Sequence record: OQ383623.1 | Reading direction: 5' to 3' (one strand) | Length of the DNA: 64,000 bases | Shown: piece after piece, positions 1-64,000 of the stretch | Layout of the letters: the number at the start of each line of letters is the position of its first letter | Position numbering within the stretch: position 1 is the first letter of the stretch | Translations under genes and position numbers: made by a program | Notes under the pieces: generated by a model | What the model saw: only the letters and a program-made list of their open reading frames with translations | Databases searched by the model: none | What the model was told of the DNA's origin: nothing

Positions 1-1
1 G

Positions 2-751
2 GCGGCTTTTGTTCCAGAAAACCTCAAGTTACTGGGAATTGCAAGCTCTGTAGATAACGAAATTCAACAACGCGTTATTCGTGAAATTCTGGTCCCTGAA
101 ATCTCCAGAATGGGGCAGTATCAAGAAGTAGATTTGCAAGGTGTTCCTTGGGATAACGACACGCAAGATTATTTCAGTCGCGTGTATTATCTCGACGACA
201 TCAAAACAGGTGGTCGCCCTATCCTGGACGCGCATATCTCTGTAACACCTGTTGCCGGACAGGCGTACACCATGCCACCTGCTGGTTCGTATCTGGACGG
301 TGCTACGTCGGGCGTACTGGCGTCCACTCAACAAGTGGTTGATAGTCAATCCGCGATGCCGCGTATCGCCTCACCAGAAGTCGAAGTGCTCGGTCCGAAT
401 ACCATTCGTATCAAAGACCCAGGCATGTTCGTTTACTCTACCAAACTCGTGGTGAAGTACGAACTGTCCCAGGAGATGAACGAAATCAAACCAGCATTCT
501 ATCCGGTTGTAGGTGAGCTGGCAGTCATGGCTGTTAAGCAATATATCTACAACACCATGATCTTCGACATGGATTCCGGTAAACTGGAAAATGGTATGGA
601 GTTCGGTGCCTTCAGAAACGTTATTGAAGGTTACTCGGACGCCGGTCAAATGTTCGAAGACACCTTGCCGAAAATGCAACGTTGCCTGGTCCACAACGAC
701 AACATCGGAAACCGTTGGAACTACATGAACGGTGGACGCTTCAAGTCGTAA
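2..751 (+). CDS. Probable virion structural protein, 5'-truncated by the window edge
   Basis: Frame is open from position 2 (AAFVPENLKLLG...) through the ATG at 110 to TAA at 749-751; biased codon usage; followed by a bidirectional terminator. Confidence 0.6.
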   Translation, partial: AAFVPENLKLLGIASSVDNEIQQRVIREILVPEISRMGQYQEVDLQGVPWDNDTQDYFSRVYYLDDIKTGGRPILDAHISVTPVAGQAYTMPPAGSYLDGATSGVLASTQQVVDSQSAMPRIASPEVEVLGPNTIRIKDPGMFVYSTKLVVKYELSQEMNEIKPAFYPVVGELAVMAVKQYIYNTMIFDMDSGKLENGMEFGAFRNVIEGYSDAGQMFEDTLPKMQRCLVHNDNIGNRWNYMNGGRFKS

Positions 752-804
752 CAAAAAAAGAAAGATTCCGTACCTCTACTCGCGTAGAGGTACTTCTTCT
801 TTTT
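752..804. terminator. Bidirectional intrinsic terminator
   Basis: GTACCTCTAC-TCGC-GTAGAGGTAC stem (770-793), A-run on the left and T-run on the right, between convergent genes. Confidence 0.85.
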
Positions 805-1193
805 TAACCGGCAACACCCAACACATCCTTAAGATGATGGGTAATGCCTGACGTCCACGCTTCACCTTCACGCACGATTTCTGGTTGAGCGTTAACCAGT
901 CGGCGGAGAGAAATTGTGTGTTCCGCTAAACCCGCTACTGGGAACACAGGCGGAACGGTGGCTTGTTTAACATAATCGACGACATCATCAAAGCCTTCGT
1001 TAGAAGACCAATCGATTTCTACGCCGTCGCAGACATCTAATTGACGCGTGTTGTTCTCTTCATCGGGGTGGAAAGTAAAACCCCATTGAATAGTATCCAG
1101 GAGACCACGGTCAAGTTCGTTGACCACTTTAATTTTCTTGAGGGTATCCGGATGCGCCATAATCACGTCCAGCGGACGCAGTTTGTTTTTCAT
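804..1193 (-). CDS. Hypothetical protein
   Basis: 129-aa ORF with AAAGGAG SD, ending at a terminator. Confidence 0.7.
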   Translation of the reverse strand: MKNKLRPLDVIMAHPDTLKKIKVVNELDRGLLDTIQWGFTFHPDEENNTRQLDVCDGVEIDWSSNEGFDDVVDYVKQATVPPVFPVAGLAEHTISLRRLVNAQPEIVREGEAWTSGITHHLKDVLGVAG

Positions 1194-1260
1194 CGAGCAT
1201 CTCCTTTGGAATCTATTACAGCACAGACTCCCTACAAGATAGGTGCCTGCCGTAAAAAAG

Positions 1261-1677
1261 TCAGTGTAAGGTTCCGAGGGTTTTATAGTGTTTATAATTC
1301 ATTGCGTGGATGCTGTCTAACACAATGGCGAATACTTCCTCATAAGGTAGCCGTTTCTGCATAACTGCAGCACACATCGAATCGAATAAAGAAGGCATTA
1401 GCTGCGGCATTTCATTTAACGCCGAAGATTCGCTACGGGATAAACACTCGCTTGTATTTATTGTTGGTGTGTCTGACCCAGTGTAGATAGCCACAGCATC
1501 TACCACATCTAGTGAGTCGAGCCACGGCTGGAATTGAGGCAACTGCATTAGCACCGGAAAGACCTCACTTGCAAGTATTCTCGAATAACTGCACTGTGGT
1601 CTTAATGTCGTGGGTAATTTATTTTCTTCCAATGCTTTAAATAAATCTTTCGTCTGGTAGTAGCACTGCGTAATCAT
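1261..1677 (-). CDS. Hypothetical protein
   Basis: 138-aa ORF with GGAGG SD. Confidence 0.7.
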   Translation of the reverse strand: MITQCYYQTKDLFKALEENKLPTTLRPQCSYSRILASEVFPVLMQLPQFQPWLDSLDVVDAVAIYTGSDTPTINTSECLSRSESSALNEMPQLMPSLFDSMCAAVMQKRLPYEEVFAIVLDSIHAMNYKHYKTLGTLH

Positions 1678-1713
1678 GGTAACTTCCTCCTATAAGATTC
1701 TGAGGCAGTCGTG

Positions 1714-1749
1714 AAAAAAGAAAAAAAAAGAGGGAACCGAAGTTCCCTC
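1714..1749 (-). terminator. Intrinsic terminator, C(UUCG)G loop
   Basis: GAGGGAAC-TTCG-GTTCCCTC followed by a long T-run on the minus strand. Confidence 0.85.
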
Positions 1750-1763
1750 AAAAGCATCGACTA

Positions 1764-2711
1764 CTAACCAAACTGATTATCGTACACGCTAAGCCATTGC
1801 TCACGTGGGAATAAATTATAAACTTCCTCAGGGATGTGGAGTACCAACCATCTTACACTATTGCTACCCACGTACCAGGAAACGTATGGATAGATTGAAT
1901 CCTTCGGTGGGGCCAATGGTGACGGTAACTGCTGTGCACCGTAAACGGTGCTGCCAACTAATTCACCGTCAGGCAACACCACCGCAGACATCCAGTTTGC
2001 TGGATAGTAAGTCCCCGCATCGGGACTTGCCAAATAGCGCAAATCCAGGTTATCAGGTTCGAATCGTTTACGCAGAGTTAAGAATAAACACAGCTCATAC
2101 GGCCCGATGTTCAGTCTGGTGTTCGGGAGGCTATGTCCTTTATACCAGTTTGCATAGCCTGCCTGCAGTGCCCTGATTGCCAGGATTGGTTTGTCTATAT
2201 CCACAGGTAGCTGAAGCGGTGTTACATTCAAATCTGCCACCGTTGGAAACATTACCGGTTCAGGATTGATAAGTTGGTTATACGCTTCCCGTAAACGATT
2301 CATCTTGATGCGCAATGCACCGTTCGTTAACATCAGCCTACGTCCGTGGTTTTCATCTGTAGCCCGTTCCGTAAAGAGTGCATCGCCGAAATGGCGAACG
2401 AATTCGATACTTAAGAACCTGGTGTGGTACGTAGGTGAGGTATACTCAATAAACTCGTTCTGTTGGAATCCGAAGTGGTGGAGCAATTCGCCGTTACCCC
2501 ATTTGAAAACAAATCGGAATTCGAAGTTCTTGTACTGTAGTGCATCTTTTACAGCACGTATCGCTTCCCAAGCGTCGAAGTTCGTTCTGTATAACGAACC
2601 GAATGGGAAGAATCTGCGAGGTAAGAAAGGTCGAATGCGGGTTGCTTCTGCGAGGCTGAAGCCATCCTGGTTTAATCCTTCGATAGCGCTAGGATTACTT
2701 GGTCTGTACAT
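1764..2711 (-). CDS. Hypothetical protein, probable early gene
   Basis: 315-aa ORF with AAGGTAGG SD; TATTAC early-type promoter upstream. Confidence 0.75.
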   Translation of the reverse strand: MYRPSNPSAIEGLNQDGFSLAEATRIRPFLPRRFFPFGSLYRTNFDAWEAIRAVKDALQYKNFEFRFVFKWGNGELLHHFGFQQNEFIEYTSPTYHTRFLSIEFVRHFGDALFTERATDENHGRRLMLTNGALRIKMNRLREAYNQLINPEPVMFPTVADLNVTPLQLPVDIDKPILAIRALQAGYANWYKGHSLPNTRLNIGPYELCLFLTLRKRFEPDNLDLRYLASPDAGTYYPANWMSAVVLPDGELVGSTVYGAQQLPSPLAPPKDSIYPYVSWYVGSNSVRWLVLHIPEEVYNLFPREQWLSVYDNQFG

Positions 2712-2772
2712 GATGCCTACCTTTTATAGTCGAGTTGGGGGAATTCAGATGAGGCTTTCTCATCTCACTTAG

Positions 2773-2790
2773 GTAATATCTATCTGTGAA
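2773..2790 (-). promoter_or_regulatory. Early-type (virion RNAP) promoter
   Basis: Minus strand CACAGATAGA-TATTAC; matches the phiKZ early TATTAC element and three other copies in this window. Confidence 0.6.
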
Positions 2791-2802
2791 TATTTGGAAT
2801 TC

Positions 2803-2845
2803 AAAAAAAAATAAAAGAGTTGTCCTCACTCCGAAGAGTGAGGAC
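2803..2845 (-). terminator. Intrinsic terminator, C(UUCG)G loop
   Basis: 10-bp stem GTCCTCACTC/GAGTGAGGAC plus T-run. Confidence 0.85.
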
Positions 2846-2935
2846 TTCCCTGGTGTTGGCATGTAAATCTACAAGGTCTTACAAGGTCAGACGAGGGCTA
2901 ATCGTCAGGAACATAGCTACTGGGCGTTAGCTAAT

Positions 2936-3757
2936 TCAGCGAAGGGCGTCGGTAGTCTTACCGTGAGAGTTAACCACGTAGACTTCGTCGCCTTTATAAA
3001 ACAGTTCATACAGCGCACCGGTACTGATCTGGTTATCAGGATCGTATCCAGATTCTTCTTCGATGCACATTGCGCCAATCAGCTCATCGACTGATCGGTC
3101 GCCAGGGCGAGCGCCTTTTAAAACAGTAACAACACACTCACCGTTAACCCACTGCGACTGCTCCTGGACATCAGCGAACTCGATAGATGGGCCAGGCTCT
3201 AATTCGACTTGTTGCAGTTCTTCCTGAGTGTAGACAATAATCGCCATGTCGCTATCAGGAGATGGCTTGTACCAACCTAATTTTTCTAAGGGCGTACCAA
3301 AACCAACGAGTTCGCCGCGGATACTATCCATGGCTTCTGGTTCACATAAATTTGTCGCCAGTACCAAGATAGCATTCCCCTTATTATCTAGCACGTAGCT
3401 AATAAACTCGCGTGCGTTGCAGTTAAACACCTCGACCGTTTCCAAATCGGGGATAATAAGGTTGGGGAAAAGCTGCCGCAAATACGCGTGTGCATAAACC
3501 TGACTTTTATATAATCTGTGCGACCAGCTACAATAATCAGACAAAAGCATGGTGTTCGGATCAGGCACATCGGGGGCAACGCGTTTTAACCCCGGATTAA
3601 GGGCTAACTTTTCATCATCGACAACGATGTCGAAGCGCTCGTTCTCGAGCATTTTTAATGCCTCGCGGAATACACGAGACTTACGGTCACCGATACGAAC
3701 TTTTTCATGTTCGGTAATAATGCGGTCACCATCAATTACACGTTTAACTGTAAACAT
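2936..3757 (-). CDS. Hypothetical protein (start reassigned to ATG 3757, MFTVKRVIDG)
   Basis: AAGGAAAG SD precedes ATG 3757; the upstream extension in the ORF track (to 3865) is low-complexity and overlaps structured RNA. Confidence 0.7.
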   Translation of the reverse strand: MFTVKRVIDGDRIITEHEKVRIGDRKSRVFREALKMLENERFDIVVDDEKLALNPGLKRVAPDVPDPNTMLLSDYCSWSHRLYKSQVYAHAYLRQLFPNLIIPDLETVEVFNCNAREFISYVLDNKGNAILVLATNLCEPEAMDSIRGELVGFGTPLEKLGWYKPSPDSDMAIIVYTQEELQQVELEPGPSIEFADVQEQSQWVNGECVVTVLKGARPGDRSVDELIGAMCIEEESGYDPDNQISTGALYELFYKGDEVYVVNSHGKTTDALR

Positions 3758-3771
3758 GTTGCTTTCCTTCT

Positions 3772-4130
3772 TACTACTATTGCTGCTTCTATTGGTAGTC
3801 CACGACATATCCCTCGTGGGTGGGTTCGGCGTGTAACCGAATAAGTTTTTCTGTTCCCAGGGCAACGCACCAGGCTTAAGTGATTTAGTTGGCTAACTAG
3901 GAACAGAAAAGGGAGAACAAACCAGGGCGCGAGGTGGCTCTGGATGGATGCGTAAGAAAAACCCAAACGGCCCTGGCCTGTAAGTTGGCCCGAAGTCACC
4001 GTGTCGGAGGACAGCCCATGCAGGTAGGCGGCAATGGACACGGTGACCGCGGAAGTGGTTCGTGTTACCCTTGACCCGTGTGTGGATACGCGTCTTATTT
4101 CGAATGCCTTCGGGATAAGGATAACACAAA
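3772..4130. ncRNA. Candidate structured ncRNA A
   Basis: Consecutive closed domains: 11-bp 3847-3857/3900-3910, 7-bp 3922-3928/3970-3976, 11-bp 3995-4005/4037-4047, and 4062-4072/4117-4127. Confidence 0.55.
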
Positions 4131-4131
4131 T

Positions 4132-4207
4132 TGGCGACTCTGGCAGGATTTGAACCTGCGACATATGGATTAACAGTCCACCGTTCTACCAGCTGAACTA
4201 CAGAGTC
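4132..4207 (-). tRNA. trnN: tRNA-Asn(GTT)
   Basis: 76-nt cloverleaf GACTCTG...CAGAGTC-G-CCA, anticodon loop CTGTTAA, T loop TTCAAAT. Confidence 0.95.
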
Positions 4208-4217
4208 TTAAAGAGCG

Positions 4218-4289
4218 AGCATGTGACGGGATTCGAACCCGCGAAATATCCGATTATGAGTCGGGTGTTAATTCCTCTAACTTCACTGC
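4218..4289 (-). pseudogene. Degenerate tRNA-Met/Ile2(CAT)-like gene
   Basis: Anticodon loop CTCATAA and T arm GCGGG-TTCGAAT-CCCGT are intact; acceptor stem GCAGTG/CACATGC has a bulge, position 8 is A, no encoded CCA. Confidence 0.7.
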
Positions 4290-4292
4290 TCT

Positions 4293-4361
4293 TGCTTTGA
4301 CCGGACTCGAACCGGCGACCTTCCTCGAAGAGGCTGCTCTACCTACCTGAGCTACAAAGCC
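4293..4361 (-). ncRNA. tRNA-shaped RNA with a truncated anticodon arm
   Basis: GGCTTTG-TA-GCTC-AGGTAGGTA-GAGC-A-GCCTC-TTC-GAGGA-AGGTC-GCCGG-TTCGAGT-CCGGT-CAAAGCA: canonical D, variable and T arms, but a 13-nt anticodon arm instead of 17. Confidence 0.75.
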
Positions 4362-4369
4362 ATTGTTCA

Positions 4370-4760
4370 TGGCATCATGATAGTTACATTCAACGTACCA
4401 CACCCCTACTGGTTTCCGTTTCGGGGGACTTAACCAGACACCATACGTCCAAGGTCGACGCTTAGGTGTGTTATCAGTTGCCTGACTGGAAATCTCTTAC
4501 GAGACGTCTACGTTGAACCGGCAAGCCGGCCATGATGTGAAGATGGGGGAACGCCCAGGCTTCCGCCCAGTCGAGTGAGGTACGAATCCTTCACTCCTGT
4601 CATCACTGATGGTGACAGCGCTCCCATTGTAAGGTGCCGGTGCATCCCGGCGTGTGTTAGTGCATTCAGCTCCCTCGGGCTTATCTGCGGCAACACGTTG
4701 CCCGGCGCACCGACATATACCACAGTAACCTCGTAAAGTCACTCTGGTATTGTTCGTTGC
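4370..4760 (-). ncRNA. Candidate structured ncRNA B (about 390 nt)
   Basis: Nested stems 4373-4379/4531-4537 and 4389-4397/4509-4517; minus-strand GCAA, GTAA and CTTG tetraloops; own promoter at 4760-4787. Confidence 0.65.
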
Positions 4761-4787
4761 ATACTACTAAGTTATCACGTAAACGAT
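4760..4787 (-). promoter_or_regulatory. TAC-N15-TATG promoter driving ncRNA B and the tRNA cluster
   Basis: TTTAC-GTGATAACTTAGTAG-TATG, exact 15-nt spacer as in five other copies. Confidence 0.65.
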
Positions 4788-4794
4788 TTCACCA

Positions 4795-5400
4795 CTTCCA
4801 ATAATTAACCTAAATTCATTTCTGAATGCGGATGATGGACTTCTTCTTCTGAGCCCGGCCGTAAGGTCAGGTCTTAGCGTCTCCAAGCACCACCCGCTAT
4901 CACGTACATTCGTGGCGTACCGGCCGTATGAGGTACCGCGCCTACGGTGACACACAGTCACCCTAACACTGGGAACTCAATCCCATTCGGTTATCAGATT
5001 GTGGATTTACAGGCGTAGCGTGGCGGCTTAATGGGCCGGTGCTTGCCTGTCCCCTAGGGACGGTTGTCGTGGAGACGCCAGTCTGTAAGTGGGGCCCTTA
5101 CGGGAAAACCCATCGCCTGTAAACCAAACATGATTGAATACCCAGAACCGGACGTTGGAAATCAACATCCTGATGTACTGGAGTATTTCATGCATAAACG
5201 TGTCTCGTATCGAATGAGGTTATGACCGGTCAGATACCCAGCATCCTGTACAAGCGACCTGGTGCTTTGTGTACCTGGCTGCTACGGATTTATCGGCTTA
5301 CCGTAGGTCTAAGCTACTACCGGCTCATGCGGGACATCAACCCGCACAATCTGAGTAAGTATCACGGCTCGAATAGGGTTAGTGGGCCGAAGCCCACTGT
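4795..5400 (-). ncRNA. Candidate structured ncRNA C (core about 365 nt, 4991-5358)
   Basis: 10-bp closing helix 4994-5003/5345-5354 around multibranch domains (5006-5015/5114-5123; 5150-5157/5163-5170; 5222-5230/5319-5328); C(UUCG)G hairpin at 5381-5398. Confidence 0.65.
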
Positions 5401-5643
5401 TTAGCCAGCGTTGAACGATTCATGAACGACGGTCCCAGCAGGATAGTGCGTAGTACCGATAAGAGTAACGGTCAGGGTAAGCCCTTCATCCCAGCGCTCT
5501 TTCGGTAACCAGCGGCAGTCCATCCAATGACCACAGTCGGGAGGAATTGCACACGCAGCTTGCTCCGTAGGAGCCGCCACGATTATGGAATCAAATTCAT
5601 CATACCCGATATCGTCAGTTCGTTCTAGCAAGTACAAATTCAT
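5401..5643 (-). CDS. Small hypothetical phage protein
   Basis: GGAG SD before ATG 5643 (MNLYLLERTDDIGYDEFDSIIVAA). Confidence 0.7.
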   Translation of the reverse strand: MNLYLLERTDDIGYDEFDSIIVAAPTEQAACAIPPDCGHWMDCRWLPKERWDEGLTLTVTLIGTTHYPAGTVVHESFNAG

Positions 5644-5707
5644 GTTGTTCTCCAACAGTTGACAAATCTGTGTCTTCTGTGTTGAACCTGAATTCGTTGG
5701 CTAAATG

Positions 5708-5783
5708 TGGCGGGGGCACGAGGTTTCGAACCTCGAACCTTCGGTTTTGGAGACCGGTGCGCTACCAATTGCGCCATACCCCC
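5708..5783 (-). tRNA. trnW: tRNA-Trp(CCA)
   Basis: 76-nt cloverleaf GGGGGTA...TGCCCCC-G-CCA, anticodon loop CTCCAAA. Confidence 0.95.
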
Positions 5784-5876
5784 AGAATTCTTTAAACGTG
5801 TTTATACGGATGCGCTACCCCGTTATCGCAGGCGATTGATGGGGTCAAGCTTGCGTGCTTCTGACTCCCGCATGAT

Positions 5877-6368
5877 TCACCTCCGTAGTTCGTAAGTGCT
5901 AATCTCACCACCGGTGTAGATATCGCATTCGGACGCAATCTCAACAGCACGAACCGCATTCGCGCCCATCTTCATCGCACCCAACGCGTACTCGTAACCG
6001 CTTCCGGTTGCCAGAGGTGGTGTGGCTTCACTCCACCACAACGACACGTCGTCTTCACGCTTCCCACCGACTATCGCTTTCCCTGAGGCCAGAAGCATCA
6101 GGAAAGTAAAATCCATCTTCGCAGGTAACTGCGAGCTTTGTGTTAACCCCTTGTAGCCGGGTCTCAAGCGGACCGTTTCCAGCAGGGCCAATTGTCCTGT
6201 GATGTCGCCGCTTACCCCGAACACCACAATTCGTTCACCGGTAATCCACCACTCCTCGTCAGGAGGACAGACGAATAACTTCTGGGTATTCAGGTTGCAG
6301 ATATTCGACCCACGGGTTAACTGGCCGTCAGCAGCTAAGACTTTTCCATCGAACGCTATCGTGGTCAT
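5877..6368 (-). CDS. HslV/proteasome-beta-like Ntn-hydrolase peptidase
   Basis: N-terminal M-T-T-I-A...LAADGQ and GSGYEYALGAM...AVEIA...D.YTGG motifs. Confidence 0.75.
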   Translation of the reverse strand: MTTIAFDGKVLAADGQLTRGSNICNLNTQKLFVCPPDEEWWITGERIVVFGVSGDITGQLALLETVRLRPGYKGLTQSSQLPAKMDFTFLMLLASGKAIVGGKREDDVSLWWSEATPPLATGSGYEYALGAMKMGANAVRAVEIASECDIYTGGEISTYELRR

Positions 6369-6392
6369 GATTTAATTCTCCGTTTGGTTTAT

Positions 6393-6420
6393 CATACCTC
6401 ACGCAGAATCTGTAAATTTT
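6393..6420 (-). promoter_or_regulatory. TAC-N15-TATG promoter
   Basis: AAAATTTAC-AGATTCTGCGTGAGG-TATG upstream of the HslV-like gene. Confidence 0.65.
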
Positions 6421-7005
6421 AATCAGCCAGGTACCGTCGTTTCTCAACGGGAGTACCCACCCCTCTCGTCTGTTCCGAGCCGGCAAGATATGGACCAACC
6501 TCCTCATCGGAGTTATCCCCCAAGTCTGCGGTTCTACACGCAGACCCCTTTTCGACGCAACGCCGAATTCGAATCAGTTTTGGCCCGACGCCAGAGCGGA
6601 ATCAGCGATAACTATCGGAGGTAAGTTCAACGACGTCTCTCCGCTGCCCAGTCCTCTGGCGCTGCCACGGTCAACTCGGATTTTGTCATGGGTGCGCAGT
6701 CGACTTTCTCGACACTCTCGCAAACCGAACTACGCCCGACGTAGCACCGTCGGCAGGTCGGTTATCTACCGAGTACCTGAATGGGTGGTGATTGTCGGAA
6801 TCCCCGCCGACGCTCACCGGTTCTGTTCCACGGCGAAAGTTTTCCAGAACATAATAAATCACGCAGTGTTAGATTGCGCTTTGTCGAAGACACCACGGCA
6901 GGTATTTTCGAAAAAGCGTCCTGGGTAACAATCCCAGGACTTGGAGCCCTAGTGTGCAGGGTTTAAAAAGTGATTGGACCATTGGCGCGGTCAATCGCTA
7001 TTCGC
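6421..7005 (-). ncRNA. Candidate structured ncRNA D (about 585 nt)
   Basis: No credible ORF; more than 10 hairpins, including 6524-6530/6539-6545, 6589-6596/6654-6661 and 6918-6925/6933-6940; promoter at 7005-7032. Confidence 0.6.
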
Positions 7006-7032
7006 ATATAACAACAAACTCACGTAATCAAA
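7005..7032 (-). promoter_or_regulatory. TAC-N15-TATG promoter driving ncRNA D
   Basis: GATTAC-GTGAGTTTGTTGTTA-TATG, exact 15-nt spacer. Confidence 0.6.
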
Positions 7033-7035
7033 AAA

Positions 7036-7240
7036 TTACCGGCTCGAGGCGTAGGCGTCCAGGAGCCGGTGAGTCACACAGCAGTGAGTCCCTCTGCGGG
7101 GATTTTCGTGGAGCTTGTCGTTGAAATAAAAATCCGTCCCTGGACGGGTTGGTGATGTGGGTCGACTTGTCAGAGTCTGCCGTCCAGGGAGGCGGCCACC
7201 GAAGCTATGGGTTTTGGACATCGAGTGGTGGTCTGAACAC
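7036..7240 (-). ncRNA. Candidate structured ncRNA E (about 200 nt)
   Basis: Stems 7038-7045/7063-7070, 7100-7106/7129-7135 and 11-bp 7137-7147/7180-7190; near-consensus promoter TTTTTTAC-N15-TGTG at 7238-7265. Confidence 0.5.
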
Positions 7241-7294
7241 ACGATAGGGAAACCACGTAAAAAATACACAGGGTACCCAAACTAGGACTTCCGT

Positions 7295-7540
7295 CCGATC
7301 ACGATCTCTTAATAAGGATCACGCGCGCGCCTGCACGCGTTTTAAGATCTTAATATAATATATATTATTATATATTAATATATTTATTTATATAAATAAT
7401 TATAATAATTAAATATAATACCTAAAGGTATTATTATATTTAATATTATTATATATTTTAAAAGATCCTGGAGGATACGGGTGTGCGCACGCGCACGCGT
7501 ATAAGGAAAGGGTCTTCGACCCGATCCACAGGATCAATCT
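7295..7540. other. Origin-like element: AT tract, GATC cluster and alternating purine/pyrimidine flanks
   Basis: 7350-7463 has only 4 G/C in 114 bp; 7 GATC sites in 7297-7535; alternating R/Y runs at 7321-7330 and 7481-7503. Confidence 0.5.
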
Positions 7541-8090
7541 AAAAAACAATCTAAGTGATTGTTTTAAAAAGAAATTTTGAGAATTAGATTAAATTATCCC
7601 CTAAGGGGGATTTTAGAGCGAGTTAAACAACCCAAAAGAACTCGTAAGTAACCGACAGTGTGTGTCGGTTACAGAACGATCCAGTTTTCACCCAGACATG
7701 GCACGAAGTGCTACCCAACGTGTGATCGTCGCGGCGACCGGCGACCGTCGTCCCGGAACCGAAACGGGAATGGCTCTCTCGCGCTCTCAGCGGCCCGCTG
7801 GCGCGATTTTCCGGTAGGGGGAACCCAAGTGTACTGGGTTGGGTATAAATCTCGTTCTAGCGCTTTCTAGAGCGTTTTTAATAACTGGTTAAAAAACATA
7901 CAATCCAGAATCCCCATTCCCCGTATTTCCTCGCCCCGACAAAAATAAATTCACCGACTCGATGCAAGACCCCCTCTAAAATGCACGTAACCTGCCCTAG
8001 AAAACGATAAACTATCAAAAATGAGCTACCCTACACCCAGACCACTTAATCGTTTTCTGGTGTTTCCTAGACATCTTTAATCGGATGGTT

Positions 8091-8140
8091 AAAAAAACAA
8101 AAAAAAATAAGATTGGCGTACTCCCCGAAGAGAGTACGCC
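8091..8140 (-). terminator. Intrinsic terminator
   Basis: GGCGTACTC/GAGTACGCC stem with TTCG in the loop and a long T-run. Confidence 0.8.
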
Positions 8141-8147
8141 TAGTGAC

Positions 8148-8657
8148 TTAACACTTGATGGTATAGCCATCAAGGCCAAGGTGTACTGGTTTTATCCATA
8201 ACCCTGGCTCCCCGAAAATATTCAGGTCGTAAGTTTGGTAATGCATGATCTTTGCAGGAACATGCACACCCATGCGTTGCAGAAATTCCCAGACGGCGAC
8301 GTAGCGTTCACGAGTGATGAACATTAATCCGGAGTCGAACCCGGAACCGATGTCTAAGAAATTACCAAGAGAACTGTCAAAACTTGACACGCCGTCTTGA
8401 GTAAGTGCGACCAACCCTTTAGTTAAATCTCTGTGGTTGTCAATGAAGTTACAGAGATCTACGATGGTTATTTGACCGTAAATACGACGGAGGACGGCAG
8501 CAACAGCCAAAATCTCGCTGGTATTTCCGTAGTCACCTAAAGGGTTATGGTCCATCATCGCAGTAATTATGCTTGTGTCGCAGAGGTCGATTAACCGCTG
8601 GTCATGTACCACCAGGTTAAGACCTTGCCCCACCCGCATGGTTGGCGCAGTAAACAT
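8148..8657 (-). CDS. Hypothetical protein (likely start ATG 8657, MFTAPT)
   Basis: AAGGAG SD directly after the stop of the upstream gene. Confidence 0.65.
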   Translation of the reverse strand: MFTAPTMRVGQGLNLVVHDQRLIDLCDTSIITAMMDHNPLGDYGNTSEILAVAAVLRRIYGQITIVDLCNFIDNHRDLTKGLVALTQDGVSSFDSSLGNFLDIGSGFDSGLMFITRERYVAVWEFLQRMGVHVPAKIMHYQTYDLNIFGEPGLWIKPVHLGLDGYTIKC

Positions 8658-8667
8658 AGGAGGCTCC

Positions 8668-9801
8668 TTACGTTTTGACTGACTGTGAAGGTACTCTGGC
8701 ATCGTACATTAAAAAGATTTCCAGCAGACTCATACCCGTCGCGTAAAAGATTTGGTCTGTGATGACACTTACCAACGCTTCTGGGTCTATTGCGTCTACT
8801 GCAAAATCACTGTCGAAATGCCAGAACTCGACGTCATCCCCCTTTTCAAACGTCGCGGCATACAATCCAGGTTTCACACCACGCCGGAACGAAAAGAGTT
8901 TTGCGTCAGACTCAGTGTCCTTACCATAAATTTCCCCGTCGGTCCGCGTAATCGCTGCGCGTTTACACCGAGTTACCGTAAGGAGCGCACGGTTTGCGGA
9001 TGCTTGCGATTTAAACGGATAGGGGCCATCGTATGTCGGGACATTCTGGTCGCCTAAGGCATCAAGTGCCTTACTCCGATAGACTACCGGAGACTTAAAA
9101 TTACACAGTCGATTCCCTTCGGTAAACATTGTGTATTCGACCTTAACGTCGGTACCGACGAGGTCAGCAGGGGACACTTTGTAGTGTGCTAACTGTCCCT
9201 GCACGCGGCGAGAGAGCATCGATGCCAGGAAGGTATGGTTGCCCTGTGTACGCAAGACATAACCGAACTCTGTGCAGTCGATGATACGAGCGTCCATACG
9301 TCGTACAGGCTCCAGCCGGTAAGTCACATCGTTAGCTTCGATAAGAAACTGACTGATGCTAAAATCGCGAGATCGATGTTTGATTGCTTCAAACACCTCA
9401 CCCGCTTCCAGAATAGCCGGTTCAATCACATTGACCTGGAATGGGAGCGGTTTCGTCGGTCGTTGACCCATTGTTGTCACTGTCATCGAACGTAGCCACG
9501 GGTCGTCCTCGCTAGGGTCATTGGAAAGCCAATGCGTTAACCAGCGAGAAAGGTTCTGGGGAATCGTTGCGGTTGAATATAAAATCACGGTACCCATTAT
9601 GCCTGCATCGGCTAGCAAGCGTGCGAGTACCGTGTTCATCGAATCGTATTTGCCATTTCGAAGAATAGGTAATCCTCCGACCTGGACCATTTCGCAGATG
9701 ACGCCGTGTGGCAACACCCACATCTTCACTTGTTGGGCAGAATGTATCTGCCCAGTGCGCAGCTTTTCTTGCCACGCGTGCTTACGTTCAAAGTTCATCA
9801 T
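8668..9801 (-). CDS. ATP-dependent DNA-ligase-fold protein, apparently catalytically degenerate
   Basis: By-eye collinearity with ligase motifs: LPHG (KxDG position), ILRNGK, YRLEPVRRMDARII (motif V), and OB-fold LVGTDVKVEY...FKSPVVYR. Confidence 0.45.
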   Translation of the reverse strand: MMNFERKHAWQEKLRTGQIHSAQQVKMWVLPHGVICEMVQVGGLPILRNGKYDSMNTVLARLLADAGIMGTVILYSTATIPQNLSRWLTHWLSNDPSEDDPWLRSMTVTTMGQRPTKPLPFQVNVIEPAILEAGEVFEAIKHRSRDFSISQFLIEANDVTYRLEPVRRMDARIIDCTEFGYVLRTQGNHTFLASMLSRRVQGQLAHYKVSPADLVGTDVKVEYTMFTEGNRLCNFKSPVVYRSKALDALGDQNVPTYDGPYPFKSQASANRALLTVTRCKRAAITRTDGEIYGKDTESDAKLFSFRRGVKPGLYAATFEKGDDVEFWHFDSDFAVDAIDPEALVSVITDQIFYATGMSLLEIFLMYDARVPSQSVKT

Positions 9802-9873
9802 TGGGTAAAATCTCCTTCAGGTATACTCTCAGTATGATAACATATATCCGTAAATTTTTAGAGGTTTAGTGCC

Positions 9874-11250
9874 ATGTCTGAACTGGTTTATGATTTCAGT
9901 ACCGGTTGTTATCGCGATACCGGAGTGAAGGTTGCCGTCGAATCATTCGGACGTGACCCATTCTTCGACGATGACACGTATTCTACGGGCTTGTATTACG
10001 ACTATGGTTTTGGCGGCTACGTCCCGATGGGTTTGGTGGTTGCTGCAGAAGCCATGAAGAATGACCGATTACGTAAAGTGTTTGACGAATGCTTTAAACA
10101 CGTCGTCATCGATCGTCGTTTTGCAAAGCAAATTCAACTTCACGTGGATAACATTCTTAAACGTGAAGGCAATGTGGAGTGGCTAGGGTCTAACCTGCTA
10201 GGCGTCCACACTATCCGTTTTTACGATTCTGACCGTAACCGCTTTTTTGAAGATGTCTTGAAAGTGGATGAAGACTATCTGTTCGAGATGATTAAAGAAT
10301 CGGGTACGATTAACACCGACTGGGCAGTAGCAGGTGATCCGTACAACCTCTCCACGGTCTATACTCTACATCGAATGATGTCGAAATTCGCCGATCGTGA
10401 AATCCACGCCGCGGCTGTATCGTTAGTAACGCTGCTGCAATTCAAATTCTACTCCAGTATCTATTACCACTTCTTCCCCAAGCCGGTCGACATGGCCGCC
10501 GCCGACGCTGCGTATTCAATGCTATCGTTAAAGTTCGATATCCGTCGCTTAGGTAACTGGGGCTTGCACATGCAGGAGCGTTCAGAATACTTCTGTTCCC
10601 CAGAGTACCCAAACTACGATGCGGTTAAACGCTTCGATACGCCAGATTTGGTGCTGCGCTTCATCACCGACTTGAACACCCGTACCAAACAAACCGTGAA
10701 AGACTATTACGCGGTACTGGACAAAGTACGTCGCGATAATAGCCGTGTGATTACGCAGTCAACTCGTATAGAGTTAGACGGCGAATCGATTATTCGTGAT
10801 AAAGTGGGCGCGTTGGATATCGCTAAGCAGAATCTGTTCGATGCGTCTTACGATATCAACAATCTTTACAAAGAGCAATTAGCAAAAGTGGTGTTGGAGC
10901 TAGTACCCAAAGCATCTCCCGCGGCACTGAAAACATTGCTGACGTATATTGCAAGTCTACCGCTTGGCAAAAAGCGCGATGAAATTAATGCTATCATGGA
11001 GGACACGCTATCGCACGCGTTCGATGAAATTGTTACCTCTCGTCTGAACTTTAACGACGCGAGTACGGTTCTACTGCGTATGCGTTCGCTGTACCAGGCT
11101 TCGAAGTCCCCCAACCCGTACGTGTTATCGTTACGTGAACGGATTGAGAAACTGGCTGCACGAGAAACACATATCCGCCATGAAGCCGCCTTGGCCGCTT
11201 TGCGTAATGCGTTGTTGTTGTACTTCCTGATCCGCTCTTTGCAGAAATAA
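9874..11250 (+). CDS. Virion structural protein (phiKZ gp32-like)
   Basis: 458-aa ORF with LLGVHTIRF motif; position next to terminase matches phiKZ/SPN3US synteny; AxE motifs in the N-terminus. Confidence 0.6.
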   Translation: MSELVYDFSTGCYRDTGVKVAVESFGRDPFFDDDTYSTGLYYDYGFGGYVPMGLVVAAEAMKNDRLRKVFDECFKHVVIDRRFAKQIQLHVDNILKREGNVEWLGSNLLGVHTIRFYDSDRNRFFEDVLKVDEDYLFEMIKESGTINTDWAVAGDPYNLSTVYTLHRMMSKFADREIHAAAVSLVTLLQFKFYSSIYYHFFPKPVDMAAADAAYSMLSLKFDIRRLGNWGLHMQERSEYFCSPEYPNYDAVKRFDTPDLVLRFITDLNTRTKQTVKDYYAVLDKVRRDNSRVITQSTRIELDGESIIRDKVGALDIAKQNLFDASYDINNLYKEQLAKVVLELVPKASPAALKTLLTYIASLPLGKKRDEINAIMEDTLSHAFDEIVTSRLNFNDASTVLLRMRSLYQASKSPNPYVLSLRERIEKLAARETHIRHEAALAALRNALLLYFLIRSLQK

Positions 11251-11302
11251 AATAAAATGCCACCTCTCCAGTTTCGGAGAGGTGGCTACGTCGTATTTTT
11301 TC
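11245..11302. terminator. Bidirectional terminator
   Basis: 11-bp stem GCCACCTCTCC/GGAGAGGTGGC between convergent genes. Confidence 0.8.
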
Positions 11303-11316
11303 GAGTTAAAGTTGAT

Positions 11317-11559
11317 TCAGGCGAGTGCTCCCGATACGGCAACTTGATGTAGGGTATACACAACGTGTAGCCCCGCGGTAGATAGTCCACCGATAAGCAA
11401 TGCGCCAAAGCTACAGATAATCTGTCCGAGCCGCATTGTGCGTGTGCAGACATCGTGACTTTGTGCGTGTATGCGTATTACTTCGATGGTGTGGCGTAAG
11501 CCAAAGTATAGGCAAATCCACATTACCAGCACGATTGCATAGTAGAGTTGAGTCATCAC
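11317..11559 (-). CDS. Small membrane protein (two hydrophobic segments)
   Basis: LYYAIVLVMWICLYFGL and IICSFGALLIGGLSTAGLHVVY; start overlaps the terminase stop (ATGA). Confidence 0.6.
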   Translation of the reverse strand: MMTQLYYAIVLVMWICLYFGLRHTIEVIRIHAQSHDVCTRTMRLGQIICSFGALLIGGLSTAGLHVVYTLHQVAVSGALA

Positions 11560-13667
11560 TTCATCCTCTGTCGTTGGATTAGCTCTTTCAAGCTTTCCAT
11601 CGATGCGACGTTACGAACGTCAGTGTTGAGTTGAGAGACGAGCGCTTGAATACGATTCTTGTACATGAGCTGTTGTACCGGGTCGGCCACAACTTGACTC
11701 TGTCTAATCATCGTTTCAATTTGCCCCATCAGTTGTTGTTGCTTTTCTTCTTCCTCGACTGCAGCCTCTTCATCGAATTCACCTGCCATGCCCCCGAGCA
11801 TATTGCGGTTGCGCATCATCAGTCGGCTGTTACTTATACCGTAGTGGCCTAAGTTGTTGCCGAACAGAAGTAACCACATTGCCAGAAGCCAGGATATTAC
11901 CAGGTCATCGTGACCGGATGCACGGTGGTCTATGCGCCCGTTTCGTTCGACGAGACCGAGGATTTGGTCGATCAATTCGCCTGACCGCAGTAAGTCCGCA
12001 GAAAGACGCAACGCCGTGGTAAATACTTCACCATACAACTTACGGCGTTTATCCTGGTCGGTTGAGAAACCGATGTATTTACGGAATTTGTCCCAGAAGC
12101 GCTCTGGACTGCCCACAGGGCCACGATGGAACTCTTTGTAAAGTTCATCGTTCCTTGAGTAATCCTGGGTCACTTTCACGTACAAACGACGATGCAAATC
12201 GCGAACCTTAGATTGCAGCTGCAGTATGATGGCATCTGCTACCGAGGAGCCGGTAGACCGTCGTTCCAGAATGAGTACCGTGTTCGGATATTCGATCATG
12301 AAGTCTGCTAAGTGAATCGCAAACCCGATGACGTTTGTTTCGTTCACGGTGAGCTTGCCGGCATATTCGGCAGTGACAGAGTTGACGATTGACATGGCAA
12401 TGGCGTCACGTCCAACGGCTTCGGAAGTATCCAAACCGATGATGTGGCGGTCTTGCATTTTAACCAGCATCTGTTCTTCGGTGTAATACCAATCCGTTAC
12501 GTAGTTGGAAGCAGAGATAATTTTCTGCGCTGCCCGAATACGCGAGGCGTTCATACGTCTTGCATCATCGCCTGAGAACGGTTTGTTGTAACCACCGGTT
12601 GTCCATTCACCACCGAAGTCGCGGCGGATCTGGTCTGGTGTACCTGGGGCGTTCGCAATCATATCTGCGAGTTCTTCGTCCGTGGTACCGAGCTGGCGGT
12701 GGTTGTATTTCACGTAGAACATGATACGTGGAATCTTCGCAGTAGAGCCTTTGCGAATCATGTCAATCAGTTGTGCACGAGTCGGAATGTCGATATACCG
12801 TTCATCCCACGAAATCCCCGACGTCATCAGGCTGTACATGTACTCGCCTTCTTCTGTCGCCAAATCCCCAGGCGTTGTTGCGAAGACGTTGCCGTATGGA
12901 ACACCTTCGGCTTCGTTAATACGACGCGCCGCGGTACCCGATGCTAGTGCAGCAGGGAGGATATGGTGGATGTTGTTGGTAAACGGCCCTTCATCCGAGA
13001 ACAGGCGTCCGGCTGTGAGTCCACGGCCTACCCCGTTCGCAGCTTCCTTATCGTTTTGACCGATGCCGGTGATAAGTTTGTTACCCTGCGCTAGACATGC
13101 AAATGTCTCACGGTTATCAGGATCGTCCGGGTGATGAGGCCAGAGGTAATCCGGTAACGCGTTACGCAGTTGCTTCATCTTGTTAATAGTTTCTTCACGC
13201 AGGGCAGGACCCTTCGTGATAAGAATCGTGCGTGAGTTCTCCAGGAAGCGCATCAGCCACAAAAGCAATGCGGACATCCCGACAGTTTTACCATGCTGAC
13301 GGAGAAACTCGATAGCGGCGTCGATGTTGTTGAAGAAAATCCAATACATCGAAAAGTTACCGCGGTCTAGACGAAACGGCATCCCGTTCTTTACACCATC
13401 CGCAGGGACGCGGACACATTCACGGAAGAAGTACCATGGGTTTTCCGCACACTCCGTAACAATCATCGCTTTTTGTTCGAGTGTTAAATCCGGACTGAAT
13501 GGATCAACACCACGGAGTTCAGGATTGTGTAATGCCAGGTGGACGTACCAGTGCTGGACACCTAATCCTTGTAATGTTGTGGCGAATTGAAGGAAGTGCA
13601 CGTTTGGTGTGACATCGTCAACAATCGCCCCCGGATAGTGTCGCCAATCGTTTTTTCGCAGTATCAT
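11556..13667 (-). CDS. terL: Terminase large subunit
   Basis: Walker A RQHGKT, Walker B LFSDEG, nuclease IIGLDTS and HDDLVISW; phiKZ gp25-like. Confidence 0.92.
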   Translation of the reverse strand: MILRKNDWRHYPGAIVDDVTPNVHFLQFATTLQGLGVQHWYVHLALHNPELRGVDPFSPDLTLEQKAMIVTECAENPWYFFRECVRVPADGVKNGMPFRLDRGNFSMYWIFFNNIDAAIEFLRQHGKTVGMSALLLWLMRFLENSRTILITKGPALREETINKMKQLRNALPDYLWPHHPDDPDNRETFACLAQGNKLITGIGQNDKEAANGVGRGLTAGRLFSDEGPFTNNIHHILPAALASGTAARRINEAEGVPYGNVFATTPGDLATEEGEYMYSLMTSGISWDERYIDIPTRAQLIDMIRKGSTAKIPRIMFYVKYNHRQLGTTDEELADMIANAPGTPDQIRRDFGGEWTTGGYNKPFSGDDARRMNASRIRAAQKIISASNYVTDWYYTEEQMLVKMQDRHIIGLDTSEAVGRDAIAMSIVNSVTAEYAGKLTVNETNVIGFAIHLADFMIEYPNTVLILERRSTGSSVADAIILQLQSKVRDLHRRLYVKVTQDYSRNDELYKEFHRGPVGSPERFWDKFRKYIGFSTDQDKRRKLYGEVFTTALRLSADLLRSGELIDQILGLVERNGRIDHRASGHDDLVISWLLAMWLLLFGNNLGHYGISNSRLMMRNRNMLGGMAGEFDEEAAVEEEEKQQQLMGQIETMIRQSQVVADPVQQLMYKNRIQALVSQLNTDVRNVASMESLKELIQRQRMK

Positions 13668-13711
13668 ACAATCTCCATACCTCCACCCCCGAAGGGGTGG
13701 AGGAAGGTTTG

Positions 13712-15355
13712 TTACTCGATGTGGTGCGCCAGCATTGGCGTAGCCGCGAGGTTAAGCGTATCCGTAGGAGTGCGACGAATCCAGCGAATAACTAACGAAT
13801 CGTCCAGAGCGATACGATAATCTACCGTTTGCTCATTTAACCACTCATCGATGCCGTAGGTGTAAACCTTACCACCGACATGCACCTCAAAGTGCGTAGG
13901 CTCGGGAGCCTCAGATTCATTACGACGATCGTAGAGCGGATAAATCGGCTCGTACAACGCTTTAAGCCACTCGGCTTTAGAGGCACAACCACAACGAAGG
14001 TTCAGCGTGGAGTAGTTGACGTTAGAGTATTTGAACTCTGCCCAAATTTCATTACCGTAAACCAGCCCATCAGGCAGGTACTCGATAAGGAAGTTGGTGT
14101 TCAACTCGTTACCTGGGTTAACCAGTGTGATAGCGAAAGACTGCGCCTGGATGAATGCGCGGAATTGTGGATTTACTTTGCTGATATCCACCTGTACGTT
14201 CAGACGCTGTTTCACACCCATCAGTAGTGGGTCGAATGTAGTCCCTGTGGTGTACTGGATGTTTGCGGTCGCGTCGTAGACTTGGCCGCGAGTCAGGTTG
14301 TACAACAGGAACGACAGACGATAACCACGGTTCGCATCCAACCAACGCGGAACCACAAACAGTTTCATGGAATAAGCACCATCGACTGTTTCGGTTACAG
14401 CGGTGTAGTCTTTGACAATTGTATCTTTAACAATGTCAGTACCACCGTAGGTTTCACCACGGGCCAACTGATAGCTTAACTGGCAAGGTAGCTCATTACC
14501 GGCGTTTGATGCAATGTAGAACGTGTCGTGAGCACCAGAGTTACGCAGCCCGTTAAACTTCACACGCGAACCATCGATAGGTAGGCGTTTGGTTCCGTCG
14601 CTGTACTGGATGTCGCACCACAATGGAATAGATTCCAGTGGGATGTTAATCGGCAGTGTCAGCGTAGTACCATTGTCGTCTACCAGGAACGGCGAAACCA
14701 GTTTAATGCCCAGCACAGTGCGAGACGGAGTCTCTTGCGCCATCACCAGGTTGGTTTTGATGATGTGACCGTGGGCGATCTGAACAACGTTACCGACGTC
14801 AGAGTAAACCAGGAAAGTACACTCTTCACCGTTGCTGACTTCGGCCAGACAGCTCCCAGGAATCGCTTGTTTCACCACTGTTTCTGCGTCAGCCGCGCTG
14901 ATAGTCTGCACCGGCAGATAGTTCTTTTTCAGAACCCCGTCTTTGTAATACCCAGACAGGATTTCCGCACCATCGTTTACAGATGAGCCACGCAGGATAC
15001 GCACACCATCGATATCAGGACCGTTAAAAGTAACGGCGTCATCGATAACCATCGTCGGTGGAAGTTTGGTGCTGTCCACGTAGACGCGATATTTGTCAGA
15101 GCGTAATGGGTAGTGGCCATTAAGACGCCCGTCTTGGTTTGCCACACCAACACCGCCGAACGGTTCTGTTTCCCACGACGGTACCGAATAGTTCACGCTA
15201 ACCACACGGTCAAAGCCGGAGGTCATGTCGTTCACGATGAGGTCGCGTGGGTTAGGTACGTAACCTGTTGGTTTGTTTGGTTCGTACAATTCACTCGGGT
15301 CCCAGACTTCGAACCCGCGATCCTTGTCGATTAATTTGGACGCAATCTTCGCCAT
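13712..15355 (-). CDS. Virion structural (tail/baseplate) protein, phiKZ gp26-like
   Basis: 547 aa, beta-rich; conserved synteny between terminase and sheath. Confidence 0.65.
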   Translation of the reverse strand: MAKIASKLIDKDRGFEVWDPSELYEPNKPTGYVPNPRDLIVNDMTSGFDRVVSVNYSVPSWETEPFGGVGVANQDGRLNGHYPLRSDKYRVYVDSTKLPPTMVIDDAVTFNGPDIDGVRILRGSSVNDGAEILSGYYKDGVLKKNYLPVQTISAADAETVVKQAIPGSCLAEVSNGEECTFLVYSDVGNVVQIAHGHIIKTNLVMAQETPSRTVLGIKLVSPFLVDDNGTTLTLPINIPLESIPLWCDIQYSDGTKRLPIDGSRVKFNGLRNSGAHDTFYIASNAGNELPCQLSYQLARGETYGGTDIVKDTIVKDYTAVTETVDGAYSMKLFVVPRWLDANRGYRLSFLLYNLTRGQVYDATANIQYTTGTTFDPLLMGVKQRLNVQVDISKVNPQFRAFIQAQSFAITLVNPGNELNTNFLIEYLPDGLVYGNEIWAEFKYSNVNYSTLNLRCGCASKAEWLKALYEPIYPLYDRRNESEAPEPTHFEVHVGGKVYTYGIDEWLNEQTVDYRIALDDSLVIRWIRRTPTDTLNLAATPMLAHHIE

Positions 15356-15357
15356 GA

Positions 15358-17871
15358 TTAACCCTTGATTATCAGATACTGATTAAGCTGCACTTCGCCA
15401 TTCAGATAACGTTCATTGACGCGGTCTAAGAAGGCAAAGCCAAGTTCGTTGATTTCTACCGTTTCGTATTTCACATGCGGATGCAGTTTCACAAACGCTT
15501 TATCGTAACCGATGTAGGCCGGGTCAAACGGGAGGAGGTCTTTATAACGCTCCATGATATCATCCAGCTGTGACGTCGAAATACGATACTCTGGATCGTC
15601 TTCCCGTAGAATCAGAATACCTTGTAAGTAGTCCCACAAGATTTTGTTCAGGGTTGGCGAGTAGAGATGATACAGATACGGCAACGGTACCGGGTTAACC
15701 GGCGGTGGTGTTGGGAACCAGTTAGACAAATAAGCCTCAACGCGTGTGTCCAAATCGCGGGCAGTGTCGCGCAACTTGTAAGTATCGCCGCTTACCAACG
15801 TCCGCAACGGAATAGTCGGATCGTCGACTGAGTACGGGAAGCCGTCTTGTACGATATCGACACCCACAGTGTTGTCTTCACGGAACACGACTTCATCACG
15901 CAGTAGCAGTGAACCACCACCCACAACACGAATTACTTTGTCATCACGACAATCAAATTGGTTGTTGTTAGACAGCAGACCGCTTGACACGAAACCGTGT
16001 TTAGGAATACGGAGTTCACCGGTCACCCCACGGCAACGCACTGAGATTTTGTTTGTATCTCCGTCTGCCATCCATGCCTTACAGACCACCACAATTTCCG
16101 GCCAGCGGGTGTGGTAATCGATACCATGTACCAGCGGGTGATTGTTCAGCCACACTTCAACCGTTTCCATTGGTAGCCACAGTGTGCGCTGTTGCCCGTC
16201 TTGGTTGCGTGCCACAATCGGAATACGTATCTGCCCTTCCGACACTTTAACTTCCACTTCGAAGAACAAATGGAAGTCATCGTAAATCACGGTCGGGTGA
16301 CGTCGCGTCCGATCCACAGTCCATGTAATTTTGTTCCCGTCACGGGTATAATCCGTTCCTTCCTCTGCTTTGTAGTAGTCATTGGTCGGAACTTCCCCGA
16401 TGACCATTCGAATCCACAGCCCAACGTTTGAACCTGGCTCAATTTCAAAGTCAGGAGCGTTGTCAACAATCTTCACCGCGTCTGAGACTTCGCCTGCGAT
16501 AGCCTCGATGATGCGTGCTTCTGGATTGCGTGGGATGTAAACATCGTAGCCAGCGTTACGGTGATGCTCTAACAGCAACCCATCGGCATCGTACTCGTAT
16601 ACAGTTGACAGCGTTGCCAGTAAGTCGGGCAGAGTACCGCGATAACCGCCGGATGTAAGTTCCAGACGCTGTGGAGTGTCGGCACTATAACGCGCTGCGG
16701 CATTGTAACCGTAGGCATCCGTACAGAGGTCACGGGTGATGTTCCGAAGTTTAGCTGCGGCTAACCGATTTGCTGCCGATTCTTCGAGCGCGGCTGCGGT
16801 CCACTCCGGTACGTTGGAGTTTGCCCCCACCATCGCACCGATGATTTGCTCGTCGTTAAGACGATACAGGTCATGGGTGTGGGTGGAGTTATACAGCGGC
16901 TTCAGGTCAAGGAAATCGTCGCGTATCAATAAACGAATCGTCAAATCGTCAATATCGTTCATTGGGTTAGTAAAGGTCGTGCGGTATTTCGAAATCCTCA
17001 TCGAAGGAATCGATAGATCGTTCCACGTTAACTGACGAACATCCTGATGACGATGACGATGGTAATAACGCCCTTCACCTTTCCACAGCAACTGAATTTC
17101 ACAGTCGTTGTTGAAAATCCAAATGCCGTCACCTTTCGGAATATGCAGCAGGTATTTTCGTGTTTGGTCGAGCGTTGAGTAGAACGTTTGCAAATCCCCA
17201 CAACGGTATTCAATCACACGACGAATGCGGCCGTCAACACGGATTTCAACATCGTCCCACGCTTTGATATCCGCAGGCTTAGGATCGGCGATCAACTTCC
17301 CGTTTACCCAGAAATCGACATAGCCGTTTTTCTGGCTTTTCAACAGATTATAACGGTCTAAGACGATTTGAATCTGTTGTGGGTTCGGCGGATTATACGG
17401 TTCGATAAATGTCGGTTTAACAACAGGAGCGTTTTCGCCGCCGTCATTACCCGCATAAATGCGTAGGTAACATGGCGCGTCGTCTAACCATTTGTAACGT
17501 TCTGACTGTGGAATTGCCATGTAAATTTGGCCAGAGAGTGTCCGCCAGAAATACACAGAATTCGACGGGATAATTGTCCCATCCTCGTTATACACCTGCA
17601 TCCACGCATGGAAGTTATTTACACACGTAGTAAGTTTCTTCCAGCGCTCAGGAGGGATGCTCAAGTTGCCGTAGTTGAGGTGGAGCTTGTCAATTACAAA
17701 CGCGTGCCACCACCCCTCGCCCGGTAAAGGAATCGGATTACGCCCGTGCTTGAAAAACCCGATCGCTCCGGTCTTTTCAGTTAATCGAAAAGGCGCAATG
17801 TTCAACACCCCATCGAGGTACGGACGCTGCCACGCATTTTTAACGGCGTGAGCGACCAGCCAGTTCTCCAT
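15358..17871 (-). CDS. Virion structural (baseplate) protein, phiKZ gp27-like
   Basis: 837 aa; synteny. Confidence 0.65.
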   Translation of the reverse strand: MENWLVAHAVKNAWQRPYLDGVLNIAPFRLTEKTGAIGFFKHGRNPIPLPGEGWWHAFVIDKLHLNYGNLSIPPERWKKLTTCVNNFHAWMQVYNEDGTIIPSNSVYFWRTLSGQIYMAIPQSERYKWLDDAPCYLRIYAGNDGGENAPVVKPTFIEPYNPPNPQQIQIVLDRYNLLKSQKNGYVDFWVNGKLIADPKPADIKAWDDVEIRVDGRIRRVIEYRCGDLQTFYSTLDQTRKYLLHIPKGDGIWIFNNDCEIQLLWKGEGRYYHRHRHQDVRQLTWNDLSIPSMRISKYRTTFTNPMNDIDDLTIRLLIRDDFLDLKPLYNSTHTHDLYRLNDEQIIGAMVGANSNVPEWTAAALEESAANRLAAAKLRNITRDLCTDAYGYNAAARYSADTPQRLELTSGGYRGTLPDLLATLSTVYEYDADGLLLEHHRNAGYDVYIPRNPEARIIEAIAGEVSDAVKIVDNAPDFEIEPGSNVGLWIRMVIGEVPTNDYYKAEEGTDYTRDGNKITWTVDRTRRHPTVIYDDFHLFFEVEVKVSEGQIRIPIVARNQDGQQRTLWLPMETVEVWLNNHPLVHGIDYHTRWPEIVVVCKAWMADGDTNKISVRCRGVTGELRIPKHGFVSSGLLSNNNQFDCRDDKVIRVVGGGSLLLRDEVVFREDNTVGVDIVQDGFPYSVDDPTIPLRTLVSGDTYKLRDTARDLDTRVEAYLSNWFPTPPPVNPVPLPYLYHLYSPTLNKILWDYLQGILILREDDPEYRISTSQLDDIMERYKDLLPFDPAYIGYDKAFVKLHPHVKYETVEINELGFAFLDRVNERYLNGEVQLNQYLIIKG

Positions 17872-17881
17872 AGTGGGCCTC

Positions 17882-18787
17882 TTACTTGATGTTCAGTGGT
17901 TTGGTGTTTTGATTCAACAGAAGGTTGTAAGTGAATTCAAACTTATCGCGTTTCTTAGCGGTGTCTGACTTCTTCACAATCCCACCTAACCGACTGCGGT
18001 TAAACATGTTATTATCCAGACAAGCCTTAATCATAACGAAGAGGCTAGGCGGATATTCGATGGCGCTAGTAGCGAGTTGTTTTTCATAACTCACCCCGAA
18101 GAAGCTGGTATTCAACATCTGCTGCAGAGACAGAATGCTCAGGTCACGCACACGCGGAGTGATATCTGCAGCCTGCACCATTTCGACGAATTCTGCGATA
18201 TTACGCGGGAAAAGATATTCTGTGTGGCCTGTCACCGATTCAAACAGTTCCGCAGGTAAGCCTAATTGCTGCTCCAACATCTGCTGCAAACGTAACGCTT
18301 TCACGTCATCTTCAACGTGGTTATAGAACTGCCCCACTGAGAACAATGCAGCCAACGCTTTGATTTGCCCACTTTGATATGGAGCAAGTGCAAACGTGTG
18401 GGTAATCGCATCCGACACCCATTTGCTGAAAATCTCATGGTGGTAGGGCATCTGTGCCATCAGTGCAGCAAGCTTACCATTACTCCGTTTCCACACCAAT
18501 TCCCAGCGAGCCTGGTCGAGACGCAATGCGTGTTCGACTGGGTTTCGTATTTTTAGCTCGTTGGTCTTATCCAGCGTGGTAAACGTGGCTGCGTATACAT
18601 AAACGTCGTCGCCGATAACAATCGGCAAAGGAAACGGTTTTACATCAGCGGTCTCAACAACGTAATGAACTTCATCGGACTGCGCGACAGTTTGGTTAAG
18701 TTTACGGGCTAATTCCAGGTCTGCCTTGGTGCGAGTAAGGTCAAGTGCATTAAAGGGATTACCGCTGTAAGCGTTTTCGAGTGCCAT
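17882..18787 (-). CDS. Virion structural protein, phiKZ gp28-like (start ATG 18787, MALENAY)
   Basis: AAGGA SD before 18787; the longer ORF-track start overlaps the sheath gene and is rejected. Confidence 0.65.
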   Translation of the reverse strand: MALENAYSGNPFNALDLTRTKADLELARKLNQTVAQSDEVHYVVETADVKPFPLPIVIGDDVYVYAATFTTLDKTNELKIRNPVEHALRLDQARWELVWKRSNGKLAALMAQMPYHHEIFSKWVSDAITHTFALAPYQSGQIKALAALFSVGQFYNHVEDDVKALRLQQMLEQQLGLPAELFESVTGHTEYLFPRNIAEFVEMVQAADITPRVRDLSILSLQQMLNTSFFGVSYEKQLATSAIEYPPSLFVMIKACLDNNMFNRSRLGGIVKKSDTAKKRDKFEFTYNLLLNQNTKPLNIK

Positions 18788-18844
18788 GAGTATGATCCTT
18801 AGTATGACCATCAGGTCTTTAAGACGAATATATGGAGACGTTCC

Positions 18845-20890
18845 ATGACTTTTATTCCACGAAACGGCGCGCCGTTGAATAACAAGCAAGGTTGGCAGGA
18901 TAACTCTGTCCCCGAGCTTGTGCGCACCCCTACGGGTGACGCAATTCATAAGCCGCTGATCTTCACCTTTGCCGCGCGCGGGGTAGACAACGAGGCGTTC
19001 CCGTTAACCGGGGATAATGCACTGTCTCTGCTTGGTCGCAATGTCTTTGACTTGCGAGGCCCCTACGCGACGTTCAACACGCCCTATCAGGCGATGTTCA
19101 ACGCTAACGCAAACGAGTGTATGTATCAGCGCTTGATCCCTGAAGATGCGAAAACCGCAAGTGTTCGCGTATTCGCCGACGTACTCGAAACGAAAGTTCC
19201 GTCCTACGAACGCGACAGCAACGGGATCGTTCAGTACGACAACTCGGGCAAGCCCAAGATCAAAGAACAAGTTGACGGTTTGGTAATCGTCTTCCGTTCT
19301 GTCGTAATCGACGAAACTACCCCGGCCATCGGCGCAGGTGTGGTTATCGAAGGGACGATGACTGGCGAAGGCGGCACGAAATCGAAGCTGTATCCGTTGT
19401 TCGATATCGCAGGCCCGTATGCGGGTGCTGACGTCAACGGTTTCGGTTTCAAACTGATCCCACTCAGCGAGAAATCCAGCCCGGCTCTGACCTCCTCCTA
19501 TCAAAATGAAGTCGGTGGTCGTGTTTACAGTCTGCAATGGTTCGAAACCCTGGCAGGCGTGACTTCTCCGGTAGTGTGGAAAACTCTTACTGGCATGAGT
19601 AGCATCAATTTTAGCTTTAAGCCCGATGCATACTATCAGCCGATGAGAACGCAACTCGACTTCGAAGTTGTTGTTGCGGATGCATATCGTCAGACGATGC
19701 CTGACGTTGGCGAGCTGCCAGATTATGGTCCTTTCGAGCAGTTCTATCTGTATCGCGAGAACCTGGAAACTGTACTGGGCTTGGCTCAGGCTGCTATCAC
19801 AACCGATGCGCCTGCTGACCCGTATATGGTTGACATCTTTGGCGGCTATGATTTACTGGGCCAGCCTTACGATGGTCTTCAGGTGAACCCGGCTACTGAA
19901 ACCGGTAAAGTTGTGTTCTCCGCATCCAACATCCACTACCTGCAAGGTGGTAGCGATGGTACCATGAACAACGATGTTTACGACGAACTCGTTCGCCGCG
20001 AAATGTTGCTGTTCCCGGATGGCGGTAAAGTCCGTTACGACAACGAGCTGAAATACTCGCTGGGTTGTTTCTGGGACTCTGGCTTTAGCTTCGATACTAA
20101 AGCTGCGCTCGTGAACTTCATCGGTCGTTCACGTAACACCTTCTTGACGCTGGCGACTCACGTTCACAACCAAGGTCGTAACGATGAGCAGACAGAAGAA
20201 AGTGCAAAAATCGCCCTGATCGAATTGATCACTGCGGTACCGGAATCTGCCTATTACGGCACTCCGGCTGCACGCGGTATGGTTACCGGCCAATCGGCGT
20301 TCATCAAGAACTCTTCCTACAAGAAGCCTGTTCCGATGAACTACTCCCTGGCGAACTTCTTCTCGAAGTACCTGGGTGCTGCCGATGGTCGTGCAAAACC
20401 GGCTTATCGTTTCAGCCGTGGCGAACTGACGATTATCGAAGATTTGACTGACCTGAGTATGCCGTGGAAAGGCAACGAAGTGTATGCGTCTGACTGGGAC
20501 GTGTCGCTGATCACTGCCCGCTCCTACGACTACTATCGTCTGTTTATTCCGGCGATTCAGTCAATCTACAGCGAAGATCGTTCTGTGCTGAACAACGCCC
20601 TGTTCAACTTCATGATGACCTACGTCTATCGTGTTTCCGACCGTGTATGGGCGGACATGTCTGGCGAAGCGGCCATGACGGATGATGAACGTGCGAAGAT
20701 GATTGAGAACAAAATTATCGAACGTCTGGAAGGCCGTCTCGATAACGTTGCTGTCGTCACTCCGAAGGCGTACTTCACTGCAGACGATAAATCCAATGGT
20801 TACTCTGTGACGCTGGACCTGATCGCTGAAGGCGGTGTGCTGCTCACCCAGTTCAACACCACTATCAAAGTTTACCGTCGGGAGAGCTAA
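18845..20890 (+). CDS. Tail sheath protein
   Basis: 681 aa; YLQGGSDG and FWDSGF motifs; phiKZ gp29 position; strong codon bias. Confidence 0.9.
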   Translation: MTFIPRNGAPLNNKQGWQDNSVPELVRTPTGDAIHKPLIFTFAARGVDNEAFPLTGDNALSLLGRNVFDLRGPYATFNTPYQAMFNANANECMYQRLIPEDAKTASVRVFADVLETKVPSYERDSNGIVQYDNSGKPKIKEQVDGLVIVFRSVVIDETTPAIGAGVVIEGTMTGEGGTKSKLYPLFDIAGPYAGADVNGFGFKLIPLSEKSSPALTSSYQNEVGGRVYSLQWFETLAGVTSPVVWKTLTGMSSINFSFKPDAYYQPMRTQLDFEVVVADAYRQTMPDVGELPDYGPFEQFYLYRENLETVLGLAQAAITTDAPADPYMVDIFGGYDLLGQPYDGLQVNPATETGKVVFSASNIHYLQGGSDGTMNNDVYDELVRREMLLFPDGGKVRYDNELKYSLGCFWDSGFSFDTKAALVNFIGRSRNTFLTLATHVHNQGRNDEQTEESAKIALIELITAVPESAYYGTPAARGMVTGQSAFIKNSSYKKPVPMNYSLANFFSKYLGAADGRAKPAYRFSRGELTIIEDLTDLSMPWKGNEVYASDWDVSLITARSYDYYRLFIPAIQSIYSEDRSVLNNALFNFMMTYVYRVSDRVWADMSGEAAMTDDERAKMIENKIIERLEGRLDNVAVVTPKAYFTADDKSNGYSVTLDLIAEGGVLLTQFNTTIKVYRRES

Positions 20891-20893
20891 TAG

Positions 20894-21769
20894 ATGGCAA
20901 TCAAAGATCGTCTCATTTTGCCTGATCAGGGTCTGCATGTCGACGGCGGCAAGTACGATATGGTCAACGCGTTCTCCTCGGGTCAAAACGGCCCGGTTGG
21001 ACAGGTTGGCAAGTTCGTTACTAACGCCAGCCGTCTGCGTCGTAACGTCATTGCGCGTGTCATGGAATTCCCTCGTTGGGTGGATTACATGCCGAACCCG
21101 CAAATGTGGCGTCAGGCTATCAAGTCCTTTATCGAGGTTCACTCCGAGATTACTGGCCTGGATAAAACCCTGAGCCATGCGGCTGTTGAAACTCAACAGG
21201 GTCGTAACAACCGCACCCAGTATGAAGCTGGTCTGGTAACGGAAGCACTGTCCTCTGTTACCTTCACCACCCCGGATAAACTCGGGAAGGTGTACCAGAA
21301 CATGCTGTGGGCGTGGCTGGTTTACGGTGTTTGCGATCCCCAGACTGGTCACCCAGGCCTGGCCGCAATCAACCCGAACGTTCCTGACCACCTGCCGGAT
21401 ATGTACAGCATGACCGTGCTGTTCATCGAGCCGGATGCGTATCAGCGTAAACCGCAGAACGCGTGGTGGTTAACGAACATGATTCCGGAAACCGCTGGCC
21501 AGGATATCGGTGAGCGTGAAACCAACACCGGTCCGCAGATTAACGAACTGTCAATCGCCTTTACCTCCCAGCAATGGACAGGTTGGGGTCCGATGCAGGC
21601 TGCTGCGAAAGAGCTGGATCGTATGAAGCTGTACGGCCTGCGTCCTTACGAACGCAAACTGTGGCTTACTCCGTCTCAGCAGACCGATGGTATCAACCCG
21701 GACGTCAACGCAACCCCAGGTGGCTACAACTCTGTCTCCGACGAGCAGATGGCCAACCAGATGCGCTAA
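20894..21769 (+). CDS. Tail tube protein
   Basis: 291 aa directly after the sheath; phiKZ gp30-like (YSMTVLFIEPD, AWWLTNMIP). Confidence 0.85.
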   Translation: MAIKDRLILPDQGLHVDGGKYDMVNAFSSGQNGPVGQVGKFVTNASRLRRNVIARVMEFPRWVDYMPNPQMWRQAIKSFIEVHSEITGLDKTLSHAAVETQQGRNNRTQYEAGLVTEALSSVTFTTPDKLGKVYQNMLWAWLVYGVCDPQTGHPGLAAINPNVPDHLPDMYSMTVLFIEPDAYQRKPQNAWWLTNMIPETAGQDIGERETNTGPQINELSIAFTSQQWTGWGPMQAAAKELDRMKLYGLRPYERKLWLTPSQQTDGINPDVNATPGGYNSVSDEQMANQMR

Positions 21770-21771
21770 GA

Positions 21772-21827
21772 CAAAAAAAAACAAGCGTTACCTCTCTCCA
21801 AATGGAGAGAGGTACGTTTTATTTTTT
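21772..21827. terminator. Bidirectional terminator
   Basis: TACCTCTCTCCA/TGGAGAGAGGTA stem with flanking A- and T-runs. Confidence 0.85.
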
Positions 21828-22397
21828 CGGTTGGCCAGCATCGATCTCACGCTGCGCATTGGCACGAATCAGCAAGTTCTTGATTTGCAGCAATAATAGA
21901 TAGGTTACGAGCACATCGAATTCAGACGGCGGTTGAACATCGCCCAAGTCGGGGTGGGCAATCTTCCAGAGAGACATCCCGTCTTTATAACCTTGTCCTG
22001 ATTCTGCCGCGAGAATGTCGTTGGCGGACATGCTAATGAGTTCGTGTTCCAGCCGACGGAGTACATCGTCACCCAGCTCTACTTGCAACAGGCACTTAAA
22101 GCGGATGATAAAGCCCGCGATAATACGACCGCTACTACCTTTGGTGATCGTGTCGAGAAAACGTTGGTAGCCGTTGATGGTGTGCGGAATAATCTCAACC
22201 GGATATTCGGCAATGGTTTCGAAAGCGTCTTCCAGTATAGCTTTCATGGACAACGTAAACACGTCACCGATCTGATTGATGTGGCGTATGATGTCTTCAC
22301 GTTTCATATCGGACGGAATCGGCTTGATATCATCCTGACCGAGAGTATTAAGTTGCTTCATTGTAGCTCCAAAATCAAAAAAAAATAGGGCAGTCAT
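21819..22397 (-). CDS. Hypothetical protein (likely start MKQLNT)
   Basis: Helical ORF; GGAG SD before the internal ATG. Confidence 0.65.
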   Translation of the reverse strand: MTALFFFDFGATMKQLNTLGQDDIKPIPSDMKREDIIRHINQIGDVFTLSMKAILEDAFETIAEYPVEIIPHTINGYQRFLDTITKGSSGRIIAGFIIRFKCLLQVELGDDVLRRLEHELISMSANDILAAESGQGYKDGMSLWKIAHPDLGDVQPPSEFDVLVTYLLLLQIKNLLIRANAQREIDAGQPKK

Positions 22398-22416
22398 AAG
22401 ACCACCCTATTGATTA

Positions 22417-22620
22417 CTACTTCCGACCGTATAGCGAAGCAAGCCCTTCTAACTTCGGCGGCCTCGGCATAGGTTTAGGGAAGGTAACGGTAAGACCGAT
22501 TTCCTCGTGTGGCGCAATGGTACCATCCCAACGTAACCCAGTAGCCGGATTCACATTAGGATGGCACTCCACTTTAGCCCCGAGTAGCTCAGCGAGTTCC
22601 TTTGGGCTGGACGGAATCAT
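22417..22620 (-). CDS. Small hypothetical protein
   Basis: 67 aa, translationally coupled to the upstream gene (TAATG). Confidence 0.55.
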   Translation of the reverse strand: MIPSSPKELAELLGAKVECHPNVNPATGLRWDGTIAPHEEIGLTVTFPKPMPRPPKLEGLASLYGRK

Positions 22621-23108
22621 TATTCGTCGTCTTCGTCTTCTTCATCAGTTGCCATCATGGATTTGGCAAACTCTTTACGCAGCTTGCCTTCCAACGCTTT
22701 AGACTTCGGAGAACCGAAACCGTAAGAGATGGACGCCGCCCATTCTTTCTGAGTTGGGTTTTCAGTAACCGGACGAGAGAACACGGTAGAGAATGCCGCG
22801 TTACCGATATCCAGCGTTAAATCCAGTGCACCGACATCGCTGTCCGCTTTTGCACGTTCGGCAATCAGACCACCGGCAACACCACCAAACAGTTCAGTGA
22901 AGTTTGCGTCGTGCTGACGCAGCGCATCCGCATCTTCCAGCGTGAAACGATAGTCCACATCGCCCACTTTCGTTACCGGCAATGTGTCAGCATAAATCTT
23001 AACCAGCGGGTCAGCATTCAGCGCCAGGTCTTCGGACAGGGTTGCCGCCGGAGTGTCCAGTTCAGCGATCAGTTTGTGCAGTGCTTTCATTGAAGTTACT
23101 TCAGCCAT
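22620..23108 (-). CDS. Hypothetical protein with acidic C-terminal tail
   Basis: 162 aa, AAGGA SD, strongly biased codons, ends DEEDEDDE. Confidence 0.75.
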   Translation of the reverse strand: MAEVTSMKALHKLIAELDTPAATLSEDLALNADPLVKIYADTLPVTKVGDVDYRFTLEDADALRQHDANFTELFGGVAGGLIAERAKADSDVGALDLTLDIGNAAFSTVFSRPVTENPTQKEWAASISYGFGSPKSKALEGKLRKEFAKSMMATDEEDEDDE

Positions 23109-23134
23109 CTTAATATTCCTTAAGGTCAGTGTGA

Positions 23135-23806
23135 TTAATCGTGAGAAAGACGAGCTTCGAGGTCGTCGATAATGGTATCTGTGAAATAGTTAATATCTAA
23201 CTGTTCCACGAAATCCCTGCGTTCCAGAATGCGCTCTGCGAAGAGCGTGCCGTACCAGCTAGGGACGTTACTAACACCGTTGCGTCCGAATTTCTGTTGG
23301 ACGTGACCAACGGCATGGAATTTTGCATCGCCCTTACTTTTACCTTGTTCACGGGCAAACAGATAAGAACGGTGCATGTAATTGCTCACGTCATCTACAG
23401 ACGGTATACCACGGTCAGCGGCGGCAACTATCTCAGAGACAATCCCGTTGTAGTTCCCTTTGTGAGAACTGCGGTGTTCTAAGACTGCATGGGCAATCGT
23501 CAAACATTCATCATCGGTAAGTTTATACTTACGTTTGAGCACTGGCTTGTTATCCAGTATCCAGCTATACCCTTTGATGTGGTGCGACGCACGGTCTTCT
23601 TTGGTAGAGAAGATATCGTGAGCTGCCACCGCAATCAGTATCAGCTTCAGGTGTTCGGTTTGCCCAAGCATATACGCGATACGAATCGCATTTGATTTAA
23701 CTGAGTTGATGTGATCCATGCGATGCGCACTATCGGTATAACGATAGAAGTCGCGGAATTGACGAACCAGTTTTTCCCAAAGTTTGTTGAGTTCAGTGCC
23801 CTGCAT
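23135..23806 (-). CDS. HD-domain phosphohydrolase
   Basis: H...HD...HH...EH...D motif set (AHRMDH, AAHDIF, SHH, LEHR, AAADR). Confidence 0.85.
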   Translation of the reverse strand: MQGTELNKLWEKLVRQFRDFYRYTDSAHRMDHINSVKSNAIRIAYMLGQTEHLKLILIAVAAHDIFSTKEDRASHHIKGYSWILDNKPVLKRKYKLTDDECLTIAHAVLEHRSSHKGNYNGIVSEIVAAADRGIPSVDDVSNYMHRSYLFAREQGKSKGDAKFHAVGHVQQKFGRNGVSNVPSWYGTLFAERILERRDFVEQLDINYFTDTIIDDLEARLSHD

Positions 23807-23840
23807 GTAAATATTCCTTACGGTAATGGTCGATTAACTA

Positions 23841-24230
23841 CTACGAGAAAGTGTGATAACAACGTGTCAGCGTAACCTTCACGTTATCAGACTGGTCTTC
23901 GTTGGTATACACCACCGGCCAGATAATGTTATCAGACGAAAGCGCCTTTGATAACCCTTCAATCAATTCCTTCATTGAGGTTCCCTTCAGCCGATGGGTC
24001 GTACGCCACCTGTGTGACGTCATACGGCTATAAACCACCATATCTGGTGTAAGGGTACTACTTTCCTCTTTAATCTCCTCTAAACGCTTCTCCTCGCTTT
24101 CTACGAAGCTTAGTAAAGCATCCGGATTTCGAACAAACTCACCGAAACGATCGTCTCGGCGTAAGCCACAAAGAACCCATAGCGTGAATGGGTCTCTGCA
24201 CGCATCTACTAACCCCTCTGCGATTTTCAT
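23841..24230 (-). CDS. Hypothetical protein
   Basis: 129-aa ORF with AAGGA SD. Confidence 0.65.
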   Translation of the reverse strand: MKIAEGLVDACRDPFTLWVLCGLRRDDRFGEFVRNPDALLSFVESEEKRLEEIKEESSTLTPDMVVYSRMTSHRWRTTHRLKGTSMKELIEGLSKALSSDNIIWPVVYTNEDQSDNVKVTLTRCYHTFS

Positions 24231-24284
24231 TTTATTCCTTCCTACACAGTCAAAGGATTTGTACGATTCGTGATTTTTGAGAGA

Positions 24285-24683
24285 TCAGATTAGTTGCTCA
24301 GCGCGCAAACGTTTCAAAGTGTTCGTTGCTGTAACAAGAACATCTTGCAGTTCTTGCAACGCTTCGCCAGCAAAGAACGCTTTAAGATGCAGGTCGCTAG
24401 TGATGAGTCCGCCGTATTTGTACGGTAGGTCTGTAATATCGCAGACGATGGGATTTTTTGCTCGCCACTCTTCATCAGCAACGAGAATAAGAAACTTCCA
24501 GGCGTCTTGATTGCCGAGCGATTCACCGGTTTCTGGCTTGTAGAGTTCTTTTAAACGTTTATCGCGCTCGGAGATAAGGTATTCGTCATCAGTCAACAGA
24601 CGAATTAAATCAGCTTCGTTGCTCTCGGCTTTAGCACAAAGCATCATGGCAACAAACGGGTCTTGGCGTAGTTGGTTAGTCAT
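24285..24683 (-). CDS. Hypothetical protein, probable early gene
   Basis: 132-aa ORF with AAGGAG SD; early promoter upstream. Confidence 0.7.
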   Translation of the reverse strand: MTNQLRQDPFVAMMLCAKAESNEADLIRLLTDDEYLISERDKRLKELYKPETGESLGNQDAWKFLILVADEEWRAKNPIVCDITDLPYKYGGLITSDLHLKAFFAGEALQELQDVLVTATNTLKRLRAEQLI

Positions 24684-24742
24684 TGTAAATACTCCTTCTG
24701 GGTAATAGTCGATTAAAGCGTTAACGTGTAACGCTCACCTAA

Positions 24743-24768
24743 GTAATATATATCTCAGTTCTTTTTGA
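24743..24768 (-). promoter_or_regulatory. Early-type promoter
   Basis: TCAAAAAGAACT-GAGATATA-TATTAC. Confidence 0.65.
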
Positions 24769-24782
24769 ATGCAATTAATAAA

Positions 24783-24820
24783 TTAAAAAGGCTCACCCGT
24801 ATCCGAAGATAGGATGAGCC
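24783..24820 (-). terminator. Intrinsic terminator
   Basis: Imperfect GGCTCA...TGAGCC stem, TTCG loop, T-run. Confidence 0.65.
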
Positions 24821-24829
24821 TAGTGGAGT

Positions 24830-25423
24830 TTAGACTTGCAGTAGTGTCCCCGAGTGACTAATCGGGTCATTGTAGAACGCTTCACACTGGAGGCAAATGC
24901 CATCAATGTTCGGTTCTTCAGTTCGCGACCATATCGCCGCGCCACCTTGCAAAATCCATTCTCGACAGTTACGACCATAATCGTCGACAAGCAAATTACC
25001 TCGCGAGGCGTAAGCTTTCTTCTGCCCTGAACTTTCGGTGACGATGACTTTGTCAGCTGGTACCCCAAAGTGCTTCATGAACCACCGTTGTTTTGAATCC
25101 ACAACCAATTGGTGGTCGTAGTGATCTTCTGACCCAGAGGTGAGTATTGCCCAACTGTCGCAAAGTCTATCTACCGTTTCCAGGATTCGCTCTACACCCT
25201 CAATTGGTTCGAGTTTGTAAAACAAGTCAGGATCGTTCTGATACATCGAACGAACCAAACTACGACGACGGAGTTCAGGTAATGCGTTAAACTCTTTAAT
25301 CGTCATTCCGGGAAAATGTGTGGATAAAACGTATTTACGCCAGCGTGCAAAAACGCCATCGCTATCCAGATAAAACATTTTCTTGTCCTTATTTTGTTCC
25401 CCAACACATGAAACCAACGTCAT
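24830..25423 (-). CDS. HAD-family 5'(3')-deoxyribonucleotidase
   Basis: FYLDSDGVF motif I and LLVDDYGRNCREW motif IV. Confidence 0.85.
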   Translation of the reverse strand: MTLVSCVGEQNKDKKMFYLDSDGVFARWRKYVLSTHFPGMTIKEFNALPELRRRSLVRSMYQNDPDLFYKLEPIEGVERILETVDRLCDSWAILTSGSEDHYDHQLVVDSKQRWFMKHFGVPADKVIVTESSGQKKAYASRGNLLVDDYGRNCREWILQGGAAIWSRTEEPNIDGICLQCEAFYNDPISHSGTLLQV

Positions 25424-25431
25424 GTAAAAAA

Positions 25432-25776
25432 TTACATCTGCTTTATTGCCATATTCGAACGATACGGCTCAGTGAGTAGAAAGTAAGTACGGCGATAGTC
25501 GATTGTCACTCCGGCCTCTTTAATGTCGCAATAGAGCGCCATGATATCTAGCGACGCGATTCCGGAGATAATGTTATTAACCTTGCGTTTTGTATCAAAA
25601 CGTTCCGATAAGATTTCGGCAAGCACTTCCTTACCAGCCTTTCCTTGGATGGCGTAGATCGCTAACGCTTTCAGTTCTTCCGGCGTCAAACAACGAAGGG
25701 TCGGAGGTATTGCGATGTTAACGACCTTCATGCGTCCCCCTACTGTAGTGGTTTTTAGTTGTGATTTGCAGACCAC
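25432..25776 (-). CDS. Hypothetical protein (alternative start 25731)
   Basis: ORF in the co-directional run. Confidence 0.55.
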   Translation of the reverse strand: MVCKSQLKTTTVGGRMKVVNIAIPPTLRCLTPEELKALAIYAIQGKAGKEVLAEILSERFDTKRKVNNIISGIASLDIMALYCDIKEAGVTIDYRRTYFLLTEPYRSNMAIKQM

Positions 25777-25786
25777 GAACTAGGCA

Positions 25787-26416
25787 CTACGGTGAAACGA
25801 CGTATTCGTTCAGTGCGTTATCAAAAGCAGTACGCTCAGCGGCGACCGCCTCCGAGACCTTAACTTCACTGCGCTCCCAGTTGACGCTGATAATCAGTCG
25901 ATAAAATTCGCCGGCTTTCAGCAGTTGACTGGTAGACAGGCGCACGTCTTGTCCGAAACTTAAGTGATAGACAAAAACATGGCCACCATTGCGAAGTTCT
26001 GACAACCGCATCTCGCCCAGGTAAATCGGTTTGATATCCCAGTTCGACATGCGGTGTGGTACAATCCATACTTCACCCGCCCGATTCGGTTCCTGCGTCA
26101 GGTTGACCGAAGGCTGCGCTACATCACGTTCATCAAAACCGTAAAGGTACAATCGAGTGGGTATTTCGATTGCAGAGAAGTTGTGACGTGCACCCTTAAT
26201 CGCGCGCTCTAAATCGACCGAGCAGCAAATCCGGGGTACGGTCTTGTCTTCATCTGGCGCGCACGAAAGTGGGATACGCGGCGAAAACGTCCGTATCTTA
26301 CACTTGCTTAAATGCAGTGGTTGTTCAGTCAGTTTACGCAACGTCAACTTTTTGGCGACGTGCGGCATCTGGCGTTCACACCACCGCTCTAATGACGGGT
26401 CGACATGTTCTGCCAT
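25787..26416 (-). CDS. Hypothetical protein, possible ADP-ribosyltransferase-like fold
   Basis: LHLS...FSPRIP...PRICCS...GEVWI pattern; fold call is inference. Confidence 0.45.
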   Translation of the reverse strand: MAEHVDPSLERWCERQMPHVAKKLTLRKLTEQPLHLSKCKIRTFSPRIPLSCAPDEDKTVPRICCSVDLERAIKGARHNFSAIEIPTRLYLYGFDERDVAQPSVNLTQEPNRAGEVWIVPHRMSNWDIKPIYLGEMRLSELRNGGHVFVYHLSFGQDVRLSTSQLLKAGEFYRLIISVNWERSEVKVSEAVAAERTAFDNALNEYVVSP

Positions 26417-26420
26417 TTTT

Positions 26421-27224
26421 TTACCAGCTCCTTACACCCATGCCCATTACCCGCAGATTGGACACTTTCGGAGCCAGCTGCAGGTATTCCTGCGCGAGTT
26501 GCTGGAGAGCGCCACGACGGGACTCAGTGGCAACAGCGCTGGTCGTTGTCGGATTATACAGGATGTCTTCCAGCACCTGACGACTAATAGGACGGTCGAC
26601 GTAAGTGCGAGTGGATTCCTGCGCCACTTTACTACCGCGTTGAATCGCAGAGTATTTGTTACAGATTTGCAGGCCATCTTCAATAACCCAGTCAAAGGTG
26701 ACCAGTTTATCGATACGGCGTACGATAGTCGTACCCAGACGACCTTCACGAACGATAGCACGCAGTGAGAAACACACGTTCTGATGTGGGTTCTCTAGTG
26801 CTTCCGCCAGAAGCGGACCACGTTCACGGTTAGGTTTAATCCAACCCCAGATTTCCATCACCGGCAGACCGTTACACATCTGGTCGGTCGGCTTCACTTC
26901 TACTTCGCGGATGTGCATACACACGTTACGCGTTTCGATCCATTCGTTACGTTCGATCCACTGGGCTTCGCTCATGCCTTGTTCGTATTGCGGATGGTCC
27001 TCTTCACCGAAGAGATTCCCCGCTAAAACTTTACGCATGAAAACGTTAGAGCGCTCGAAGACATGTTTTGACTCGTTATAGGCGTAGTAAATATTCTCAG
27101 AGTTGAAAATATTCAATGCACCTAACAGGACGTAGTAATACCCGTCCGCATCTTTCTTTAGCGTTGCCCCTTTATTGACCCCAGCGAGTGCCACGCAGTT
27201 ATAACGTAGTGACAAGTTTTCCAT
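26421..27224 (-). CDS. Prohead (head maturation) serine protease, phiKZ gp175/SPN3US gp245-like
   Basis: GEEDHP (catalytic His, about residue 77) and CFSLR (catalytic Ser, about residue 153); C-terminal AQE/ATE candidate autocleavage motifs. Confidence 0.88.
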   Translation of the reverse strand: MENLSLRYNCVALAGVNKGATLKKDADGYYYVLLGALNIFNSENIYYAYNESKHVFERSNVFMRKVLAGNLFGEEDHPQYEQGMSEAQWIERNEWIETRNVCMHIREVEVKPTDQMCNGLPVMEIWGWIKPNRERGPLLAEALENPHQNVCFSLRAIVREGRLGTTIVRRIDKLVTFDWVIEDGLQICNKYSAIQRGSKVAQESTRTYVDRPISRQVLEDILYNPTTTSAVATESRRGALQQLAQEYLQLAPKVSNLRVMGMGVRSW

Positions 27225-27286
27225 TGGTTTCCCCAGTTGTTATTACCGAAGCGGGTTATTGGGGACGTACAATAACCCTACCCCAG

Positions 27287-28015
27287 TTACCTCATATACA
27301 AATCCTCGAGTGGCTCTGCACGTACCGGATCGACCTGGAGTGCAGAACGGATACCTTGTTTCAGCTCCACATCTGCAATCTTGGCCAACCGGGAAGTTTT
27401 GTTCAATGAACCTGAACGCAGTGGAATAAACTGCACCCGATTCATCAAATCGCTGTCTTTTTTCAGGGTGTAGCGGAAATACGTCCGCGGGTCGCCAACC
27501 TTACGCTGTGTGTGGGCAGCGTAACAGTCAGCGGTGATTTGGTCGTTAAAGACCGTAAAGCCGTTCCACGTCTTAGTGTCAGACAATAGCTCAGCGTCAT
27601 CTACTGCGGTATACCAGAAAGGACGGTTGCCGAAGTCGTAGATGTACGAAGCGATGTTGTAGACTGGCGAGGATAGCACTTGCAGCATTCGGTTGGGGAA
27701 CACCACCGTGCCGGGGTCAAAACGGAACTCGTAATACGGCACGCCCTGAACATCAATTTCCTCAAACGCCGACGGGGTAATTTCAATGAACGTCGTGACG
27801 TTCGATACCCCGTAGGTTTTGCGGTCAGTGGAGATAGCGAAAATGCCAACGATTTCGACTTGCGAAGAAATTACCGCCAGCTCTTTAGCCACGAAGCCAA
27901 CAGGGATGTAAATGTAACATCCCCCTTTGGTGATGGTGGCCGTGCCTTGGTCCACTAAATCTGCATGAATTTTCGTCGCGTCACGACGTGCTGTTTCAAT
28001 GGCGCTCACGACCAC
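27287..28015 (-). CDS. Virion RNA polymerase beta-prime C-terminal subunit
   Basis: C-terminus SRLAKIADVELKQGIRSAL...EPLEDLY resembles the RpoC C-terminal region; SPN3US gp244 position. Confidence 0.7.
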   Translation of the reverse strand: MVVSAIETARRDATKIHADLVDQGTATITKGGCYIYIPVGFVAKELAVISSQVEIVGIFAISTDRKTYGVSNVTTFIEITPSAFEEIDVQGVPYYEFRFDPGTVVFPNRMLQVLSSPVYNIASYIYDFGNRPFWYTAVDDAELLSDTKTWNGFTVFNDQITADCYAAHTQRKVGDPRTYFRYTLKKDSDLMNRVQFIPLRSGSLNKTSRLAKIADVELKQGIRSALQVDPVRAEPLEDLYMR

Positions 28016-28024
28016 CTCTCTTTA

Positions 28025-29500
28025 TTAAACTTTGCTCGGTACAGAAATAACCACACCGCCACAAATCCAATCCAGGACGTAGTTAATCATCCAGTCGGTT
28101 GCCACCTCGTCAGGTTGACGGTTAGCAATCATACCGCGATGAATATCCAGCATCAGCTTGGACAGCTCGTACTCACCAAAGACTTCGGATGCTGAGACCT
28201 TGATAACGAACTCGGTGATGTCAGTGGTGTCGGTGGTGAAGAACGAATCGATGAAGCTTGCCGTCGAACGCTTAATGAGTTCCGGCGTTGCTACCTGACC
28301 GTCTTCCCCACGCCAGAACAGTTCAGGATCGGTCGCATCGATAGCCACGTTAAACGCTTGTTTCAGTGACTGGCGATTGCGTGTTACCCAATTGCTGTCG
28401 AGCTTAGCACGCTGAATCGCAGAACGGTGGCCCCAGGCGGCGATGTAGTCTTTCTGTTTTTCCAACAGTGAAGCTACACGCGTGGAGACATTGGTGTCAC
28501 CTTCGTCCAGCTGGTAGATAGCACCCAGTAACGCTTCAACGCTACCGCCTTTTTCCAGATAGTCGTCCATCACTTCCTGACAGATATACACTTTCTTCTC
28601 AACGTTGTCGTATCCGAAGACAATGTTACCGGTCTTGATGCGGGTAACGATGTTCTGGGTGTAGGCGTAAACCCAGCCGATATAGCTGTAATGCAACGGC
28701 AGCATCTGTGCTTTCCACTGTCCGCTATTCAGACCAGAGTCTTTCCACGGCATTTCCAGGTAGTAGCCAGAAAGCAGCATAAACAGAATGTTGCGTTTCA
28801 GGTTGTGTGGTGCCTGGTCGCTTACCGGAGAGAGCATGTTCCCTTCGAGCATGTTGCGAACGGCTTCGTTGATGTTCCAGCCCAGCGAGTTCAGCAGTTC
28901 TTTAACCAGATCGTCGTAAGCTTTGCTGCCGGTTTCCGGCAGTTCGATATCGGCAGGGACGTTGGCTTTAACCGCAGGATGTGTAGTACCGTTACCCAGC
29001 GGGTTCTCTACCGAATCAATTAATGCCTGTACCACCGGAGAGTTCAACGCTGGGTCCATACCAGCAGGTACGAGTGCCCACTCTTCGCTAACTGCCTGGT
29101 TTTCAATACCCTGGTTGTTTTGGATAACCAGTTGAACAAATGGCTGAATAACGTTACGGGCAAAGTCAAGCATACCCTGACAACGCTGGATAGCCATGCG
29201 TTTCAGTTCGAACAGCGTTGGTTCGTGGTCTTCGACGTTCAGCGTTTCTGGGCCCGCTGCGGTGTCTGCGATTACAGACGCTTCGCCTGTGCCGGACTGC
29301 GGCGTTTTCAGTGCAGTGATATCCGGCAGAGACTGGAAGAACTCTTCATCAGTTATCTGCGTATCGAAAACACTTTGCTGCGTAGTCGCTTTTGTCAGTA
29401 GACCAACAGGACTGTCAACGTCAGCTTCCAAACGAATCTGGTGTTGTTTCGCCAGTTTCATTGCGTTGGTGACAGCGTTAAGTGAATATAAGTTGATCAT
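28025..29500 (-). CDS. Virion head protein (SPN3US gp243-like)
   Basis: 491 aa; synteny between the RNAP beta gene and the protease. Confidence 0.6.
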   Translation of the reverse strand: MINLYSLNAVTNAMKLAKQHQIRLEADVDSPVGLLTKATTQQSVFDTQITDEEFFQSLPDITALKTPQSGTGEASVIADTAAGPETLNVEDHEPTLFELKRMAIQRCQGMLDFARNVIQPFVQLVIQNNQGIENQAVSEEWALVPAGMDPALNSPVVQALIDSVENPLGNGTTHPAVKANVPADIELPETGSKAYDDLVKELLNSLGWNINEAVRNMLEGNMLSPVSDQAPHNLKRNILFMLLSGYYLEMPWKDSGLNSGQWKAQMLPLHYSYIGWVYAYTQNIVTRIKTGNIVFGYDNVEKKVYICQEVMDDYLEKGGSVEALLGAIYQLDEGDTNVSTRVASLLEKQKDYIAAWGHRSAIQRAKLDSNWVTRNRQSLKQAFNVAIDATDPELFWRGEDGQVATPELIKRSTASFIDSFFTTDTTDITEFVIKVSASEVFGEYELSKLMLDIHRGMIANRQPDEVATDWMINYVLDWICGGVVISVPSKV

Positions 29501-29790
29501 GCCTGACCCCCGTTTTTGGTGCTGATGGAATCCTGGATGCGACCAGTAATACGCGCACCCACCATATCAGCGATGTCTCGTTTCAGCAAACGCTGATCGC
29601 CCATGCGGTCAGACAGGCCATTGCTGCCCTTCAGCAGTCCGTGAATAATTTCGGTGGCCAATTCAACCGCATTGCCCAGAACAACAAAGTTCAAGCGTTG
29701 CTGTGGGGAATAACCTTCCGTTTCCGGATTCGTGCTATTACGACCCACCGGAATCCCATGCTGCTGCTTGAGCGTATCTAAAATTCCCAT
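29497..29790 (-). CDS. Small virion-associated protein (SPN3US gp242-like)
   Basis: 97 aa, GGAG SD, ATGA overlap with the next gene. Confidence 0.55.
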   Translation of the reverse strand: MGILDTLKQQHGIPVGRNSTNPETEGYSPQQRLNFVVLGNAVELATEIIHGLLKGSNGLSDRMGDQRLLKRDIADMVGARITGRIQDSISTKNGGQA

Positions 29791-29837
29791 TATTAACTCC
29801 GGAGTTTATTTACCGGGCGGGAGCGACCCGCCCTACA

Positions 29838-32800
29838 TTAGTTGATTTTAGCCGGCAAGGCTGGGACGTCTTCACCATCTAAGATGCGTCCGATATTCTC
29901 CCCACCACGATACCCGACAGCATTGGTGGTTCCGATGCGCATGATAGAACCTACGATACGTGCGTCGACGGAATCACGACCAAAGATAATGTCGAGTTCC
30001 TGCCCGTCTTCCGTTTTGTTGGTTCCATACATCACTTCCTGAACCGTCGTTTTCAGCTGGTTAGCAATAACCATCTTATCCGCTGCTGCCATCTCTACCC
30101 GGTGTGTGATGTAGAATCGGACACACAGGCTATTGTACGCTAACGGCACCCCCTCAACACGAAAATCACCGTTGACTCGACCGTCCTTCGGCTCGTCACG
30201 TTTGAGAGCCAGCGCAGTCTTCCGACGTATACGGTCGTATTTACGAACCATCTCCGCCAAAGACGGGGTCATATCTTCCAACTCGCCGTGGTAAACCACT
30301 TCGATTTTGTCGATAAACCCACGAACACCAGAGCGTGGTGCAAAGGAGCTTAACTCACGCAGCGTTTCCGCTGCTTCTTTACTGAACCCGCTCATATCGC
30401 CGGTCAGGTTGTCGGTGAAGGTGCATAGAATTGAATCCACGTCTACGTGGTCCCCTTCTTTTACCATCTCCAACAGGTTCTGGGTGAACGTCATTGTGAC
30501 TTCTTTGAGTTTGGTAACATCGGCTTCAGCCTTAGCAGCGAACCGCTCACTAATGGCGTTGGAGTCCTCAATTACTTCTTCCCCTTCAATCAAAGCGACA
30601 GTTGCCAGTATCCCGTTTTTAAAACTGACCTGCGTTGGATCGTAGATGTCTGGTTCAAAGTGTTGCTCGTTGTACGTGATAACGGCACCGGCAGGGAGTT
30701 TATCTCCGCGCTTCCATTTCGTTACCAGGGTGTGTGGGTAGTAAGTCCCTTCGTGTGGACCGAACCAACGGCCCAGTGGGAAAGCTTCTTCCTCTCCGTC
30801 GTCGTATTTGATTTTAACGTGGTCGTTAAGAACCTCCACAATCTTGCCAGGTTTATCGATTACGCGTGCGTGCTTCACAGAAGTACGGTGTGCTACGAAC
30901 TTTTCTTGCTCGGTACGATACGGTGTGGTGGTTGCTCCAACACAACTGGTCGCAGAACCGAATTGAATCCCAACGAAGTTCTGACGCTTAGCATCGTCCA
31001 TCAGGGTATCCGGCACCAAGCCATCAATAAACGACAGGGCTTCACCCGGCTTCAGTTTATCGAGGTCCTTTTTAAAGGTCGTACCATCCACGGTATCGTA
31101 GCGCGGGTTGTTTGTTGCAAAGGCGGTGATACCTACGTCGCCGTTATCGACCGTGTTACCGGAAACAATCCCCAGGTCACTCGGTTGGAATTCACGGGTA
31201 CTGTAGACCATGGTCTTACGGTTACGACCACCTGTACCGCCCATGGTAACAACATCTTTTTCTTTGATGTTCTGTACCGGGTTTGCGCCAGGAGCCAGTA
31301 GAACAGACGGGTCGGAGTTAATTGCACCCCACACCATGTCCTGCGTCAACTCAAACTTACGATTCGAGTTAGGCGCGTTGTTGTAGTTACGCATCGCCCG
31401 CACCATCGCGGTATAGATGTGATACGAAATACGTTGGTTCCCGATGAACATCATTTCGTCACCGTTAATCTCCGGTAACGTGTGGTCTGTCTGCAGCAAT
31501 TCGTTAGAACGCTCCAGTAAGCCGATAAAGGTTTCCGGTTCACCCATTTTCCTGAGGATACGCGCGTGCATGTCATCAACAAATGCGGTCCGCATCAGTT
31601 TCAGCTCTTTGATGTAGCGTGGTGTTAGCCCATCTGCGTCGCGTAACAGGTTCAGGTAAATGTCTTCCCGGTCAACTTCCGACTCGGTATACGTGGTAAA
31701 GTGTTTAATGTAACGGTCTAAGCCGTTGACAATCATCCTCTGTTGATCGTTCTCGCAGACAATTGCAATTTTCGCATCCTGGAGACGAATAATGGAGTCG
31801 AACTGACCTTTATCGATACGTTGTCCGACAGAGAGAACCTCGTAACTGATACCAAAGTGTTTCAACATCCCGGTTAACCCGAGATAGTACGCAAACACAA
31901 AGCCCAGCGAGATTGATTTGCCCATCAGTGACAGTTCGGTCATTTCACGTGGAGCCTTAGAGGTGTCCACGCCAAAGACTTCGGCGAGCGTACCCAGTGG
32001 TTCGGTCTTATCCTTATCCACTCGATAGAGCTGGGAGTTTTTATCCATACCGACGATGACATGACTCCGCGGTTTCTTCGCCACAGGTACCAGCTCGACA
32101 CGGTCCGCGTCTGCCAGTTGCCCTTCGTTAAAGAATGCCGCTTTCTGTTTAATGTCAAAGTTCCATTGGTACCCAATTGCGTTGAATGCTGCCACACGAC
32201 GTGCCACCTCGGTGTACTGACGCGGCAGTTTAGACAGCGGATCGAACACATTCGCCAGTTTTGCATCAGTAATTTCGGTGTTCTTCGGATCGACCGCGCG
32301 AGTAATAATCGCATTAGTGAGCCAACGTCCGTAATCATTGACGACTTTATCACTGCGACGGACAAAGTTCTTCCCGTAGGCAGTGGTTAACGCTACGGTA
32401 TCGTGGGACACTTTACGGATAGGAACATCAACGCGCTGACGACGCATTGTATATTCCACACCATTCGCAACCCAGGTACCGTCTTCGGTTAATGCAGGAA
32501 TTGAGAAACGTACCGTGGTTGGTTCTCCGCCAATCGGCTGAATACGCAACGTGTGGTGTTCGATATTCCCGGTAACGGAAATCTCTTTCTCAACAGTGTG
32601 ATTGTGAATCGCCAAACCGAGACGTTGAGATGACGCCACTGCACCAAGAACATCTTTCGGGAAGATTTCCTGGTTGTACTGCCGGATAATTTGGTCGGTG
32701 GTATTTTCCGCCCAGGCTTCATCCGTAACTAAGCGTTCAATCTTCTTAGGCTCGGCTTTAATTTCAAGTTTCTTCGGATCGATGGTCAGACCTTCCCCAT

Positions 32801-34043
32801 ACGTCTCTTTAGGATTGTACGGGTTAGGTAAGTTTACGAAACGTTTAGAAGAATCGTTCAGGAACTGATACGCTTTGGCGGTGACGCGGCCCGCTTCTGC
32901 CAGGCGTTCAACTTCCTGTTTAATCACAGCATCGTGTGGGATGGTGCGTTCTACGACGATGGTGGTTGGCTTGACATCTTCTTTTGGTGCTTCGATGACC
33001 AGATCTTCTTTCTCATCGAACTCATGATCGTTCAATGTGTCGTCAACGTTGTCGCCTTGTGTTGCTTCATCGTCGACGATATCGAGGGTTTCTTCCGGCT
33101 TACTGGCAACGGTTTCAACCGCATCGTCATCCTCACCCAGATGGACACGCTCATCCCCTTCCGGTGTAACGAACTCGTCATCTTCGTAGTCAGCAGACGG
33201 TGGTACGGTCATCACGGTAGTCAGCGTACGGTAGAACATTCTACCCATCTGCACGTCAGTCAAACGACCACCGGCAGACTTACGCATTCTTTCAATCACA
33301 CCCATGTTCATGGATGTAAAACCACCGTTGTGTGTGAAGATGAAGTTCACGCGTGACAGCTGGTTCATGTCCATACCGTCGAACAGGGTTGCTTGCTGAT
33401 CGCCGTAAGCCCAACCGAACAGTTCCAGTAACCACAGCAGGTTAAAGTCTTTAAAGTGTTCCAGTTTGGTTTTAACACGATCGTTATACGTCGTTTTAAA
33501 ACGATCGAAAGAAGGCAGCACGTTACCCAGTTCGATGATGTAGTAGTTCTGACGCATGTACTCACGTGAGTCAGTTTTCATCTGGTTAGTCATCAGCAGC
33601 TGAATGTTGTGCAGACGTTCGTACCAGGACATCAAGGTGTCTGGGTAGAAATAATGCGGCAGCATCGGAGTGTAGTTTTCGATGAGCAGCACTTTCGGAT
33701 CGGAACGTACCACGCCGTCTTCAATCATGCGACGAATACGACGGTTGTTACGATGGTACTGGAAGATTTGACGTTCCTGGCCAACAACCGGTTTCTTACG
33801 CGGATGGCCAATAATGCCATCTTCAGGCAGCTGGAAGTGGTGACGAATCATCGCCGGTTTTTCCAGCTGGCCAAAACATGGCGTGGTTAATGGTGGCGCT
33901 AAAACCACCTGGTCTAAATCGATAGTGTGGTAGATAGAACCACGCGGGAGCTGGAGCTTCTCCAGCGGGATAATGCGCGGGCGACCGAACTCATCGGTCT
34001 TGCGCACGGTAAAGCGCTGGTTAAACTGTTTCAGAAAAATCAT
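29838..34043 (-). CDS. Virion RNA polymerase beta subunit, N-terminal/main part (phiKZ gp178-like)
   Basis: RpoB-like motifs: DDAKRQNF..IQ, GRWFG, FKNGILATVA, IEDSNAIS, ADKMVIANQLK, DIIFGRDS. Confidence 0.92.
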   Translation of the reverse strand: MIFLKQFNQRFTVRKTDEFGRPRIIPLEKLQLPRGSIYHTIDLDQVVLAPPLTTPCFGQLEKPAMIRHHFQLPEDGIIGHPRKKPVVGQERQIFQYHRNNRRIRRMIEDGVVRSDPKVLLIENYTPMLPHYFYPDTLMSWYERLHNIQLLMTNQMKTDSREYMRQNYYIIELGNVLPSFDRFKTTYNDRVKTKLEHFKDFNLLWLLELFGWAYGDQQATLFDGMDMNQLSRVNFIFTHNGGFTSMNMGVIERMRKSAGGRLTDVQMGRMFYRTLTTVMTVPPSADYEDDEFVTPEGDERVHLGEDDDAVETVASKPEETLDIVDDEATQGDNVDDTLNDHEFDEKEDLVIEAPKEDVKPTTIVVERTIPHDAVIKQEVERLAEAGRVTAKAYQFLNDSSKRFVNLPNPYNPKETYGEGLTIDPKKLEIKAEPKKIERLVTDEAWAENTTDQIIRQYNQEIFPKDVLGAVASSQRLGLAIHNHTVEKEISVTGNIEHHTLRIQPIGGEPTTVRFSIPALTEDGTWVANGVEYTMRRQRVDVPIRKVSHDTVALTTAYGKNFVRRSDKVVNDYGRWLTNAIITRAVDPKNTEITDAKLANVFDPLSKLPRQYTEVARRVAAFNAIGYQWNFDIKQKAAFFNEGQLADADRVELVPVAKKPRSHVIVGMDKNSQLYRVDKDKTEPLGTLAEVFGVDTSKAPREMTELSLMGKSISLGFVFAYYLGLTGMLKHFGISYEVLSVGQRIDKGQFDSIIRLQDAKIAIVCENDQQRMIVNGLDRYIKHFTTYTESEVDREDIYLNLLRDADGLTPRYIKELKLMRTAFVDDMHARILRKMGEPETFIGLLERSNELLQTDHTLPEINGDEMMFIGNQRISYHIYTAMVRAMRNYNNAPNSNRKFELTQDMVWGAINSDPSVLLAPGANPVQNIKEKDVVTMGGTGGRNRKTMVYSTREFQPSDLGIVSGNTVDNGDVGITAFATNNPRYDTVDGTTFKKDLDKLKPGEALSFIDGLVPDTLMDDAKRQNFVGIQFGSATSCVGATTTPYRTEQEKFVAHRTSVKHARVIDKPGKIVEVLNDHVKIKYDDGEEEAFPLGRWFGPHEGTYYPHTLVTKWKRGDKLPAGAVITYNEQHFEPDIYDPTQVSFKNGILATVALIEGEEVIEDSNAISERFAAKAEADVTKLKEVTMTFTQNLLEMVKEGDHVDVDSILCTFTDNLTGDMSGFSKEAAETLRELSSFAPRSGVRGFIDKIEVVYHGELEDMTPSLAEMVRKYDRIRRKTALALKRDEPKDGRVNGDFRVEGVPLAYNSLCVRFYITHRVEMAAADKMVIANQLKTTVQEVMYGTNKTEDGQELDIIFGRDSVDARIVGSIMRIGTTNAVGYRGGENIGRILDGEDVPALPAKIN

Positions 34044-34061
34044 ACATGTGCCTTATGGGTA

Positions 34062-35675
34062 TCATTTCAACAGCGCAGCAGTCGTTCTTTTAATCACGTT
34101 GTTAACCGGATTGATTTTGAAACTGCCGTCTGTTGCAAACCAGTAGTTTTTCGAACTGACCCACTTCCGATTTTCCTCGAGTGCTTCGGTCGACATCGGG
34201 CAGTTTGCTGAGCCGGTGTCACCATCGTAGTCACCGCCCAAGCCCCCTAATCGGGATGGGTGCGGTGCCATGGATTCCACAAAGGTTTTCACGGTACGGT
34301 CAGGGAAGCTAATTGCTCCCTTCTCTTTTAACGTGACCCAGTCATCTTCCAGTTCATGCAAATAGAGGGAAGAGGTGGTGGTCTCCAATCTTATGGTCGA
34401 GGAGTAAGTCGAACCGCGTCCCGTAACCGGATAACGCGTGATGAACGAGAAGTAGTCATTCCAAATATCGTAACCTGACAAATAGAGGAGTTCTGCTAAG
34501 CTCAGTCCGCGGACAAGCTTACGGTCACGTCCTTCCGGCAGGTCTTCAATATCGTAAAAGATTTTGAAGCTGCGTTTGTCTTGGTAGATTAAAGCCACGT
34601 AATGGTTCGGATCAATCATCAGCGGTTTATGTCGAAGCTCGCGCGCTTCCATTCTGTTGATGAGTGTTTCGATACCGTCGTCGGTGGTGAAAAGGTCATA
34701 CACCCGCCCGGAGACTTCTAAGAACTCACGCTTGAGTGTTTTGGTGTTAACACCGTATAAGTTGCCGTCCCCTGCCCGGATGTTACTGAGGTAACGTTCG
34801 CGGATGTGGTATTGAGCCACAGGCAGTAGTGCCTTCAGGGTTTGGTACAAACCGATACGGGTATCCGTTGGACGAATCGCATCTTCGCGACCCATGACCT
34901 TGGAACCGGTTGAGAATGAAGACAGTACGTTACGCGTACCGTTCATTAACTTACGTGACGTCACTTTACGACGTGCAAAACCACCTTTACCGTCTTGGAT
35001 GTTGAAGAAGTACATCCAGATATCATTAAAGGTTTGTTGGAGCTTCCAGCGAACCGGGTCAGTCAGTTCCGTTCGCGTACTGCGGTCGGGGATTGCACGT
35101 GCCAGAGAAATCAGACGGCGGTAGAGTCCGCCAATCTCTTCTTCTTGGTCGCGGCCATCCTGACGAATGACCAAATCACGTAATCCCGCAGGCAGAACCA
35201 GCACATAGCGGCTGAGACTGACCGGACGGAACTTATTGAAGAAATCGACTGTCTCGTCGCGACGCATCGATTCGTTGCGTCCCGGTGTCAGTTGTTCGTA
35301 GTAGCGTAGGAAGAAGTTGAAGCCGGTGTCTGCACCTTTATCACTGGGCAGAGCCGGCTCGAAGTCTTTTTCTTTCTCATTCCAGATAGCGAATCGCTTC
35401 CCGGAACAGATTTCTTCGTACAGCTGTTTCAGCTGGAACAATGCCAAACAAACGGTCGGCGAAATGATATCTAGTTTGATATCAATGTACGAGAACGTTG
35501 AGTCTCGTGCTTCGCTCCCTGTGAGGCCAAAAATTTCGGTTGAATACAGTCCTTCAGGGTGAAAGTTTTTCGTCAGTCCCTGAAAGGTGTCTGTTGTTGT
35601 AACTGGTTTTAAATGCGACACCAGGGACTTGTTGACGTTTAACAAGTAAAAGTCAACCCAGTTTAGCTTTCTCAC
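34062..35675 (-). CDS. Virion RNA polymerase beta-prime N-terminal/catalytic part (phiKZ gp180-like)
   Basis: LYSTEIFG, VLPAGLRD, and catalytic GGDYDGD (DxDGD) motif. Confidence 0.92.
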   Translation of the reverse strand: MRKLNWVDFYLLNVNKSLVSHLKPVTTTDTFQGLTKNFHPEGLYSTEIFGLTGSEARDSTFSYIDIKLDIISPTVCLALFQLKQLYEEICSGKRFAIWNEKEKDFEPALPSDKGADTGFNFFLRYYEQLTPGRNESMRRDETVDFFNKFRPVSLSRYVLVLPAGLRDLVIRQDGRDQEEEIGGLYRRLISLARAIPDRSTRTELTDPVRWKLQQTFNDIWMYFFNIQDGKGGFARRKVTSRKLMNGTRNVLSSFSTGSKVMGREDAIRPTDTRIGLYQTLKALLPVAQYHIRERYLSNIRAGDGNLYGVNTKTLKREFLEVSGRVYDLFTTDDGIETLINRMEARELRHKPLMIDPNHYVALIYQDKRSFKIFYDIEDLPEGRDRKLVRGLSLAELLYLSGYDIWNDYFSFITRYPVTGRGSTYSSTIRLETTTSSLYLHELEDDWVTLKEKGAISFPDRTVKTFVESMAPHPSRLGGLGGDYDGDTGSANCPMSTEALEENRKWVSSKNYWFATDGSFKINPVNNVIKRTTAALLK

Positions 35676-35704
35676 TTTTAAGCTCCTGAATTGGAAGAAA
35701 CATT

Positions 35705-38700
35705 ATGGCAAAAAGAGGCAAAGACGGTTTCGATGATATCGATTTAGATAGACTCGACGACTGGGATGATTTCGGTGAACCACCCCGTCCCAAAGACGAG
35801 AAAAAACGAAGCCCGATACTCAGTACCCTGAATGTTGCCAGGAAGTCGGCGTTGTCAACTATCTGGCCAGAAGGGAAACGCGACCAAGTTATCCTCAAGG
35901 GGATGCCTAAGCCGGCAGCTGATGCATACGAGGGTTATCAGTCAGCGGCAGCTGCAGCAAAGGACATTTACGCCCATACGAAAGGGGAGCTTGAGAAGAC
36001 CGAGCGCACGCTGAAGATGCAAGCGCGTCAACTCGGTCCGACAATGAAGAAATACTTGCCGGATGCAGTTACTAAACGCTTCGACAAGTGGTCAAAATCT
36101 GACCAGTTAGATTACCAGAACTACGATCCGAATCAGGCATTGATGGATCGTGAACTGGGCGACGTATTCTCAGGTGTGCCAAAGGACGCCGATGAGCAAC
36201 GTCAGCTGCAGGATCGGATGGTAGAGGACAAGCTCCGTGACAGCATCAAAGAGATGCGCGCGGATGCAATGCACCAAACCATGATTGGGATGGCGAAAGA
36301 TATTAACCTGTTAACCGGGTTAAGCCGTGGGGTATTCTTAAACATCGAGCGTAAGAAGCTCGAATTGCAATACCGCACCCTGTTCGCCATTCAAGACATC
36401 GTGAAGATGAAGCAGTCGGAGTTCGATCGTAACACGCCTGCTTTAGAAGCCATCGTGAAGAACACGGCACTGCCGGATTACGCGAAGGAAGATTTCTCAG
36501 AAGTCCGTTGGGCGAACGTTAAACGCCAGGCTGCGGAATGGATGAACCCATTGCGTTATGCTGACGGGTTTATGGACATGATTCGCGAAAATACCAAGAA
36601 GAAAATTTCTGGTATATTTGGCGAAGGTCGTGGTTTGTTAGAGTCTGTTCTCGGCATGGGTGTTGAAGACGATTTCGGCATGAGCGACAGCTCTTCGTTG
36701 ACTGCCGAACGTCGCAAAACAAATGCTCGCGATAAAGCAACTGCGTGGGGTAGCGGATTCCTTGCGAAGAAACTACTCGGTCCACAAATCGAGAAACTCC
36801 AGAAATGGACTCGTGAGGAGATGGAGAAAAATCCAGAGGTCATGAAACGCCTGCAGAAAGGCGCGTTCACCTTTGGTAATCTTTCCTCTATCTCGAACTC
36901 AGCTATCGCAGGCGAAACGCAAGGACCGTTGGCGGATTTGTTCCGGGTATTGAATGAACTCGGTATTGTCCAACCGTTAAACCGCGAGAAAGCTTTCCTT
37001 GATGAGCGTAATGGCGAAACGTTAAGCCGTTCGGCGAAGTTTGACCGTAAAGCGTATCTTAGCATAGTTGAAGTTATTCCTGCCTGGCTGGCAGAGATTA
37101 ACAAATCTGTTCGTCGTGGCTATGGCGAACATGCCGACCTGGAATACGACATCACCAGTCGTGGTTTCGTAGACCGCAAAGTGGTCGGTAATCGTGTACG
37201 AAAAGCGGTTGCAAATGATGAGCAGCGTCTGCGTCTTCAGAATTCCATTAATAGCACTGTGGATTTTGTTGACCGTGGCAAAACACTCTCGCAGAAGGAT
37301 CGTCAGCATCTTGCCGACTATATTGAGTCGCGTGCCTCGCAGGGCCGTGCATTCGACGTAGAAGCAATTTTGAAAGACCCGATGCATCTTCATCGGTATA
37401 TGCCAGGAAACTCTGCAGAACGCATTAAGGAAGCGTTACAGGGGCATTCTGATAGCCTGGTCGGTGGTAGCAACGAATTAAGTAACGAACTAGCTCGCAA
37501 AATCTCCACAGTGCAGTCATCTATCACCCAACGTCAGGCAATTATCGACGAGGCGGTGAATATTTACGGCGAGCGAGCACTGCGTGATGCGGGTATCTTT
37601 AACTACGACGCGAAGAGTGACACCTTCGGCGTGGATAAAGACCTGTCCGATCCCTATACCTTGTTTAATGACTTGGCAATGGGTAAGACACGCAGCGGGC
37701 GTGCATTGACTCGTGACCAGGAGATTCAACGTAAGCTGCAAAATGGTTCGGCGTTAGGCGACTATCTGCGCCGAATGAACCAAGGGGCAAGTGGTGGTGC
37801 CGATGACACGTCGTTACCGCCGGCTTTACGTGGCGGTGGTAAAGGTCGTGGAATGTCGCCTCGGCAGTTAGCCGCAGTTCTCTACGGTGAAACCTCGACT
37901 AACTTTGTTGAGTTGCTGAGTCAACGTAACCGTGGCGAAGAAGCACCACGGAATAACTTTGACGGTATCATCGAAGCGATTCGGGGTAACAACAACAGTG
38001 ACACCCTCCAGAAAATTCTGGAACACGTCAGAAGCATGGACGAAGAAGGGGTTCTCCTGGCTTCGTTAGCAGGGGGTGCTGGTTCTGGCGATGAAGAAAT
38101 GGGTCCACCTCGCCCTGGCGGTGGTGGCGGTGGTGGTAAACGCCGTCGTATTATCATCGGTGAGGATGGGCTTATTCGTCGTTGGGGTGGTGTGTTGTTC
38201 GACACCGCAACAGGAATCGGTGGCTTTGCAAAACGTGGTGTTAAGGGTGCCTGGAATAAACTGAACCAGTTCGGTGGCTGGGCACGCGGTAAGATCGCAG
38301 GGATGGGAGGTGGCGAAGGTCCTGGTTTCTTAACCCGGATGCGTGGCCTTATCAGTGGTAGTGTCCGTGGGGGCTTTGAAGCAGTAAGCTCTTTCGGTAA
38401 AGGACTACTGGGTATCCGCGACATTTACGATGACCACGGTAACGTTGTTCTGCAGGGCGCTCGCCTGGAAGCTGGGGAATATTATCAGGTTATTGATGGT
38501 AAGATGGTTCAGTTGAAAACACTGGACGACATCAAACTGGGGAGCGACATTGTTGACTCCGCAGGTAATCTGGTATTAGCGGCCGCTGACCTAGCCGCTG
38601 CCGGTAAACTCCGCTACTATAAAGGCGGGAAAATCCAAGCACTGACCCAAGGTCTGGCTAGTAAGATTGGTTTAGGCTTTAATAAGGTGGCTAAGCTACC

Positions 38701-41700
38701 GAAACGGTTCCTGGATTTCCTGTCACCAAAAGCGGGCAGCATCGTTGGTAAGATTAAGGACTGGCTGAACGAAATTCCGGAAGGCGAAGAAAAAACACGT
38801 CTCCAGAAAGCGTTCAATCGCGTAACGAGCTTGCCGGGTAAAGTGCTCGGCTTTGCGAAGCGTGGTGTTGACCGTCTGAAAGACATGATTACCGACAACC
38901 CACTAACGCGTTGGTGGAAAGGCCGTAAAGATGGTGGGGGTGGTGGTTTCAGTCTCTTCTCATCAACCGGCAAGAAAACCAACCACATCCTTATCCGTAT
39001 CTATAAACTGTTGAACCAACGTTTACCGGGCGATCCGGAAGACGAAAGTTGGACAGAAGAAATGGAGAAAGGTGTCGGTGGGGGCGGAAGTAAGATTGGC
39101 CGTGCTGTACGTGGTGCGTTCGATCGTGCGAAATCATCGTTGTCTGAGCGATTCGGTGGTCGTTGGTCAAGAACAAAAGCGTTCTTTGGCCGTGGCCGCG
39201 ATCGGTTACGTGGTTGGTTCAGTGGTTTTCGAGGCCGTGCGGGGGATATGCTCGATGGTTATCGCGGAGCACGACACGACATTGCTACACGCTACGAAGT
39301 TGAACGTCGATTAGCGGGCCGCAGTGATGACGTCGCCGATTTCTATCGCAGCCATTTGAACGCGAAAGGTGGCATTTCTGGCCGTAAAGTGTACGGTGAT
39401 GCAAAGGATGACCTTGAAACTGCCCGCGATGCGGCAGGTCGTGTTATCAACAAAGGGAAGAACGCAGCCAAGTCCGCAGGTGCAAGGTTATTCGAACGTT
39501 TAGACCGAATGATTGGGCTGCAAGAGATGTCGTGGTTTAACACCATGCGCGAATCTGTATCTCGTGCAGGTGGTGACGATGGCATTATTCGCACCATGTT
39601 TGCGAAGTTCGGTAAACGTAATAAGCCACCTGAAAGTGACGAAAAACGCGACTACTTTAACTTCTTCAAACGTTGGCGTGAGAAACGTAAGGAGAAGAAA
39701 GAGAAAGCGCAGGGTTCCAAAGGGAAATCCGGCGGTCTGTGGGATATGGTGAAAGGTTTACCTATCATCGGTCCTATCGTCAGTATCCTGGGAACTGTGG
39801 GGAGCATACTCGGCTCTATCACGAAATGGGGCGTGTTAAAACCCGTAGGTCTTTTAGGTAAGGCTGCGTGGAACGTTGGTAAGTTCGCAGTAACCCGTTT
39901 GGCGGCACCCGCGGTGTCCGCTGTGGCAACTGCAGCGTCTGCCGTCGTGACCGCAGTGGGTTGGCCGGCAATCCTCATCGGTGGTGCGATCGCCGCGGCA
40001 GGTTACGCCGCGTACAAGATTGCAACGACTACCTATACCCAGTACCTGGATAAGATGCGTTTAGCTCAGTACGGTTTCCGTGATTACGATAAGTGGTCGT
40101 CGGACGACGGGGCGAAGGCGCGTTACTTAGAAGACGCATTGCGTGAGTATGTGTCTTACGCGGAAGATGGTCAAGCCAGTCTCCGCGGACTAAGTGGAAA
40201 AGACGTTCAGAAGTTAGCTGAAGGGTTCGGTATCAACGTCGAGGAAAAAGGCGAGATGTTGGCCTTCCAGGCGTTCATGCTTCAGCGCTTCATTCCGATA
40301 TATCTCCGCTGGATTACGGCACTGAAGTCAATGCCGAACAGTATCCAGTTGGCTGACGTCGGCGATGCGAAGAAAGTATCGAAAGAGGACATGCTGACAC
40401 TCTTCAACAAAATGAAGATGACTAAGGATGCAAAAGCGTTCTCTTCGTTAACAGACCCACGCAAAGTCAACCAAGGCTTCTTCTCGAAAGCCTGGGACGT
40501 TGTAACCTTTACACCGAAGGAGTTTTTGAGCGGTGAAGAGGTTATGGAAGTGCAGAATGAAGTCGAGCGTGCGATCAAGTTCAGAATGGACGATAAGAAA
40601 GCACGTAAGTACGGAATGGCACCGGCCGTGGAGGGGATTAAGTCCGCGGGCGTTGATGAAGCTATCAACAAGCTCGGCCAGCTGGATAACGAACGTAACA
40701 AAAATCTGGCGAAGGTAGAGGGTTGGGAAGACGGAACAGAGCAGGTTCAGATTCAGGTAGACTGGAACGCGGTACTTGACCAGAAAGACATGAATGCGAT
40801 GGAGTCGGTACGTTGGAAGACTTATGGTTTTACCACCATCGACAACGCCACACGCACGTTGATTACGGTATTCGAGAAAAACGTCATCAAAGACATTGAC
40901 GTGAAAACCGCAAGCTACAAAGGCGACTGGAAGAAAGCTATCGCTTCGATGGTTCCAGACGCTATCGGCACACCGAAAGAAGATCGTTTGAAGCGGTGGT
41001 TCTTTGACCGTTTCTTACCGGTATTCATGACGTACTTGGTTGGGGTGAAACGCTACCTGCCAACAGCCGATCCGCTGAACTTGAAACTGACCGGCGGTTA
41101 CCTGTACGAAATCAGTTTGATGATGTCAACAGCCTACAGCTTGAAAGGCGGTATAAGACAGTCGGTGTGGGAAGTGAACATCAACCCATTAGGGGGCGAT
41201 GCTAACACTAATCCGTCGTCTATTAAAGCCGAACTGGAAACGCTGAAGCTGTTGTCAAAAGAAGCTGACCTTGCCGTGCGTAACATGATTAAAGCCATTA
41301 AAAATAATGGCAAGCGTGCACGCTGGAAGGATCGTAACAAGAACCGCAGTTCTCTGGAAGTCACCGGTGAAGATGAAGAAGACTCGAACATCAGTTCGGG
41401 AGATTCTTTGTCATCCGACGGTGCTCGCGCCTCAGGCTACATTCCATCGGGCACGAGTGGCGGTGTGCCGGGTAACTTAGGTCAAGTCGTCGATGCGGTC
41501 GGTGGTGTGCGGAACTACGCTGCAATGACCACTGGTTCGTCTTCGATTAACCTGAGTGATGTGAAAGACGGTGATTATAAGTCACTGGCTGAAAAATACC
41601 CGATAGAAATGTTGGGTAGAAAGGGTGCGTTGAACGTTCCGAATATCAAAGCATTGATTACCGATGCAGCGAACATGATGGGCGTGCCACCTGCAGTGGC

Positions 41701-42826
41701 GTTAGCAATGGCTAAGGCGGAGTCCGGTTTTAACTACACCGCTAAAAACCCGTATGCTTCGGCGTCTGGGTTGTTCCAGTTTGTTAACGGCACGTGGGAC
41801 GGGATGATGAAGGGGTATTCGCGGAAGTTTGGTATTCCGCGTGTTAACCAAATGGACCCGTGGGCGAATGCTATATTGGGTGTACAGTTCATTCGTGACA
41901 ACATCCAACAAGCACAGCGTGACCTGGGTGGTAAAGCACCACCTCCAGCCGTGGCTTATCTGTACCACTTCTTGGGTGCAGGCGGCGGTAAGAAATTCCT
42001 GGAAGCATGGAAGCGTAATCCGAATATGGCGGCATCGAGTGCTCCTGGGATTACATCCGCAATACTGAGAGGGAATGCCAACGTTTTCTACAGCAACGGT
42101 CGTATACGTAGCGTAGACGGGGTTATTCAGGAACTGAACCGCCGCATGGGCGCAATTTCCGCCAACGAAGTCGCTGCCGATCCGAGCAAGACGAAGGATA
42201 TGGTTGCAGGATTGTCGCCTAACTCACCAACCAACCCGGCAGCAGCAATGGGTGCACCGGCCGCTAATGACCCGAGTCTGTCGCCAGCAGATAACCTGCC
42301 GGCAGATAATGCTAATCGTCGTGATGATGCATTGACGCAGAAAGGGGCCATGGCGGCACAAGATGCAATGGCTACCGCCGCAGGCAATGTGGGACCAGCA
42401 GCGCCTACACCAACTACAGGTGGTACCGGAACATCCGATGCCTCAACAACTGCTGAGACTGTAGCGTCGCAAGCTGCAGCAGAAGGATTCTCTGCGACGG
42501 ATGTTGCTAAAGTGAAAGCAGGCGCGGAAGCGCAGGTTAACGCAGCAGCACGTCCAGTTGCCGCTCCAACTTCTGATGCCACAGCATCGACGCCAACATT
42601 GAATGGTGACCCGATAGATGTTCAGCAGCTCAAGGTACTGATTCAATCTCGCGATTACTTGAAAGAGATTCGTGATATTTTGAAATCAAATCCAAGAGCG
42701 GCAAACGACACGCGTGGTGGTAGTATCCAGCAAGCGGCAAATGTGGCTCCTCCGGGCTCAGCTGCACGTAGGCAGGAGATAACCCAACCGACGCCGTCTT
42801 TAAACGTAAGTCGGAAAGCAAGCTAA
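35705..42826 (+). CDS. Tape-measure / tail lytic transglycosylase (phiKZ gp181-like)
   Basis: 2373 aa, helical and Gly-rich, hydrophobic segment, SLT motif AKAESGFN...ASGLFQF near the C-terminus. Confidence 0.9.
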   Translation: MAKRGKDGFDDIDLDRLDDWDDFGEPPRPKDEKKRSPILSTLNVARKSALSTIWPEGKRDQVILKGMPKPAADAYEGYQSAAAAAKDIYAHTKGELEKTERTLKMQARQLGPTMKKYLPDAVTKRFDKWSKSDQLDYQNYDPNQALMDRELGDVFSGVPKDADEQRQLQDRMVEDKLRDSIKEMRADAMHQTMIGMAKDINLLTGLSRGVFLNIERKKLELQYRTLFAIQDIVKMKQSEFDRNTPALEAIVKNTALPDYAKEDFSEVRWANVKRQAAEWMNPLRYADGFMDMIRENTKKKISGIFGEGRGLLESVLGMGVEDDFGMSDSSSLTAERRKTNARDKATAWGSGFLAKKLLGPQIEKLQKWTREEMEKNPEVMKRLQKGAFTFGNLSSISNSAIAGETQGPLADLFRVLNELGIVQPLNREKAFLDERNGETLSRSAKFDRKAYLSIVEVIPAWLAEINKSVRRGYGEHADLEYDITSRGFVDRKVVGNRVRKAVANDEQRLRLQNSINSTVDFVDRGKTLSQKDRQHLADYIESRASQGRAFDVEAILKDPMHLHRYMPGNSAERIKEALQGHSDSLVGGSNELSNELARKISTVQSSITQRQAIIDEAVNIYGERALRDAGIFNYDAKSDTFGVDKDLSDPYTLFNDLAMGKTRSGRALTRDQEIQRKLQNGSALGDYLRRMNQGASGGADDTSLPPALRGGGKGRGMSPRQLAAVLYGETSTNFVELLSQRNRGEEAPRNNFDGIIEAIRGNNNSDTLQKILEHVRSMDEEGVLLASLAGGAGSGDEEMGPPRPGGGGGGGKRRRIIIGEDGLIRRWGGVLFDTATGIGGFAKRGVKGAWNKLNQFGGWARGKIAGMGGGEGPGFLTRMRGLISGSVRGGFEAVSSFGKGLLGIRDIYDDHGNVVLQGARLEAGEYYQVIDGKMVQLKTLDDIKLGSDIVDSAGNLVLAAADLAAAGKLRYYKGGKIQALTQGLASKIGLGFNKVAKLPKRFLDFLSPKAGSIVGKIKDWLNEIPEGEEKTRLQKAFNRVTSLPGKVLGFAKRGVDRLKDMITDNPLTRWWKGRKDGGGGGFSLFSSTGKKTNHILIRIYKLLNQRLPGDPEDESWTEEMEKGVGGGGSKIGRAVRGAFDRAKSSLSERFGGRWSRTKAFFGRGRDRLRGWFSGFRGRAGDMLDGYRGARHDIATRYEVERRLAGRSDDVADFYRSHLNAKGGISGRKVYGDAKDDLETARDAAGRVINKGKNAAKSAGARLFERLDRMIGLQEMSWFNTMRESVSRAGGDDGIIRTMFAKFGKRNKPPESDEKRDYFNFFKRWREKRKEKKEKAQGSKGKSGGLWDMVKGLPIIGPIVSILGTVGSILGSITKWGVLKPVGLLGKAAWNVGKFAVTRLAAPAVSAVATAASAVVTAVGWPAILIGGAIAAAGYAAYKIATTTYTQYLDKMRLAQYGFRDYDKWSSDDGAKARYLEDALREYVSYAEDGQASLRGLSGKDVQKLAEGFGINVEEKGEMLAFQAFMLQRFIPIYLRWITALKSMPNSIQLADVGDAKKVSKEDMLTLFNKMKMTKDAKAFSSLTDPRKVNQGFFSKAWDVVTFTPKEFLSGEEVMEVQNEVERAIKFRMDDKKARKYGMAPAVEGIKSAGVDEAINKLGQLDNERNKNLAKVEGWEDGTEQVQIQVDWNAVLDQKDMNAMESVRWKTYGFTTIDNATRTLITVFEKNVIKDIDVKTASYKGDWKKAIASMVPDAIGTPKEDRLKRWFFDRFLPVFMTYLVGVKRYLPTADPLNLKLTGGYLYEISLMMSTAYSLKGGIRQSVWEVNINPLGGDANTNPSSIKAELETLKLLSKEADLAVRNMIKAIKNNGKRARWKDRNKNRSSLEVTGEDEEDSNISSGDSLSSDGARASGYIPSGTSGGVPGNLGQVVDAVGGVRNYAAMTTGSSSINLSDVKDGDYKSLAEKYPIEMLGRKGALNVPNIKALITDAANMMGVPPAVALAMAKAESGFNYTAKNPYASASGLFQFVNGTWDGMMKGYSRKFGIPRVNQMDPWANAILGVQFIRDNIQQAQRDLGGKAPPPAVAYLYHFLGAGGGKKFLEAWKRNPNMAASSAPGITSAILRGNANVFYSNGRIRSVDGVIQELNRRMGAISANEVAADPSKTKDMVAGLSPNSPTNPAAAMGAPAANDPSLSPADNLPADNANRRDDALTQKGAMAAQDAMATAAGNVGPAAPTPTTGGTGTSDASTTAETVASQAAAEGFSATDVAKVKAGAEAQVNAAARPVAAPTSDATASTPTLNGDPIDVQQLKVLIQSRDYLKEIRDILKSNPRAANDTRGGSIQQAANVAPPGSAARRQEITQPTPSLNVSRKAS

Positions 42827-42835
42827 TCGTAGGGG

Positions 42836-45097
42836 GTGGCAACACCCCCTAATCATCTTACAGAGAGGTTTTACGTGGAAGCAAGACAACTAAAAGATTC
42901 AGGATGGGTAACCGGCCTGTTTGGCGGTACAACCGCACAGCGCGATGAGCGCTTCCTGGGTTTGCGTCGTTACTCTAACGCGATGCTCTCGTTTGAAGAT
43001 ACCACGATGGGTGGTTCGCAAGCGTTAAATGCGCCGCCGCAGTTTACGATGTTTGCTGATCCGAGTTCAACAGGTGCCTTTGCACAACCTGATGCGGGTC
43101 GTGGCTCGTACTCAAAGTACGTTAAAGGTCAAGACCAACGTGGTTCCTATCGTTTAGGGACTTTCTATTACGAAGCTATTAACCAAAACAGTTTTTATCT
43201 TCATTGTCGTTTCGGTAAACCTCGATATATCGGGGTGGCTGCGTTCTTCGCGAACATGTACGATTCCAACCTAGCGTATCTGGCACGCACAGGTGACTAC
43301 CCAGGTATGTTACGTGCGATGGGGACGTATGTTGCCGCCGCAGCAATATGGGCCGCAGTAGGCACGGTTGCCTTTGCGGTTATTCTGATTACGCCGCGTA
43401 TGTTGAAGATGGTGCTGAACAAGCAGACTTCTCGCTACTACTACGTGAAACCGACAATGCACTTGTATCTGCGCGCTGTGCAGAATATGGTCAACACCCA
43501 GTTAGTTTATCGCCGGTTGGTACCAACGGGTGTGTTAGGGACTTTCCAGCTTGCTAACGCTGTAGATGGATCTGAGAAAGGCGGTACTGCTAATAAGTAC
43601 AACGGCGACCGTAAAGAGTGGTACTCCATGCTGCCAGAAATCTGGACAGCTGATGGTGAGTTCGATATCTATCGAATGATTAACCGCTACCAAACATTAG
43701 CCAACTACCAGGCGAAAACCATCGATAAAATTCGTAAAGAGTCGAGTAACGAAGAGGACATGGCTCGTCGTTTGCGAAACTTCTATCTGGAAGCGACGTA
43801 CTCAACAACCCATTTGGAGAAAGCTGCGCAGTACGAGGTTTCTTTACGTAACCTTGAATACGTAGCCAAAGCTGGTAAAGGGTACGATGCTGGTTTTGAA
43901 AACGTCGATAACAAAGAAGACGAACTGGTAGCAGGGATGAACGGAAGCATTCAGGATGCTCAGTCACAAGGAGGTAAAGCTGAAAACTTCGAAAACGAAG
44001 GTGACGTGCAACGTAAAGAGCTTGCCGATCGCATGGCGCAGGTTGAAAAGAACCAGGCTCAAGTTGCCAAGAGTCAGACTGAAGCAAACTCGATGGACGA
44101 GAACAATCTCGACATTGGGAAAATTGAAAACTGGATGGACCAAGGCCAGAAAGAATCTATCGGTAGCGTCTTTAAAGACTATATCGATATTTTAGATGGC
44201 GCTATGGATGGCCTAACTTCGAACATCGCTTCGGAGATACGTAACGGTTCGCAATGGATTACTTGGCGTGTTGATGGACGTGATACCGTAGGGCGTTCGT
44301 TCTCCAACACCACCAAAGAACCTGAAATCTCTGGTACGGTTAACTCCGCCACGCAGAAAGCACGTTCTTTGGAAGTAAACCTCTCTGGTGGTAAGACTGG
44401 TTTCGACGCAGTCGATGGTCTCATTACTGGGTTGAAGTCCGCCTTTACAGGCGCACTCGATTTCTTGCATTTATCAGGGATTATGTCACTGTACAACTCG
44501 TCAGTGATTGACTTCCCGGAAGTGTGGGACTCCTCAGACACCTCAGGTGACGATATCTCGCTAAGCATTCCCCTTCGCTGTTGGTCGGGTAACGACTTAG
44601 ATGTGTTTCAGGATCTGATTGTCCCGTTGTCGTTCTGGTTAGCGGCAGTTTGTCCGTTAGCAACCGGTAAACAATCGTTTACACATCCGTTCTATCTGGA
44701 GTGTTATTCTCGTGGTCGTTATTCCATGCGTAATGCCATGGTAACTAACCTGAGTCTCCAGTTCGGTACAGGTGGTTTAGGTTGGCGTGCTGACGGTCTG
44801 CCGTTGTCGTGTGATATACAGGTAACTATTCGTGACCTGTCGCGCGTTATGTACATGCCGATTGTAACTGATATTGGTGTGTTTGATGATGATAACAAGT
44901 TCAGTGAATTTATGTCTGTGTTGGGCGCTGCCACGCTTTACGAGCGTACCAACGGCATCGCGCAGGCTAAAATCAATGCGTCTATCTGGGCGCAGAACTG
45001 GGCAAGTGCCTGGTCGCAGGGCAGCATCGTCAACGCCGCCTTAGATATCATACCAGCCCGACAAATCGCGAACATTTTCCTACCACAAGCGCGTTAA
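42836..45097 (+). CDS. Tail/baseplate hub-type virion protein (phiKZ gp182-like); likely start GTG 42875
   Basis: 753-aa ORF; GAGG SD before 42875; FPEVWDSS and HPFYLECYSRG motifs; synteny. Confidence 0.65.
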   Translation: MATPPNHLTERFYVEARQLKDSGWVTGLFGGTTAQRDERFLGLRRYSNAMLSFEDTTMGGSQALNAPPQFTMFADPSSTGAFAQPDAGRGSYSKYVKGQDQRGSYRLGTFYYEAINQNSFYLHCRFGKPRYIGVAAFFANMYDSNLAYLARTGDYPGMLRAMGTYVAAAAIWAAVGTVAFAVILITPRMLKMVLNKQTSRYYYVKPTMHLYLRAVQNMVNTQLVYRRLVPTGVLGTFQLANAVDGSEKGGTANKYNGDRKEWYSMLPEIWTADGEFDIYRMINRYQTLANYQAKTIDKIRKESSNEEDMARRLRNFYLEATYSTTHLEKAAQYEVSLRNLEYVAKAGKGYDAGFENVDNKEDELVAGMNGSIQDAQSQGGKAENFENEGDVQRKELADRMAQVEKNQAQVAKSQTEANSMDENNLDIGKIENWMDQGQKESIGSVFKDYIDILDGAMDGLTSNIASEIRNGSQWITWRVDGRDTVGRSFSNTTKEPEISGTVNSATQKARSLEVNLSGGKTGFDAVDGLITGLKSAFTGALDFLHLSGIMSLYNSSVIDFPEVWDSSDTSGDDISLSIPLRCWSGNDLDVFQDLIVPLSFWLAAVCPLATGKQSFTHPFYLECYSRGRYSMRNAMVTNLSLQFGTGGLGWRADGLPLSCDIQVTIRDLSRVMYMPIVTDIGVFDDDNKFSEFMSVLGAATLYERTNGIAQAKINASIWAQNWASAWSQGSIVNAALDIIPARQIANIFLPQAR

Positions 45098-45119
45098 TAT
45101 ACCATAGAGGTAGTGCGTT

Positions 45120-45659
45120 ATGAGTTTATTTGGAAAGACCGCAAAAGAGCTGGTTTACGATCTCATCGTGTCTCAGAATCCTGGCCTGACTGGTAAGGGC
45201 GTGACCATCGATAAATTGTCGTTCGGTAACCCGGCACACATCACCGTAGCCGATCCTGACCCAGAGCAATACACCAGACTGAACACCACTCTTGATGTCT
45301 CTGGTATTATTGAGAAAGGTACGTTCGGTAAGATGGGGCTTACTTATCGTCGGTTGGATGTTGGTCATCTCTTTGAGAACGTCGTGTTGTCTGTAGATGG
45401 TAGTGGCGCATCCACTGCTGCTGATCTCGTCCCGTTACTGCAGGCTAAGTATAACTGGATGATTGACGCATCGGAGATCTATGCAAACGAGTCAATGACA
45501 TCTTCCACGAAACACAATTTGCGTTTCAATGGCAAGTCTTTGGCTTGGACTGGCACGGTTGAAGTTTATCTAACCGAAGTTCCAAGTGATGGCGTCGATA
45601 TCAGTAAACTGATCACTGTTACTGAGCTGAATGGCTTGGTTTATGAAGTCTCGATATGA
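45120..45659 (+). CDS. Virion structural protein
   Basis: 179 aa with the YRRLDV...F and SLAWTG pattern typical of phiKZ-like tail-associated repeat domains. Confidence 0.6.
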   Translation: MSLFGKTAKELVYDLIVSQNPGLTGKGVTIDKLSFGNPAHITVADPDPEQYTRLNTTLDVSGIIEKGTFGKMGLTYRRLDVGHLFENVVLSVDGSGASTAADLVPLLQAKYNWMIDASEIYANESMTSSTKHNLRFNGKSLAWTGTVEVYLTEVPSDGVDISKLITVTELNGLVYEVSI

Positions 45660-45671
45660 CGCAGGCGTAAC

Positions 45672-45728
45672 AAAAAAAAAATAAGTATTACGAGTACCCC
45701 GACGGGGTACTCGTTTGCTTTATTTTTT
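45672..45728. terminator. Bidirectional terminator
   Basis: ACGAGTACCCC/GGGGTACTCGT 11-bp stem with A- and T-runs. Confidence 0.85.
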
Positions 45729-46164
45729 AGCGTTCAATAATCACTTTTACGATATCTTCTACCGGAGGGTAATACCACAGAACCACGCTGTTTCGTCCCA
45801 AGTCTTTTGGAAACGTTTGACAGTACGCAATGTCGGTGCCGAAGCGCTCAGAGAGCTTTAAAACGTTCTCTGGGAATTGACAGCCACCTCGCCAATCATG
45901 CGTATAGAGTACCTGCTGTAGTAACTTCACATTAGCATCGAAGAAGTACAGATTTTCCACTGGCGCAATATGTGGTACCGGAATTGGCGTGTCTGTAAGT
46001 ACGAACTCCAAACCACCACATTGTTCTGAACGCTCCGCTAGGAGTTTCAGATGCCATGGCATTAGACCGTGGTCTTCCCAGACGATATTGTTGACCAGTA
46101 AACGATCAACGTATTCATCGTAATCAACCGTGAACAGTTTCTTCGCCATCGGTAAACGCCTCAT
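45727..46164 (-). CDS. Hypothetical protein (alternative start 46149)
   Basis: ORF overlapping the end of the MazG-like gene. Confidence 0.6.
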   Translation of the reverse strand: MRRLPMAKKLFTVDYDEYVDRLLVNNIVWEDHGLMPWHLKLLAERSEQCGGLEFVLTDTPIPVPHIAPVENLYFFDANVKLLQQVLYTHDWRGGCQFPENVLKLSERFGTDIAYCQTFPKDLGRNSVVLWYYPPVEDIVKVIIER

Positions 46165-47065
46165 CTTTTACAGTAAGGGAACCGTTTACTTCGATTTCAG
46201 CAGCGGTCATGTCTGCTTCTTTAACGAAGATACCGTCCGCGTTCAGGAAACCCTTACGGTCTTTGATTTCGTCCCACGCCAGAGAGAAGCACTGTTCCAG
46301 AGTCATATCGTACGCATTAGCCAGCGCATTGGCGTATTCGACCATCTGTGCGAAGTGACATTCGATCATTACCGCGTCGCTGTTCTCGAAGTGTTTATAT
46401 TCGAGTTGCTTAGCTGAGTCGATGCCGGCTTGATCCCAGATGTAATCAACAGCTGCTGTGAGATGGAAACGCATTTTGTGGAACAGGTAATGACTGTTCC
46501 CGGCATGTGGGTTCTTTGAACGCGCTTCGTTGACATATGTGCCGATATCGGTCGAGTCAAACTTAATGAGTTCCATCAAGTTAACCAGCACGACCAGAGC
46601 ATCACCGATGCCGTCCATGATGTAACGGCGTTTGTTTTTACTGATACCGGTTGCCGCTTCACCGTCTTCTTCGTAGAGTTTGGTGGCTTGGCTATACCAG
46701 ACGCCGTTATCCAGAATACCACGCGCTTTAGACCAACCCATAACGTTAGTAATACATTGTGGGATGGTGTACAAAGGTACGTAACGCGGACGATCAACCG
46801 TACCACGATACTCGACACCTTCCAACGTCCACGGCATTTCGAAATCATTTATTTCCAAACTCTGGTCGCCTGTGAATACTTTACCTTCGACGTAAGTGTG
46901 ACCGGTTTCACTGTTCACGCACAGGGTGTACAGTTTCTCAAAGGACCACGGTTCAACAAATTGACGTTGGCAAAATCCAGCCAGAAGCTCATTAATCTGT
47001 GCCAGGTACTGGTTAGGTTCAACAATTACGTTGTACGGAATCTGGATAATGAAACGGTCGCCCAT
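46124..47065 (-). CDS. MazG-like nucleotide pyrophosphohydrolase with extra N-terminal domain
   Basis: KLYEEDGE, DGIGDALVVL and AWDEIKDRKG motifs. Confidence 0.8.
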   Translation of the reverse strand: MGDRFIIQIPYNVIVEPNQYLAQINELLAGFCQRQFVEPWSFEKLYTLCVNSETGHTYVEGKVFTGDQSLEINDFEMPWTLEGVEYRGTVDRPRYVPLYTIPQCITNVMGWSKARGILDNGVWYSQATKLYEEDGEAATGISKNKRRYIMDGIGDALVVLVNLMELIKFDSTDIGTYVNEARSKNPHAGNSHYLFHKMRFHLTAAVDYIWDQAGIDSAKQLEYKHFENSDAVMIECHFAQMVEYANALANAYDMTLEQCFSLAWDEIKDRKGFLNADGIFVKEADMTAAEIEVNGSLTVKDEAFTDGEETVHG

Positions 47066-47081
47066 TTTGATAGCTCCTTAA

Positions 47082-47121
47082 ACAAAAAAAATAACTAGGG
47101 TGTCCATATGGACACCCTAAT
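47082..47121 (-). terminator. Intrinsic terminator overlapped by a promoter
   Basis: TAGGGTGTCC-ATAT-GGACACCCTA followed by a T-run. Confidence 0.75.
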
Positions 47122-47132
47122 ACGTATTTTAA
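47105..47132 (-). promoter_or_regulatory. TAC-N15-TATG promoter for the MazG-like gene
   Basis: AAAATAC-GTATTAGGGTGTCCA-TATG. Confidence 0.5.
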
Positions 47133-47317
47133 ATCTTGCACGCACCACCGGTGCAGTTGTCGTCGTCTTTCGACGGGTCAACGCCACCTTCCACACCTGC
47201 GTCAGGGTCAAGTCCAGGGATAACCATCTCGTCATCCGGAGACATGTTTACATCCACACCTAACCCATCACGATGCACGAACGTTGTGGTTTGTCCACGA
47301 CCGAGTGTTCCAGTCAT
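47129..47317 (-). CDS. 62-aa acidic peptide resembling the NrdA C-terminal redox tail
   Basis: GAGG SD; ends DDNCTGGACKI-stop (E. coli NrdA ends DDGCESGACKI). Confidence 0.7.
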   Translation of the reverse strand: MTGTLGRGQTTTFVHRDGLGVDVNMSPDDEMVIPGLDPDAGVEGGVDPSKDDDNCTGGACKI

Positions 47318-47329
47318 ACTTTCCTCTAC

Positions 47330-47809
47330 TTAATTAATCAGGTGTATCACAACGTCTGGCGTTACTACGTCGACCAGACTGCGATAGATTTTATCGTAAC
47401 TGAACTTGTTGAAGAAGAAACCCGCTTCGTCGATAATAACCAAGCCGAATTTCTCGTAGCCGGATATGCCAGCACCAGTCGCACGTTTCCAACCCTCAGG
47501 CAAGTAGTTACAGTGCACGGTCAGCCATCCAATCCCGGCAGCCTTTTCATGGAACTTCTCCACCACTTCGCTCCGTAACGCTTCGTTATGAACCAGATAC
47601 AGAACGCTGCCGTGGAACTTTGCTGACATATCAACAGCGTGTGTTGTAACGCCTTTCTGACGACCAGCGCCATAGCGGATAGTGCGGAACTCGCTCAGTG
47701 CAATATGCGGTAAAAAGCCACAGCTACGGGCTTCATCGGAGTCCAGCTCGATAAGACCTTTGGACAGTTCTTTTACTACGGCACGATAATCGATCCGAGT
47801 TATAGACAT
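47330..47809 (-). CDS. Small degenerate P-loop NTPase-like protein
   Basis: AGRQKGVTT (Walker-A-like) and LVIIDEA (Walker B). Confidence 0.55.
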   Translation of the reverse strand: MSITRIDYRAVVKELSKGLIELDSDEARSCGFLPHIALSEFRTIRYGAGRQKGVTTHAVDMSAKFHGSVLYLVHNEALRSEVVEKFHEKAAGIGWLTVHCNYLPEGWKRATGAGISGYEKFGLVIIDEAGFFFNKFSYDKIYRSLVDVVTPDVVIHLIN

Positions 47810-47820
47810 CTGTTTTCACC

Positions 47821-48588
47821 TTATTTGTAATTAACCATATACGGCGAGCCCTGCTTAGTAAAGCCAACCGTCATCTTGCTCGCCTCTTCTTTTACCCATG
47901 CGGGTAATTCTTCACGGAATGCCGGGTTCAGGAACCAAATCTGCTCATAGCGCCCGTCAATCTTTTCAACAACACGTTCCCAACCTTCGACGTACGTCAA
48001 CGAGAACCATTTAAAACGCGCATGGCGTGCCCAGTAGTGGTATTCGATGGTTCGACCGACGTGAGTCAAGACATCAATCAGAACTTGGTAGAAGCTCGGC
48101 TTTCCGATGACATGGGTATACTCGAAGATAACAGACTCTTCGCCAGGGACGAAGTTATCTTCAAAATTCTTCTCCCCTGTTAAAGGTACCATTATCGTGT
48201 CGTTGTTGATACACAGCAACCAGTGCTTATTCGAAAATATCGGCGTGTCGCCTGAGAAACGAGCCCAGCGATAATTTTCAATCGCGACGCCAATCTGTGG
48301 CCGTAGTGTATCGACCACCTTCGCTATCGCTGCAGGGTCTATCGGCTCATAAACCAGACAAATCGCTTGCGCTTGCTCTCTTTCCTGCTCAGGCTCCGCA
48401 GGTCGTGGTCGCCGCCCCAGCATCAAAATCCCACTAAGATTAGTTTCCCCAATCTCAATGATTTCTATTTCGCTAGTAGGAAGCTGCCGTTTAGCGTCCT
48501 CCATATCGACGGCTCCTAATAACCCGTATTCGTAGTCGTCGAATTCCACCGTGTAAAATTCATCGGAGAACGCAAAGAGTTTCATCAT
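47821..48588 (-). CDS. Hypothetical protein
   Basis: 255-aa ORF. Confidence 0.7.
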   Translation of the reverse strand: MMKLFAFSDEFYTVEFDDYEYGLLGAVDMEDAKRQLPTSEIEIIEIGETNLSGILMLGRRPRPAEPEQEREQAQAICLVYEPIDPAAIAKVVDTLRPQIGVAIENYRWARFSGDTPIFSNKHWLLCINNDTIMVPLTGEKNFEDNFVPGEESVIFEYTHVIGKPSFYQVLIDVLTHVGRTIEYHYWARHARFKWFSLTYVEGWERVVEKIDGRYEQIWFLNPAFREELPAWVKEEASKMTVGFTKQGSPYMVNYK

Positions 48589-48589
48589 C

Positions 48590-48853
48590 TTATTTCTCCA
48601 TTGTTTTAAAGAGAACGTCTACGCTGTTACGGAGCATATTCAGTTCTTCTTCTTTCTTACGCAGCAGCATTTCAGGAGCGTTCTTTGCAAACTCTTTCAA
48701 TGCCATTTGGACGACATGCGAATCGGTTTCGTCTGGGAATAGGGCCTTTAATGCAACCCATTCTTCCGCCGTGAAAACGTCGCCTTTGCGAACATTACGC
48801 TGTTGTGGTAGTCGAATTGTTTTAGTGAGTCGGTCAGTCATAGCTCCACCCAA
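48590..48853 (-). CDS. Small hypothetical protein
   Basis: 87 aa, overlapping neighbouring genes. Confidence 0.55.
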   Translation of the reverse strand: MGGAMTDRLTKTIRLPQQRNVRKGDVFTAEEWVALKALFPDETDSHVVQMALKEFAKNAPEMLLRKKEEELNMLRNSVDVLFKTMEK

Positions 48854-49374
48854 ATCAGTTTAAAGGTATTACCTTCTAAGCCAGTCGGATGGATAATCAT
48901 CGCTTCGGTATAGATAGGCTCTTCTTCTGCAATACGGTGCTCAGCTGCTAAGCCTGAAAGGTGCATGTAGAGGTCTTCATCCATGTCCCCGTTAAAAGAC
49001 GAGGTCAGGATAAAGGGTGTGGACTCAGCGATTTGCAAAAGTGTTTCTTTGCTAATCTGCATTTCCATTGTCCGACGCCGTTCCATCCAACTGCCTTGTT
49101 CGTGGATATACGGGTCGGTATTAATGCGAACGACAGGTTCCGTAGACATACCCAGACCACGCGACATCATCTGGATAGCCAGAAGTGTCCACCATTCTTG
49201 TTCAGCTATAGGGAAACCGATAGCTTTCATCGTACCGTCTGGTTGTGGAACGTGCAATTGTCCACGATGTTCGTCTGGAAACTCGATGATCTTCTGTCCG
49301 TTGATAGGAATGAACGGTGGTTCGTCCGTGGCAACCACCGCTTTAGGCTTGAAGGGAACGACGTTGTCAGCCAT
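48838..49374 (-). CDS. Hypothetical protein
   Basis: 178 aa with AGGAG SD. Confidence 0.7.
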   Translation of the reverse strand: MADNVVPFKPKAVVATDEPPFIPINGQKIIEFPDEHRGQLHVPQPDGTMKAIGFPIAEQEWWTLLAIQMMSRGLGMSTEPVVRINTDPYIHEQGSWMERRRTMEMQISKETLLQIAESTPFILTSSFNGDMDEDLYMHLSGLAAEHRIAEEEPIYTEAMIIHPTGLEGNTFKLIWVEL

Positions 49375-49386
49375 AAACGCTCCTAA

Positions 49387-50430
49387 TTAGATAGCGACAG
49401 GTGCTTTAATTGGGTCGTGTGATACGTAATCCTGGATCTCAAAATCATCGAACTTATAATCGAAGATAGATTCCGGTTTACGTTTGATGACCAGTTTCGG
49501 CAAAGGTAAAGGTTCGCGCGTCAGCTGCAGCTTGGCCTGCTCCAGATGGTTGGAGTACAGATGCACGTCACCGCCGCTCCAAACGAAATCGCCTGGCACC
49601 ATGTTAACTTGCTGAGCTACCATGTGTACGAGTAATGCGTAAGACGCGATGTTGAACGGTACGCCGAGGAAAAAATCACACGATCTTTGATAAAGCTGGC
49701 ATGACAACGCGCGAGCAGGTATCTGGTGAGCCGTTAGCCACGCGTGTCTTTCCGCATCGGTTGCATTATTGCCAATAACAACATCGCGAAGATAAACGTC
49801 AGATAAAACGCGATGGTCATATCGTAATATACTCTGACGTTCTTCCAGAGACAGTTCATGAGTGTAGAACTGGAAGAAGGAGTGACACGGCGCTAAAGCC
49901 ATTTGGTCTAGCTCGCCCACATTCCAGGCGCTGACAATGATACGGCGATTATCTGGATCGTTACGCAACTGGTTTATTACAGTGGAGATTTGATCGTGGC
50001 TGTATTCCAAAAACGCTCCACGGGTTACCTGACCGTCGGTTAAAGTTCCAACTTCCTTATAGCCTTTGGCTTTCAGCAGCCCGATACGTTTAGGGTCATC
50101 AGCTACCCGCACGATTGTTTTCCACGCCCGCCATTGCTTACCGTATACCGGCCCGAGGTCGCCATTAGCGTCGGCCCATTCATCCCAAATTGTTACCCCG
50201 TTATCGTTCAGGTATTTGATGTTGGTATCGCCGCTAAGGAACCACAGAAGCTCGTGAATGATGGAGCGGAGGTGACATTTCTTAGTAGTAACTAATGGGA
50301 AGCCTTCTTGCAGGTTAAAGCGCATCTGGCGACCAAAGACAGAAAGTGTCCCTGTCCCAGTACGATCGCCTTTAACATGACCCTCGTCCAGAATATTCTG
50401 CATCATTTCAAGATACTGCTTCACAATCAT
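49387..50430 (-). CDS. thyA: Thymidylate synthase
   Basis: [24 protein letters not shown] (catalytic Cys), [22 protein letters not shown]; start ATG 50430 after GGAG. Confidence 0.97.
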
Positions 50431-51296
50431 TCTCCTTTCAATAAATTCAAAATGTCTCTTAAATCGTCGTTCGCACAAATGTTTACGGCGTTACCATCGA
50501 ACTTAACATCAACGCGAGGGTTACGATTGAACAACATTTGTTTTCTTACTATCCACGGTTCAAAGTGCGCCTTGAGAAGCTCTTGCAGCTTTTCGTTCAT
50601 AATGTCCTCCATCCGCAGCAATAGCTGCGGCATGGCGACTTCACCGTTATGTTCGGTTTGTAAATCATTCGATGTGGCCAAAAGGCAGTTTACAATGATG
50701 TCGTGAACTGACTCGTTGGTTTTGTACACCGCCTGATAGGTTTGTTTCGCCAAATCGTCGTCGGATAACGGCAACGATGCTTTGAGCAGTTCTCCGAGCG
50801 TGCTTACTGTTTCGGGTGCCTTAACAAGTTTACGATGACCGTTAAAAACAACGCGGTCAAACTCCAGCCCGCAGCGACACGCTAACAATTGATACTGTCT
50901 CATCAATCTACGAAGCAGCGCGCTGTAACTCTTAGGGTCATGTTCTGGTTCTCGCAAAACAACACTAACAGCCTCGACCGCAATTGACATGAGTTGCTGC
51001 AGTTGTCCTTCTTTCGTACCAGTTGTAGTACGGACCGACAGCGCATCACTCAACGGAACGATGATATCGCCGAGGTTAGAATGTGGACCGAGGTGTAGTA
51101 GCGCAGCAAAAGTCCAAATCGATTCGCCGATACCGGCAGCCACCTTTAGGTTATCCAGTTCATCGACACCTGCCGAGATTCTGCCGAGTGTGACGTAATA
51201 CTTTACCAACTGACGCTCAGTCGCTTTCTGTTGGTAGATATCCGTCTTGCGAAACCACTCTTCGACCGTTTGAACTTGCTGAATGATACTAAGCAC
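50427..51296 (-). CDS. Hypothetical protein (likely GTG start 51296)
   Basis: GGAGGAGG SD; ATGA overlap with thyA. Confidence 0.65.
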
Positions 51297-51711
51297 AGAC
51301 TTCCTCCTCCTGATACGCGTAGCAGATTGCAAAGTTAAGCTGGCCGGTTGTGCGAGAAACGACAACGGCGATAGTCTGGTCTTCTACACCCGACATCGGT
51401 GTGCCCTGGTTAACCATCTGGCCTGCGGCTTTACTTACTGGACCCAACAAACGCCAGCTGTACAGACGGCTACGTAACGCGGCGTTTTGTAAGAAAGCGG
51501 AGCCACAATCATAGTCGACATTAAACGCTGCAAACATTGGACCACAGTCTGCCATCGTGCCGTTTAACGGCAGCTCGCTCGTTACCACAATCTTCACCGG
51601 CTTGTCTTTGAGACGCTGTGCTAACGCTTCCCAATTAGCATTATTAGTGCCAGCGACGATGGTGTTGTTCAGAAGTAAGCCAACGCCTTTTTCAAACGCG
51701 ATATTGTTCAT
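51289..51711 (-). CDS. Hypothetical protein
   Basis: 140 aa with GGAG SD. Confidence 0.7.
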   Translation of the reverse strand: MNNIAFEKGVGLLLNNTIVAGTNNANWEALAQRLKDKPVKIVVTSELPLNGTMADCGPMFAAFNVDYDCGSAFLQNAALRSRLYSWRLLGPVSKAAGQMVNQGTPMSGVEDQTIAVVVSRTTGQLNFAICYAYQEEEVCA

Positions 51712-51735
51712 TATAGTTCTCCATGAGGTCTTTTA

Positions 51736-51763
51736 CATACGTACAGCCGTGGCCGTAAATTAT
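51736..51763 (-). promoter_or_regulatory. TAC-N15-TATG promoter (thyA operon)
   Basis: ATAATTTAC-GGCCACGGCTGTACG-TATG. Confidence 0.6.
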
Positions 51764-52122
51764 CGAAGAATAAGAATTTGGCTACTGTCGTGCACATTGT
51801 ACGTATTCATCCTGGGCTTGCTAGGCGGGTTGAACCCCATCAATAATTCACTTAACACACGACCAGGTTGACCACTGAAGATAACCAGGTGCGTGGTGTC
51901 TTCACTGTCCCCAAGCCTAGAGAAAGCCACGCGTGGTGAGGCGGCTTGCGTGTAGAGCTGCAACAGTTGAAACTTACCTTCTGCGAAGGGAGCAAGTTTC
52001 TCTTTCCATTCGGTTCTAGACGCTTCGTCCAGTTCCAGCGTGCGTACACGTCTCCCGTCGCTATCTGCAACCCCACAAACAAACACGATTCCGTGACGAT
52101 TAAAGAAGAAGCCGATTTGCAT
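51760..52122 (-). CDS. Hypothetical protein
   Basis: 120 aa with AAGGAG SD. Confidence 0.65.
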   Translation of the reverse strand: MQIGFFFNRHGIVFVCGVADSDGRRVRTLELDEASRTEWKEKLAPFAEGKFQLLQLYTQAASPRVAFSRLGDSEDTTHLVIFSGQPGRVLSELLMGFNPPSKPRMNTYNVHDSSQILILR

Positions 52123-52139
52123 TTACATACTCCTTAGGA

Positions 52140-52175
52140 TAAAAAAATGAAGATACCCTCTCCCGAAGGAGAGGG
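52140..52175 (-). terminator. Intrinsic terminator, C(UUCG)G loop
   Basis: CCCTCTCC/GGAGAGGG stem plus T-run. Confidence 0.8.
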
Positions 52176-52181
52176 CACGAC

Positions 52182-52841
52182 TTAGATGCGGGTTTCATTA
52201 TCCCAGTAGTTCGAAATAACTAACTGGGACTCCGCATCCGATGGGTTGCCTGGAATAGCGTCTTCTACTGCAAACGGCAGCACGTCCTTAATAGACGTCA
52301 GCTCAAATCGCTCAACTTCCAGTTCGACTTTCACCCACTCGCCGAATGTCGTGGAGTCGCGCAGTTCGTTGACAAGGTCTTCGAAACCTGCTTGCGATTC
52401 GATAACTGGGTGACCTGCCAGTTTAAAGAACAAGTCGATATCCCAATGTTTCGCACCTTGCTCTGCCAGTTCACCTGGTTCGAGTTTGATACGACGCACG
52501 AGATGTGCAAGATTGCCGTCTTCGTAGAAGGTCAGACCCGAAGCAAACCCGATATCCGAGTTCTCTTCGATGCGACCATCAGATGCTTGTCGTTTTAACG
52601 TTAAGACTGCGGTTTTATCGGTGGATAACCGCACACGGCGTTTACCGTTAACGACTGGCATGATGATATCCAGGAACGTTTCACCTGTCTGACCAAACAG
52701 CCATTGCCAACCTTCTTCAGTGGGCTTAACCCACATGCAATACTCACGTTCCTTCTCCGTAGAGATGGACTCGCGCGCAACAGTAATGACTTCTTTTTCC
52801 TGCTGCTCGTCGAGGTTTTTGAGAATATCAAATAGTCCCAT
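52182..52841 (-). CDS. CYTH-like (triphosphate tunnel) domain protein
   Basis: EREY, RRVRL, VLTLK, IEEN, WDIDLF and VELEV motif pattern. Confidence 0.6.
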   Translation of the reverse strand: MGLFDILKNLDEQQEKEVITVARESISTEKEREYCMWVKPTEEGWQWLFGQTGETFLDIIMPVVNGKRRVRLSTDKTAVLTLKRQASDGRIEENSDIGFASGLTFYEDGNLAHLVRRIKLEPGELAEQGAKHWDIDLFFKLAGHPVIESQAGFEDLVNELRDSTTFGEWVKVELEVERFELTSIKDVLPFAVEDAIPGNPSDAESQLVISNYWDNETRI

Positions 52842-53679
52842 CGTCGATTCCTAGTTTCTTCAAAAGTTCGGTTCGATCAAACGTACTGTCTTCAGGATCG
52901 ATATGTTCGGCTATCATCTCGATCAGATTCGGTAGCCAGTCCCAGTGTGCTGGGAATATCTTACGTCCTTGCATCATGTAATAATGCTTAAGCGGAATAC
53001 GTGCTCGCAGAATCTCCGCAAACACATTACCTAACGACGTCCCGTCGACCGACAGTATAAAGAGCTTATTTACCAGCGCATGGATAAAACGGCTTTCTGT
53101 AACCGGAGTAAATGAACCGGGTTTATAGCTGGTTCCTCCGTAGATTTCCGCTTTCAGATTACGACCTAGCCGGATACAGTCAGTGCCATCCAACGCACGT
53201 AACTTCTCAATATCTGGCCAGGTGTTCACCGCTTGTCGCATGATATCAAATTCCATCACCAAGGTGCGGTTATCGATTTCACGCATTAAGTAATCCAAAA
53301 TACGCAGGTAGTGATAATAACCCTCGAGCGTCCGGAAAGGCCCGTGGGGGGTAACAAAATACTCACCAGGGCGAGCATAGAAGTTACTCGCCATCCGACC
53401 TATCTCAGTTCGCCCCTGCGAATAGATGTTGAAGTGATTCAGACCGTCTGTAGACGGCGTGATATCCACCAAGGTACTCTGGTAACCCATACGCAGTAAA
53501 TAGCGTACAAAGGCTTCCTTTTCTTCTGGTGGGAGGATGGGACGTAAAACAGGATACGTGGTTTCTGCCGAGGCGGGCAACGTAAACCCAAAAGCAGCCG
53601 CCAAAGCATCCACCGATGCACCATCGACGCGTAGACGTTCCAACGCACTACGCAAAAACTTACCTTCATCTTTCGACAT
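52828..53679 (-). CDS. NADAR-like protein (T4 gp30.3 type)
   Basis: FNIYSQGRTEIGRMASNF...FVTPHGPFRTLEGYYHYL. Confidence 0.65.
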   Translation of the reverse strand: MSKDEGKFLRSALERLRVDGASVDALAAAFGFTLPASAETTYPVLRPILPPEEKEAFVRYLLRMGYQSTLVDITPSTDGLNHFNIYSQGRTEIGRMASNFYARPGEYFVTPHGPFRTLEGYYHYLRILDYLMREIDNRTLVMEFDIMRQAVNTWPDIEKLRALDGTDCIRLGRNLKAEIYGGTSYKPGSFTPVTESRFIHALVNKLFILSVDGTSLGNVFAEILRARIPLKHYYMMQGRKIFPAHWDWLPNLIEMIAEHIDPEDSTFDRTELLKKLGIDDGTI

Positions 53680-53688
53680 AGAGGTACC

Positions 53689-54963
53689 TTACAAGGCGAA
53701 ATAGCTCTGCACCAGCGTACTGGCAGACTGATATTGGACACTACCACCGGCGATAACGTACGGACGTTTCTCGGTGGTCAGGAGTGCTTGAATCGCATTA
53801 CTGTTGGCGTACGTGTAAAGCTTAAGCTCAACCATTCCAGGATTCGTTTTAGAGATATCCCAGTTTGGATTAAGCGCATTAAACAACGTCAACAGTCGTT
53901 GGCCGTAGGTGCTGTAACCCACACCCGGCTCAACGTTAAGGTTCATCAGAAGATTCTGAATAACAGTATCTGCAATCTCAGCACCTTGACCTGGCTGTAG
54001 TTTAGGCAAGTAATACTCAACAGAATTGAGATTGCCAGCAGCTGCAGCCTGTATCATCAGTTCGCCGTACAACGCTTGTTGTGCAATAGGATCGGTGATA
54101 GCCTGAATCATCGGATCGATGCGATTCGGCAGACCGTATTGATTGAGCTTTGTGGACATACCGTATATCAACGCGGACGAGGTGTTGATATCCAGCGAGG
54201 AGAAATTCCCACTCCCGCCCGTAAAGCTATCAATGATCCCGTCGATAGACAAGAAGTCGTCCAGGTCCTTAAAGCTATCAAACGTGTGCGTAACATCGTC
54301 AATCAGTGCGGTGACTTGCCACTTGGCGCTATTGGCCATATCGACGTAGTTACCGATTTCACGCTGTACCTCACCAGGCAGTTTGGCAAGCTGTCCCGCG
54401 ATGTTCATCGTGGACTCCAGGCGAGCTTTCACCGACGCATAATCTGTCCCGACCGCGCTTAAAGCGCTATCGCGAAGATCAGTCAGTGTATCCCATCCCT
54501 TACTTAACAGACTACCTGCGCCACCCGGTGAGAGATAGCTCAGTGCAGTTTTCCCTTCCTGGTTTACCTTCTGAAAGGGTTCGGACACATCGCGCTTCTG
54601 TGGATCGATAACTGGCAGCGCTTCTTTCGTGTTGGAAGCAAAAGTAGGCACACGTTGAGGCGGCGATACTCCGGAAGCCGCTGAACCTGCTGCCTTTTTA
54701 CCACCAACCGTGACTTGGTCGCCACCCCCGAACACGTTACCAAATTTTTCACTTATCGTGTTGCCAATGTTGGAGATCTTGTCGAAAGTTTCCCCTGCTT
54801 TGGCGGTTACGTTATTGTACAAATTTTGAGCACTTTCAATACCGCGCTCGGCATTACCAATCGTTGACTGGACACGGTTTTGAACATCGTTAACTTTGTT
54901 CTCTATTGCGCCCGTTGTGCTGCTTATCTGGTTGGTAATCCCATCAAGATTGTTCAGTTTCAT
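53689..54963 (-). CDS. Probable virion structural protein
   Basis: 424 aa with a low-complexity N/Q/S/T-rich helical N-terminus. Confidence 0.55.
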   Translation of the reverse strand: MKLNNLDGITNQISSTTGAIENKVNDVQNRVQSTIGNAERGIESAQNLYNNVTAKAGETFDKISNIGNTISEKFGNVFGGGDQVTVGGKKAAGSAASGVSPPQRVPTFASNTKEALPVIDPQKRDVSEPFQKVNQEGKTALSYLSPGGAGSLLSKGWDTLTDLRDSALSAVGTDYASVKARLESTMNIAGQLAKLPGEVQREIGNYVDMANSAKWQVTALIDDVTHTFDSFKDLDDFLSIDGIIDSFTGGSGNFSSLDINTSSALIYGMSTKLNQYGLPNRIDPMIQAITDPIAQQALYGELMIQAAAAGNLNSVEYYLPKLQPGQGAEIADTVIQNLLMNLNVEPGVGYSTYGQRLLTLFNALNPNWDISKTNPGMVELKLYTYANSNAIQALLTTEKRPYVIAGGSVQYQSASTLVQSYFAL

Positions 54964-55822
54964 TGGAACTCCAGAATCTATACGTCGCTAACGGAACGTC
55001 GTCGCTGACCTCATATTCTCTACCACTACGATGACGAACTTTGAAAGTGATTTCGAACTCACGTACGTCCAGCGCTTGTAAGATTATTAGAAACCAACGC
55101 CAGGTGATTGCCTCGGTGTGACGCATCGCCTGTTTCATGTTGTTTCGTCTGTCCCCACGTTTGGATGATGTGCCTGGGCACAACTTAGGGTTGTTGACGT
55201 AGTTCGTCGTCCACCGTTCCAGTTTATCACCATCGATTTTATACCCACGAATAACTTTGTAGATTAAACGCAGGAGAATGTGCTTCATCACATGTTCGAT
55301 AGTGTGGTCGATGTTCGCGACATACTCGTTAACGTCGTGAGATGCAGGATGCTCGAAACGCTCTTTACGTTTCTTCCTGTTCTCATTACGTAAGTTCTTA
55401 ATGAAGTCCTCACGCACAAACGTACTGTCGAATACAAAACACTTCGTGTCAAAGCTTCCCCGCTTAGTCAGCAGGGTGACTGTTAGCGTTTGCATCTCCA
55501 GGATAACTAATCCCTCGATGAAACGTTTCCACGTAAAATCGACTGTCAGGTTACGTACCGAACCACCCGTAAGTGAGGTGTTCAGCCGGTTAACGCGGTC
55601 GGTCATCGTGGTCAGTTTGCTGTCGCGAAACTGTTTCAGATACTCCGGGTCGTTGACATGTTGACGGATAAGGTCTTTCCATATCCCGTCGCTAATACCC
55701 ATCAACTTAACCAGATTCCAATAAGCTTTTCTTAACGGGTAGCTGGAATCTGACGCCGGTGGCGTACCGTGCCAAATTTGCTCGCGTGTGCTATTCAGCG
55801 GCGGCTTTTTCTCATCATCCAT
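54944..55822 (-). CDS. Hypothetical protein with tandem duplicated domain
   Basis: FTWKRFIEGLVILEM and ITWRWFLIILQALDV repeats. Confidence 0.65.
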   Translation of the reverse strand: MDDEKKPPLNSTREQIWHGTPPASDSSYPLRKAYWNLVKLMGISDGIWKDLIRQHVNDPEYLKQFRDSKLTTMTDRVNRLNTSLTGGSVRNLTVDFTWKRFIEGLVILEMQTLTVTLLTKRGSFDTKCFVFDSTFVREDFIKNLRNENRKKRKERFEHPASHDVNEYVANIDHTIEHVMKHILLRLIYKVIRGYKIDGDKLERWTTNYVNNPKLCPGTSSKRGDRRNNMKQAMRHTEAITWRWFLIILQALDVREFEITFKVRHRSGREYEVSDDVPLATYRFWSSNETEQS

Positions 55823-55855
55823 ACATCACCTTGTTACAAGGGAATAGATTAAAAG

Positions 55856-56386
55856 TTAGAGATAGTGTTCCACTATCACTTCTAACTCGCGGAAGATATG
55901 TGCGGTTTGATTAAACAGCGTATCCTGTTCGGGTGTTTGTTTATCAAATGCACGCTGATACAGTTCTAACATAGCGAAGACTGTGCGCAGTTTTTCGCGC
56001 GCGACTTCAGGATCGGATGCACCGAAATAATGATCAAGCCATCGTGGTTCTGAACTCTCTCCTTTTCTATCGATTGCCTCAGGCAACTCTAACCAACGTT
56101 GATTGGGAATGTTGCTACTGGATACACGGTTATACTCAGAAATGAAGAATTCCAATCGCTCCACCAACGTGTCAAAATCTCGAATACGTAATTCGAGTTG
56201 TCCACGCAATGAAAAAGGAAGGTATTCTTTCCCATTATATTCCAGAGGCTCTGTAATGAGTTCTAAGCCCACCATCACTCTGTGTAGGGTGTTATGGGTA
56301 TTCTTATGAAACTCAGCCTCCAAAGAGCGTCTGCGAGCTTCTACAGCCTTACGACGCAGGAGTGTTGAAAGCCATTTAAAAAGCAT
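55856..56386 (-). CDS. Hypothetical protein
   Basis: 176 aa with AGGA SD. Confidence 0.65.
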   Translation of the reverse strand: MLFKWLSTLLRRKAVEARRRSLEAEFHKNTHNTLHRVMVGLELITEPLEYNGKEYLPFSLRGQLELRIRDFDTLVERLEFFISEYNRVSSSNIPNQRWLELPEAIDRKGESSEPRWLDHYFGASDPEVAREKLRTVFAMLELYQRAFDKQTPEQDTLFNQTAHIFRELEVIVEHYL

Positions 56387-56422
56387 AGGTGTTATCCTAT
56401 TATGAGATGTTGTCTCGGATAG

Positions 56423-56448
56423 ATAATATCTGTCTGAGTTCTTTTTGA
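56423..56448 (-). promoter_or_regulatory. Early-type promoter
   Basis: TCAAAAAGAACT-CAGACAGA-TATTAT; same 12-mer and spacing as the copy at 24743-24768. Confidence 0.6.
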
Positions 56449-56462
56449 GATGAGGTTATCCC

Positions 56463-56933
56463 ATGAGCGAAGAAGTGAAATACCAAGCGTTCGACGGAGA
56501 TGTGGACAACGAAGATTCGCTTCTCCGCCAAACACAACAGCTACGCGTTAAGCTCGTCACGGATATGGTGAACGACGGTGAAGTACACAAAGACTTAAAA
56601 GCCGTCGACCGAATCGAACGCCTAATCAACGGCATCGACAAACAGGTCATGACGAAGCGGAAAATTAAAGCTGCTGAGAAAGGCGCTGAGGCGACTCAAG
56701 ATTTGGCCAACAGTTTAAACGGCTTCTTAATGACCCGTGCTGGCGTTGGTATCAAACGTCACGACGATGAAGAAGATTTAAATAACGGATACCAACCCAC
56801 CGTCCCACAGATTGCCGCAGTACGGCCTCCGAAAGAAGGTGAGTTGGCACCAGTAGGCGAAAAGATTGACGTTGACCAGATCATGGCGTCTGCGTTTGCG
56901 AGTCGTCGTCCTGCTGATGACGACGAAGACTAA
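56463..56933 (+). CDS. Hypothetical protein
   Basis: 156 aa, GAGG SD, coiled N-terminus, acidic tail. Confidence 0.7.
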   Translation: MSEEVKYQAFDGDVDNEDSLLRQTQQLRVKLVTDMVNDGEVHKDLKAVDRIERLINGIDKQVMTKRKIKAAEKGAEATQDLANSLNGFLMTRAGVGIKRHDDEEDLNNGYQPTVPQIAAVRPPKEGELAPVGEKIDVDQIMASAFASRRPADDDED

Positions 56934-57609
56934 ACAGCGCAGTGTCCTTTACGTCAGTACCGACGTATTGAGCAAGAAAACGGGTGGACTCCTTAAAGGG
57001 GTTCACCTTATCTCTTTTTATTTGCGCGATTGCTTCTTCCGTTAATTCGCTGGTCAGCATACTCGGTCGGGTAATGGTGAAATCCGGAATCGGTTTCTGG
57101 AAATGGCCCGCGTGTTGTTCTATCCACGGGTACCAGTCGTACATTATCCAACCATCCCATGCAGAAGCAAGTCGTCCTGGTGTAAGATCGCTGTGAGGAA
57201 TAACAACGACGTCTACTTGCACTTCGTTATAGTAGTAACGCAGTTCTTCCAAAAACGCATGACGTTCTTCATCATCGAGATCAGCGTACGGCCACAGGTT
57301 AAACGTTAAGACTGGCCGCTCGATAGGAGCGTGCATCTGTATCGTCATTAACATTGCCTGTACTTCGTTCTTTAGCGTAAGCAACATTTCTGTTGGCTGC
57401 GCGTTCTGCAACGCGCGTTTATCACGCTCCGCGAACTTTTTATTCCAGTCCTGAATTCCTACCACTTCGGCCCACGCATCCGTGAACCGCATCCGATACA
57501 CTTCTAAATCAAGCTTCTCTAATACATCAGGCTGCAACACTTTCGCCCAACCAATTCGTGTATCGAAGATTGTGTCGATATCGACTAAGAAACGGCGTCC
57601 TAATCTCAT
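56881..57609 (-). CDS. HAD-like conserved jumbo-phage protein
   Basis: N-terminal FLVDIDTIFDTR (DxD) motif. Confidence 0.6.
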   Translation of the reverse strand: MRLGRRFLVDIDTIFDTRIGWAKVLQPDVLEKLDLEVYRMRFTDAWAEVVGIQDWNKKFAERDKRALQNAQPTEMLLTLKNEVQAMLMTIQMHAPIERPVLTFNLWPYADLDDEERHAFLEELRYYYNEVQVDVVVIPHSDLTPGRLASAWDGWIMYDWYPWIEQHAGHFQKPIPDFTITRPSMLTSELTEEAIAQIKRDKVNPFKESTRFLAQYVGTDVKDTALFSLRRHQQDDDSQTQTP

Positions 57610-58274
57610 TCCGGGCGTCCTAAGTTGTTACCGATGTGCATTGCTTTAAAGTACGAAGACCATGTACGCGGCGCTTTTGAACTGGTACGCTCAGCCCCTT
57701 CCAGGTTGATGCGACCTTTACCGGTTTGCCGTAGCGATTGATAGAACGCACGTTGTAACGTATCGTTACCACCACGCGCCCACAGGAACTCCTGGAGCGT
57801 TGAGTCGTGTCCATCCGAGTACATGATGTACGCTTCTGGAAACGAAACACCCGAAGCTTTGGAAGGCCCTACTACCTGACCTGAGAGTTTATCGCGGACT
57901 TTATCGTTCTTCGCCACCGCCATTTTCTTCTCTTGCATCTGCGTCTGGCGACGTGCAGGTAGCCGGAAGACTAAATGGGGGTAACGGGTACGCTGTAGGA
58001 TACCGGTTTTCGGTTCCGTGAGCCACAGGCGCTGACACAAGTTCAGTCCCATCGCTTCGCAAATTTTAATATTGCGCATATGGTCAATTTTGACCTTGCC
58101 GCCAGTTGGGTTGTAAACAGGCAACCCTTCGCGCAGACGATTGAACTCTTCGTCAGACATTCGTGAGAAAGCGCGCTTGGCAGCTTCCGCGTTAATCCCG
58201 GTCGGGTCAACTAAGTTCAGTAACTGTAAAGCATAAGCTTCTGCTTTTTTTCGCCGTGCCGGGTCTAATCTCAT
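57606..58274 (-). CDS. Virion RNA polymerase beta C-terminal subunit (phiKZ gp149-like)
   Basis: DKLSGQVVGPSKASGVSFPEAYIMYSDG...LQEFLWARGG aligns by eye to the RpoB C-terminus. Confidence 0.8.
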   Translation of the reverse strand: MRLDPARRKKAEAYALQLLNLVDPTGINAEAAKRAFSRMSDEEFNRLREGLPVYNPTGGKVKIDHMRNIKICEAMGLNLCQRLWLTEPKTGILQRTRYPHLVFRLPARRQTQMQEKKMAVAKNDKVRDKLSGQVVGPSKASGVSFPEAYIMYSDGHDSTLQEFLWARGGNDTLQRAFYQSLRQTGKGRINLEGAERTSSKAPRTWSSYFKAMHIGNNLGRPE

Positions 58275-58546
58275 TTTTTCATCCTCTCACGGAGCACTGG
58301 AAGAACCACACGTTCCAGGTCTTCAATCCAGTACGGGATATCTTCATTGTGTTCAGGCACACCGACCGCATCAACCTTCGGTTTATCATTAATCAGGTTG
58401 CCGTAATGGGCATTTACCTGATGACTAAATTCAGACAGTGCATGTCGCGGTGCTGAGAACTCGTTATGGAACGCGGTGCTAAGTTCCTGGCTAATACCAG
58501 CGAGACCCAGACACAGACGCTCTACAATATCTTTCTGATAACGCAT
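58271..58546 (-). CDS. Small hypothetical protein
   Basis: 91 aa, GAGGA SD, ATGA overlap. Confidence 0.65.
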   Translation of the reverse strand: MRYQKDIVERLCLGLAGISQELSTAFHNEFSAPRHALSEFSHQVNAHYGNLINDKPKVDAVGVPEHNEDIPYWIEDLERVVLPVLRERMKK

Positions 58547-58562
58547 CGCTAATCCTCAGGGG

Positions 58563-58586
58563 AAAAAACAGGCGGGTTGCCCCGCC
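58563..58586 (-). terminator. Intrinsic terminator
   Basis: GGCGGG-GCAA-CCCGCC plus T-run. Confidence 0.7.
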
Positions 58587-58591
58587 CATGC

Positions 58592-60085
58592 TTATTTCTT
58601 CTTAGTCAAGAACTTAGGTTCCAGACCATCCACGGCCATCGCCAGTAATGACATTGCTGTTAAGCAACGCTTACCACCTTTGACTTCCTGATCCTTGAAC
58701 ATCCAGTATTCCACTGTATTGTCCAGAATTTCATTCCAGTCCCACTTTTCGTCGATAACTTTATAAAGCTCCGCCGGTGAGAGATGGTACTTCATTTCCA
58801 GTCGGTGGTAGTTATTCTGCATGTACGCTAGTGCGGCGGTGATTTCCAACGCACGGCGCAAACGCGGGTTGCTGTCACACATGTCGCGAATCGTGGTACG
58901 CATGAAAGATGTACCAGGTAGCAAGTCGAGGGTATAGTTAGCACCACTACGTTTGTAGCCCCATTCATCTTTCAGTGTGTCGCTCAGGTAATGCCACAGA
59001 GAGAGGTGATAAAGCAGACCCATCTCCTGCGAGAAGACCATTTTGAACTTAACGCCTGTGTGACCACCCTTCGCACGGTACTGCGTGAAAACAATTTCTT
59101 TCAGGTCGTTCACCGAAGCATTCATTGCTTTCGAACGCGCAGTCGGGTATTTCTCTTCGTTTACACCGGTCTTCGCGTTGTAAGTCTGATCCTGCTTCAA
59201 CTCACCAGACTTGGTTGCAACCAGCAGGGAGTTAGTTAAGAACGACAACTGACGGCGCGGGATACCCGCAAACTTCAGATCATCGCCTGCATCGTCCAAC
59301 AGTTTACCGTTCGCCTTCGGTCCACCACGGCCACCTGCCGCCATTGCTTTACCCGCATCGTCGGCCAACTGAGCAACGAAGCCCATATAGAAACCACCAC
59401 GCGCAAACGCAGACGGCCAACGGCTCATCATGTTCGATTTCTGCAGCGCATCGTGGGCGTTCAGGATGTTCTGTTCAGAATCACCGACCTCTGATTTGGC
59501 GTGTTTCTCTTCCAGGGAAGAGGTGTGCCATTCGGACAGGGAGTCAATCGAGTACAACCACGGGTCGAGAATCTTTTTCGCAGAGCGACGGATTGGGTCC
59601 GGGAACGGTGTTTCACGTGCCTTACCAGCCATATACTCTTTGAAACGTTTTTCGACTTCGTCACGGATATAAGCAGAGTAATACTCCTCACCTGCCATGA
59701 TATCCGAGCCAACCATGTTGTAACGACCTTCGTGGATCAGGTCCAGCACGCCGCCTGTTGGTGATACTTCTAATCCGTTTGCTTTCGCTGCGGAAATGTA
59801 CCCCGTTTCCAGACGACTTAATGCTGCCGTAACTTCGGTATCGTATTTCGATCCCCAGGCTGCATTATAACGTTGCAGAATCATGAAAATGCAGAAGTCT
59901 AATAAGGTAGACTTAAAGGTGTTCCCACGACCTGCGAAGCCCATGATGTGGGCAAAACCACCGTTGAGGTAGTACAAACCATCTTCCCCGCGCTCGTAGT
60001 TACCGAGAGCGTGGTCCATGATGGTATATACGTTAAAACGAGGGCGAATCACTTCACCCATGACTTGTTTAGCTGGACCTGCCAT
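58592..60085 (-). CDS. uvsX: UvsX/RecA-like recombinase (phiKZ gp152-like)
   Basis: Walker A GRGNTFKST, YDTE, SIDSLS and RAKGGHTG motifs. Confidence 0.85.
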   Translation of the reverse strand: MAGPAKQVMGEVIRPRFNVYTIMDHALGNYERGEDGLYYLNGGFAHIMGFAGRGNTFKSTLLDFCIFMILQRYNAAWGSKYDTEVTAALSRLETGYISAAKANGLEVSPTGGVLDLIHEGRYNMVGSDIMAGEEYYSAYIRDEVEKRFKEYMAGKARETPFPDPIRRSAKKILDPWLYSIDSLSEWHTSSLEEKHAKSEVGDSEQNILNAHDALQKSNMMSRWPSAFARGGFYMGFVAQLADDAGKAMAAGGRGGPKANGKLLDDAGDDLKFAGIPRRQLSFLTNSLLVATKSGELKQDQTYNAKTGVNEEKYPTARSKAMNASVNDLKEIVFTQYRAKGGHTGVKFKMVFSQEMGLLYHLSLWHYLSDTLKDEWGYKRSGANYTLDLLPGTSFMRTTIRDMCDSNPRLRRALEITAALAYMQNNYHRLEMKYHLSPAELYKVIDEKWDWNEILDNTVEYWMFKDQEVKGGKRCLTAMSLLAMAVDGLEPKFLTKKK

Positions 60086-60100
60086 TTAGCGCTCCGTCAA

Positions 60101-60400
60101 TTAGCGTTTTTTCAGTGGGAGTAACAGACGACGTTTATGCCAAACTTCGAAATGCATTTCTGCCCACTCGGTGACTTGACTGTCATCTTTAGGGTTGATA
60201 TTAGAAATGCCCTTGAAGCGGTTACGGTTACGTTCGTCGATTTCGATTTCCAGAACGCGCTGACCATCAGCACGAGTGGTCACGTTCAGGATTTTACCAA
60301 CCACGATCGGACTACCATCGGTATTCTTCTTCGTCGGGGTGGTGTAAATCTCAGGTTCGATACGAGAGGTTAAAGCGCGAGTCAGTAATTTGATTCTCAT
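60101..60400 (-). CDS. Small hypothetical protein
   Basis: 99 aa downstream of a TAC-N15-TATG promoter. Confidence 0.6.
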   Translation of the reverse strand: MRIKLLTRALTSRIEPEIYTTPTKKNTDGSPIVVGKILNVTTRADGQRVLEIEIDERNRNRFKGISNINPKDDSQVTEWAEMHFEVWHKRRLLLPLKKR

Positions 60401-60428
60401 CAGATGTTACCTTTATGCAGTTCTCGTA

Positions 60429-60456
60429 CATAAGGTTTGGGTGATACGTAAAAGAC
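60429..60456 (-). promoter_or_regulatory. TAC-N15-TATG promoter (uvsX operon)
   Basis: CTTTTAC-GTATCACCCAAACCT-TATG. Confidence 0.6.
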
Positions 60457-60498
60457 TTACTATGTAGCCCAATCCCTTATATATTCGAGGTTGATAGA

Positions 60499-61254
60499 AT
60501 GAATGTTAATCCACTTGCAGCGTTGTCGGGCTTTGTTGCCAAAGCATCCACGATTCTGCCTAAAGCCTTTAGCGGCTCTCAACAGGAACTCGCGCTGACC
60601 ACCTATGACGACATGTCTGATGTGTCCAAGTGGATGCAGCAAGAGAAGTTTTTAAACTTTACCGGAATGCTTGTACCCGTACCACCGGGCTTCAACACGT
60701 ATGTGATGGACCACATAGAACGGTTGGAATCTGTATGGGCTGTGCTCCAGAAGATTCAGGAAGGGGTTTTAAGTCCCATCGACAAACGTTTCGGCGCGAT
60801 GACACACGACCTGGGTATGCTGACACTGCCTATCGGATTTAAGTTCAAAGACCTGAATTATCCACTGAAAAACATCAATCCGAAAGACCTGGTTGAAAAA
60901 CTGGCGAAGTCGTACACCAACAATGTGATCGACCAGCGTGCGATTGAAAAGACCTACCACAGTGCAGGTGAGATTGACGTTGCGTTTAATCGTGCCAAAG
61001 CGCTGAACCTGGAAGTGACTAAGAAACTCCAGAAAGGTATTGACCGTACAGTTGAAAGCATCAACGTCTCTGTAGACATTATCTCTAATTCACAAGTCCA
61101 TCCTAATGTGGCGGCAGAGTTAGTGAAAATGGCTGACATGGGTGCTGACTGGGTTGAGCTATTCGGACTGTTTATGAAACAGATTAATGAACTGACAGAA
61201 TGCCTGAACGTAACCGGTGATCGCCTCAAGACCCTGAAAGCAAACAAAAAATAA
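60499..61254 (+). CDS. Probable virion protein (phiKZ gp153-like)
   Basis: 251 aa, helical, divergent from uvsX as in phiKZ-like synteny. Confidence 0.55.
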   Translation: MNVNPLAALSGFVAKASTILPKAFSGSQQELALTTYDDMSDVSKWMQQEKFLNFTGMLVPVPPGFNTYVMDHIERLESVWAVLQKIQEGVLSPIDKRFGAMTHDLGMLTLPIGFKFKDLNYPLKNINPKDLVEKLAKSYTNNVIDQRAIEKTYHSAGEIDVAFNRAKALNLEVTKKLQKGIDRTVESINVSVDIISNSQVHPNVAAELVKMADMGADWVELFGLFMKQINELTECLNVTGDRLKTLKANKK

Positions 61255-61305
61255 AAAGTAAGCAGTACCCACTCCCCTTACGGGAGTGGGTAGGCTTTAT
61301 TTTAT
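61247..61305. terminator. Bidirectional terminator
   Basis: TACCCACTCCC/GGGAGTGGGTA 11-bp stem. Confidence 0.85.
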
Positions 61306-61316
61306 TTCGGACCGAT

Positions 61317-61859
61317 TTAGAATTTACTGATAGAAAGAGGCTGCATTGGCTCGACCACAATCAGTATTTCTTTCAGACGCGAAACGATATGCTCCCAGAC
61401 TTGTGCTTCGAGGTGACGTAACATGGTGGTGAACTCGCCCATGTACATCTCTTTAAACTCGTCGCGATTGAGATGTTCCCACGCTTCTTTCAATGGGCCT
61501 GCTTCCGGTCCAGACATCTTAATCATCATTTCGATGTCCTTCATTTCATCAAAGGCTTTACCGACCTTATCAATAACCTCATCGGTCTTGAGTTCGAGTG
61601 AGAAGCGACCCATCTTAGACTGCAGGAAGCCGTCTTCAATGTCTTCGTCGTTGTATTCGAAACACGCAATACGTTGCGCGAGTTGATGAACTTCATTTAC
61701 CGCGATATTGACGTACGCCGCAGAGATAAGTCCAGCGAGGTGTTGACGATCGATATTCTTCGGTATCAGATAGTCTTCACACTTACGCTTAAACTCGAAC
61801 AACGCCGCTGGAAATATTTCACGAAATTCGTCATCGAGTAAATCAATGAATATTTTCAT
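61317..61859 (-). CDS. Hypothetical protein
   Basis: 180 aa, acidic helical. Confidence 0.7.
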   Translation of the reverse strand: MKIFIDLLDDEFREIFPAALFEFKRKCEDYLIPKNIDRQHLAGLISAAYVNIAVNEVHQLAQRIACFEYNDEDIEDGFLQSKMGRFSLELKTDEVIDKVGKAFDEMKDIEMMIKMSGPEAGPLKEAWEHLNRDEFKEMYMGEFTTMLRHLEAQVWEHIVSRLKEILIVVEPMQPLSISKF

Positions 61860-62395
61860 TCAACAGGTTTCCCATATTTCTCGCCGAGATACAGCAGTTC
61901 GCGACGACAGATAGCCAGCACCTTCATCTCCGCCTCACGATACAGCTTGGTGATTTTGTCAATGATTGGCTGGTCAACGATATCGGACCATGTTACCGTA
62001 TCCGTAACGTTCGACGTTTGCCCGTTAATGACCACAGCAACATATGTCTCGCCCAGGTTCTCTTGATGTAACCCCGCCAGAGATTCACCAACCTTATCAA
62101 AGGCTTCACTCAATAAGTCGGTGATTTGGTCCGTCCCTTCTACCAGTTCAAAACGATGGGGATAGTTCAGAATGTTACGCAGCCGCGTGAACATACGTTC
62201 AATAAGCTGATTTACCATATCCCCAGTGTCACAGATAGCCACATCTACACCCGAACCTATTTCGTCAGACAAACGATTTTCGTGGACGGCCAACGCATCG
62301 TGAAGTTCAAATTCCACGTCTCGTTTTAATCCTAACAGAATTTCATCTAGCTGACGTCTCGACTCCGACAGAGCGAAGTCAATTACGATTTGCAT
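61856..62395 (-). CDS. Hypothetical protein
   Basis: 179 aa, acidic helical, AAGGAG SD. Confidence 0.7.
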   Translation of the reverse strand: MQIVIDFALSESRRQLDEILLGLKRDVEFELHDALAVHENRLSDEIGSGVDVAICDTGDMVNQLIERMFTRLRNILNYPHRFELVEGTDQITDLLSEAFDKVGESLAGLHQENLGETYVAVVINGQTSNVTDTVTWSDIVDQPIIDKITKLYREAEMKVLAICRRELLYLGEKYGKPVE

Positions 62396-62405
62396 CTAAT
62401 GCTCC

Positions 62406-62879
62406 TTAAAAGTTACTTACCTCGGGCTGCGTATACCAGTATCTGCACGCTACGAGATCCACAACGTTATATTTCAGTTGTCCACCGTGCTGTGACGTGT
62501 CTGCCAATTCATGCGCAAGCTTGTACGCCAAGTCTTCACGGTTGTCGAGGATAAGCAACACAACACGCTGCACCTCATTAAAGATATCCGGTTCACGTAA
62601 ACAACTGTAGCGCTCGCTAAGATGCTTAATAACGCCTTTATAAACATCTCCTGGTACAGCAGTGCCATTTTCTGCTACGTGGAATGAAACAAGCACGATT
62701 TTAATTAAAATCTCGACAACCATGGAGTATATCATTCCACGGTTGCCGTTAATTTCCACATGCTTTAGATACTCTTGCAAGTCCATCAATGACTCGCTAT
62801 ACACCTTTAACATAGCGACCACCTCTAGTTGGTTGCCGGCCACACCCCTGGCGATGGGATTGCATCGTATCCACGCCAT
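62406..62879 (-). CDS. Hypothetical protein
   Basis: 157-aa ORF. Confidence 0.6.
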   Translation of the reverse strand: MAWIRCNPIARGVAGNQLEVVAMLKVYSESLMDLQEYLKHVEINGNRGMIYSMVVEILIKIVLVSFHVAENGTAVPGDVYKGVIKHLSERYSCLREPDIFNEVQRVVLLILDNREDLAYKLAHELADTSQHGGQLKYNVVDLVACRYWYTQPEVSNF

Positions 62880-63202
62880 TTCTTAATCACGACAAGGTTC
62901 GAGCCTGGAAGACCATCTAAATCAAAACCAACAGTAGCAACGACATCAACTTCAGCATCCAGCGATACCTGATCGCGACCCTGTGTTCTGAAATGCGCAA
63001 GAGACACCAGTTTACCGCCAGTAATCGCAGTATCGCGAATAAGACGTGCCATATTGCGCATCTCTACTGTCACTTCTCCACGAATAGCGACACTCAGCGT
63101 TGCTTTATTTAACCAGGCTTCTTGTCCCGGTTCGACAATATAGAGAATCACACCTTCTTTGTAATACTGTTTTACCATCGTTTCAAATTCGTCTTGCGTC
63201 AT
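62825..63202 (-). CDS. Hypothetical protein
   Basis: 125 aa with AAGGAG SD. Confidence 0.65.
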   Translation of the reverse strand: MTQDEFETMVKQYYKEGVILYIVEPGQEAWLNKATLSVAIRGEVTVEMRNMARLIRDTAITGGKLVSLAHFRTQGRDQVSLDAEVDVVATVGFDLDGLPGSNLVVIKKWRGYDAIPSPGVWPATN

Positions 63203-63215
63203 TTTAAATACTCCT

Positions 63216-63950
63216 TCAGTAGTTTAGTTTCTCAGCGACTTCTTTACGGATGCGACACATCACCACCATCGCACCATTCGGAATTTGGCTCACGCAGTTA
63301 TCCGTGTAAAACTTACCTCCACACAGATAAAAGTCCAGACACATGGCATCGGTCAGCTCGTGCCACAGGGTGCCGAAACCATACTGCCAAGGGCCGGAAT
63401 GAATGACATCGTAATCGCCTTCAGTTATGCCAAATGCGGCAGTAGCGGAAGACCACAATGTTGAGGAGGTGGTATAAGTGTCATACCAGTAACCGAGCAG
63501 ACGATGGTTACGACGTATCTCAGCTAACCGCTCGTACATTGGGATGAATACATCTTCCACCTGCGTGACAAAATCAGCCAGCATCAACTTTTCCGTGAAC
63601 CACTCGATCCACGCAAAGATTTGTTCTTCAACGTCTTGTTGGCTTAACCCCGTGGCAGTAATGCCTTCTTCGTAGGTGTAACCTTCGTAGACGTCAACAA
63701 CATTAATCTCTACATGTTCTAGCGTGAACAACCGTTCGGTGTTGATGCAGTCGTACATCTCTTGTAACCACGCAGTGAAGACTTCTATACAGACGTTGAT
63801 GGCTGTGTACTTGAATTCATCGCGCAATGGATACCACTGTGGGTTATCCTTTAGTTCGTTCTTCGCGAACGCGGGCCAATGCTTTTCGAACAACGCTTCA
63901 AAGAACTGGGGCGTGAGGTTTAAAAGCACTGGCACTTCGACTTTAAGCAT
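63216..63950 (-). CDS. Hypothetical protein, probable early gene
   Basis: 244 aa, AAGGAG SD, TATTAT promoter upstream. Confidence 0.7.
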   Translation of the reverse strand: MLKVEVPVLLNLTPQFFEALFEKHWPAFAKNELKDNPQWYPLRDEFKYTAINVCIEVFTAWLQEMYDCINTERLFTLEHVEINVVDVYEGYTYEEGITATGLSQQDVEEQIFAWIEWFTEKLMLADFVTQVEDVFIPMYERLAEIRRNHRLLGYWYDTYTTSSTLWSSATAAFGITEGDYDVIHSGPWQYGFGTLWHELTDAMCLDFYLCGGKFYTDNCVSQIPNGAMVVMCRIRKEVAEKLNY

Positions 63951-63986
63951 CGTGAATAAATTCTCCTTAAGGTTACGTCCCTGTAG

Positions 63987-64000
63987 ATAATATCTATCTC
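63987..64000 (-). promoter_or_regulatory. Early-type promoter (cut by the window edge)
   Basis: GAGATAGA-TATTAT. Confidence 0.5.

Follow-up and report, generated by a model that had tools for sequence, protein, structure and literature searches.

A shrunken tRNA-gene cluster of a Salmonella jumbo phage retains conserved structured RNAs and a predicted small-protein message

The source of sequence record OQ383623.1 is the Salmonella jumbo phage MET_P1_082_240 (Seoulvirus, SPN3US-like), which belongs among the SPN3US-like nucleus-forming jumbo phages. The 64,000-nt stretch of DNA that was analysed (the window) matches this record at 100% identity. Positions 3990-7259 hold the features of an island, every one of them on the minus strand. 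Read along that strand, the features are:

7238..7259, minus: P1, promoter-like TAC-N15-TGTG variant (TTTTTTACGTGG...TGTG), read from the sequence
7125..7237, minus: R1, candidate small RNA of ~100 nt (terminator scan and fold, z -1.7)
7030..7068, minus: T2, terminator-like hairpin CCGGCTC...GAGCCGG followed by TAATTTTTT, directly upstream of P2 (sequence)
7005..7027, minus: P2, predicted promoter TTAC-N15-TATG (motif search; predicted start G7005)
6911..7005, minus: R2, three-hairpin candidate small RNA, ~93 nt (terminator scan and fold)
6420..6674, minus: A RNA, conserved, multi-helix, ~255 nt, from 5' TTGACCGTGGCAGC to GGTACCTGGCTGATTA 3'
6393..6415, minus: P4, predicted promoter TTAC-N15-TATG, 25 nt 5' of the HslV start codon
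5877..6368, minus: HslV-family peptidase coding sequence, 163 aa (phrog_1040, E 2.9e-38; annotated in relatives)
5708..5783, minus: tRNA-Trp (CCA) (ARAGORN; Rfam 65.6 bits)
5401..5643, minus: 80-aa coding sequence with no assigned function (annotated in OQ383623; phrog_5444, E 1.4e-36)
5193..5353, minus: U domain, 5' structured element of ~160 nt with five helices (alignment A1 and RNAalifold)
5028..5195, minus: sORF, 55 aa (MHEILQYIRMLISNVRFWVFNHVWFTGDGFSRKGPTYRLASPRQPSLGDRQAPAH), conserved, unannotated in OQ383623 (phrog_26199)
4826..5105, minus: D domain, structured, ~280 nt (alignment A2 and RNAalifold)
4714..4782, minus: P5 and P6, tandem predicted promoters TTAC-N15-TATG (P5 4782..4760; P6 4736..4714; motif search)
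4547..4625, minus: B2, cloverleaf-like four-way junction (fold z -2.85)
4362..4543, minus: 'mid' insertion, 182 nt, lineage-specific, conserved only among near-identical phages
4292..4361, minus: TL1, conserved tRNA-like RNA without anticodon loop (Rfam tRNA 39.9 bits, sub-canonical)
4218..4289, minus: TL2, sub-canonical tRNA(CAT) (Rfam 31.9 bits; cloverleaf fold with CAU loop)
4132..4207, minus: tRNA-Asn (GTT) (ARAGORN; Rfam 75.6 bits)
3990..4130, minus: C1, two long hairpins (4130-4059 and 4053-3990), directly 3' of tRNA-Asn (fold)

A preliminary description of this DNA had found no credible coding sequence here. The region is indeed coding-poor, but it is not ORF-free, as the HslV, 80-aa and 55-aa reading frames are present. 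Hairpins capped by UUCG, GNRA and GGAA are seen in the sequence, in agreement with the tetraloops described earlier, and a UUCG-capped hairpin (5398-5381) lies just 3' of the 80-aa coding sequence. Stable helices are abundant, as had been claimed; however, folding energies only modestly beat those of shuffled sequences (single-sequence z = -1.6 for the A RNA and -2.4 for the module formed by U, sORF and D). The evidence for RNA structure is comparative, drawn from alignments rather than from the helices of one sequence.

At the same locus, relatives carry a cluster with 7-17 tRNA genes. The island is a shrunken tRNA-gene cluster from which the majority of tRNA genes have gone in MET_P1_082_240, with a deletion junction relative to SPAsTU at 4631 and two canonical tRNAs left (Asn 4207..4132 and Trp 5783..5708, by ARAGORN and Rfam); in all relatives, too, the cluster closes with tRNA-Asn. 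The preliminary description had not identified the locus as such. The 'mid' segment, present solely in phage 1252-type relatives, is probably a decayed remnant; SPN3US lacks both B2 and mid. HNH endonuclease genes have been gained and lost at this locus among the relatives.

Judged from the alignments, the non-tRNA elements that were kept, with compensatory changes, are the A RNA, the U-sORF-D module (~530 nt), B2, TL1, TL2 and the C1 hairpins. They range over Seoulvirus, Machinavirus, Erskinevirus, Wellingtonvirus and uncultured relatives, and across the four genera the overall nucleotide identity of A, U, D, B2 and TL1 is 50-60% with the helices kept. A, U and D are each single-copy in the related genomes; an nhmmer search of 78 unrelated HslV loci and two MAG contigs detected none of them, and a covariance model of U gave no match in 11 of these 78 loci and both contigs. 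Covariation, which the preliminary description had named as a test capable of refuting it, was strong for A, U and D, with 0 of 500 shuffles reaching the observed score in each case.

For the A RNA (alignment A3, 13 sequences), the RNAalifold consensus has 37 pairs, 16 of them compensatory, with 96.2% paired against 87.2% in shuffles and a covariation score of 0.392 against 0.224 (slid controls, 0.05-0.10). It combines an invariant core, TCTTGGCGGCTCGGAA-AGACGAGAGGGG, with a strongly covarying 3' hairpin, and nhmmer places this single-copy element at 6672..6421. The figures for the U domain are 96.4% paired against 75.8%, compensatory changes at 21 of 31 pairs, and a score of 0.625 against 0.200 (slid controls, 0.06-0.09). 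Its covariance model recovers 5193..5353 at 146 bits and has one match per related genome and none in the controls. At the 3' end of U, a small hairpin overlaps Shine-Dalgarno-like purines immediately 5' of the ATG that opens the sORF; this hairpin is short (3-4 bp) and loosely conserved. The D domain, located by nhmmer at 5120..4819, has its 5' end within the 3' half of the sORF, and its last element is a long irregular helix (GCGGGTGGTGCTT ... AAG-TC-CATCATCCGC); its RNAalifold consensus from alignment A2 has 42 pairs (14/42 compensatory), with 98.3% paired against 89.6% and a score of 0.281 against 0.116 (slid controls, 0.03-0.06). Only 7 nt separate D from the start of a tRNA gene in Asesino (tRNA-Gly) and in phiEaH2. 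In Machinavirus and MET_P1_082_240 the element 3' of D is a promoter and not a tRNA, and RNase P therefore cannot set the D 3' end in every phage.

The sORF is open in 23 of the 23 relatives examined, at 55-64 aa and with the same TAA, and its indels in the multiple alignment are of 3 or 6 nt. Differences by codon position amount to 165/105/239 for the N-terminal part, compared with 75/44/85 for the C-terminal one. This pattern indicates that the N-terminal half evolves as a protein, and the last ~28 codons also form covarying hairpins that belong to the D domain, the stop codon lying within the loop of a conserved hairpin. Only 7 protein clusters among 5.8 billion match the sORF. The module is not a pure non-coding RNA, as it encodes a conserved predicted protein of 55-64 aa. 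The earlier count of five structured RNAs fails in number and boundaries. One of the RNAs is a structured mRNA with a conserved small ORF.

Two sub-canonical tRNA-like matches lie at 4361..4292 (TL1) and 4289..4218 (TL2). TL1, which is not called by ARAGORN, has a covarying acceptor stem in which the G1.A72 mismatch never varies. Its T arm is canonical, and a 4-bp hairpin closed by a loop of 3 nt stands in place of the anticodon arm. In every genus the TL1 orthologue has a central hairpin or insert that varies; the annotation of some of these orthologues is 'tRNA-Ile(aat)', with a length of 97-121 nt. By homology comparison, TL2 is the orthologue of the tRNA-Met/Ile2(CAT) located before tRNA-Asn in all relatives; its acceptor stem is bulged in MET_P1_082_240, and the Asesino copy is called tRNA-Met by ARAGORN. 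TL1, TL2 and tRNA-Asn always abut, and the spacer that separates TL1 from TL2 is invariably AAGA. In B2 a 7-bp stem closes a set of three hairpins, of which one has the GGAA cap. It is 83-95% identical in SPAsTU, Asesino and pEa29, shows compensatory changes in hairpin 2 (GAGTGA/TCACTC, AAGTGA/TCACTT, GACATG/CATGTC) and occupies in Asesino a tRNA-sized slot with a tRNA on either side. The C1 hairpins (z -4.8; 0/200 shuffles equally good), followed by a T-rich run near 3962-3952, are 72-83% conserved in Caitlin, ChrisDB, pEa9 and Asesino.

The TTAC-N15-TATG motif occurs 7 times in the window against 1.49 expected, a number reached by 0/100 shuffles; all 7 sites are on the minus (coding) strand and 4 of the 7 are inside the island region. 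The promoter sites proposed earlier were found again, with TATG ending at 7005 and 4760 and the near match TAC-N15-TGTG at 7259..7238. Two further sites, overlooked earlier, lie at 6415..6393, directly 5' of the HslV gene, and at 4736..4714. The middle and late promoters of phiKZ, used by multisubunit RNA polymerases, similarly have TTAC centred around -24 and a TATG whose last G is +1 (PMC4666361); phiKZ is of a different phage genus, and the motif here, a predicted promoter, extends to TTTACGTGA...TAGTATG. P1 is conserved in SPAsTU and pEa_SNUABM_29. P4 lies between the A RNA and the HslV mRNA, a position conserved in relatives. P5 and P6 point into the remnant tRNA operon, and SPAsTU and pEa29 share a conserved P5 ahead of a tRNA-Tyr...Gln block. 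In MET_P1_082_240 the sequence immediately 5' of U yielded no promoter, and that 5' of A only a weak one.

R1 and R2 are predicted promoter-to-terminator units conserved within Seoulvirus. R1 ends in a predicted intrinsic terminator (stem 7187-7178 / 7147-7138, then a T-run at 7133-7125) whose stem is maintained despite altered sequence in SPAsTU and pEa29. The T2 stem likewise differs in sequence and is still paired in these two phages; T2 escaped the simple terminator scan because its loop exceeds 8 nt. R2 (z -3.4; 1/200 shuffles equally good) is ~90% conserved across three Seoulvirus lineages, and its last hairpin (6940-6918), followed by TTTTT, is a predicted intrinsic terminator.

An Rfam search of the island found no RNase P, tmRNA, SRP or group I intron, in agreement with the preliminary description, and no GOLLD, ROOL or OLE; A, U and D match no Rfam family. 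The island RNAs are new RNA families, though their general kind is a known one. GOLLD and ROOL, too, are phage- or prophage-associated, often lie beside tRNA genes and have complex conserved folds. The kinship with these RNAs suggested earlier was nevertheless rejected: Rfam was empty for them even at E<=10, and the elements, at 160-280 nt against 600-800 nt, are a quarter to a third of the size. GOLLD and ROOL are hosted by phages of Firmicutes or gut anaerobes, and the island RNAs by enterobacterial jumbo phages.

The tRNA gene cluster of phage T4 encodes non-tRNA stable RNAs, the species 1 and 2 RNAs (rnaC/rnaD). Both clusters thus hold non-tRNA structured RNAs, homing endonuclease genes land in both, and co-transcription with tRNAs and release by tRNA-processing enzymes are presumably shared. 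However, there is no sequence similarity to T4, and the island RNAs are larger and multi-branched, one of them bearing an ORF; a distant blastn search of the phage collection matched only SPN3US-like and Erwinia jumbo phages. Dual-function RNAs such as Staphylococcus aureus RNAIII/hld and SgrS/SgrT also join a long structured RNA to a small peptide, with structure overlapping the coding region. They are not homologous to the module, whose structured domains flank the sORF and overlap its 3' end. With its multi-helix fold, invariant junction and loop nucleotides, peripheral stems of variable length, position directly 5' of an ORF and ribosome-binding purines in a hairpin, U resembles a riboswitch or translational operator, but it matches no Rfam riboswitch class, its expression platform is weak and the gene downstream is without metabolic annotation.

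Several readings of the island were weighed. Genomic debris, that is, functionless decaying tRNA genes and homing-endonuclease scars, would account for the lost block of tRNA genes, the lineage-specific 'mid', the coming and going of HNH genes and the damaged TL2 acceptor stem. Decay is not expected to keep A, U, D, B2 and TL1 in four genera with compensatory changes, and covariation of A, U, D and TL1 contradicts this very improbable reading, which holds for 4543..4362 only. That further small proteins are encoded in the seemingly non-coding blocks is brought to mind by the sORF, overlooked in the phage annotation, and by scattered 'hypothetical protein' annotations over A and D in relatives. 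Yet those annotated ORFs vary by genome, indels in A and in D past the stop codon have lengths not divisible by three, and neither stretch keeps a frame open across genera. The sORF being the only conserved frame, we give this explanation hardly any credence.

The reading of the preliminary description, in which cooperating, free-standing, large ornate RNAs of the GOLLD/ROOL type have a trans role as scaffold, as decoy for the host's RNA-targeting defences or as translation modulator, is unlikely. The RNAs themselves are real: discrete, conserved, structured non-tRNA RNAs do lie between phage-type promoters, interleaved with tRNAs and genuine tRNA look-alikes as had been proposed, and TL1 and B2, which have no decoding loop, could plausibly serve as decoys for tRNA-directed nucleases. 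Against it stand the lack of Rfam similarity (E<=10) to GOLLD, ROOL, OLE or any other large non-coding RNA, the small size of the elements and the translated-looking conserved ORF inside one of them. The earlier observation is for the most part real and was confirmed in part, and its interpretation is partly supported. A purely cis-acting role is a possibility to be taken more seriously, although we doubt it: A, U, D, C1, R1 and R2 would be UTR structures, attenuators, terminators or processing and stability signals that neither act in trans nor accumulate. U is directly 5' of an ORF, D and C1 are positioned at 3' ends, the R1 and R2 terminators lie just ahead of further promoters in an attenuator-like manner, and helices at message ends commonly give stability. 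However, the A RNA lies between promoters and adjoins no gene to be regulated, it is still intact in relatives where extra genes or an HNH gene are inserted, and the invariant cores, with their several helices and their conserved loops and junctions, go far beyond what stability would require.

We moderately favour the explanation that the island encodes co-transcribed stable RNAs processed by tRNA enzymes, together with a structured, translationally controlled mRNA for a small protein. The phage's own RNA polymerase would start at TTAC-N15-TATG, with G as +1, and yield polycistronic precursors from which host tRNA-maturation enzymes would excise the tRNAs and tRNA-like units, RNase P cutting at each tRNA 5' end. 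Excision of the tRNAs would create the ends of the adjoining structured RNAs and may leave discrete stable RNAs comparable to the non-tRNA stable RNAs of the T4 cluster. U may be a ligand- or protein-binding 5' element that gates ribosome access to the sORF, and D the nuclease-resistant 3' body of the message. As D would fold fully only while the sORF is untranslated, the module may switch back and forth between being an mRNA and being a structured RNA.

The 3.5-kb interval 7265..3772 shows 100% identity to Salmonella phage MET_P1_082_240 (Seoulvirus) and 90–99% identity to SPN3US and its close relatives, and every gene and RNA discussed here lies on its minus strand. In the public record only four features are annotated in this interval, leaving ~2.3 kb unannotated:

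6368..5877, minus strand, HslV-family peptidase gene
5783..5708, minus strand, tRNA-Trp
5643..5401, minus strand, 80-aa gene
4207..4132, minus strand, tRNA-Asn

The preliminary description had seen here an RNA island with no credible coding sequence, and had overlooked three protein-coding frames. An HslV protein search of IMG/VR returned mostly unrelated HslV loci (later used as negative controls), and relatives were gathered instead by DNA pattern and from a collection of annotated phages. The corresponding locus of the more distant relatives holds a cluster of 7–17 tRNA genes, of which tRNA-Asn is always the last. These relatives belong to Seoulvirus (SPAsTU, pEa_SNUABM_29, hereafter pEa29), Erskinevirus (phiEaH2, Asesino), Machinavirus (Machina, Huxley, ChrisDB, Caitlin, pSal-SNUABM-04, pEa_SNUABM_4/6/9/10) and Wellingtonvirus (pEa_SNUABM_11, Kwan). 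Compared with SPAsTU, the window phage entirely lacks the tRNA-Tyr...Gln block (junction at 4631). HNH homing-endonuclease genes interrupt the locus at differing places in phage 1252, pEa29, pEa6 and Kwan, those of the first three being HNH/NUMOD4 genes (L002, 1867-2406; L085, 1823-2359; L093, 5827-6345, respectively); phage 1252 also has an inserted 191-aa ORF (L002, 4619-5194) without Pfam match. The locus is a hotspot for mobile endonucleases. Taken together, the tRNA cluster of the relatives, the loss of a tRNA block and the HNH insertions indicate that what looked like an "RNA island" is a decayed tRNA island with endonuclease traffic: its structured RNAs are real, but its origin from a tRNA cluster had been missed. 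A lineage-specific segment of 182 nt (4543..4362), located between the tRNA-like RNAs B2 and TL1 and missing in SPN3US, is probably debris.

Two further observations concern the surroundings. Seoulvirus genomes that are otherwise 97–98% identical differ by the presence or absence of inserted ORFs at this locus. Just outside the interval, positions 7320-7510 contain a ~130-bp stretch of nearly pure A+T (GC 0.28 in a 300-nt window) with many overlapping palindromes, flanked by GC-rich near-repeats (GCGCGCCTGCACGCGT / GCGCACGCGCACGCGT) and AAGATCTT motifs. In this phage group, many deposited genomes have their first position within ~100–300 bp of this stretch, which may be a replication origin or a site related to packaging.

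The promoters of phage phiKZ, as shown biochemically, comprise a TTAC element near -24 and a TATG in which the G is +1 (PMC4666361), and a motif of the window phage, TTAC-N15-TATG, mirrors this layout. All of its seven occurrences in the 64-kb window fall on the minus strand; 1.49 would be expected, and none of 100 shuffles reached seven. The 15-nt spacing is specific, as TAC-N15-TATG gave ten minus-strand sites and other spacings 0–3. We infer that these sites act as promoters. Four of the seven fall within the interval, together with a TGTG variant and three terminator-like hairpins that delimit two candidate small RNAs, R1 and R2:

7259..7238, minus strand, TGTG variant of the promoter motif, kept in SPAsTU and pEa29
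7237..7125 (5' end approximate), minus strand, R1, bounded by promoter-like and terminator-like features
7147..7134, minus strand, intrinsic-terminator-like hairpin, the inner portion of a longer stem (7187-7178 with 7147-7138)
7068..7030, minus strand, third terminator-like hairpin
7027..7005, minus strand, TTAC-N15-TATG site
7005..6911, minus strand, R2, bounded by promoter and terminator-like features (folding z = -3.4)
6940..6918, minus strand, intrinsic-terminator-like hairpin (terminator scan)
6415..6393, minus strand, TTAC-N15-TATG site
4782..4760, minus strand, TTAC-N15-TATG site
4736..4714, minus strand, TTAC-N15-TATG site

Both R1 and R2 are conserved within Seoulvirus.

Conservation extends beyond Seoulvirus for A RNA and for a module composed of a leader (U domain), a small ORF (sORF) and a downstream structure (D domain). 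The module occupies 5353..4826, between the 80-aa gene and the 4782/4736 promoters:

6674..6420, minus strand, A RNA, ~255 nt, with the invariant stretch TCTTGGCGGCTCGGAA-AGACGAGAGGGG
5353..5193, minus strand, U domain, ~160 nt, five helices
5195..5028, minus strand, sORF, a 55-aa frame opened by the ATG at the end of U
5105..4826, minus strand, D domain, ~280 nt, beginning in the C-terminal part of sORF and running ~200 nt beyond its stop

For each RNA, a covariation score was computed on aligned columns and compared with column shuffles and with slid controls in which the partners were moved by 1–3 columns. The conserved core of A RNA was found by distant blastn upstream of HslV in ~20 Erwinia phages. 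Its ~255 nt were aligned over 13 non-redundant sequences, drawn from four genera and from jumbo-phage contigs of metagenomes; RNAalifold proposed 37 pairs, of which 16 show compensatory double changes. Paired cells amounted to 96.2% (87.2% in column shuffles) and the score was 0.392, against 0.224 for the shuffles (0/500 reaching the observed value) and 0.05–0.10 for the slid controls. Coding by A RNA is excluded because its indels are of 1–2 nt, and since a promoter (6415..6393) separates it from the HslV gene, A RNA is not an HslV leader. In Kwan (L111, 714-1569) and Wellington (L120, 12218-13073), an HNH gene lies within a peripheral hairpin of A RNA with both flanks kept: nhmmer aligned the 5' part to profile positions 2-178 and the 3' part to 135-246, on either side of the gene. 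Immediately 5' of that HNH gene there is a sub-threshold match to the Rfam int-alpA RNA (31 bits, gathering score 35.8).

U, sORF and D are all present in 23/23 relatives examined, including six IMG/VR contigs recovered by conserved pattern. A U covariance model built on 19 sequences identified exactly one copy per related genome (113–164 bits), with no further match in the window and none in 11 unrelated HslV loci or two MAG contigs. On the model-based alignment, 96.4% of cells were paired (75.8% shuffled), 21 of 31 pairs were compensatory and the score was 0.625 against 0.200 shuffled (0/500 reaching it) and 0.06–0.09 for slid controls; an independent MAFFT alignment gave 0.581 against 0.209. 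The U fold ends at the sORF ATG in 19/19 aligned sequences. U is therefore a covariation-supported, aptamer-like fold in the 5' leader of a gene, as expected of a riboswitch. Its terminal hairpin, of only 3–4 bp, overlaps the purine-rich ribosome-binding region (AGGTGA/GAGAG) just 5' of the ATG; it varies compatibly (CTCA/TGAG, CTTA/TGAG, ATTA/TGAT, ACC/GGT), is short, and has no established alternative pairing. A kissing interaction between ACACA of U and the UGUGU loop of D was discarded, the loop being changed without compensation in SPAsTU, pEa29 and relative L097.

sORF is open in 23/23 genomes (55–64 aa), all of which share one TAA stop, placed in a conserved hairpin's loop; its indels in the multiple alignment are of 3 or 6 nt. 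It matches phrog_26199, to which no function is assigned, is annotated as a hypothetical protein in some relatives, and has only 7 matching protein clusters among 5.8 billion. Within-group comparisons of the N-terminal 27–34 codons counted 165/105/239 differences at codon positions 1/2/3 and 116 synonymous codon changes, a coding signature. In the C-terminal ~29 codons the counts were 75/44/85 and nucleotide conservation was much higher, indicating a constraint at the RNA level. The module is a candidate dual-function RNA, coding and structural: conservation and codon-position bias of the frame support coding and covarying hairpins overlap its 3' half; translation is predicted.

The D hairpins located inside sORF keep their pairing despite changed sequence: CCC-GTAA-GGG becomes CTC-GTGA-GAG in one, and the second appears as GTCCC/GGGAC, TCAC/GTGA or GTCTA/TAGAC. 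Over the whole of D, RNAalifold proposed 42 pairs, 14 of them compensatory, with 98.3% of cells paired (89.6% shuffled) and a score of 0.281 against 0.116 shuffled (0/500 reaching it) and 0.03–0.06 for slid controls. The covariation test proposed in the preliminary description was thus passed by A, U and D, and its claim of structured RNAs proved substantially right. A ribosome arriving at the sORF stop would need to unwind the 5' half of D, so the full D fold would exclude translation on the same molecule. In Asesino and phiEaH2 a tRNA gene (tRNA-Gly in Asesino) starts 7 nt past D, which implies that D is transcribed together with tRNAs and that RNase P would define its 3' end. In the window phage and in Machinavirus, D is followed by a promoter motif instead of a tRNA.

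Several additional pairings were considered. An invariant D segment, ACAATCTGA, can pair over 9 bp with the U 5' flank CAGATTGTG in the minimum-free-energy fold of the window phage. In Erskinevirus it matches instead the WLSG codons of sORF (TCAGGATGTGGG); complementarity to the invariant 9-mer is not conserved at the U 5' flank in the other genera, and the partner differs. In the window, 5353-5345 (the same flank) is perfectly complementary to 4999-4991 (the invariant segment, CACAATCTG). The sORF WFTG codons TTTACAGGCG can form 10 bp with CGCCTGTAAA, a possible alternative structure that competes with the covarying helix ACAGGC/GCCTGT (GAAGGT/ACCTTC in Erskinevirus). A long-range D pairing, CAAGCACC/GGTGCTTG, was rejected on two independent uncompensated changes (Machina and the pEa4 group), and RNAalifold favours GGTGCTT with AAG-TC-CATC over it. 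Two matches of a loose D pattern in genome_contigs (MAGs L121 and L122) were set aside, as ~2 are expected by chance and nhmmer and the U covariance model were negative.

The remaining RNAs are tRNA look-alikes and the hairpins that follow tRNA-Asn:

4625..4547, minus strand, B2, cloverleaf-like four-way junction, z = -2.85
4361..4292, minus strand, TL1, Rfam tRNA 39.9 bits
4289..4218, minus strand, TL2, Rfam tRNA 31.9 bits
4130..3990, minus strand, C1, a pair of long hairpins, z = -4.8, with partial conservation between genera

TL1 and TL2, contiguous with tRNA-Asn, both exceed the Rfam tRNA gathering threshold (29 bits), and neither is called by ARAGORN. Both depart from a canonical tRNA, in which a 5-bp stem carries a 7-nt anticodon loop and the acceptor stem is paired throughout. 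TL1 has orthologues in all genera; its acceptor stem covaries (GGCTTTG/CAAAGC, GGCTCCG/CGGAGC, GGTTTCT/AGAAAC, GGTCTTT/AAGGAC), position 1-72 is a G.A mismatch in every orthologue and the T arm is canonical. A canonical anticodon arm is absent: the variable hairpin found there has a 4-bp stem and a 3-nt loop in the window phage, a GNRA loop in phiEaH2 and a 30–70-nt insert in SPAsTU, Asesino and Machina. The 97–121-nt "tRNA-Ile(aat)" genes of Asesino (L088, 4307-4427), Machina (L095, 5305-5401) and Huxley (L096, 5308-5404) are TL1 orthologues and are probably mis-annotated. In nearly every genus, TL1 begins directly after a conserved leader, (C)AAACAATG (window 4362-4370), which abuts its first G and is possibly a processing signal. 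TL2 is the orthologue of the tRNA(CAT) found before tRNA-Asn everywhere; its CAU loop is kept and its acceptor stem is bulged in the window-phage lineage. B2, 83–95% conserved in SPAsTU, pEa29 and Asesino, occupies a tRNA-sized slot (between tRNA-Ile and tRNA-His in Asesino) and has one arm with compensatory changes. Just upstream of TL1, Machina carries an extra unannotated tRNA-like gene (L095, ~5220-5300; GTTTCC...CGTGGTTCAACTCCATGGGAAAC-A-CCA) whose CCA end is encoded and whose central arm is odd; one occurs at the same place in pSal-SNUABM-04 and pEa_SNUABM_10. These phages seem to hold more non-canonical tRNA-like genes than annotated.

We then compared these RNAs with known families. 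When the window and the loci of nine relatives were scanned with cmscan against Rfam 15, at the gathering threshold and at E<=5-10, all matches were of tRNA type, so that the RNAs do not belong to GOLLD, ROOL, OLE, RNase P, tmRNA, SRP or intron families; the proposed kinship with GOLLD and ROOL thus fails. RNase P RNA, tmRNA, SRP RNA and group I/II introns had no Rfam match, and ARAGORN called no tmRNA, in agreement with the preliminary description. Weak matches to YrlA, Plastid-ycf2 and mascRNA were dismissed, as all lie over tRNAs and far under threshold. GOLLD, ROOL and OLE are single non-coding folds of ~500–800 nt, whereas A, U and D measure ~255, ~160 and ~280 nt, and the 530-nt U-sORF-D unit differs from them in containing a conserved ORF. 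A group I intron reading with AGACGCTAAGACC / AAGAAGAAGTCC as R/S elements was rejected for inconsistent helix order and lack of an Rfam match. The 3' helix of D (AAG-UC-CAUC with GGUGCUU) recalls P4 of RNase P, a resemblance only, as the strand order is reversed/permuted and no model matches.

The T4 tRNA cluster encodes non-tRNA stable RNAs (rnaC/rnaD). D, B2 and TL1/TL2 resemble these in being encoded in a tRNA cluster and abutting tRNA genes; homology to rnaC/rnaD was not found, as distant blastn of 50,697 phage genomes retrieved A, U and D from SPN3US-like and Erwinia jumbo phages and from no others. IMG/VR pattern scans gave 9–12 contigs, mostly full-length (~240 kb) with few shorter fragments, and literature searches retrieved no published description of these RNAs. 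The closest functional analogies are the T4 tRNA-cluster stable RNAs, dual-function RNAs (RNAIII) and riboswitch-like leaders.

These data establish that the locus carries structured RNA families and tRNA mimics that are new and confined to one clade. We further infer that the RNAs are transcribed from phage promoters and matured by tRNA enzymes, and that sORF is controlled at the level of translation. A more ambitious joint reading, which we consider unlikely as a whole, is that A, U and D are three undescribed functional RNA classes of the nucleus-forming jumbo-phage clade: U would be a new riboswitch or protein-operated switch, U-sORF-D would be bistable between messenger and structured RNA, and A, D and TL1 would act in trans, e.g., as partners or decoys of enzymes that process or cleave tRNAs, or as RNP components for RNA leaving the phage nucleus.

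The cell biology of nucleus-forming jumbo phages and their evasion of defences are intensively studied; to our knowledge, almost nothing is known of the non-coding RNAs of these phages. Three covariation-supported RNA families absent from Rfam are now defined, as are a family-wide tRNA mimic without anticodon loop, sometimes mis-annotated as an intron-containing tRNA-Ile, and an unannotated small gene with RNA structure built into its coding sequence. Each of these can be tested directly in a tractable laboratory system, for instance SPN3US with Salmonella LT2 as host. If these elements are mere processing or stability signals, the annotation of ~30 phage genomes is still corrected; if a ligand, a host tRNA enzyme or a defence nuclease proves to be bound by any of them, a new layer of phage-host interaction would come into view.

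What the first reader, a model, noticed from the sequence alone, without database searches (positions are those of the whole stretch)
4370..4787. ncRNA B (about 390 nt) with a dedicated promoter, transcribed head-to-tail into the tRNA-like trio
Seen: promoter TTTAC-N15-TATG at 4760-4787. The first hairpin (4717-4750) has a minus-strand G-U pair. Nested helices CATCATG/CATGATG (4373/4531) and TTCAACGTA/TACGTTGAA (4389/4509) enclose TCAG-GCAA-CTGA, TCTC-GTAA-GAGA and CCGG-CTTG-CCGG tetraloop hairpins, which all indicate the minus strand. There is also a T-loop-like GG-ATTCGTA-CC hairpin (4573-4596). Inference: an independent structured RNA whose 3' end is set by the downstream tRNA-like element.
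Basis: partly seen in the sequence, partly recalled or inferred. Interest (0 to 1): 0.78.

Follow-up and report, generated by a model that had tools for sequence, protein, structure and literature searches.

The report
Structured leader RNAs of phage tRNA operon
The stretch is the front part of a jumbo Salmonella phage's tRNA operon. It has a conserved phage promoter and three separate folded RNA modules, one of them a previously unannotated tRNA-shaped RNA shared by three phage genera. It is not one 390-nt RNA, and it resembles the unexplained small RNAs of phage T4's tRNA cluster.

Summary
The window comes from Salmonella jumbo phage MET_P1_082_240, an SPN3US-like Seoulvirus.

The promoter claim holds. 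TTAC-N15-TATG occurs 7 times in the window, against 0-2 at every other spacing. Six of the seven lie in the 11% non-coding DNA, and three lie 25-29 nt before start codons. The motif also precedes the tRNA array in relatives.

The "390-nt RNA" is really three independent modules:
- **Leader (4760..4630):** two hairpins, found in Seoulvirus and Machinavirus and always ending a few bases before the first tRNA or tRNA-like element. 16 of 43 pairs show compensatory changes.
- **Cloverleaf (4625..4544):** 82 nt, tRNA-shaped but not a tRNA, found inside the tRNA arrays of three genera. 7 of 29 pairs are compensatory.
- **Module 3 (4543..4362):** a multi-helix RNA with GNRA loops, found only in 97-99% identical phages. 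SPN3US lacks modules 2 and 3.

No module matches Rfam, host DNA, plasmids or T4 rnaC/rnaD.

The best reading is a polycistronic precursor cut at the tRNA-like elements into separate RNAs. Expression and function were not tested. I score it a new member of a known kind, of moderate interest.

The parts
4760..4783 (-). Promoter-like motif TTTAC-N15-TATG. The predicted start is the G at 4760, by analogy with the phiKZ late promoter T(-3)ATG(+1).
   Evidence: The TTACGTG and AGTAGTATGCAACGA blocks are identical in 5 phages. The motif has a fixed-spacing peak and lies in non-coding DNA. The same motif precedes the leader in Machinavirus genomes. The phiKZ rule comes from PMC7598289 and PMC7618050.
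4714..4737 (-). Second TTAC-N15-TATG copy inside the 3' half of hairpin 1. Its G (4714) directly precedes hairpin 2. It may be a second start site.
   Evidence: Machina, pSal-SNUABM-04 and pEa_SNUABM_43 have their only copy in this position relative to hairpin 2. The TTAC is not kept in SPAsTU, pEa29 or Caitlin.
4717..4750 (-). Leader hairpin 1: 14 pairs with a 4-nt loop.
   Evidence: In alignment A8, 2 pairs show compensatory changes and 97% of cells are paired. It is absent from the Machina-type leaders.
4635..4715 (-). Leader hairpin 2: a long stacked hairpin whose basal stem is kept in all relatives, while the apical part varies between genera.
   Evidence: In A8, helices 2-5 have 14 pairs with compensatory changes. 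Model R2 hits Caitlin at 37.8 bits and ChrisDB and pEa_SNUABM_4. All hits end 3-6 nt before tRNA-Tyr.
4544..4625 (-). 82-nt tRNA-shaped cloverleaf. It has an 8-bp closing stem (4625..4618 with 4554..4547) and a hairpin at 4617..4598. Its long arm (4596..4573) has the 7-nt loop AUUCGUA. A further arm (4570..4555) is capped by GGAA, and CCA follows at 4546..4544.
   Evidence: Model R1 finds one copy per genome in Seoulvirus, Asesino and three Machinavirus genomes. In A9, 7 of 29 pairs are compensatory, 96.8% of cells are paired, and 0 of 500 shuffles reach this. ARAGORN and the Rfam tRNA model do not call it.
4362..4543 (-). Module 3: a lineage-specific multi-helix RNA. Its closing helix pairs 4537..4531 with 4379..4373. 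It has a CUUG hairpin (4530..4517) and a second helix pairing 4517..4509 with 4397..4389. It also has a GUAA hairpin (4505..4492), a GCAA hairpin (4486..4473) and inner hairpins down to 4409.
   Evidence: It is present only in phages 97-99% identical. There is no homolog by blastn, nhmmer or model R3, even with filters off. The 8 variable sites are compatible with the fold.
4292..4361 (-). tRNA-like element 1. Its anticodon loop is replaced by a UUCG-capped stem. It would set the 3' end of module 3.
   Evidence: Rfam tRNA score 39.9 bits with 5 loop positions missing. ARAGORN does not call it. The SPAsTU homolog carries an insertion of about 45 nt at that place.
4218..4289 (-). tRNA-like element 2, with a CAU anticodon loop and an irregular acceptor stem.
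   Evidence: Rfam tRNA score 31.9 bits. ARAGORN does not call it.
4132..4207 (-). Canonical tRNA-Asn(GUU), the last element of the array.
   Evidence: 75.6 bits.

Best explanation
The region is the 5' part of a polycistronic tRNA-operon precursor of an SPN3US-like, nucleus-forming jumbo phage.

Transcription (inferred): it starts at a phage-type promoter, TTAC-N15-TATG, with the start at G4760 and possibly also at G4714. The likely enzyme is the phage's own non-virion RNA polymerase. It runs on the minus strand through three self-contained structured modules. It then continues into two tRNA-like RNAs and tRNA-Asn.

Processing (inferred): host tRNA-processing enzymes cut the precursor at the tRNA-shaped elements. 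RNase P would cut at the 5' sides, at G4625 and G4361, and 3' trimming would follow. The expected products are:
- a leader RNA of about 135 nt with two hairpins;
- an 82-nt cloverleaf RNA;
- a module-3 RNA of about 180 nt.

What is shown: the structures and their conservation, the strand, the promoter motif's recurrence, and the modular distribution among relatives.

What is inferred: the start site, the processing, the stability of the products and any function.

The most likely roles, given as inference only: the leader sequesters the 5' end and presents the first tRNA for processing; the cloverleaf acts as a non-decoding tRNA mimic; module 3 is a recent and dispensable addition.
For: Identity: the window is 100% identical to OQ383623.1, a Seoulvirus.

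Promoter:
- The motif block is identical in 5 phages.
- TTAC-N15-TATG occurs 7 times at spacing 15, against 0-2 at other spacings. All are on the minus strand and 6 of 7 are non-coding. Three lie 25-29 nt before the ATG of genes.
- The same motif precedes the leader in six Machinavirus genomes.
- phiKZ late promoters are T(-3)ATG(+1).

Strand: G.U pairs and single-side changes to G.U occur throughout. The minus strand also folds better.

Leader: five sequences fold alone into the same shape. 16 of 43 pairs are compensatory, and 0 of 500 shuffles reach this. It always ends 3-6 nt before the first tRNA or tRNA-like element.

Cloverleaf: 7 of 29 pairs are compensatory. There is one copy per genome, always inside the tRNA array.

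Modularity.

Continuity: there is no terminator-like site on the minus strand between 4800 and 4132. There is no support for protein coding.

Precedent: in T4, rnaC and rnaD lie contiguous with tRNA-Arg, and both accumulate as RNAs of unknown role.
Against: - No expression data exist for any member. I found no SPN3US transcript-start study.
- Alignments A8 and A9 were fitted to the models, so their pair counts lean towards the structure.
- Module 3 has no informative variation, and its fold z-score (-2.4) is the same on both strands.
- The cloverleaf lacks a T loop, which normally helps RNase P recognition. Its CCA is not kept in pEa29 or Machinavirus.
- SPN3US lacks the cloverleaf and module 3, so neither is needed by every member.
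- Read-through from upstream promoters is not excluded.
Confidence: 0.65

Rival explanations
1. One reading: one independent structured RNA of about 390 nt, made from its own promoter and ended by processing at the downstream tRNA-like element.
For: The promoter, the strand and the continuity into the tRNA-like elements all hold. The whole stretch folds better than shuffles, with z = -4.3.
Against: The three parts occur separately in relatives. The fold has no helix joining them. The cloverleaf sits where the first tRNA sits in relatives, 4-6 nt after the leader, so it is itself a likely processing site.
Confidence: 0.1
2. Evolutionary debris: the stretch, above all module 3, is decaying spacer or former tRNA DNA in a very plastic array. 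It is transcribed or not, but has no role of its own. The structure is left over or comes from chance and G+C content.
For: The arrays differ greatly in tRNA content between relatives. Most SPN3US-clade phages have no canonical tRNA left after the leader. SPN3US lacks the cloverleaf and module 3. Module 3 has no homolog outside near-identical phages, and its z-score is only -2.4.
Against: The leader and the cloverleaf are conserved across genera with compensatory changes. Module 3 shows no similarity to the tRNA-His and tRNA-Ser that occupy the same slot in Asesino (z = -0.04). Its two GNRA loops vary only at the free second position, and two stem changes give G.U pairs.
Confidence: 0.2
3. Module 3 is a small self-contained catalytic or mobile RNA, such as an intron-like or ribozyme-like insertion, that entered the array in one Seoulvirus subclade.
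For: It shows presence/absence polymorphism. It forms a compact multi-helix junction with two GNRA tetraloops and a possible pseudoknot, read from the sequence.
Against: No Rfam intron or ribozyme family matches, even at E up to 10 on a 446-nt search. It is about 180 nt with no ORF family. It interrupts no gene: SPAsTU has an unrelated 52-nt spacer at that place, and the SPN3US deletion also removes the cloverleaf. No copies were found elsewhere in phage, plasmid, E. coli or IMG/VR data.
Confidence: 0.04

Closest known systems
Phage T4 small stable RNAs RNAC (species 1) and RNAD (species 2) of the tRNA cluster
   Same: They are non-tRNA structured RNAs of about 120-140 nt. They lie head-to-tail with tRNAs on the same strand of a phage tRNA cluster. 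They accumulate as RNAs and their role is unknown (PMC3014915, PMC9697503). rnaC ends in a T-arm-like hairpin, so it too carries a tRNA-like part.
   Different: There is no sequence or structure homology: models R1 and R3 give nothing in the T4 region. The T4 RNAs lie at the 3' end of the cluster, whereas these lie at the 5' end behind the promoter. The cloverleaf has tetraloop-capped arms and no T loop.
GOLLD and ROOL large phage-associated non-coding RNAs
   Same: They are ornate structured RNAs that often lie next to tRNA genes in phages. This description rests on my own knowledge of the published accounts.
   Different: No Rfam match at any threshold. They are 500-800 nt single units, whereas here there are three small independent modules.
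phiKZ non-virion RNA polymerase late promoters, T(-3)ATG(+1)
   Same: The TATG lies at the predicted start, in a phage of the same RNA-polymerase-encoding, nucleus-forming group.
   Different: Here the TATG is coupled to an upstream TTAC at a fixed 15-nt distance. No such upstream element is described for phiKZ, whose promoter the papers call poorly defined. No start site has been mapped here.
Transcribed spacers of bacterial tRNA precursors that act as small RNAs (for example the 3' external spacer of the glyW-cysT-leuZ operon in E. coli)
   Same: A by-product of tRNA processing that is released as an RNA with a role of its own. This rests on my own knowledge and was not tested here.
   Different: Those are short, little-structured sponges for small RNAs. 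The leader here is a long double hairpin conserved in structure, and no target is known.

Membership tests
tRNA (Rfam RF00005 / ARAGORN), tested for the 82-nt cloverleaf | Detected by tRNA covariance model or tRNA finder | tested here: not met
   There is no ARAGORN call. There is no RF00005 hit at 4544-4625, even at E up to 10 in a 446-nt search.
tRNA (Rfam RF00005 / ARAGORN), tested for the 82-nt cloverleaf | Four-arm cloverleaf closed by a terminal stem of 7-8 pairs | tested here: met
   There are 29 pairs in 4 helices, 96.8% of cells are paired, and 7 pairs are compensatory.
tRNA (Rfam RF00005 / ARAGORN), tested for the 82-nt cloverleaf | T arm with a 7-nt T loop and a D loop able to dock on it | tested here: not met
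   The arm next to the closing stem is capped by GGAA in 8 of 8 sequences. The first arm has no GG-containing D loop.
tRNA (Rfam RF00005 / ARAGORN), tested for the 82-nt cloverleaf | 5-bp anticodon stem with a 7-nt loop in all members | tested here: not met
   The stem has 8-9 pairs with a bulge. The model-fitted alignment A9 gap-pads three of the eight rows (Asesino, Machina, pSal-SNUABM-04), leaving 6 loop letters. For Asesino the alternative 7-nt reading is possible.
T4-type small stable RNAs of a phage tRNA cluster (RNAC/RNAD) | Non-tRNA RNA gene contiguous with tRNAs, on the same strand, in a phage tRNA cluster | tested here: met
   Window; T4 locus.
T4-type small stable RNAs of a phage tRNA cluster (RNAC/RNAD) | Homology to T4 rnaC or rnaD | tested here: not met
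   Models R1 and R3 with filters off on the T4 region give a best score of 9.2 bits at E = 0.56, and that hit is not at rnaC or rnaD.
T4-type small stable RNAs of a phage tRNA cluster (RNAC/RNAD) | Accumulates as a discrete processed RNA during infection | not testable with these tools
   No transcript data for any Seoulvirus were found.
GOLLD / ROOL | Match to the Rfam covariance model | tested here: not met
Group I intron or other self-cleaving or self-splicing RNA (module 3) | Match to an Rfam intron or ribozyme model | tested here: not met
Group I intron or other self-cleaving or self-splicing RNA (module 3) | Interrupts a gene whose flanks are contiguous in element-free relatives | tested here: not met
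   SPAsTU has an unrelated spacer at that place. The SPN3US gap also removes the cloverleaf.
tmRNA | tRNA-like domain plus tag reading frame, as detected by ARAGORN | tested here: not met
phiKZ-type late promoter (non-virion RNA polymerase) | TATG overlapping the start site | tested here: inconclusive
   TATG is present and conserved, and it recurs before genes at a fixed distance from TTAC. No start site has been mapped.

The most novel reading that the evidence does not exclude
The cloverleaf, the anticodon-less tRNA-like element next to it and perhaps the leader are purpose-built, non-decoding tRNA mimics that the phage makes from its own promoter. They would occupy or mislead host factors that act on tRNAs, such as anticodon nucleases of defence systems or processing and modification enzymes. 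This would explain why most SPN3US-clade phages keep the promoter, the leader and the tRNA-like RNAs although every canonical tRNA behind the leader is gone.
Probability: 0.12. Interest if true: 0.8.

Novelty: new member of a known kind. Interest (0 to 1): 0.5.

Why it matters
- **Promoter:** the non-virion polymerase promoter of phiKZ-like phages is described as poorly defined. A two-part motif with fixed spacing, conserved in two genera and recurring before genes, gives a concrete prediction that transcript-start mapping can check.
- **New RNA families:** the leader and the 82-nt cloverleaf are two unannotated RNA families with covariation support. One homolog is currently annotated as part of a protein gene. 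They extend to nucleus-forming jumbo phages the 50-year-old puzzle of non-tRNA RNAs in phage tRNA clusters.
- **Non-decoding role:** several relatives keep these RNAs with no canonical tRNA behind them. This makes a non-decoding role worth testing.

Tried and rejected
- **Protein coding:** the three ORFs over the region (81, 49 and 53 aa) have no Pfam or PHROG family and are not conserved, because SPN3US lacks half of the stretch.
- **Known RNA family:** Rfam gave only the tRNA hits, both at gathering threshold and at E up to 10, on 64 kb, 4.5 kb and 446 nt.
- **Host or plasmid origin:** there was no blastn match in 5,426 E. coli genomes or in PLSDB.
- **Module 3 as decayed tRNA-His plus tRNA-Ser:** these occupy the slot in Asesino, but the global alignment gave z = -0.04.
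- **Module 3 homologs:** blastn, nhmmer, two IMG/VR pattern scans and model R3 with filters off all found nothing.
- **Wider diversity of the cloverleaf:** IMG/VR and the metagenome scan added only near-identical or Asesino-like contigs, plus two chance hits in coding DNA.
- **Sigma-70 promoter:** no such site was reported at 4760-4790.
- **The genome-contig scan** was not used.
- **Literature:** I found no transcript-start study of SPN3US-like phages.

Full report
**Source and setting**

The window is 100% identical to Salmonella phage MET_P1_082_240 (OQ383623.1, genus Seoulvirus, SPN3US-like).

On the minus strand the order is as follows:
- an HslV-like gene (6368..5877);
- tRNA-Trp (5783..5708);
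- a small ORF (5643..5401);
- about 1.3 kb without credible ORFs;
- two weak tRNA-model hits (4361..4292 at 39.9 bits; 4289..4218 at 31.9 bits);
- tRNA-Asn (4207..4132).

The finding lies in the ORF-free part, directly upstream of these three.

**Observation**

- The stretch 4760..4362 folds with z = -4.3 on the minus strand and -2.5 on the plus strand.
- The fold is a chain of four self-closed domains with no long-range helix between them. These are hairpin 1 (4750..4717), a long hairpin 2 (4715..4635), and a three-hairpin cloverleaf (4625..4547). The fourth is a multi-branch domain closed by CAUCAUG/CAUGAUG (4537..4373).
- No Rfam family other than tRNA matches, even at E up to 10 on 446 nt.
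- The overlapping short ORFs have no protein family.

**The promoter**

With the spacing fixed the picture is clear.
- TTAC-N15-TATG occurs 7 times on the minus strand, against 0-2 at every other spacing from 5 to 30, and 0 times on the plus strand.
- Six of the seven lie in the 11% of the window outside ORFs.
- Three lie 25-29 nt upstream of the ATG of minus-strand genes, at 6416..6393 (the HslV-like gene), 51759..51736 and 60452..60429.
- The block around 4783..4756 is identical in five phages, while the sequence further upstream diverges.
- The same TTAC-N15-TATG precedes the homologous leader in ChrisDB, pEa_SNUABM_4, pEa_SNUABM_9, Machina, pSal-SNUABM-04 and pEa_SNUABM_43. In Caitlin the spacing is 16.

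phiKZ late promoters, read by the non-virion polymerase, are T(-3)ATG(+1) and are otherwise called poorly defined (PMC7598289, PMC7618050). By that analogy the start would be G4760. This is inference, because I found no start-site data for SPN3US-like phages.

A second copy of the motif (4737..4714) lies in the 3' half of hairpin 1, and its G abuts hairpin 2. This is exactly where the only promoter copy lies in Machina-type genomes, which lack hairpin 1. Its TTAC is not kept in SPAsTU, pEa29 or Caitlin.

No minus-strand terminator-like site lies between 5400 and 4132. Read-through from upstream, and onward into the tRNAs, is therefore possible.

**The region is composite**

blastn against 50,697 phage records splits the 439-nt query.
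- 26 near-identical phages cover it all.
- SPN3US and seven others cover only 4800..4624.
- SPAsTU and pEa_SNUABM_29 match 4790..4632 at 84-86% identity.
- Asesino, from another genus, matches only 4627..4543 at 90.6% identity.

In SPN3US the leader is joined directly to tRNA-like element 1.

**Module 1, the leader (4760..4630)**

- In SPAsTU, pEa29, Caitlin, ChrisDB and pEa_SNUABM_4 it ends 3-6 nt before tRNA-Tyr, the first tRNA of the array.
- In this window it ends 4 nt before the cloverleaf.
- Five sequences fold on their own into the same two-hairpin shape.
- A model built on them (R2) finds Caitlin at 37.8 bits, and ChrisDB and pEa_SNUABM_4 at 28-29 bits.
- On the resulting alignment, 97.5% of cells are paired. 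16 of 43 pairs have compensatory changes, and no shuffle or slid control comes near. That alignment was fitted to the model, which favours the structure.
- The MAFFT alignment of five sequences already showed only pair-preserving single changes in the basal stems.
- The leader alone folds with z = -4.9, and the minimum-energy fold holds 22% of the ensemble.

**Module 2, the cloverleaf (4625..4544)**

Homologs lie in these places:
- in SPAsTU, after tRNA-Gln;
- in Asesino, between tRNA-Ile and tRNA-His;
- in pEa29, before tRNA-Ile2.

Model R1 also finds it in Machina, pSal-SNUABM-04 and pEa_SNUABM_43 at 45-52 bits. There is one copy per genome, always inside the array. The Machina copy lies inside an annotated hypothetical CDS.

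On the MAFFT alignment of five sequences, 5 of 29 pairs are compensatory. On eight sequences, 7 of 29 are compensatory and 96.8% of cells are paired.

It is tRNA-shaped but fails the tests for a tRNA.
- No tRNA finder or model calls it.
- The arm next to the closing stem is capped by GGAA in 8 of 8 sequences, not by a T loop.
- The long arm has 8-9 pairs.
- The UUCG within its loop (4586..4583) is the same in 8 of 8.
- In the model-fitted alignment the loop has 6 letters in three rows (Asesino, Machina and pSal-SNUABM-04); for Asesino a 7-nt reading is also possible.
- The CCA after the stem is absent in four of eight.

**Module 3 (4543..4362)**

It occurs only in phages 97-99% identical.
- No homolog was found by blastn or nhmmer, by IMG/VR pattern scans, or by model R3, even with filters off on all relatives' arrays.
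- It shows no similarity to the tRNA-His and tRNA-Ser that fill the same slot in Asesino.
- Its fold z-score is only -2.4, on either strand.

Eight sequences give eight variable sites:
- two turn G-C or A-U pairs into G.U, which is compatible only with the minus-strand RNA;
- two fall on the free second position of the two GNRA loops (GUAA to GCAA and the reverse);
- three are unpaired;
- one breaks a terminal pair.

This fits a constrained RNA, but the sites are too few to show it.

**Explanation**

The best reading is a polycistronic precursor from a phage promoter, cut at its tRNA-shaped elements into a leader RNA, a cloverleaf RNA and a module-3 RNA, followed by the tRNA-like RNAs and tRNA-Asn.

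The structures, the strand, the promoter motif and the modularity are shown. The start site, the cuts, the stability of the products and the function are inferred.

The closest precedent is T4. There rnaC and rnaD lie contiguous with tRNA-Arg and accumulate as RNAs of unknown role. They are not homologs of these modules.

SPN3US, Proteus phage 7, SPLA5c, phage 1252 and a metagenome contig have no canonical tRNA at all behind the leader. This can be read two ways: as decay of the locus, or as retention of non-decoding RNAs.

**Verdict**

The promoter and the structured minus-strand RNA are real, but it is not one 390-nt RNA.

The leader and the cloverleaf are new, unannotated RNA families of a known kind. 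Module 3 remains a candidate only.

After I wrote out from memory, in my reasoning, what I recalled of a bacterial RNase P RNA sequence.

Noticed in passing
window 4824-5045 (minus): A non-coding block of about 220 nt lies just upstream of the promoter. It is conserved at 69-81% identity in ten relatives from three genera. RNAalifold on 8 sequences gives 44 pairs, 13 of them with compensatory changes. There is no Rfam match. In Asesino it abuts tRNA-Gly directly. It looks like another structured RNA of the same operon region.
   Followed up: partly
window 6393-6416, 51736-51759, 60429-60452, 7005-7027 (all minus): These are further exact TTAC-N15-TATG sites. The first three lie 25-29 nt before the start codons of genes. 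The fourth lies in the ORF-free stretch upstream of the HslV-like gene. Together with 4760-4783 they suggest a two-part promoter motif for this phage group.
   Followed up: partly
window 4292-4361 (minus); L002 about 5186-5290; L004 4270-4390; L101 4239-4335: tRNA-like element 1 keeps its acceptor, D and T arms, but its anticodon loop is replaced by a UUCG-capped stem. The SPAsTU homolog has an insertion of about 45 nt there. Asesino and Machina have oversized 'tRNA-Ile(aat)' annotations of 121 and 97 nt at the matching array position. Their homology to element 1 was not tested.
   Followed up: partly
L005, L008, L009, L012, L016: SPN3US, Proteus phage 7, SPLA5c, phage 1252 and a metagenome contig have no ARAGORN tRNA downstream of the leader. 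Only this window's phage keeps tRNA-Asn.
   Followed up: partly
L101 3782-4078 (Machina gp16); L002 4180-4374 (SPAsTU): The Machina gp16 hypothetical CDS overlaps the cloverleaf homolog (L101 3958-4030), so it is probably over-annotated. The SPAsTU CDS lies between the leader and tRNA-Tyr and may be the same kind of case; I did not check it.
   Followed up: no
window 6400-8148: There are about 1.7 kb without credible ORFs upstream of the HslV-like gene. An extremely A+T-rich repeat block lies at 7340-7460 (GC 33%), with sigma-70-like matches and several terminator-like hairpins.
   Followed up: no
L104 2909-3047 (T4 rnaC): T4 rnaC folds with z = -4.6 and ends in a hairpin that looks like a tRNA T arm. 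rnaD folds no better than shuffles, with z = -0.8.
   Followed up: no

Follow-up and report, generated by a model that had tools for sequence, protein, structure and literature searches.

A probable new family of modular structured RNA, enclosing a conserved reading frame, in the tRNA clusters of SPN3US-like and Erwinia jumbo phages

Background

Several described RNAs may be compared to the element reported here. The phage T4 tRNA cluster yields stable RNAs (species 1 and 2, RNA C and D) that are not tRNAs, but are co-transcribed with tRNAs and freed by tRNA-processing enzymes; their function is unknown. tmRNA (SsrA), which large phages can also encode, is a structured, tRNA-related RNA of a size similar to that of our element, where an internal frame enters a helix and stops in a hairpin loop. 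In dual-function RNAs, such as RNAIII of S. aureus, with hld, and SgrS of E. coli, with sgrT, a structured regulatory RNA is combined with a small peptide. ROOL and GOLLD, finally, form unprecedented RNA-only cages. They are RNAs of phages and prophages, often located beside tRNA islands, 500–800 nt long and featuring many covarying helices and pseudoknots, with unknown function; in GOLLD, one half is conserved and the other variable (bioRxiv 10.1101/2024.12.08.627333).

The element described below was found in a DNA stretch of 64,000 nucleotides, indicated as "the window" throughout. It resembles ROOL and GOLLD, as it is phage-encoded, about 525–590 nt long, located beside tRNAs, and contains covarying helices and a pseudoknot; it differs from them in being carried by Enterobacterales jumbo phages and in including a conserved ORF bearing a coding signature. 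With tmRNA it shares the approximate size, the internal frame running into a helix and the stop codon in a hairpin loop; in contrast to tmRNA, it has neither a tRNA-like domain nor pairing of the 5' and 3' ends, and its ORF has its own AUG and SD-like motif. The T4 RNAs, compared by description, are shorter (about 120–140 nt), contain no ORF and have no known sequence relation to the element. RNAIII and SgrS show no homology to it, are bacterial rather than derived from a phage tRNA operon, and do not use their ORF as a strand of the main closing helix. The 5' module of the element, a conserved junction fold where a loop pairs beside a ribosome-binding site, recalls pseudoknotted translational riboswitches and leaders of the SAM-II or preQ1 type; yet it matches no known aptamer family and is not directly followed by an ORF in SA002-like phages.

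Results

Occurrence and extent of the element

The window belongs to Salmonella phage MET_P1_082_240, an SPN3US-like jumbo phage of the genus Seoulvirus (100% identity to OQ383623.1). The region is matched by 66 phage records; 20 distinct homologues, 50–99% identical, were collected from phage records, IMG/VR, metagenomes and Logan assemblies. The element, located within tRNA clusters in all 20 phage genomes or contigs, is kept across four genera of SPN3US-like and Erwinia jumbo phages: Seoulvirus, Machinavirus, Erskinevirus and Wellingtonvirus. Since the homologues are only about 20, all from related phages, the covariation counts given below are not phylogenetically independent.

A profile HMM, built on a 16-sequence alignment, matches the window once, on the minus strand, at positions 5351–4824; two covariance models of the element hit it at 5193–5355 and 4822–4908, the model of the 3' domain (R2) scoring 83.6 bits. 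No paralogues were found within the window by blastn or nhmmer. The minus strand is indicated by the covarying helices, which contain 48 G-U cells versus 7 A-C cells, and is also the strand of all the flanking tRNAs and ORFs. Folding of the single sequence is modestly better than that of shuffled ones, with z = -2.1 on the plus strand and z = -3.3 on the minus strand. In Seoulvirus records nothing is annotated at the element, or merely spurious ORFs on the wrong strand. A literature search found no description of this RNA.

An earlier note on this DNA had proposed a large multidomain structured RNA at the locus. This is borne out by the covarying helices and the pseudoknot, and every sequence quoted there is present where the note placed it. 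What the note did not bring out is that the element reads on the minus strand, contains an ORF and lies among tRNA genes, that it has a pseudoknot, and that its 5' domain is modular. The components of the element and its neighbours are reported in Table 1.

Table 1. Positions of the element, its components and neighbouring features in the window
Feature	Position	Strand	Evidence
Whole conserved RNA element, about 525 nt; RNA 5' end about 5348, 3' end about 4824	4824–5348	-	profile HMM and alignments
P1 hairpin: UGUGCGGG / loop UUGAUGU / CCCGCAUG	5326–5348	-	4 of 7 pairs changed on both sides
PK1 3' strand, CAUU(CG); partner is the P1 loop, 5334–5340	5211–5216	-	covariation
P2 junction domain; closing helix GCCGGU (5319–5324) with ACCGGU (5225–5230)	5225–5324	-	P2 core covaries at three positions
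P2b, conserved 13-nt loop	5282–5306	-	6 of 7 pairs changed on both sides
P2c, internal loop ACAAAGCA	5231–5278	-	two helices, 5 of 6 pairs each changed on both sides
Embedded ORF, 55 aa in the window, phrog_26199 family; stop UAA at 5028–5030	5028–5195	-	frame open in 20 of 20 homologues
P3 long central helix, 5' strand, in ORF codons for RFWVFNHVWFT	5117–5145	-	pairs with 4969–4997
P3, 3' strand CUGAUAACCGAAUGGGAUUGAGUUCCCAG	4969–4997	-	pairs with 5117–5145
Central domain interior: helix UUUACAGGCG/CGCCUGUAAA, hairpins 5091–5111, 5073–5084 and 5049–5061, stop-codon hairpin 5017–5043	5006–5123	-	alignment
P4 hairpin GGUGAC-UGUGU-GUCACC	4946–4962	-	compensatory changes in 4 of 6 pairs
P5 variable cassette, type 1 in the window	4912–4945	-	alignment comparison
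P6, 3' domain; closing helix GCGGGUGGUG (4888–4897) with CAUCAUCCGC (4828–4837), about 3 bp extension	4824–4903	-	compensatory changes, covariance model
tRNA-Trp (context)	5708–5783	-	Rfam, ARAGORN
Upstream 84-aa ORF, phrog_5444, syntenic neighbour of the 5' module	5401–5655	-	PHROG match, E = 1.4e-36
Hairpin GUGGGC-UUCG-GCCCAC, between the upstream ORF stop and the element, outside the conserved element	5381–5398	-	Seoulvirus relatives only
tRNA-Asn, downstream end of the cluster (context)	4132–4207	-	Rfam, ARAGORN

The 5' module

The first 150 nt or so of the RNA form a module, composed of the hairpin P1, the pseudoknot PK1 and a three- or four-way junction. In 20 of its 26 pairs changes are found on both sides (compensatory). 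Paired cells amount to 94.4%, versus 73% in shuffles and 34–44% when partners are slid; the covariation score is 0.645 versus 0.226, and is reached by none of 500 shuffles. The helices of P2b and P2c are 92–100% paired. The pairing ATGACCGGT/ACCGGCTCAT, already suggested in the earlier note as enclosing two more hairpins, holds up well: its core, nnCGG/CCGnn, covaries at three positions and both enclosed hairpins covary.

By forming PK1, the loop of P1 pairs with the stretch located just before the ribosome-binding site of the ORF. The four core pairs are canonical in 15–16 of 16 sequences, one position being AU in 8 and GC in 7, another AU in 13 and GC in 3. All four possible combinations at the two covarying positions are found (GAUG/CAUU, GAUA/UAUU, GGUA/UACU, GGUG/CACU), and PK1 covariation extends to the SA002-like phages. 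A local hairpin involving the SD (CUCAU..AUGAG) was discarded, its conservation being weak and inconsistent.

SA002-like phages carry the 5' module alone, with no ORF after it: the next gene lies 100–200 nt away, while in the SPN3US group the module is adjacent to the ribosome-binding site. The 3' domain was not found by its covariance model in SA002-like loci. The module is therefore not solely a translational switch for the ORF. Three further candidate loci, from a metagenome (L026), IMG/VR (L044) and an Ignavibacteriales MAG (L046), turned out to be chance pattern matches, and were rejected by sequence inspection or covariance model.

The embedded reading frame

The ORF codes for 55–69 aa among the homologues, and an AUG preceded by an SD-like motif is present in 20 out of 20, the motif being weak in the Seoulvirus clade. 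It matches the phrog_26199 profile (PHROG) with E = 1.1e-4 in the window, 1e-49 in Machina and 0.011 in Asesino. Annotations in several Erwinia phages list it as a hypothetical protein. Neither Pfam nor NCBIfam gave a match for the product; just 7 clusters were retrieved by a search among 5.8 billion proteins, and tblastn matches are confined to the same phages.

The two halves of the frame differ in their pattern of change. In the N-terminal half, pN/pS is 0.38 and changes at the three codon positions number 126/70/163, with an excess at the third; in the C-terminal half, pN/pS is 0.84 and pS 0.145, indicating that synonymous change is suppressed. As judged from these substitutions, the first half of the ORF evolves like a protein and the second like an RNA, and constraint on the RNA dominates the C-terminal half. 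Since this second half is neutral at the protein level, any functional peptide may be only about 30 residues long. A long irregular helix, previously placed at 5129–5202, shows no conserved pairing, and falls in the fast-evolving, protein-coding first half.

The stop codon is found in a hairpin loop, at the same loop position in every homologue. The distance from a conserved TG to the stop differs by whole codons, and all indels before the conserved stop are likewise whole codons. In one relative (L038) the C-terminus of the peptide is altered, yet the hairpin persists and its loop still contains the stop, with covariation of the stem (AGC..GCU to UGC..GCA). The frame could stay open for a reason other than the ORF product.

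Central and 3' domains

The long central helix, P3, encloses the second half of the ORF and its stop codon, its 5' strand being made by the best-conserved codons of the ORF. In 19 sequences the duplex is 21–27 bp long, with energies of -16 to -31 kcal/mol, versus -9 to -12 for shuffles (mean z -4.6). The variable stretch of the 3' strand tracks both synonymous and non-synonymous changes of the coding strand. Within the domain, hairpins B and C covary, as in the replacement of AGAC/GUCU by GGAC/GUCC and of GUCC/GGAC by GUCU/AGAC. The interior is arranged differently in the Erskinevirus/Wellingtonvirus clade. The helix TTTACAGGCG/CGCCTGTAAA, proposed earlier, is a perfect pair. Nine of 16 relatives (Seoulvirus and Machinavirus) retain it without change, while the Erskinevirus/Wellingtonvirus group features another arrangement in its place. 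A 9-nt complement (4877–4885/5070–5078) is present in the window only, and is not conserved.

On the 3' side, the hairpins noticed earlier at 4813–4984 are part of a conserved 3' domain, with compensatory changes in 14 of 32 pairs. The closing helix of P6 is 10–13 bp long, and delimits a conserved interior and a terminal hairpin. The P5 cassette occurs in three or four unrelated versions, whose distribution is at odds with phage phylogeny; type 1 is found in one copy in the window and, within IMG/VR, only inside the element.

Genomic context

The element sits inside a minus-strand tRNA cluster. Only 2 clear tRNAs are present in the window, versus 7–13 in relatives, along with tRNA-like remnants at 4218–4361. 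In Asesino, EaH2 and one further relative (L016), the terminal helix of the element and the start of a tRNA are no more than about 4 nt apart; in SA002 and a second locus (L042), a tRNA-Tyr ends about 27 nt ahead of P1.

Homologues of the upstream phrog_5444 ORF adjoin the 5' module in both phage groups, in reversed order between them. Its product has no sequence match in Pfam, NCBIfam or PDB, and its AF2 model (pLDDT 78) has no fold match in PDB at E<1. As to the C(UUCG)G hairpin at 5381–5398, indicated in the earlier note as a possible 5' stabiliser, it does exist and is not followed by a U-tract, nor is it called by a terminator scan; it is confined to Seoulvirus relatives and lies outside the conserved element. 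A scan of the minus strand between genes for sigma-70 promoters and intrinsic terminators found none; it is uninformative, because the phage has its own RNA polymerases.

Comparison with known RNA families

Rfam 15 was searched at gathering score and at E<=10 on the window (positions 3700–8200 for E<=10), and at E<=5 on six homologous loci. Rfam and ARAGORN together returned only tRNAs and tRNA look-alike noise, all tRNA matches lying outside 4824–5348, in keeping with the absence of RNase P and tmRNA signatures reported earlier; the relaxed-threshold search for RNase P, tmRNA and 6S, recommended on that occasion, gave no match in the window or in the six loci. By family, no covariance-model match is found for bacterial RNase P RNA (gathering score and E<=10 in the window, E<=5 in the six homologous loci), nor for 6S RNA or ROOL/GOLLD (E<=10 in the window, E<=5 in the six homologous loci). 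tmRNA is detected by neither ARAGORN nor Rfam, and the only candidate end-to-end helix is not conserved; a tag frame of the tmRNA type, lacking its own start, does not fit an ORF with AUG and SD-like motif in all homologues and 55–69 codons. A group I or II intron has no Rfam match, and what flanks the element is the stop codon of an ORF, along with intergenic DNA or intact tRNAs. For a tRNA or tRNA pseudogene, no tRNA model match or ARAGORN call is found within 4824–5348. A number of short likenesses, none of them counted as evidence (RNase P CR-II, T-box sequence, the 23S GTPase-centre hairpin, the 16S 530 and 790 loops, the 11-nt receptor, the K-turn) involve 6–10 nt each, with no matching structure and no Rfam support. 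As no catalogued family is matched, the element may be a new class of phage RNA.

Discussion

The element is probably a new family of phage RNA, processed together with tRNAs. On balance, we lean towards considering it a structured RNA of modular build, absent from catalogues so far and read off the minus strand along with the rest of the phage tRNA operon; the ORF would be translated and the 5' module would gate its start. The enzymes that process tRNAs would free the RNA from the tRNA precursor, and its 3' end would, in some relatives, result from RNase P cutting at the tRNA that follows. The 5' module would bind a partner and, via the pseudoknot, set the access to the start region of the translated ORF. 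A translating ribosome would have to melt the central helix, and the element would then switch back and forth between a compact fold and a state serving as mRNA. Given the tRNA context, an action on translation or tRNA metabolism during infection is most likely.

This gated, translated RNA has to be weighed against a purely non-coding one, an ornate RNA functionally analogous to ROOL and GOLLD, released from the tRNA operon as a stable scaffold or cage, with an ORF either untranslated or immaterial in its product. We regard this as unlikely, although several observations speak for it: constraint on the RNA dominates, UTR-like domains being far better conserved than the peptide and the C-terminal half of the ORF reaching a pN/pS of 0.84; SA002-like phages have the 5' module without the ORF; size and tRNA-island context are those described for ROOL and GOLLD (bioRxiv 10.1101/2024.12.08.627333); and the palindrome CGGCCG, read from the sequence in the loop of the type 1 cassette, could support a loop-loop contact. 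The Rfam models of ROOL and GOLLD, however, are not matched, and the coding signature of the N-terminal half (pN/pS 0.38, position counts 126/70/163), the AUG and SD-like motif in 20 out of 20 homologues and the whole-codon indels before the stop argue against a dispensable frame. The opposite simplification, an ordinary small-protein gene of the phrog_26199 family, whose long structured untranslated regions at both ends would contribute to nothing but the stability or processing of the mRNA within the tRNA transcript, appears improbable. The ORF is indeed conserved, several Erwinia phage annotations include it as a hypothetical protein, and structured flanks are common around genes within tRNA operons; but here the flanks and the second half of the ORF are under stronger constraint than the protein, multi-helix covariation and a pseudoknot exceed the needs of stabiliser hairpins, a second group of phages lacks the ORF but retains the 5' module, and the protein family amounts to 7 clusters among 5.8 billion proteins.

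Two further explanations carry very little weight. In the earlier note the locus was seen as an RNase P-like or tmRNA-like, possibly catalytic RNA of about 365 nt, closed by a 10-bp helix between TCAGATTGTG (4994–5003) and CACAATCTGA (5345–5354). The inverted repeat is real, a perfect 10-nt complement in the window, and folding is somewhat better than in shuffles. Across 16 distinct relatives, however, its arms are paired in only 52% of cases: no change is seen in the 3' arm, while the 5' arm varies freely, with no compensation. Moreover, the 5' arm is overlapped by P1, and four bases of the helix belong to the covarying P1 stem, with which it competes. We estimate that chance would produce about 0.17 such 10-mers per 640 nt, so the repeat alone is unremarkable; the 640-nt stretch contains three perfect inverted repeats of at least 9 nt. 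The conserved unit, of about 525 nt, reaches past the helix by about 170 nt in the 3' direction, and RNase P, tmRNA and 6S models are not matched at E<=10 in the window or at E<=5 in the six homologous loci, nor does ARAGORN call a tmRNA. This model is hardly credible, and is refuted by the terminal helix being neither conserved nor covarying, the outcome named beforehand as decisive. Least probable of all is the decay of tRNA genes or of an intron, devoid of any function of its own, within a tRNA array that has shrunk in the SPN3US clade. The low number of clear tRNAs in the window (2 versus 7–13 in relatives) and the tRNA-like remnants at 4218–4361 would fit; but the element is present and covarying in relatives with full tRNA arrays, is kept across four genera, and contains no match to tRNA or intron models.

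Starting from the translated, gated RNA that we favour, a bolder proposal may be put forward, tentatively and with some doubt. The element would represent a new class of bifunctional phage RNA, derived from the tRNA operon, with an ornate fold that opens and closes as the internal ORF is translated; this translation would be gated by a sensor module common to other jumbo phages, while the exchangeable hairpin cassette would determine which partner is recognised, for instance in discriminating between co-infecting phages or in addressing a host translation or defence factor.

Conclusion

Annotation of the region may be corrected, as Seoulvirus records either lack the element or show spurious ORFs on the wrong strand. 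Its oddities may be tested: an ORF constrained half as protein and half as RNA, whose stop codon always falls in a hairpin loop; a pseudoknot adjacent to the region of the ORF start; a 5' module reused without the rest in a second phage group; and a hairpin cassette shuffled among genera. The phages carrying the element, SPN3US and the Erwinia jumbo phages, can be propagated on laboratory hosts, and genetic tools exist for them. Large structured RNAs of unknown function are rare, and the element would add a third example, unrelated to ROOL and GOLLD.

Relatives, extent and strand of the element

The region was found by blastn in 66 phage records: identity is 96-99% in the SPN3US clade, 77-81% in SPAsTU and pEa_SNUABM_29 and about 70%, over part of the region, in Machinavirus, Erskinevirus and Wellingtonvirus phages of Erwinia and Salmonella. 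Further copies came from pattern scans of IMG/VR and JGI metagenomes, and from contigs encoding the ORF embedded in the element; one metagenome match, one IMG/VR match and one match in a bacterial MAG were set aside as chance matches. The 20 distinct homologous sequences show pairwise identities of 50-99%. A pattern derived from the 5' module gave no true copy in 185,579 bacterial and archaeal species, each represented by one genome. For several of the SPFM records (LR535901-LR535921), the match is broken up into 7-40 short pieces, 97-99% identical, which points to many small indels in the assemblies rather than to biology.

The conserved stretch extends from about 5348 to about 4824, as a mosaic of invariant stretches interleaved with variable hairpins; the alignment profile matches the window only once, at 5351-4824 on the minus strand. 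Covarying helices contain 48 G-U cells versus 7 A-C cells, so that 94.4% of their cells pair when read on the minus strand, and 87.2% would do so on the plus strand. All neighbouring genes lie on the minus strand, like the element.

The earlier note, made from the sequence alone, had described an RNA of about 365 nt, closed by a 10-bp terminal helix (4994-5003/5345-5354). All sequences it quoted are present where it placed them, and the feature is real, but it was described only in part: it is a conserved, modular structured RNA of about 525 nt, on the minus strand, with an embedded small ORF. There is good support for the existence of this RNA, and for its strand, its extent and its main helices. 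The terminal helix, a perfect complement in the window, does not hold up, being only 52% paired across 16 relatives: its 3' arm, ACAAUCUGA, is invariant, its 5' arm varies freely, even in SPAsTU and pEa29 (77-79% identical), and four of its bases belong to the covarying stem of the 5'-most hairpin, P1. By our own estimate, chance would give about 0.17 perfect 10-mer complements per 640 nt; three perfect complements of at least 9 nt occur in this stretch. Folded alone, the window sequence shows only a modest gain over shuffles, with z scores of -2.1 (plus strand) and -3.3 (minus strand). The question of structure therefore had to be decided with relatives. The long irregular helix proposed at 5129-5202 contains no conserved pairs, and coincides with the variable, protein-coding first half of the ORF. 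Nine of the 16 relatives, those of Seoulvirus and Machinavirus, have the TTTACAGGCG/CGCCTGTAAA pairing unaltered, and different pairings take its place in the Erskinevirus/Wellingtonvirus group; for ATGACCGGT/ACCGGCTCAT, correctness is limited to the core, nnCGG/CCGnn, which covaries at three positions.

Structure of the element

Single-sequence folds of all homologues concur on the 5' module: hairpin P1, with a 7-nt loop, is followed by a junction closed by helix P2, which contains one optional hairpin, P2b, whose 13-nt loop is conserved, and P2c, which has a ACAAAGCA internal loop. In the covariance model, built from 22 sequences and with the same sequences realigned to it, 94.4% of the cells are paired, and changes on both sides are seen in 20 of the 26 pairs. 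The covariation score is 0.645 versus 0.226 in shuffles, none of 500 reaching the observed value; slid-partner controls give 34-44% pairing. The P1 loop pairs with a tetramer located 12-25 nt upstream of the ORF start, in the combinations GAUG/CAUU, GAUA/UAUU, GGUA/UACU and GGUG/CACU: since two covarying positions show all four combinations, the alignment provides strong evidence for a pseudoknot.

The central helix, P3 (21-27 bp), has as its 5' strand the codons for R-x-W-x-L-x-x-Y-W-F/L-T/S-G; its 3' strand, ACAAUCUGA..AUGGGAUURAGUUCCCAG, lies downstream of the ORF stop codon. All 19 sequences tested retain the duplex (-16 to -31 kcal/mol vs -9 to -12 in shuffles, mean z -4.6), and changes in the non-coding strand follow those in the codons. 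P3 is followed by a covarying UGUGU hairpin (P4), a variable cassette (P5), a conserved linker, GUAAUGUGAAAG, and the 3' domain (P6), closed by a covarying helix of 10-13 bp. Downstream of P3, 14 of 32 pairs are compensatory. A second covariance model, covering the 3' part, scores 72-105 bits in most members (83.6 in the window). In Erwinia phage Wellington (L011 1349-1433) and in L021, the closing helix, 10 bp, is kept and the interior of the 3' domain is rewritten: these score 40 bits, while phages 85% identical retain the consensus.

The P4/P5 cassette exists in three to four unrelated versions, which cut across phage phylogeny, being common to different genera and differing within genera. 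Asesino and EaH2, 88% identical, carry different cassettes, while the window and Asesino, 55% identical, have nearly the same one. The version found in the window occurs there once, and in IMG/VR only inside the element. This distribution suggests recombinational exchange or a maintained polymorphism.

Features of the element and its surroundings
Feature	Location	Strand	Remarks
HslV-like ORF	5877-6368	minus	first in transcription order of cluster
tRNA-Trp	5708-5783	minus	after HslV-like ORF
84-aa ORF, phrog_5444	5401-5655	minus	between tRNA-Trp and element
5' module	~5204-5348	minus	homologue folds and covariance model
P4/P5 hairpin cassette	4912-4962	minus	same position in homologous loci L004-L047
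Poorly conserved DNA, ~440 nt		minus	after element in transcription order
tRNA-Asn	4132-4207	minus	last in cluster, after two weak tRNA-like matches
5' module alone	L012 1445-1594; L041 2024-2173; L042 1107-1264		SA002-like jumbo phages

Embedded ORF

A frame of 55-69 codons is found at the same place in every homologue (5028-5195 in the window), each time with an AUG and an SD-like motif, weak to good. Its stop codon is the same UAA throughout, located in a conserved hairpin's loop, and the spacing from the conserved W-F/L-T/S-G to the stop differs by whole codons only. It is a member of phrog_26199, a family of unknown function. In its first half, pN/pS is 0.38, synonymous divergence is high (pS 0.40) and changes at the three codon positions number 126/70/163 (28/15/39 for phylogenetically independent pairs), a substitution pattern that is, on these counts, protein-coding. 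In the second half, pN/pS is 0.84, the synonymous rate is suppressed (pS 0.145) and position counts are flat: constraint therefore acts here on the RNA rather than the peptide. The peptide's C-terminal residues are altered in L038, with the hairpin kept by compensatory changes and the stop codon kept in its loop. The small ORF is probably translated.

Comparison with known RNAs

Rfam 15 returned only tRNAs, both at its gathering score and with the cut-off relaxed to E<=10 for the window and to E<=5 for six homologous loci, so that the relaxed thresholds called for in the earlier note gave no match to RNase P, tmRNA or 6S models; ARAGORN found no tmRNA. The element thus does not qualify as RNase P, tmRNA, 6S, ROOL, GOLLD, an intron or a known riboswitch. 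It has no Rfam entry, and no description of it was found in the literature. In size, in ornateness and in lying next to phage tRNA islands, the element comes nearest to ROOL and GOLLD; the T4 tRNA cluster encodes stable non-tRNA RNAs, which are similarly near, and the element is a member of none of these. Its internal frame, running into structure and stopping in a loop, recalls tmRNA and dual-function RNAs, without placing it in either; its 5' module looks like pseudoknotted leaders, outside the known riboswitch families.

Modularity

SA002-like phages (about 275-290 kb) carry the whole 5' module, with P1, pseudoknot and P2, and their P2, CAGCGAU/AUCGCUG, adds to the covariation; all three loci lack the ORF as well as the central and 3' domains. 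Their module begins about 27 nt past tRNA-Tyr and lies 100-200 nt ahead of a homologue of phrog_5444, the interval being taken up by a different, putatively structured stretch 100-200 nt long. Unlike this order, in the window the phrog_5444 gene is directly upstream of the module. The 84-aa protein (MNLYLLER..YDEFDS..VVAAP..FNAG) is always encoded in the tRNA region, adjoining the 5' module in both phage groups. Neither protein families nor PDB sequences gave a match for it; its predicted fold, four strands and a helix (pLDDT 78), has no PDB fold match.

Genomic setting

The 4.4 kb surrounding the element show 100% identity to Salmonella phage MET_P1_082_240 (OQ383623.1), an SPN3US-like jumbo phage of the genus Seoulvirus with a genome of 243 kb; the element sits within a minus-strand gene cluster. 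The layout is the same in relatives, which are richer in tRNAs (7 in SPAsTU, 13 in Asesino); as only two clear tRNAs are left in the window, the array of the SPN3US clade looks decayed. Two minus-strand stretches, 4218-4289 and 4292-4361, match the tRNA model weakly, at 31.9 and 39.9 bits, and are not called by ARAGORN; the anticodon loop of one of them is truncated. The minus strand at 4541-4625 encodes a roughly 85-nt RNA of cloverleaf-like shape, in which a stem closes off three hairpins (MFE -37.1, z -2.0), and which is called as tRNA by neither ARAGORN nor Rfam. Its identity to an Asesino stretch between tRNA-Ile and tRNA-His is 88%, against only about 55% for the large element in the same two phages, and Proteus phage 7 has a tRNA-Asp annotated at its counterpart. 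Directly upstream of the HslV-like gene, in transcription, 1.8 kb (6369-8148) contain no ORF of at least 100 aa and give only noise in Rfam at E<=10; they are conserved in part among relatives, where insertions and deletions occur.

In Asesino, EaH2 and L016 the following tRNA starts within about 4 nt of the terminal helix at the element's 3' end, and in SA002 and L042 a tRNA end directly precedes P1. A scan of the minus strand between genes found no sigma-70 promoter and no intrinsic terminator, which is hardly informative in a phage that has polymerases of its own. The most economical reading is therefore that the element would be co-transcribed with the tRNAs and released by RNase P and other tRNA-processing nucleases. 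A YTATATATG motif, absent from the window, recurs 40-60 nt past the element in six loci (L005, L007, L009, L037, L038, L040) and at the ORF start in ChrisDB-like phages, overlapping the AUG in some phages; it might be a phage-polymerase promoter.

As for the role of the element, we propose, with modest confidence, that the 5' module would gate translation of the ORF, and that translation would, in turn, open the central fold.
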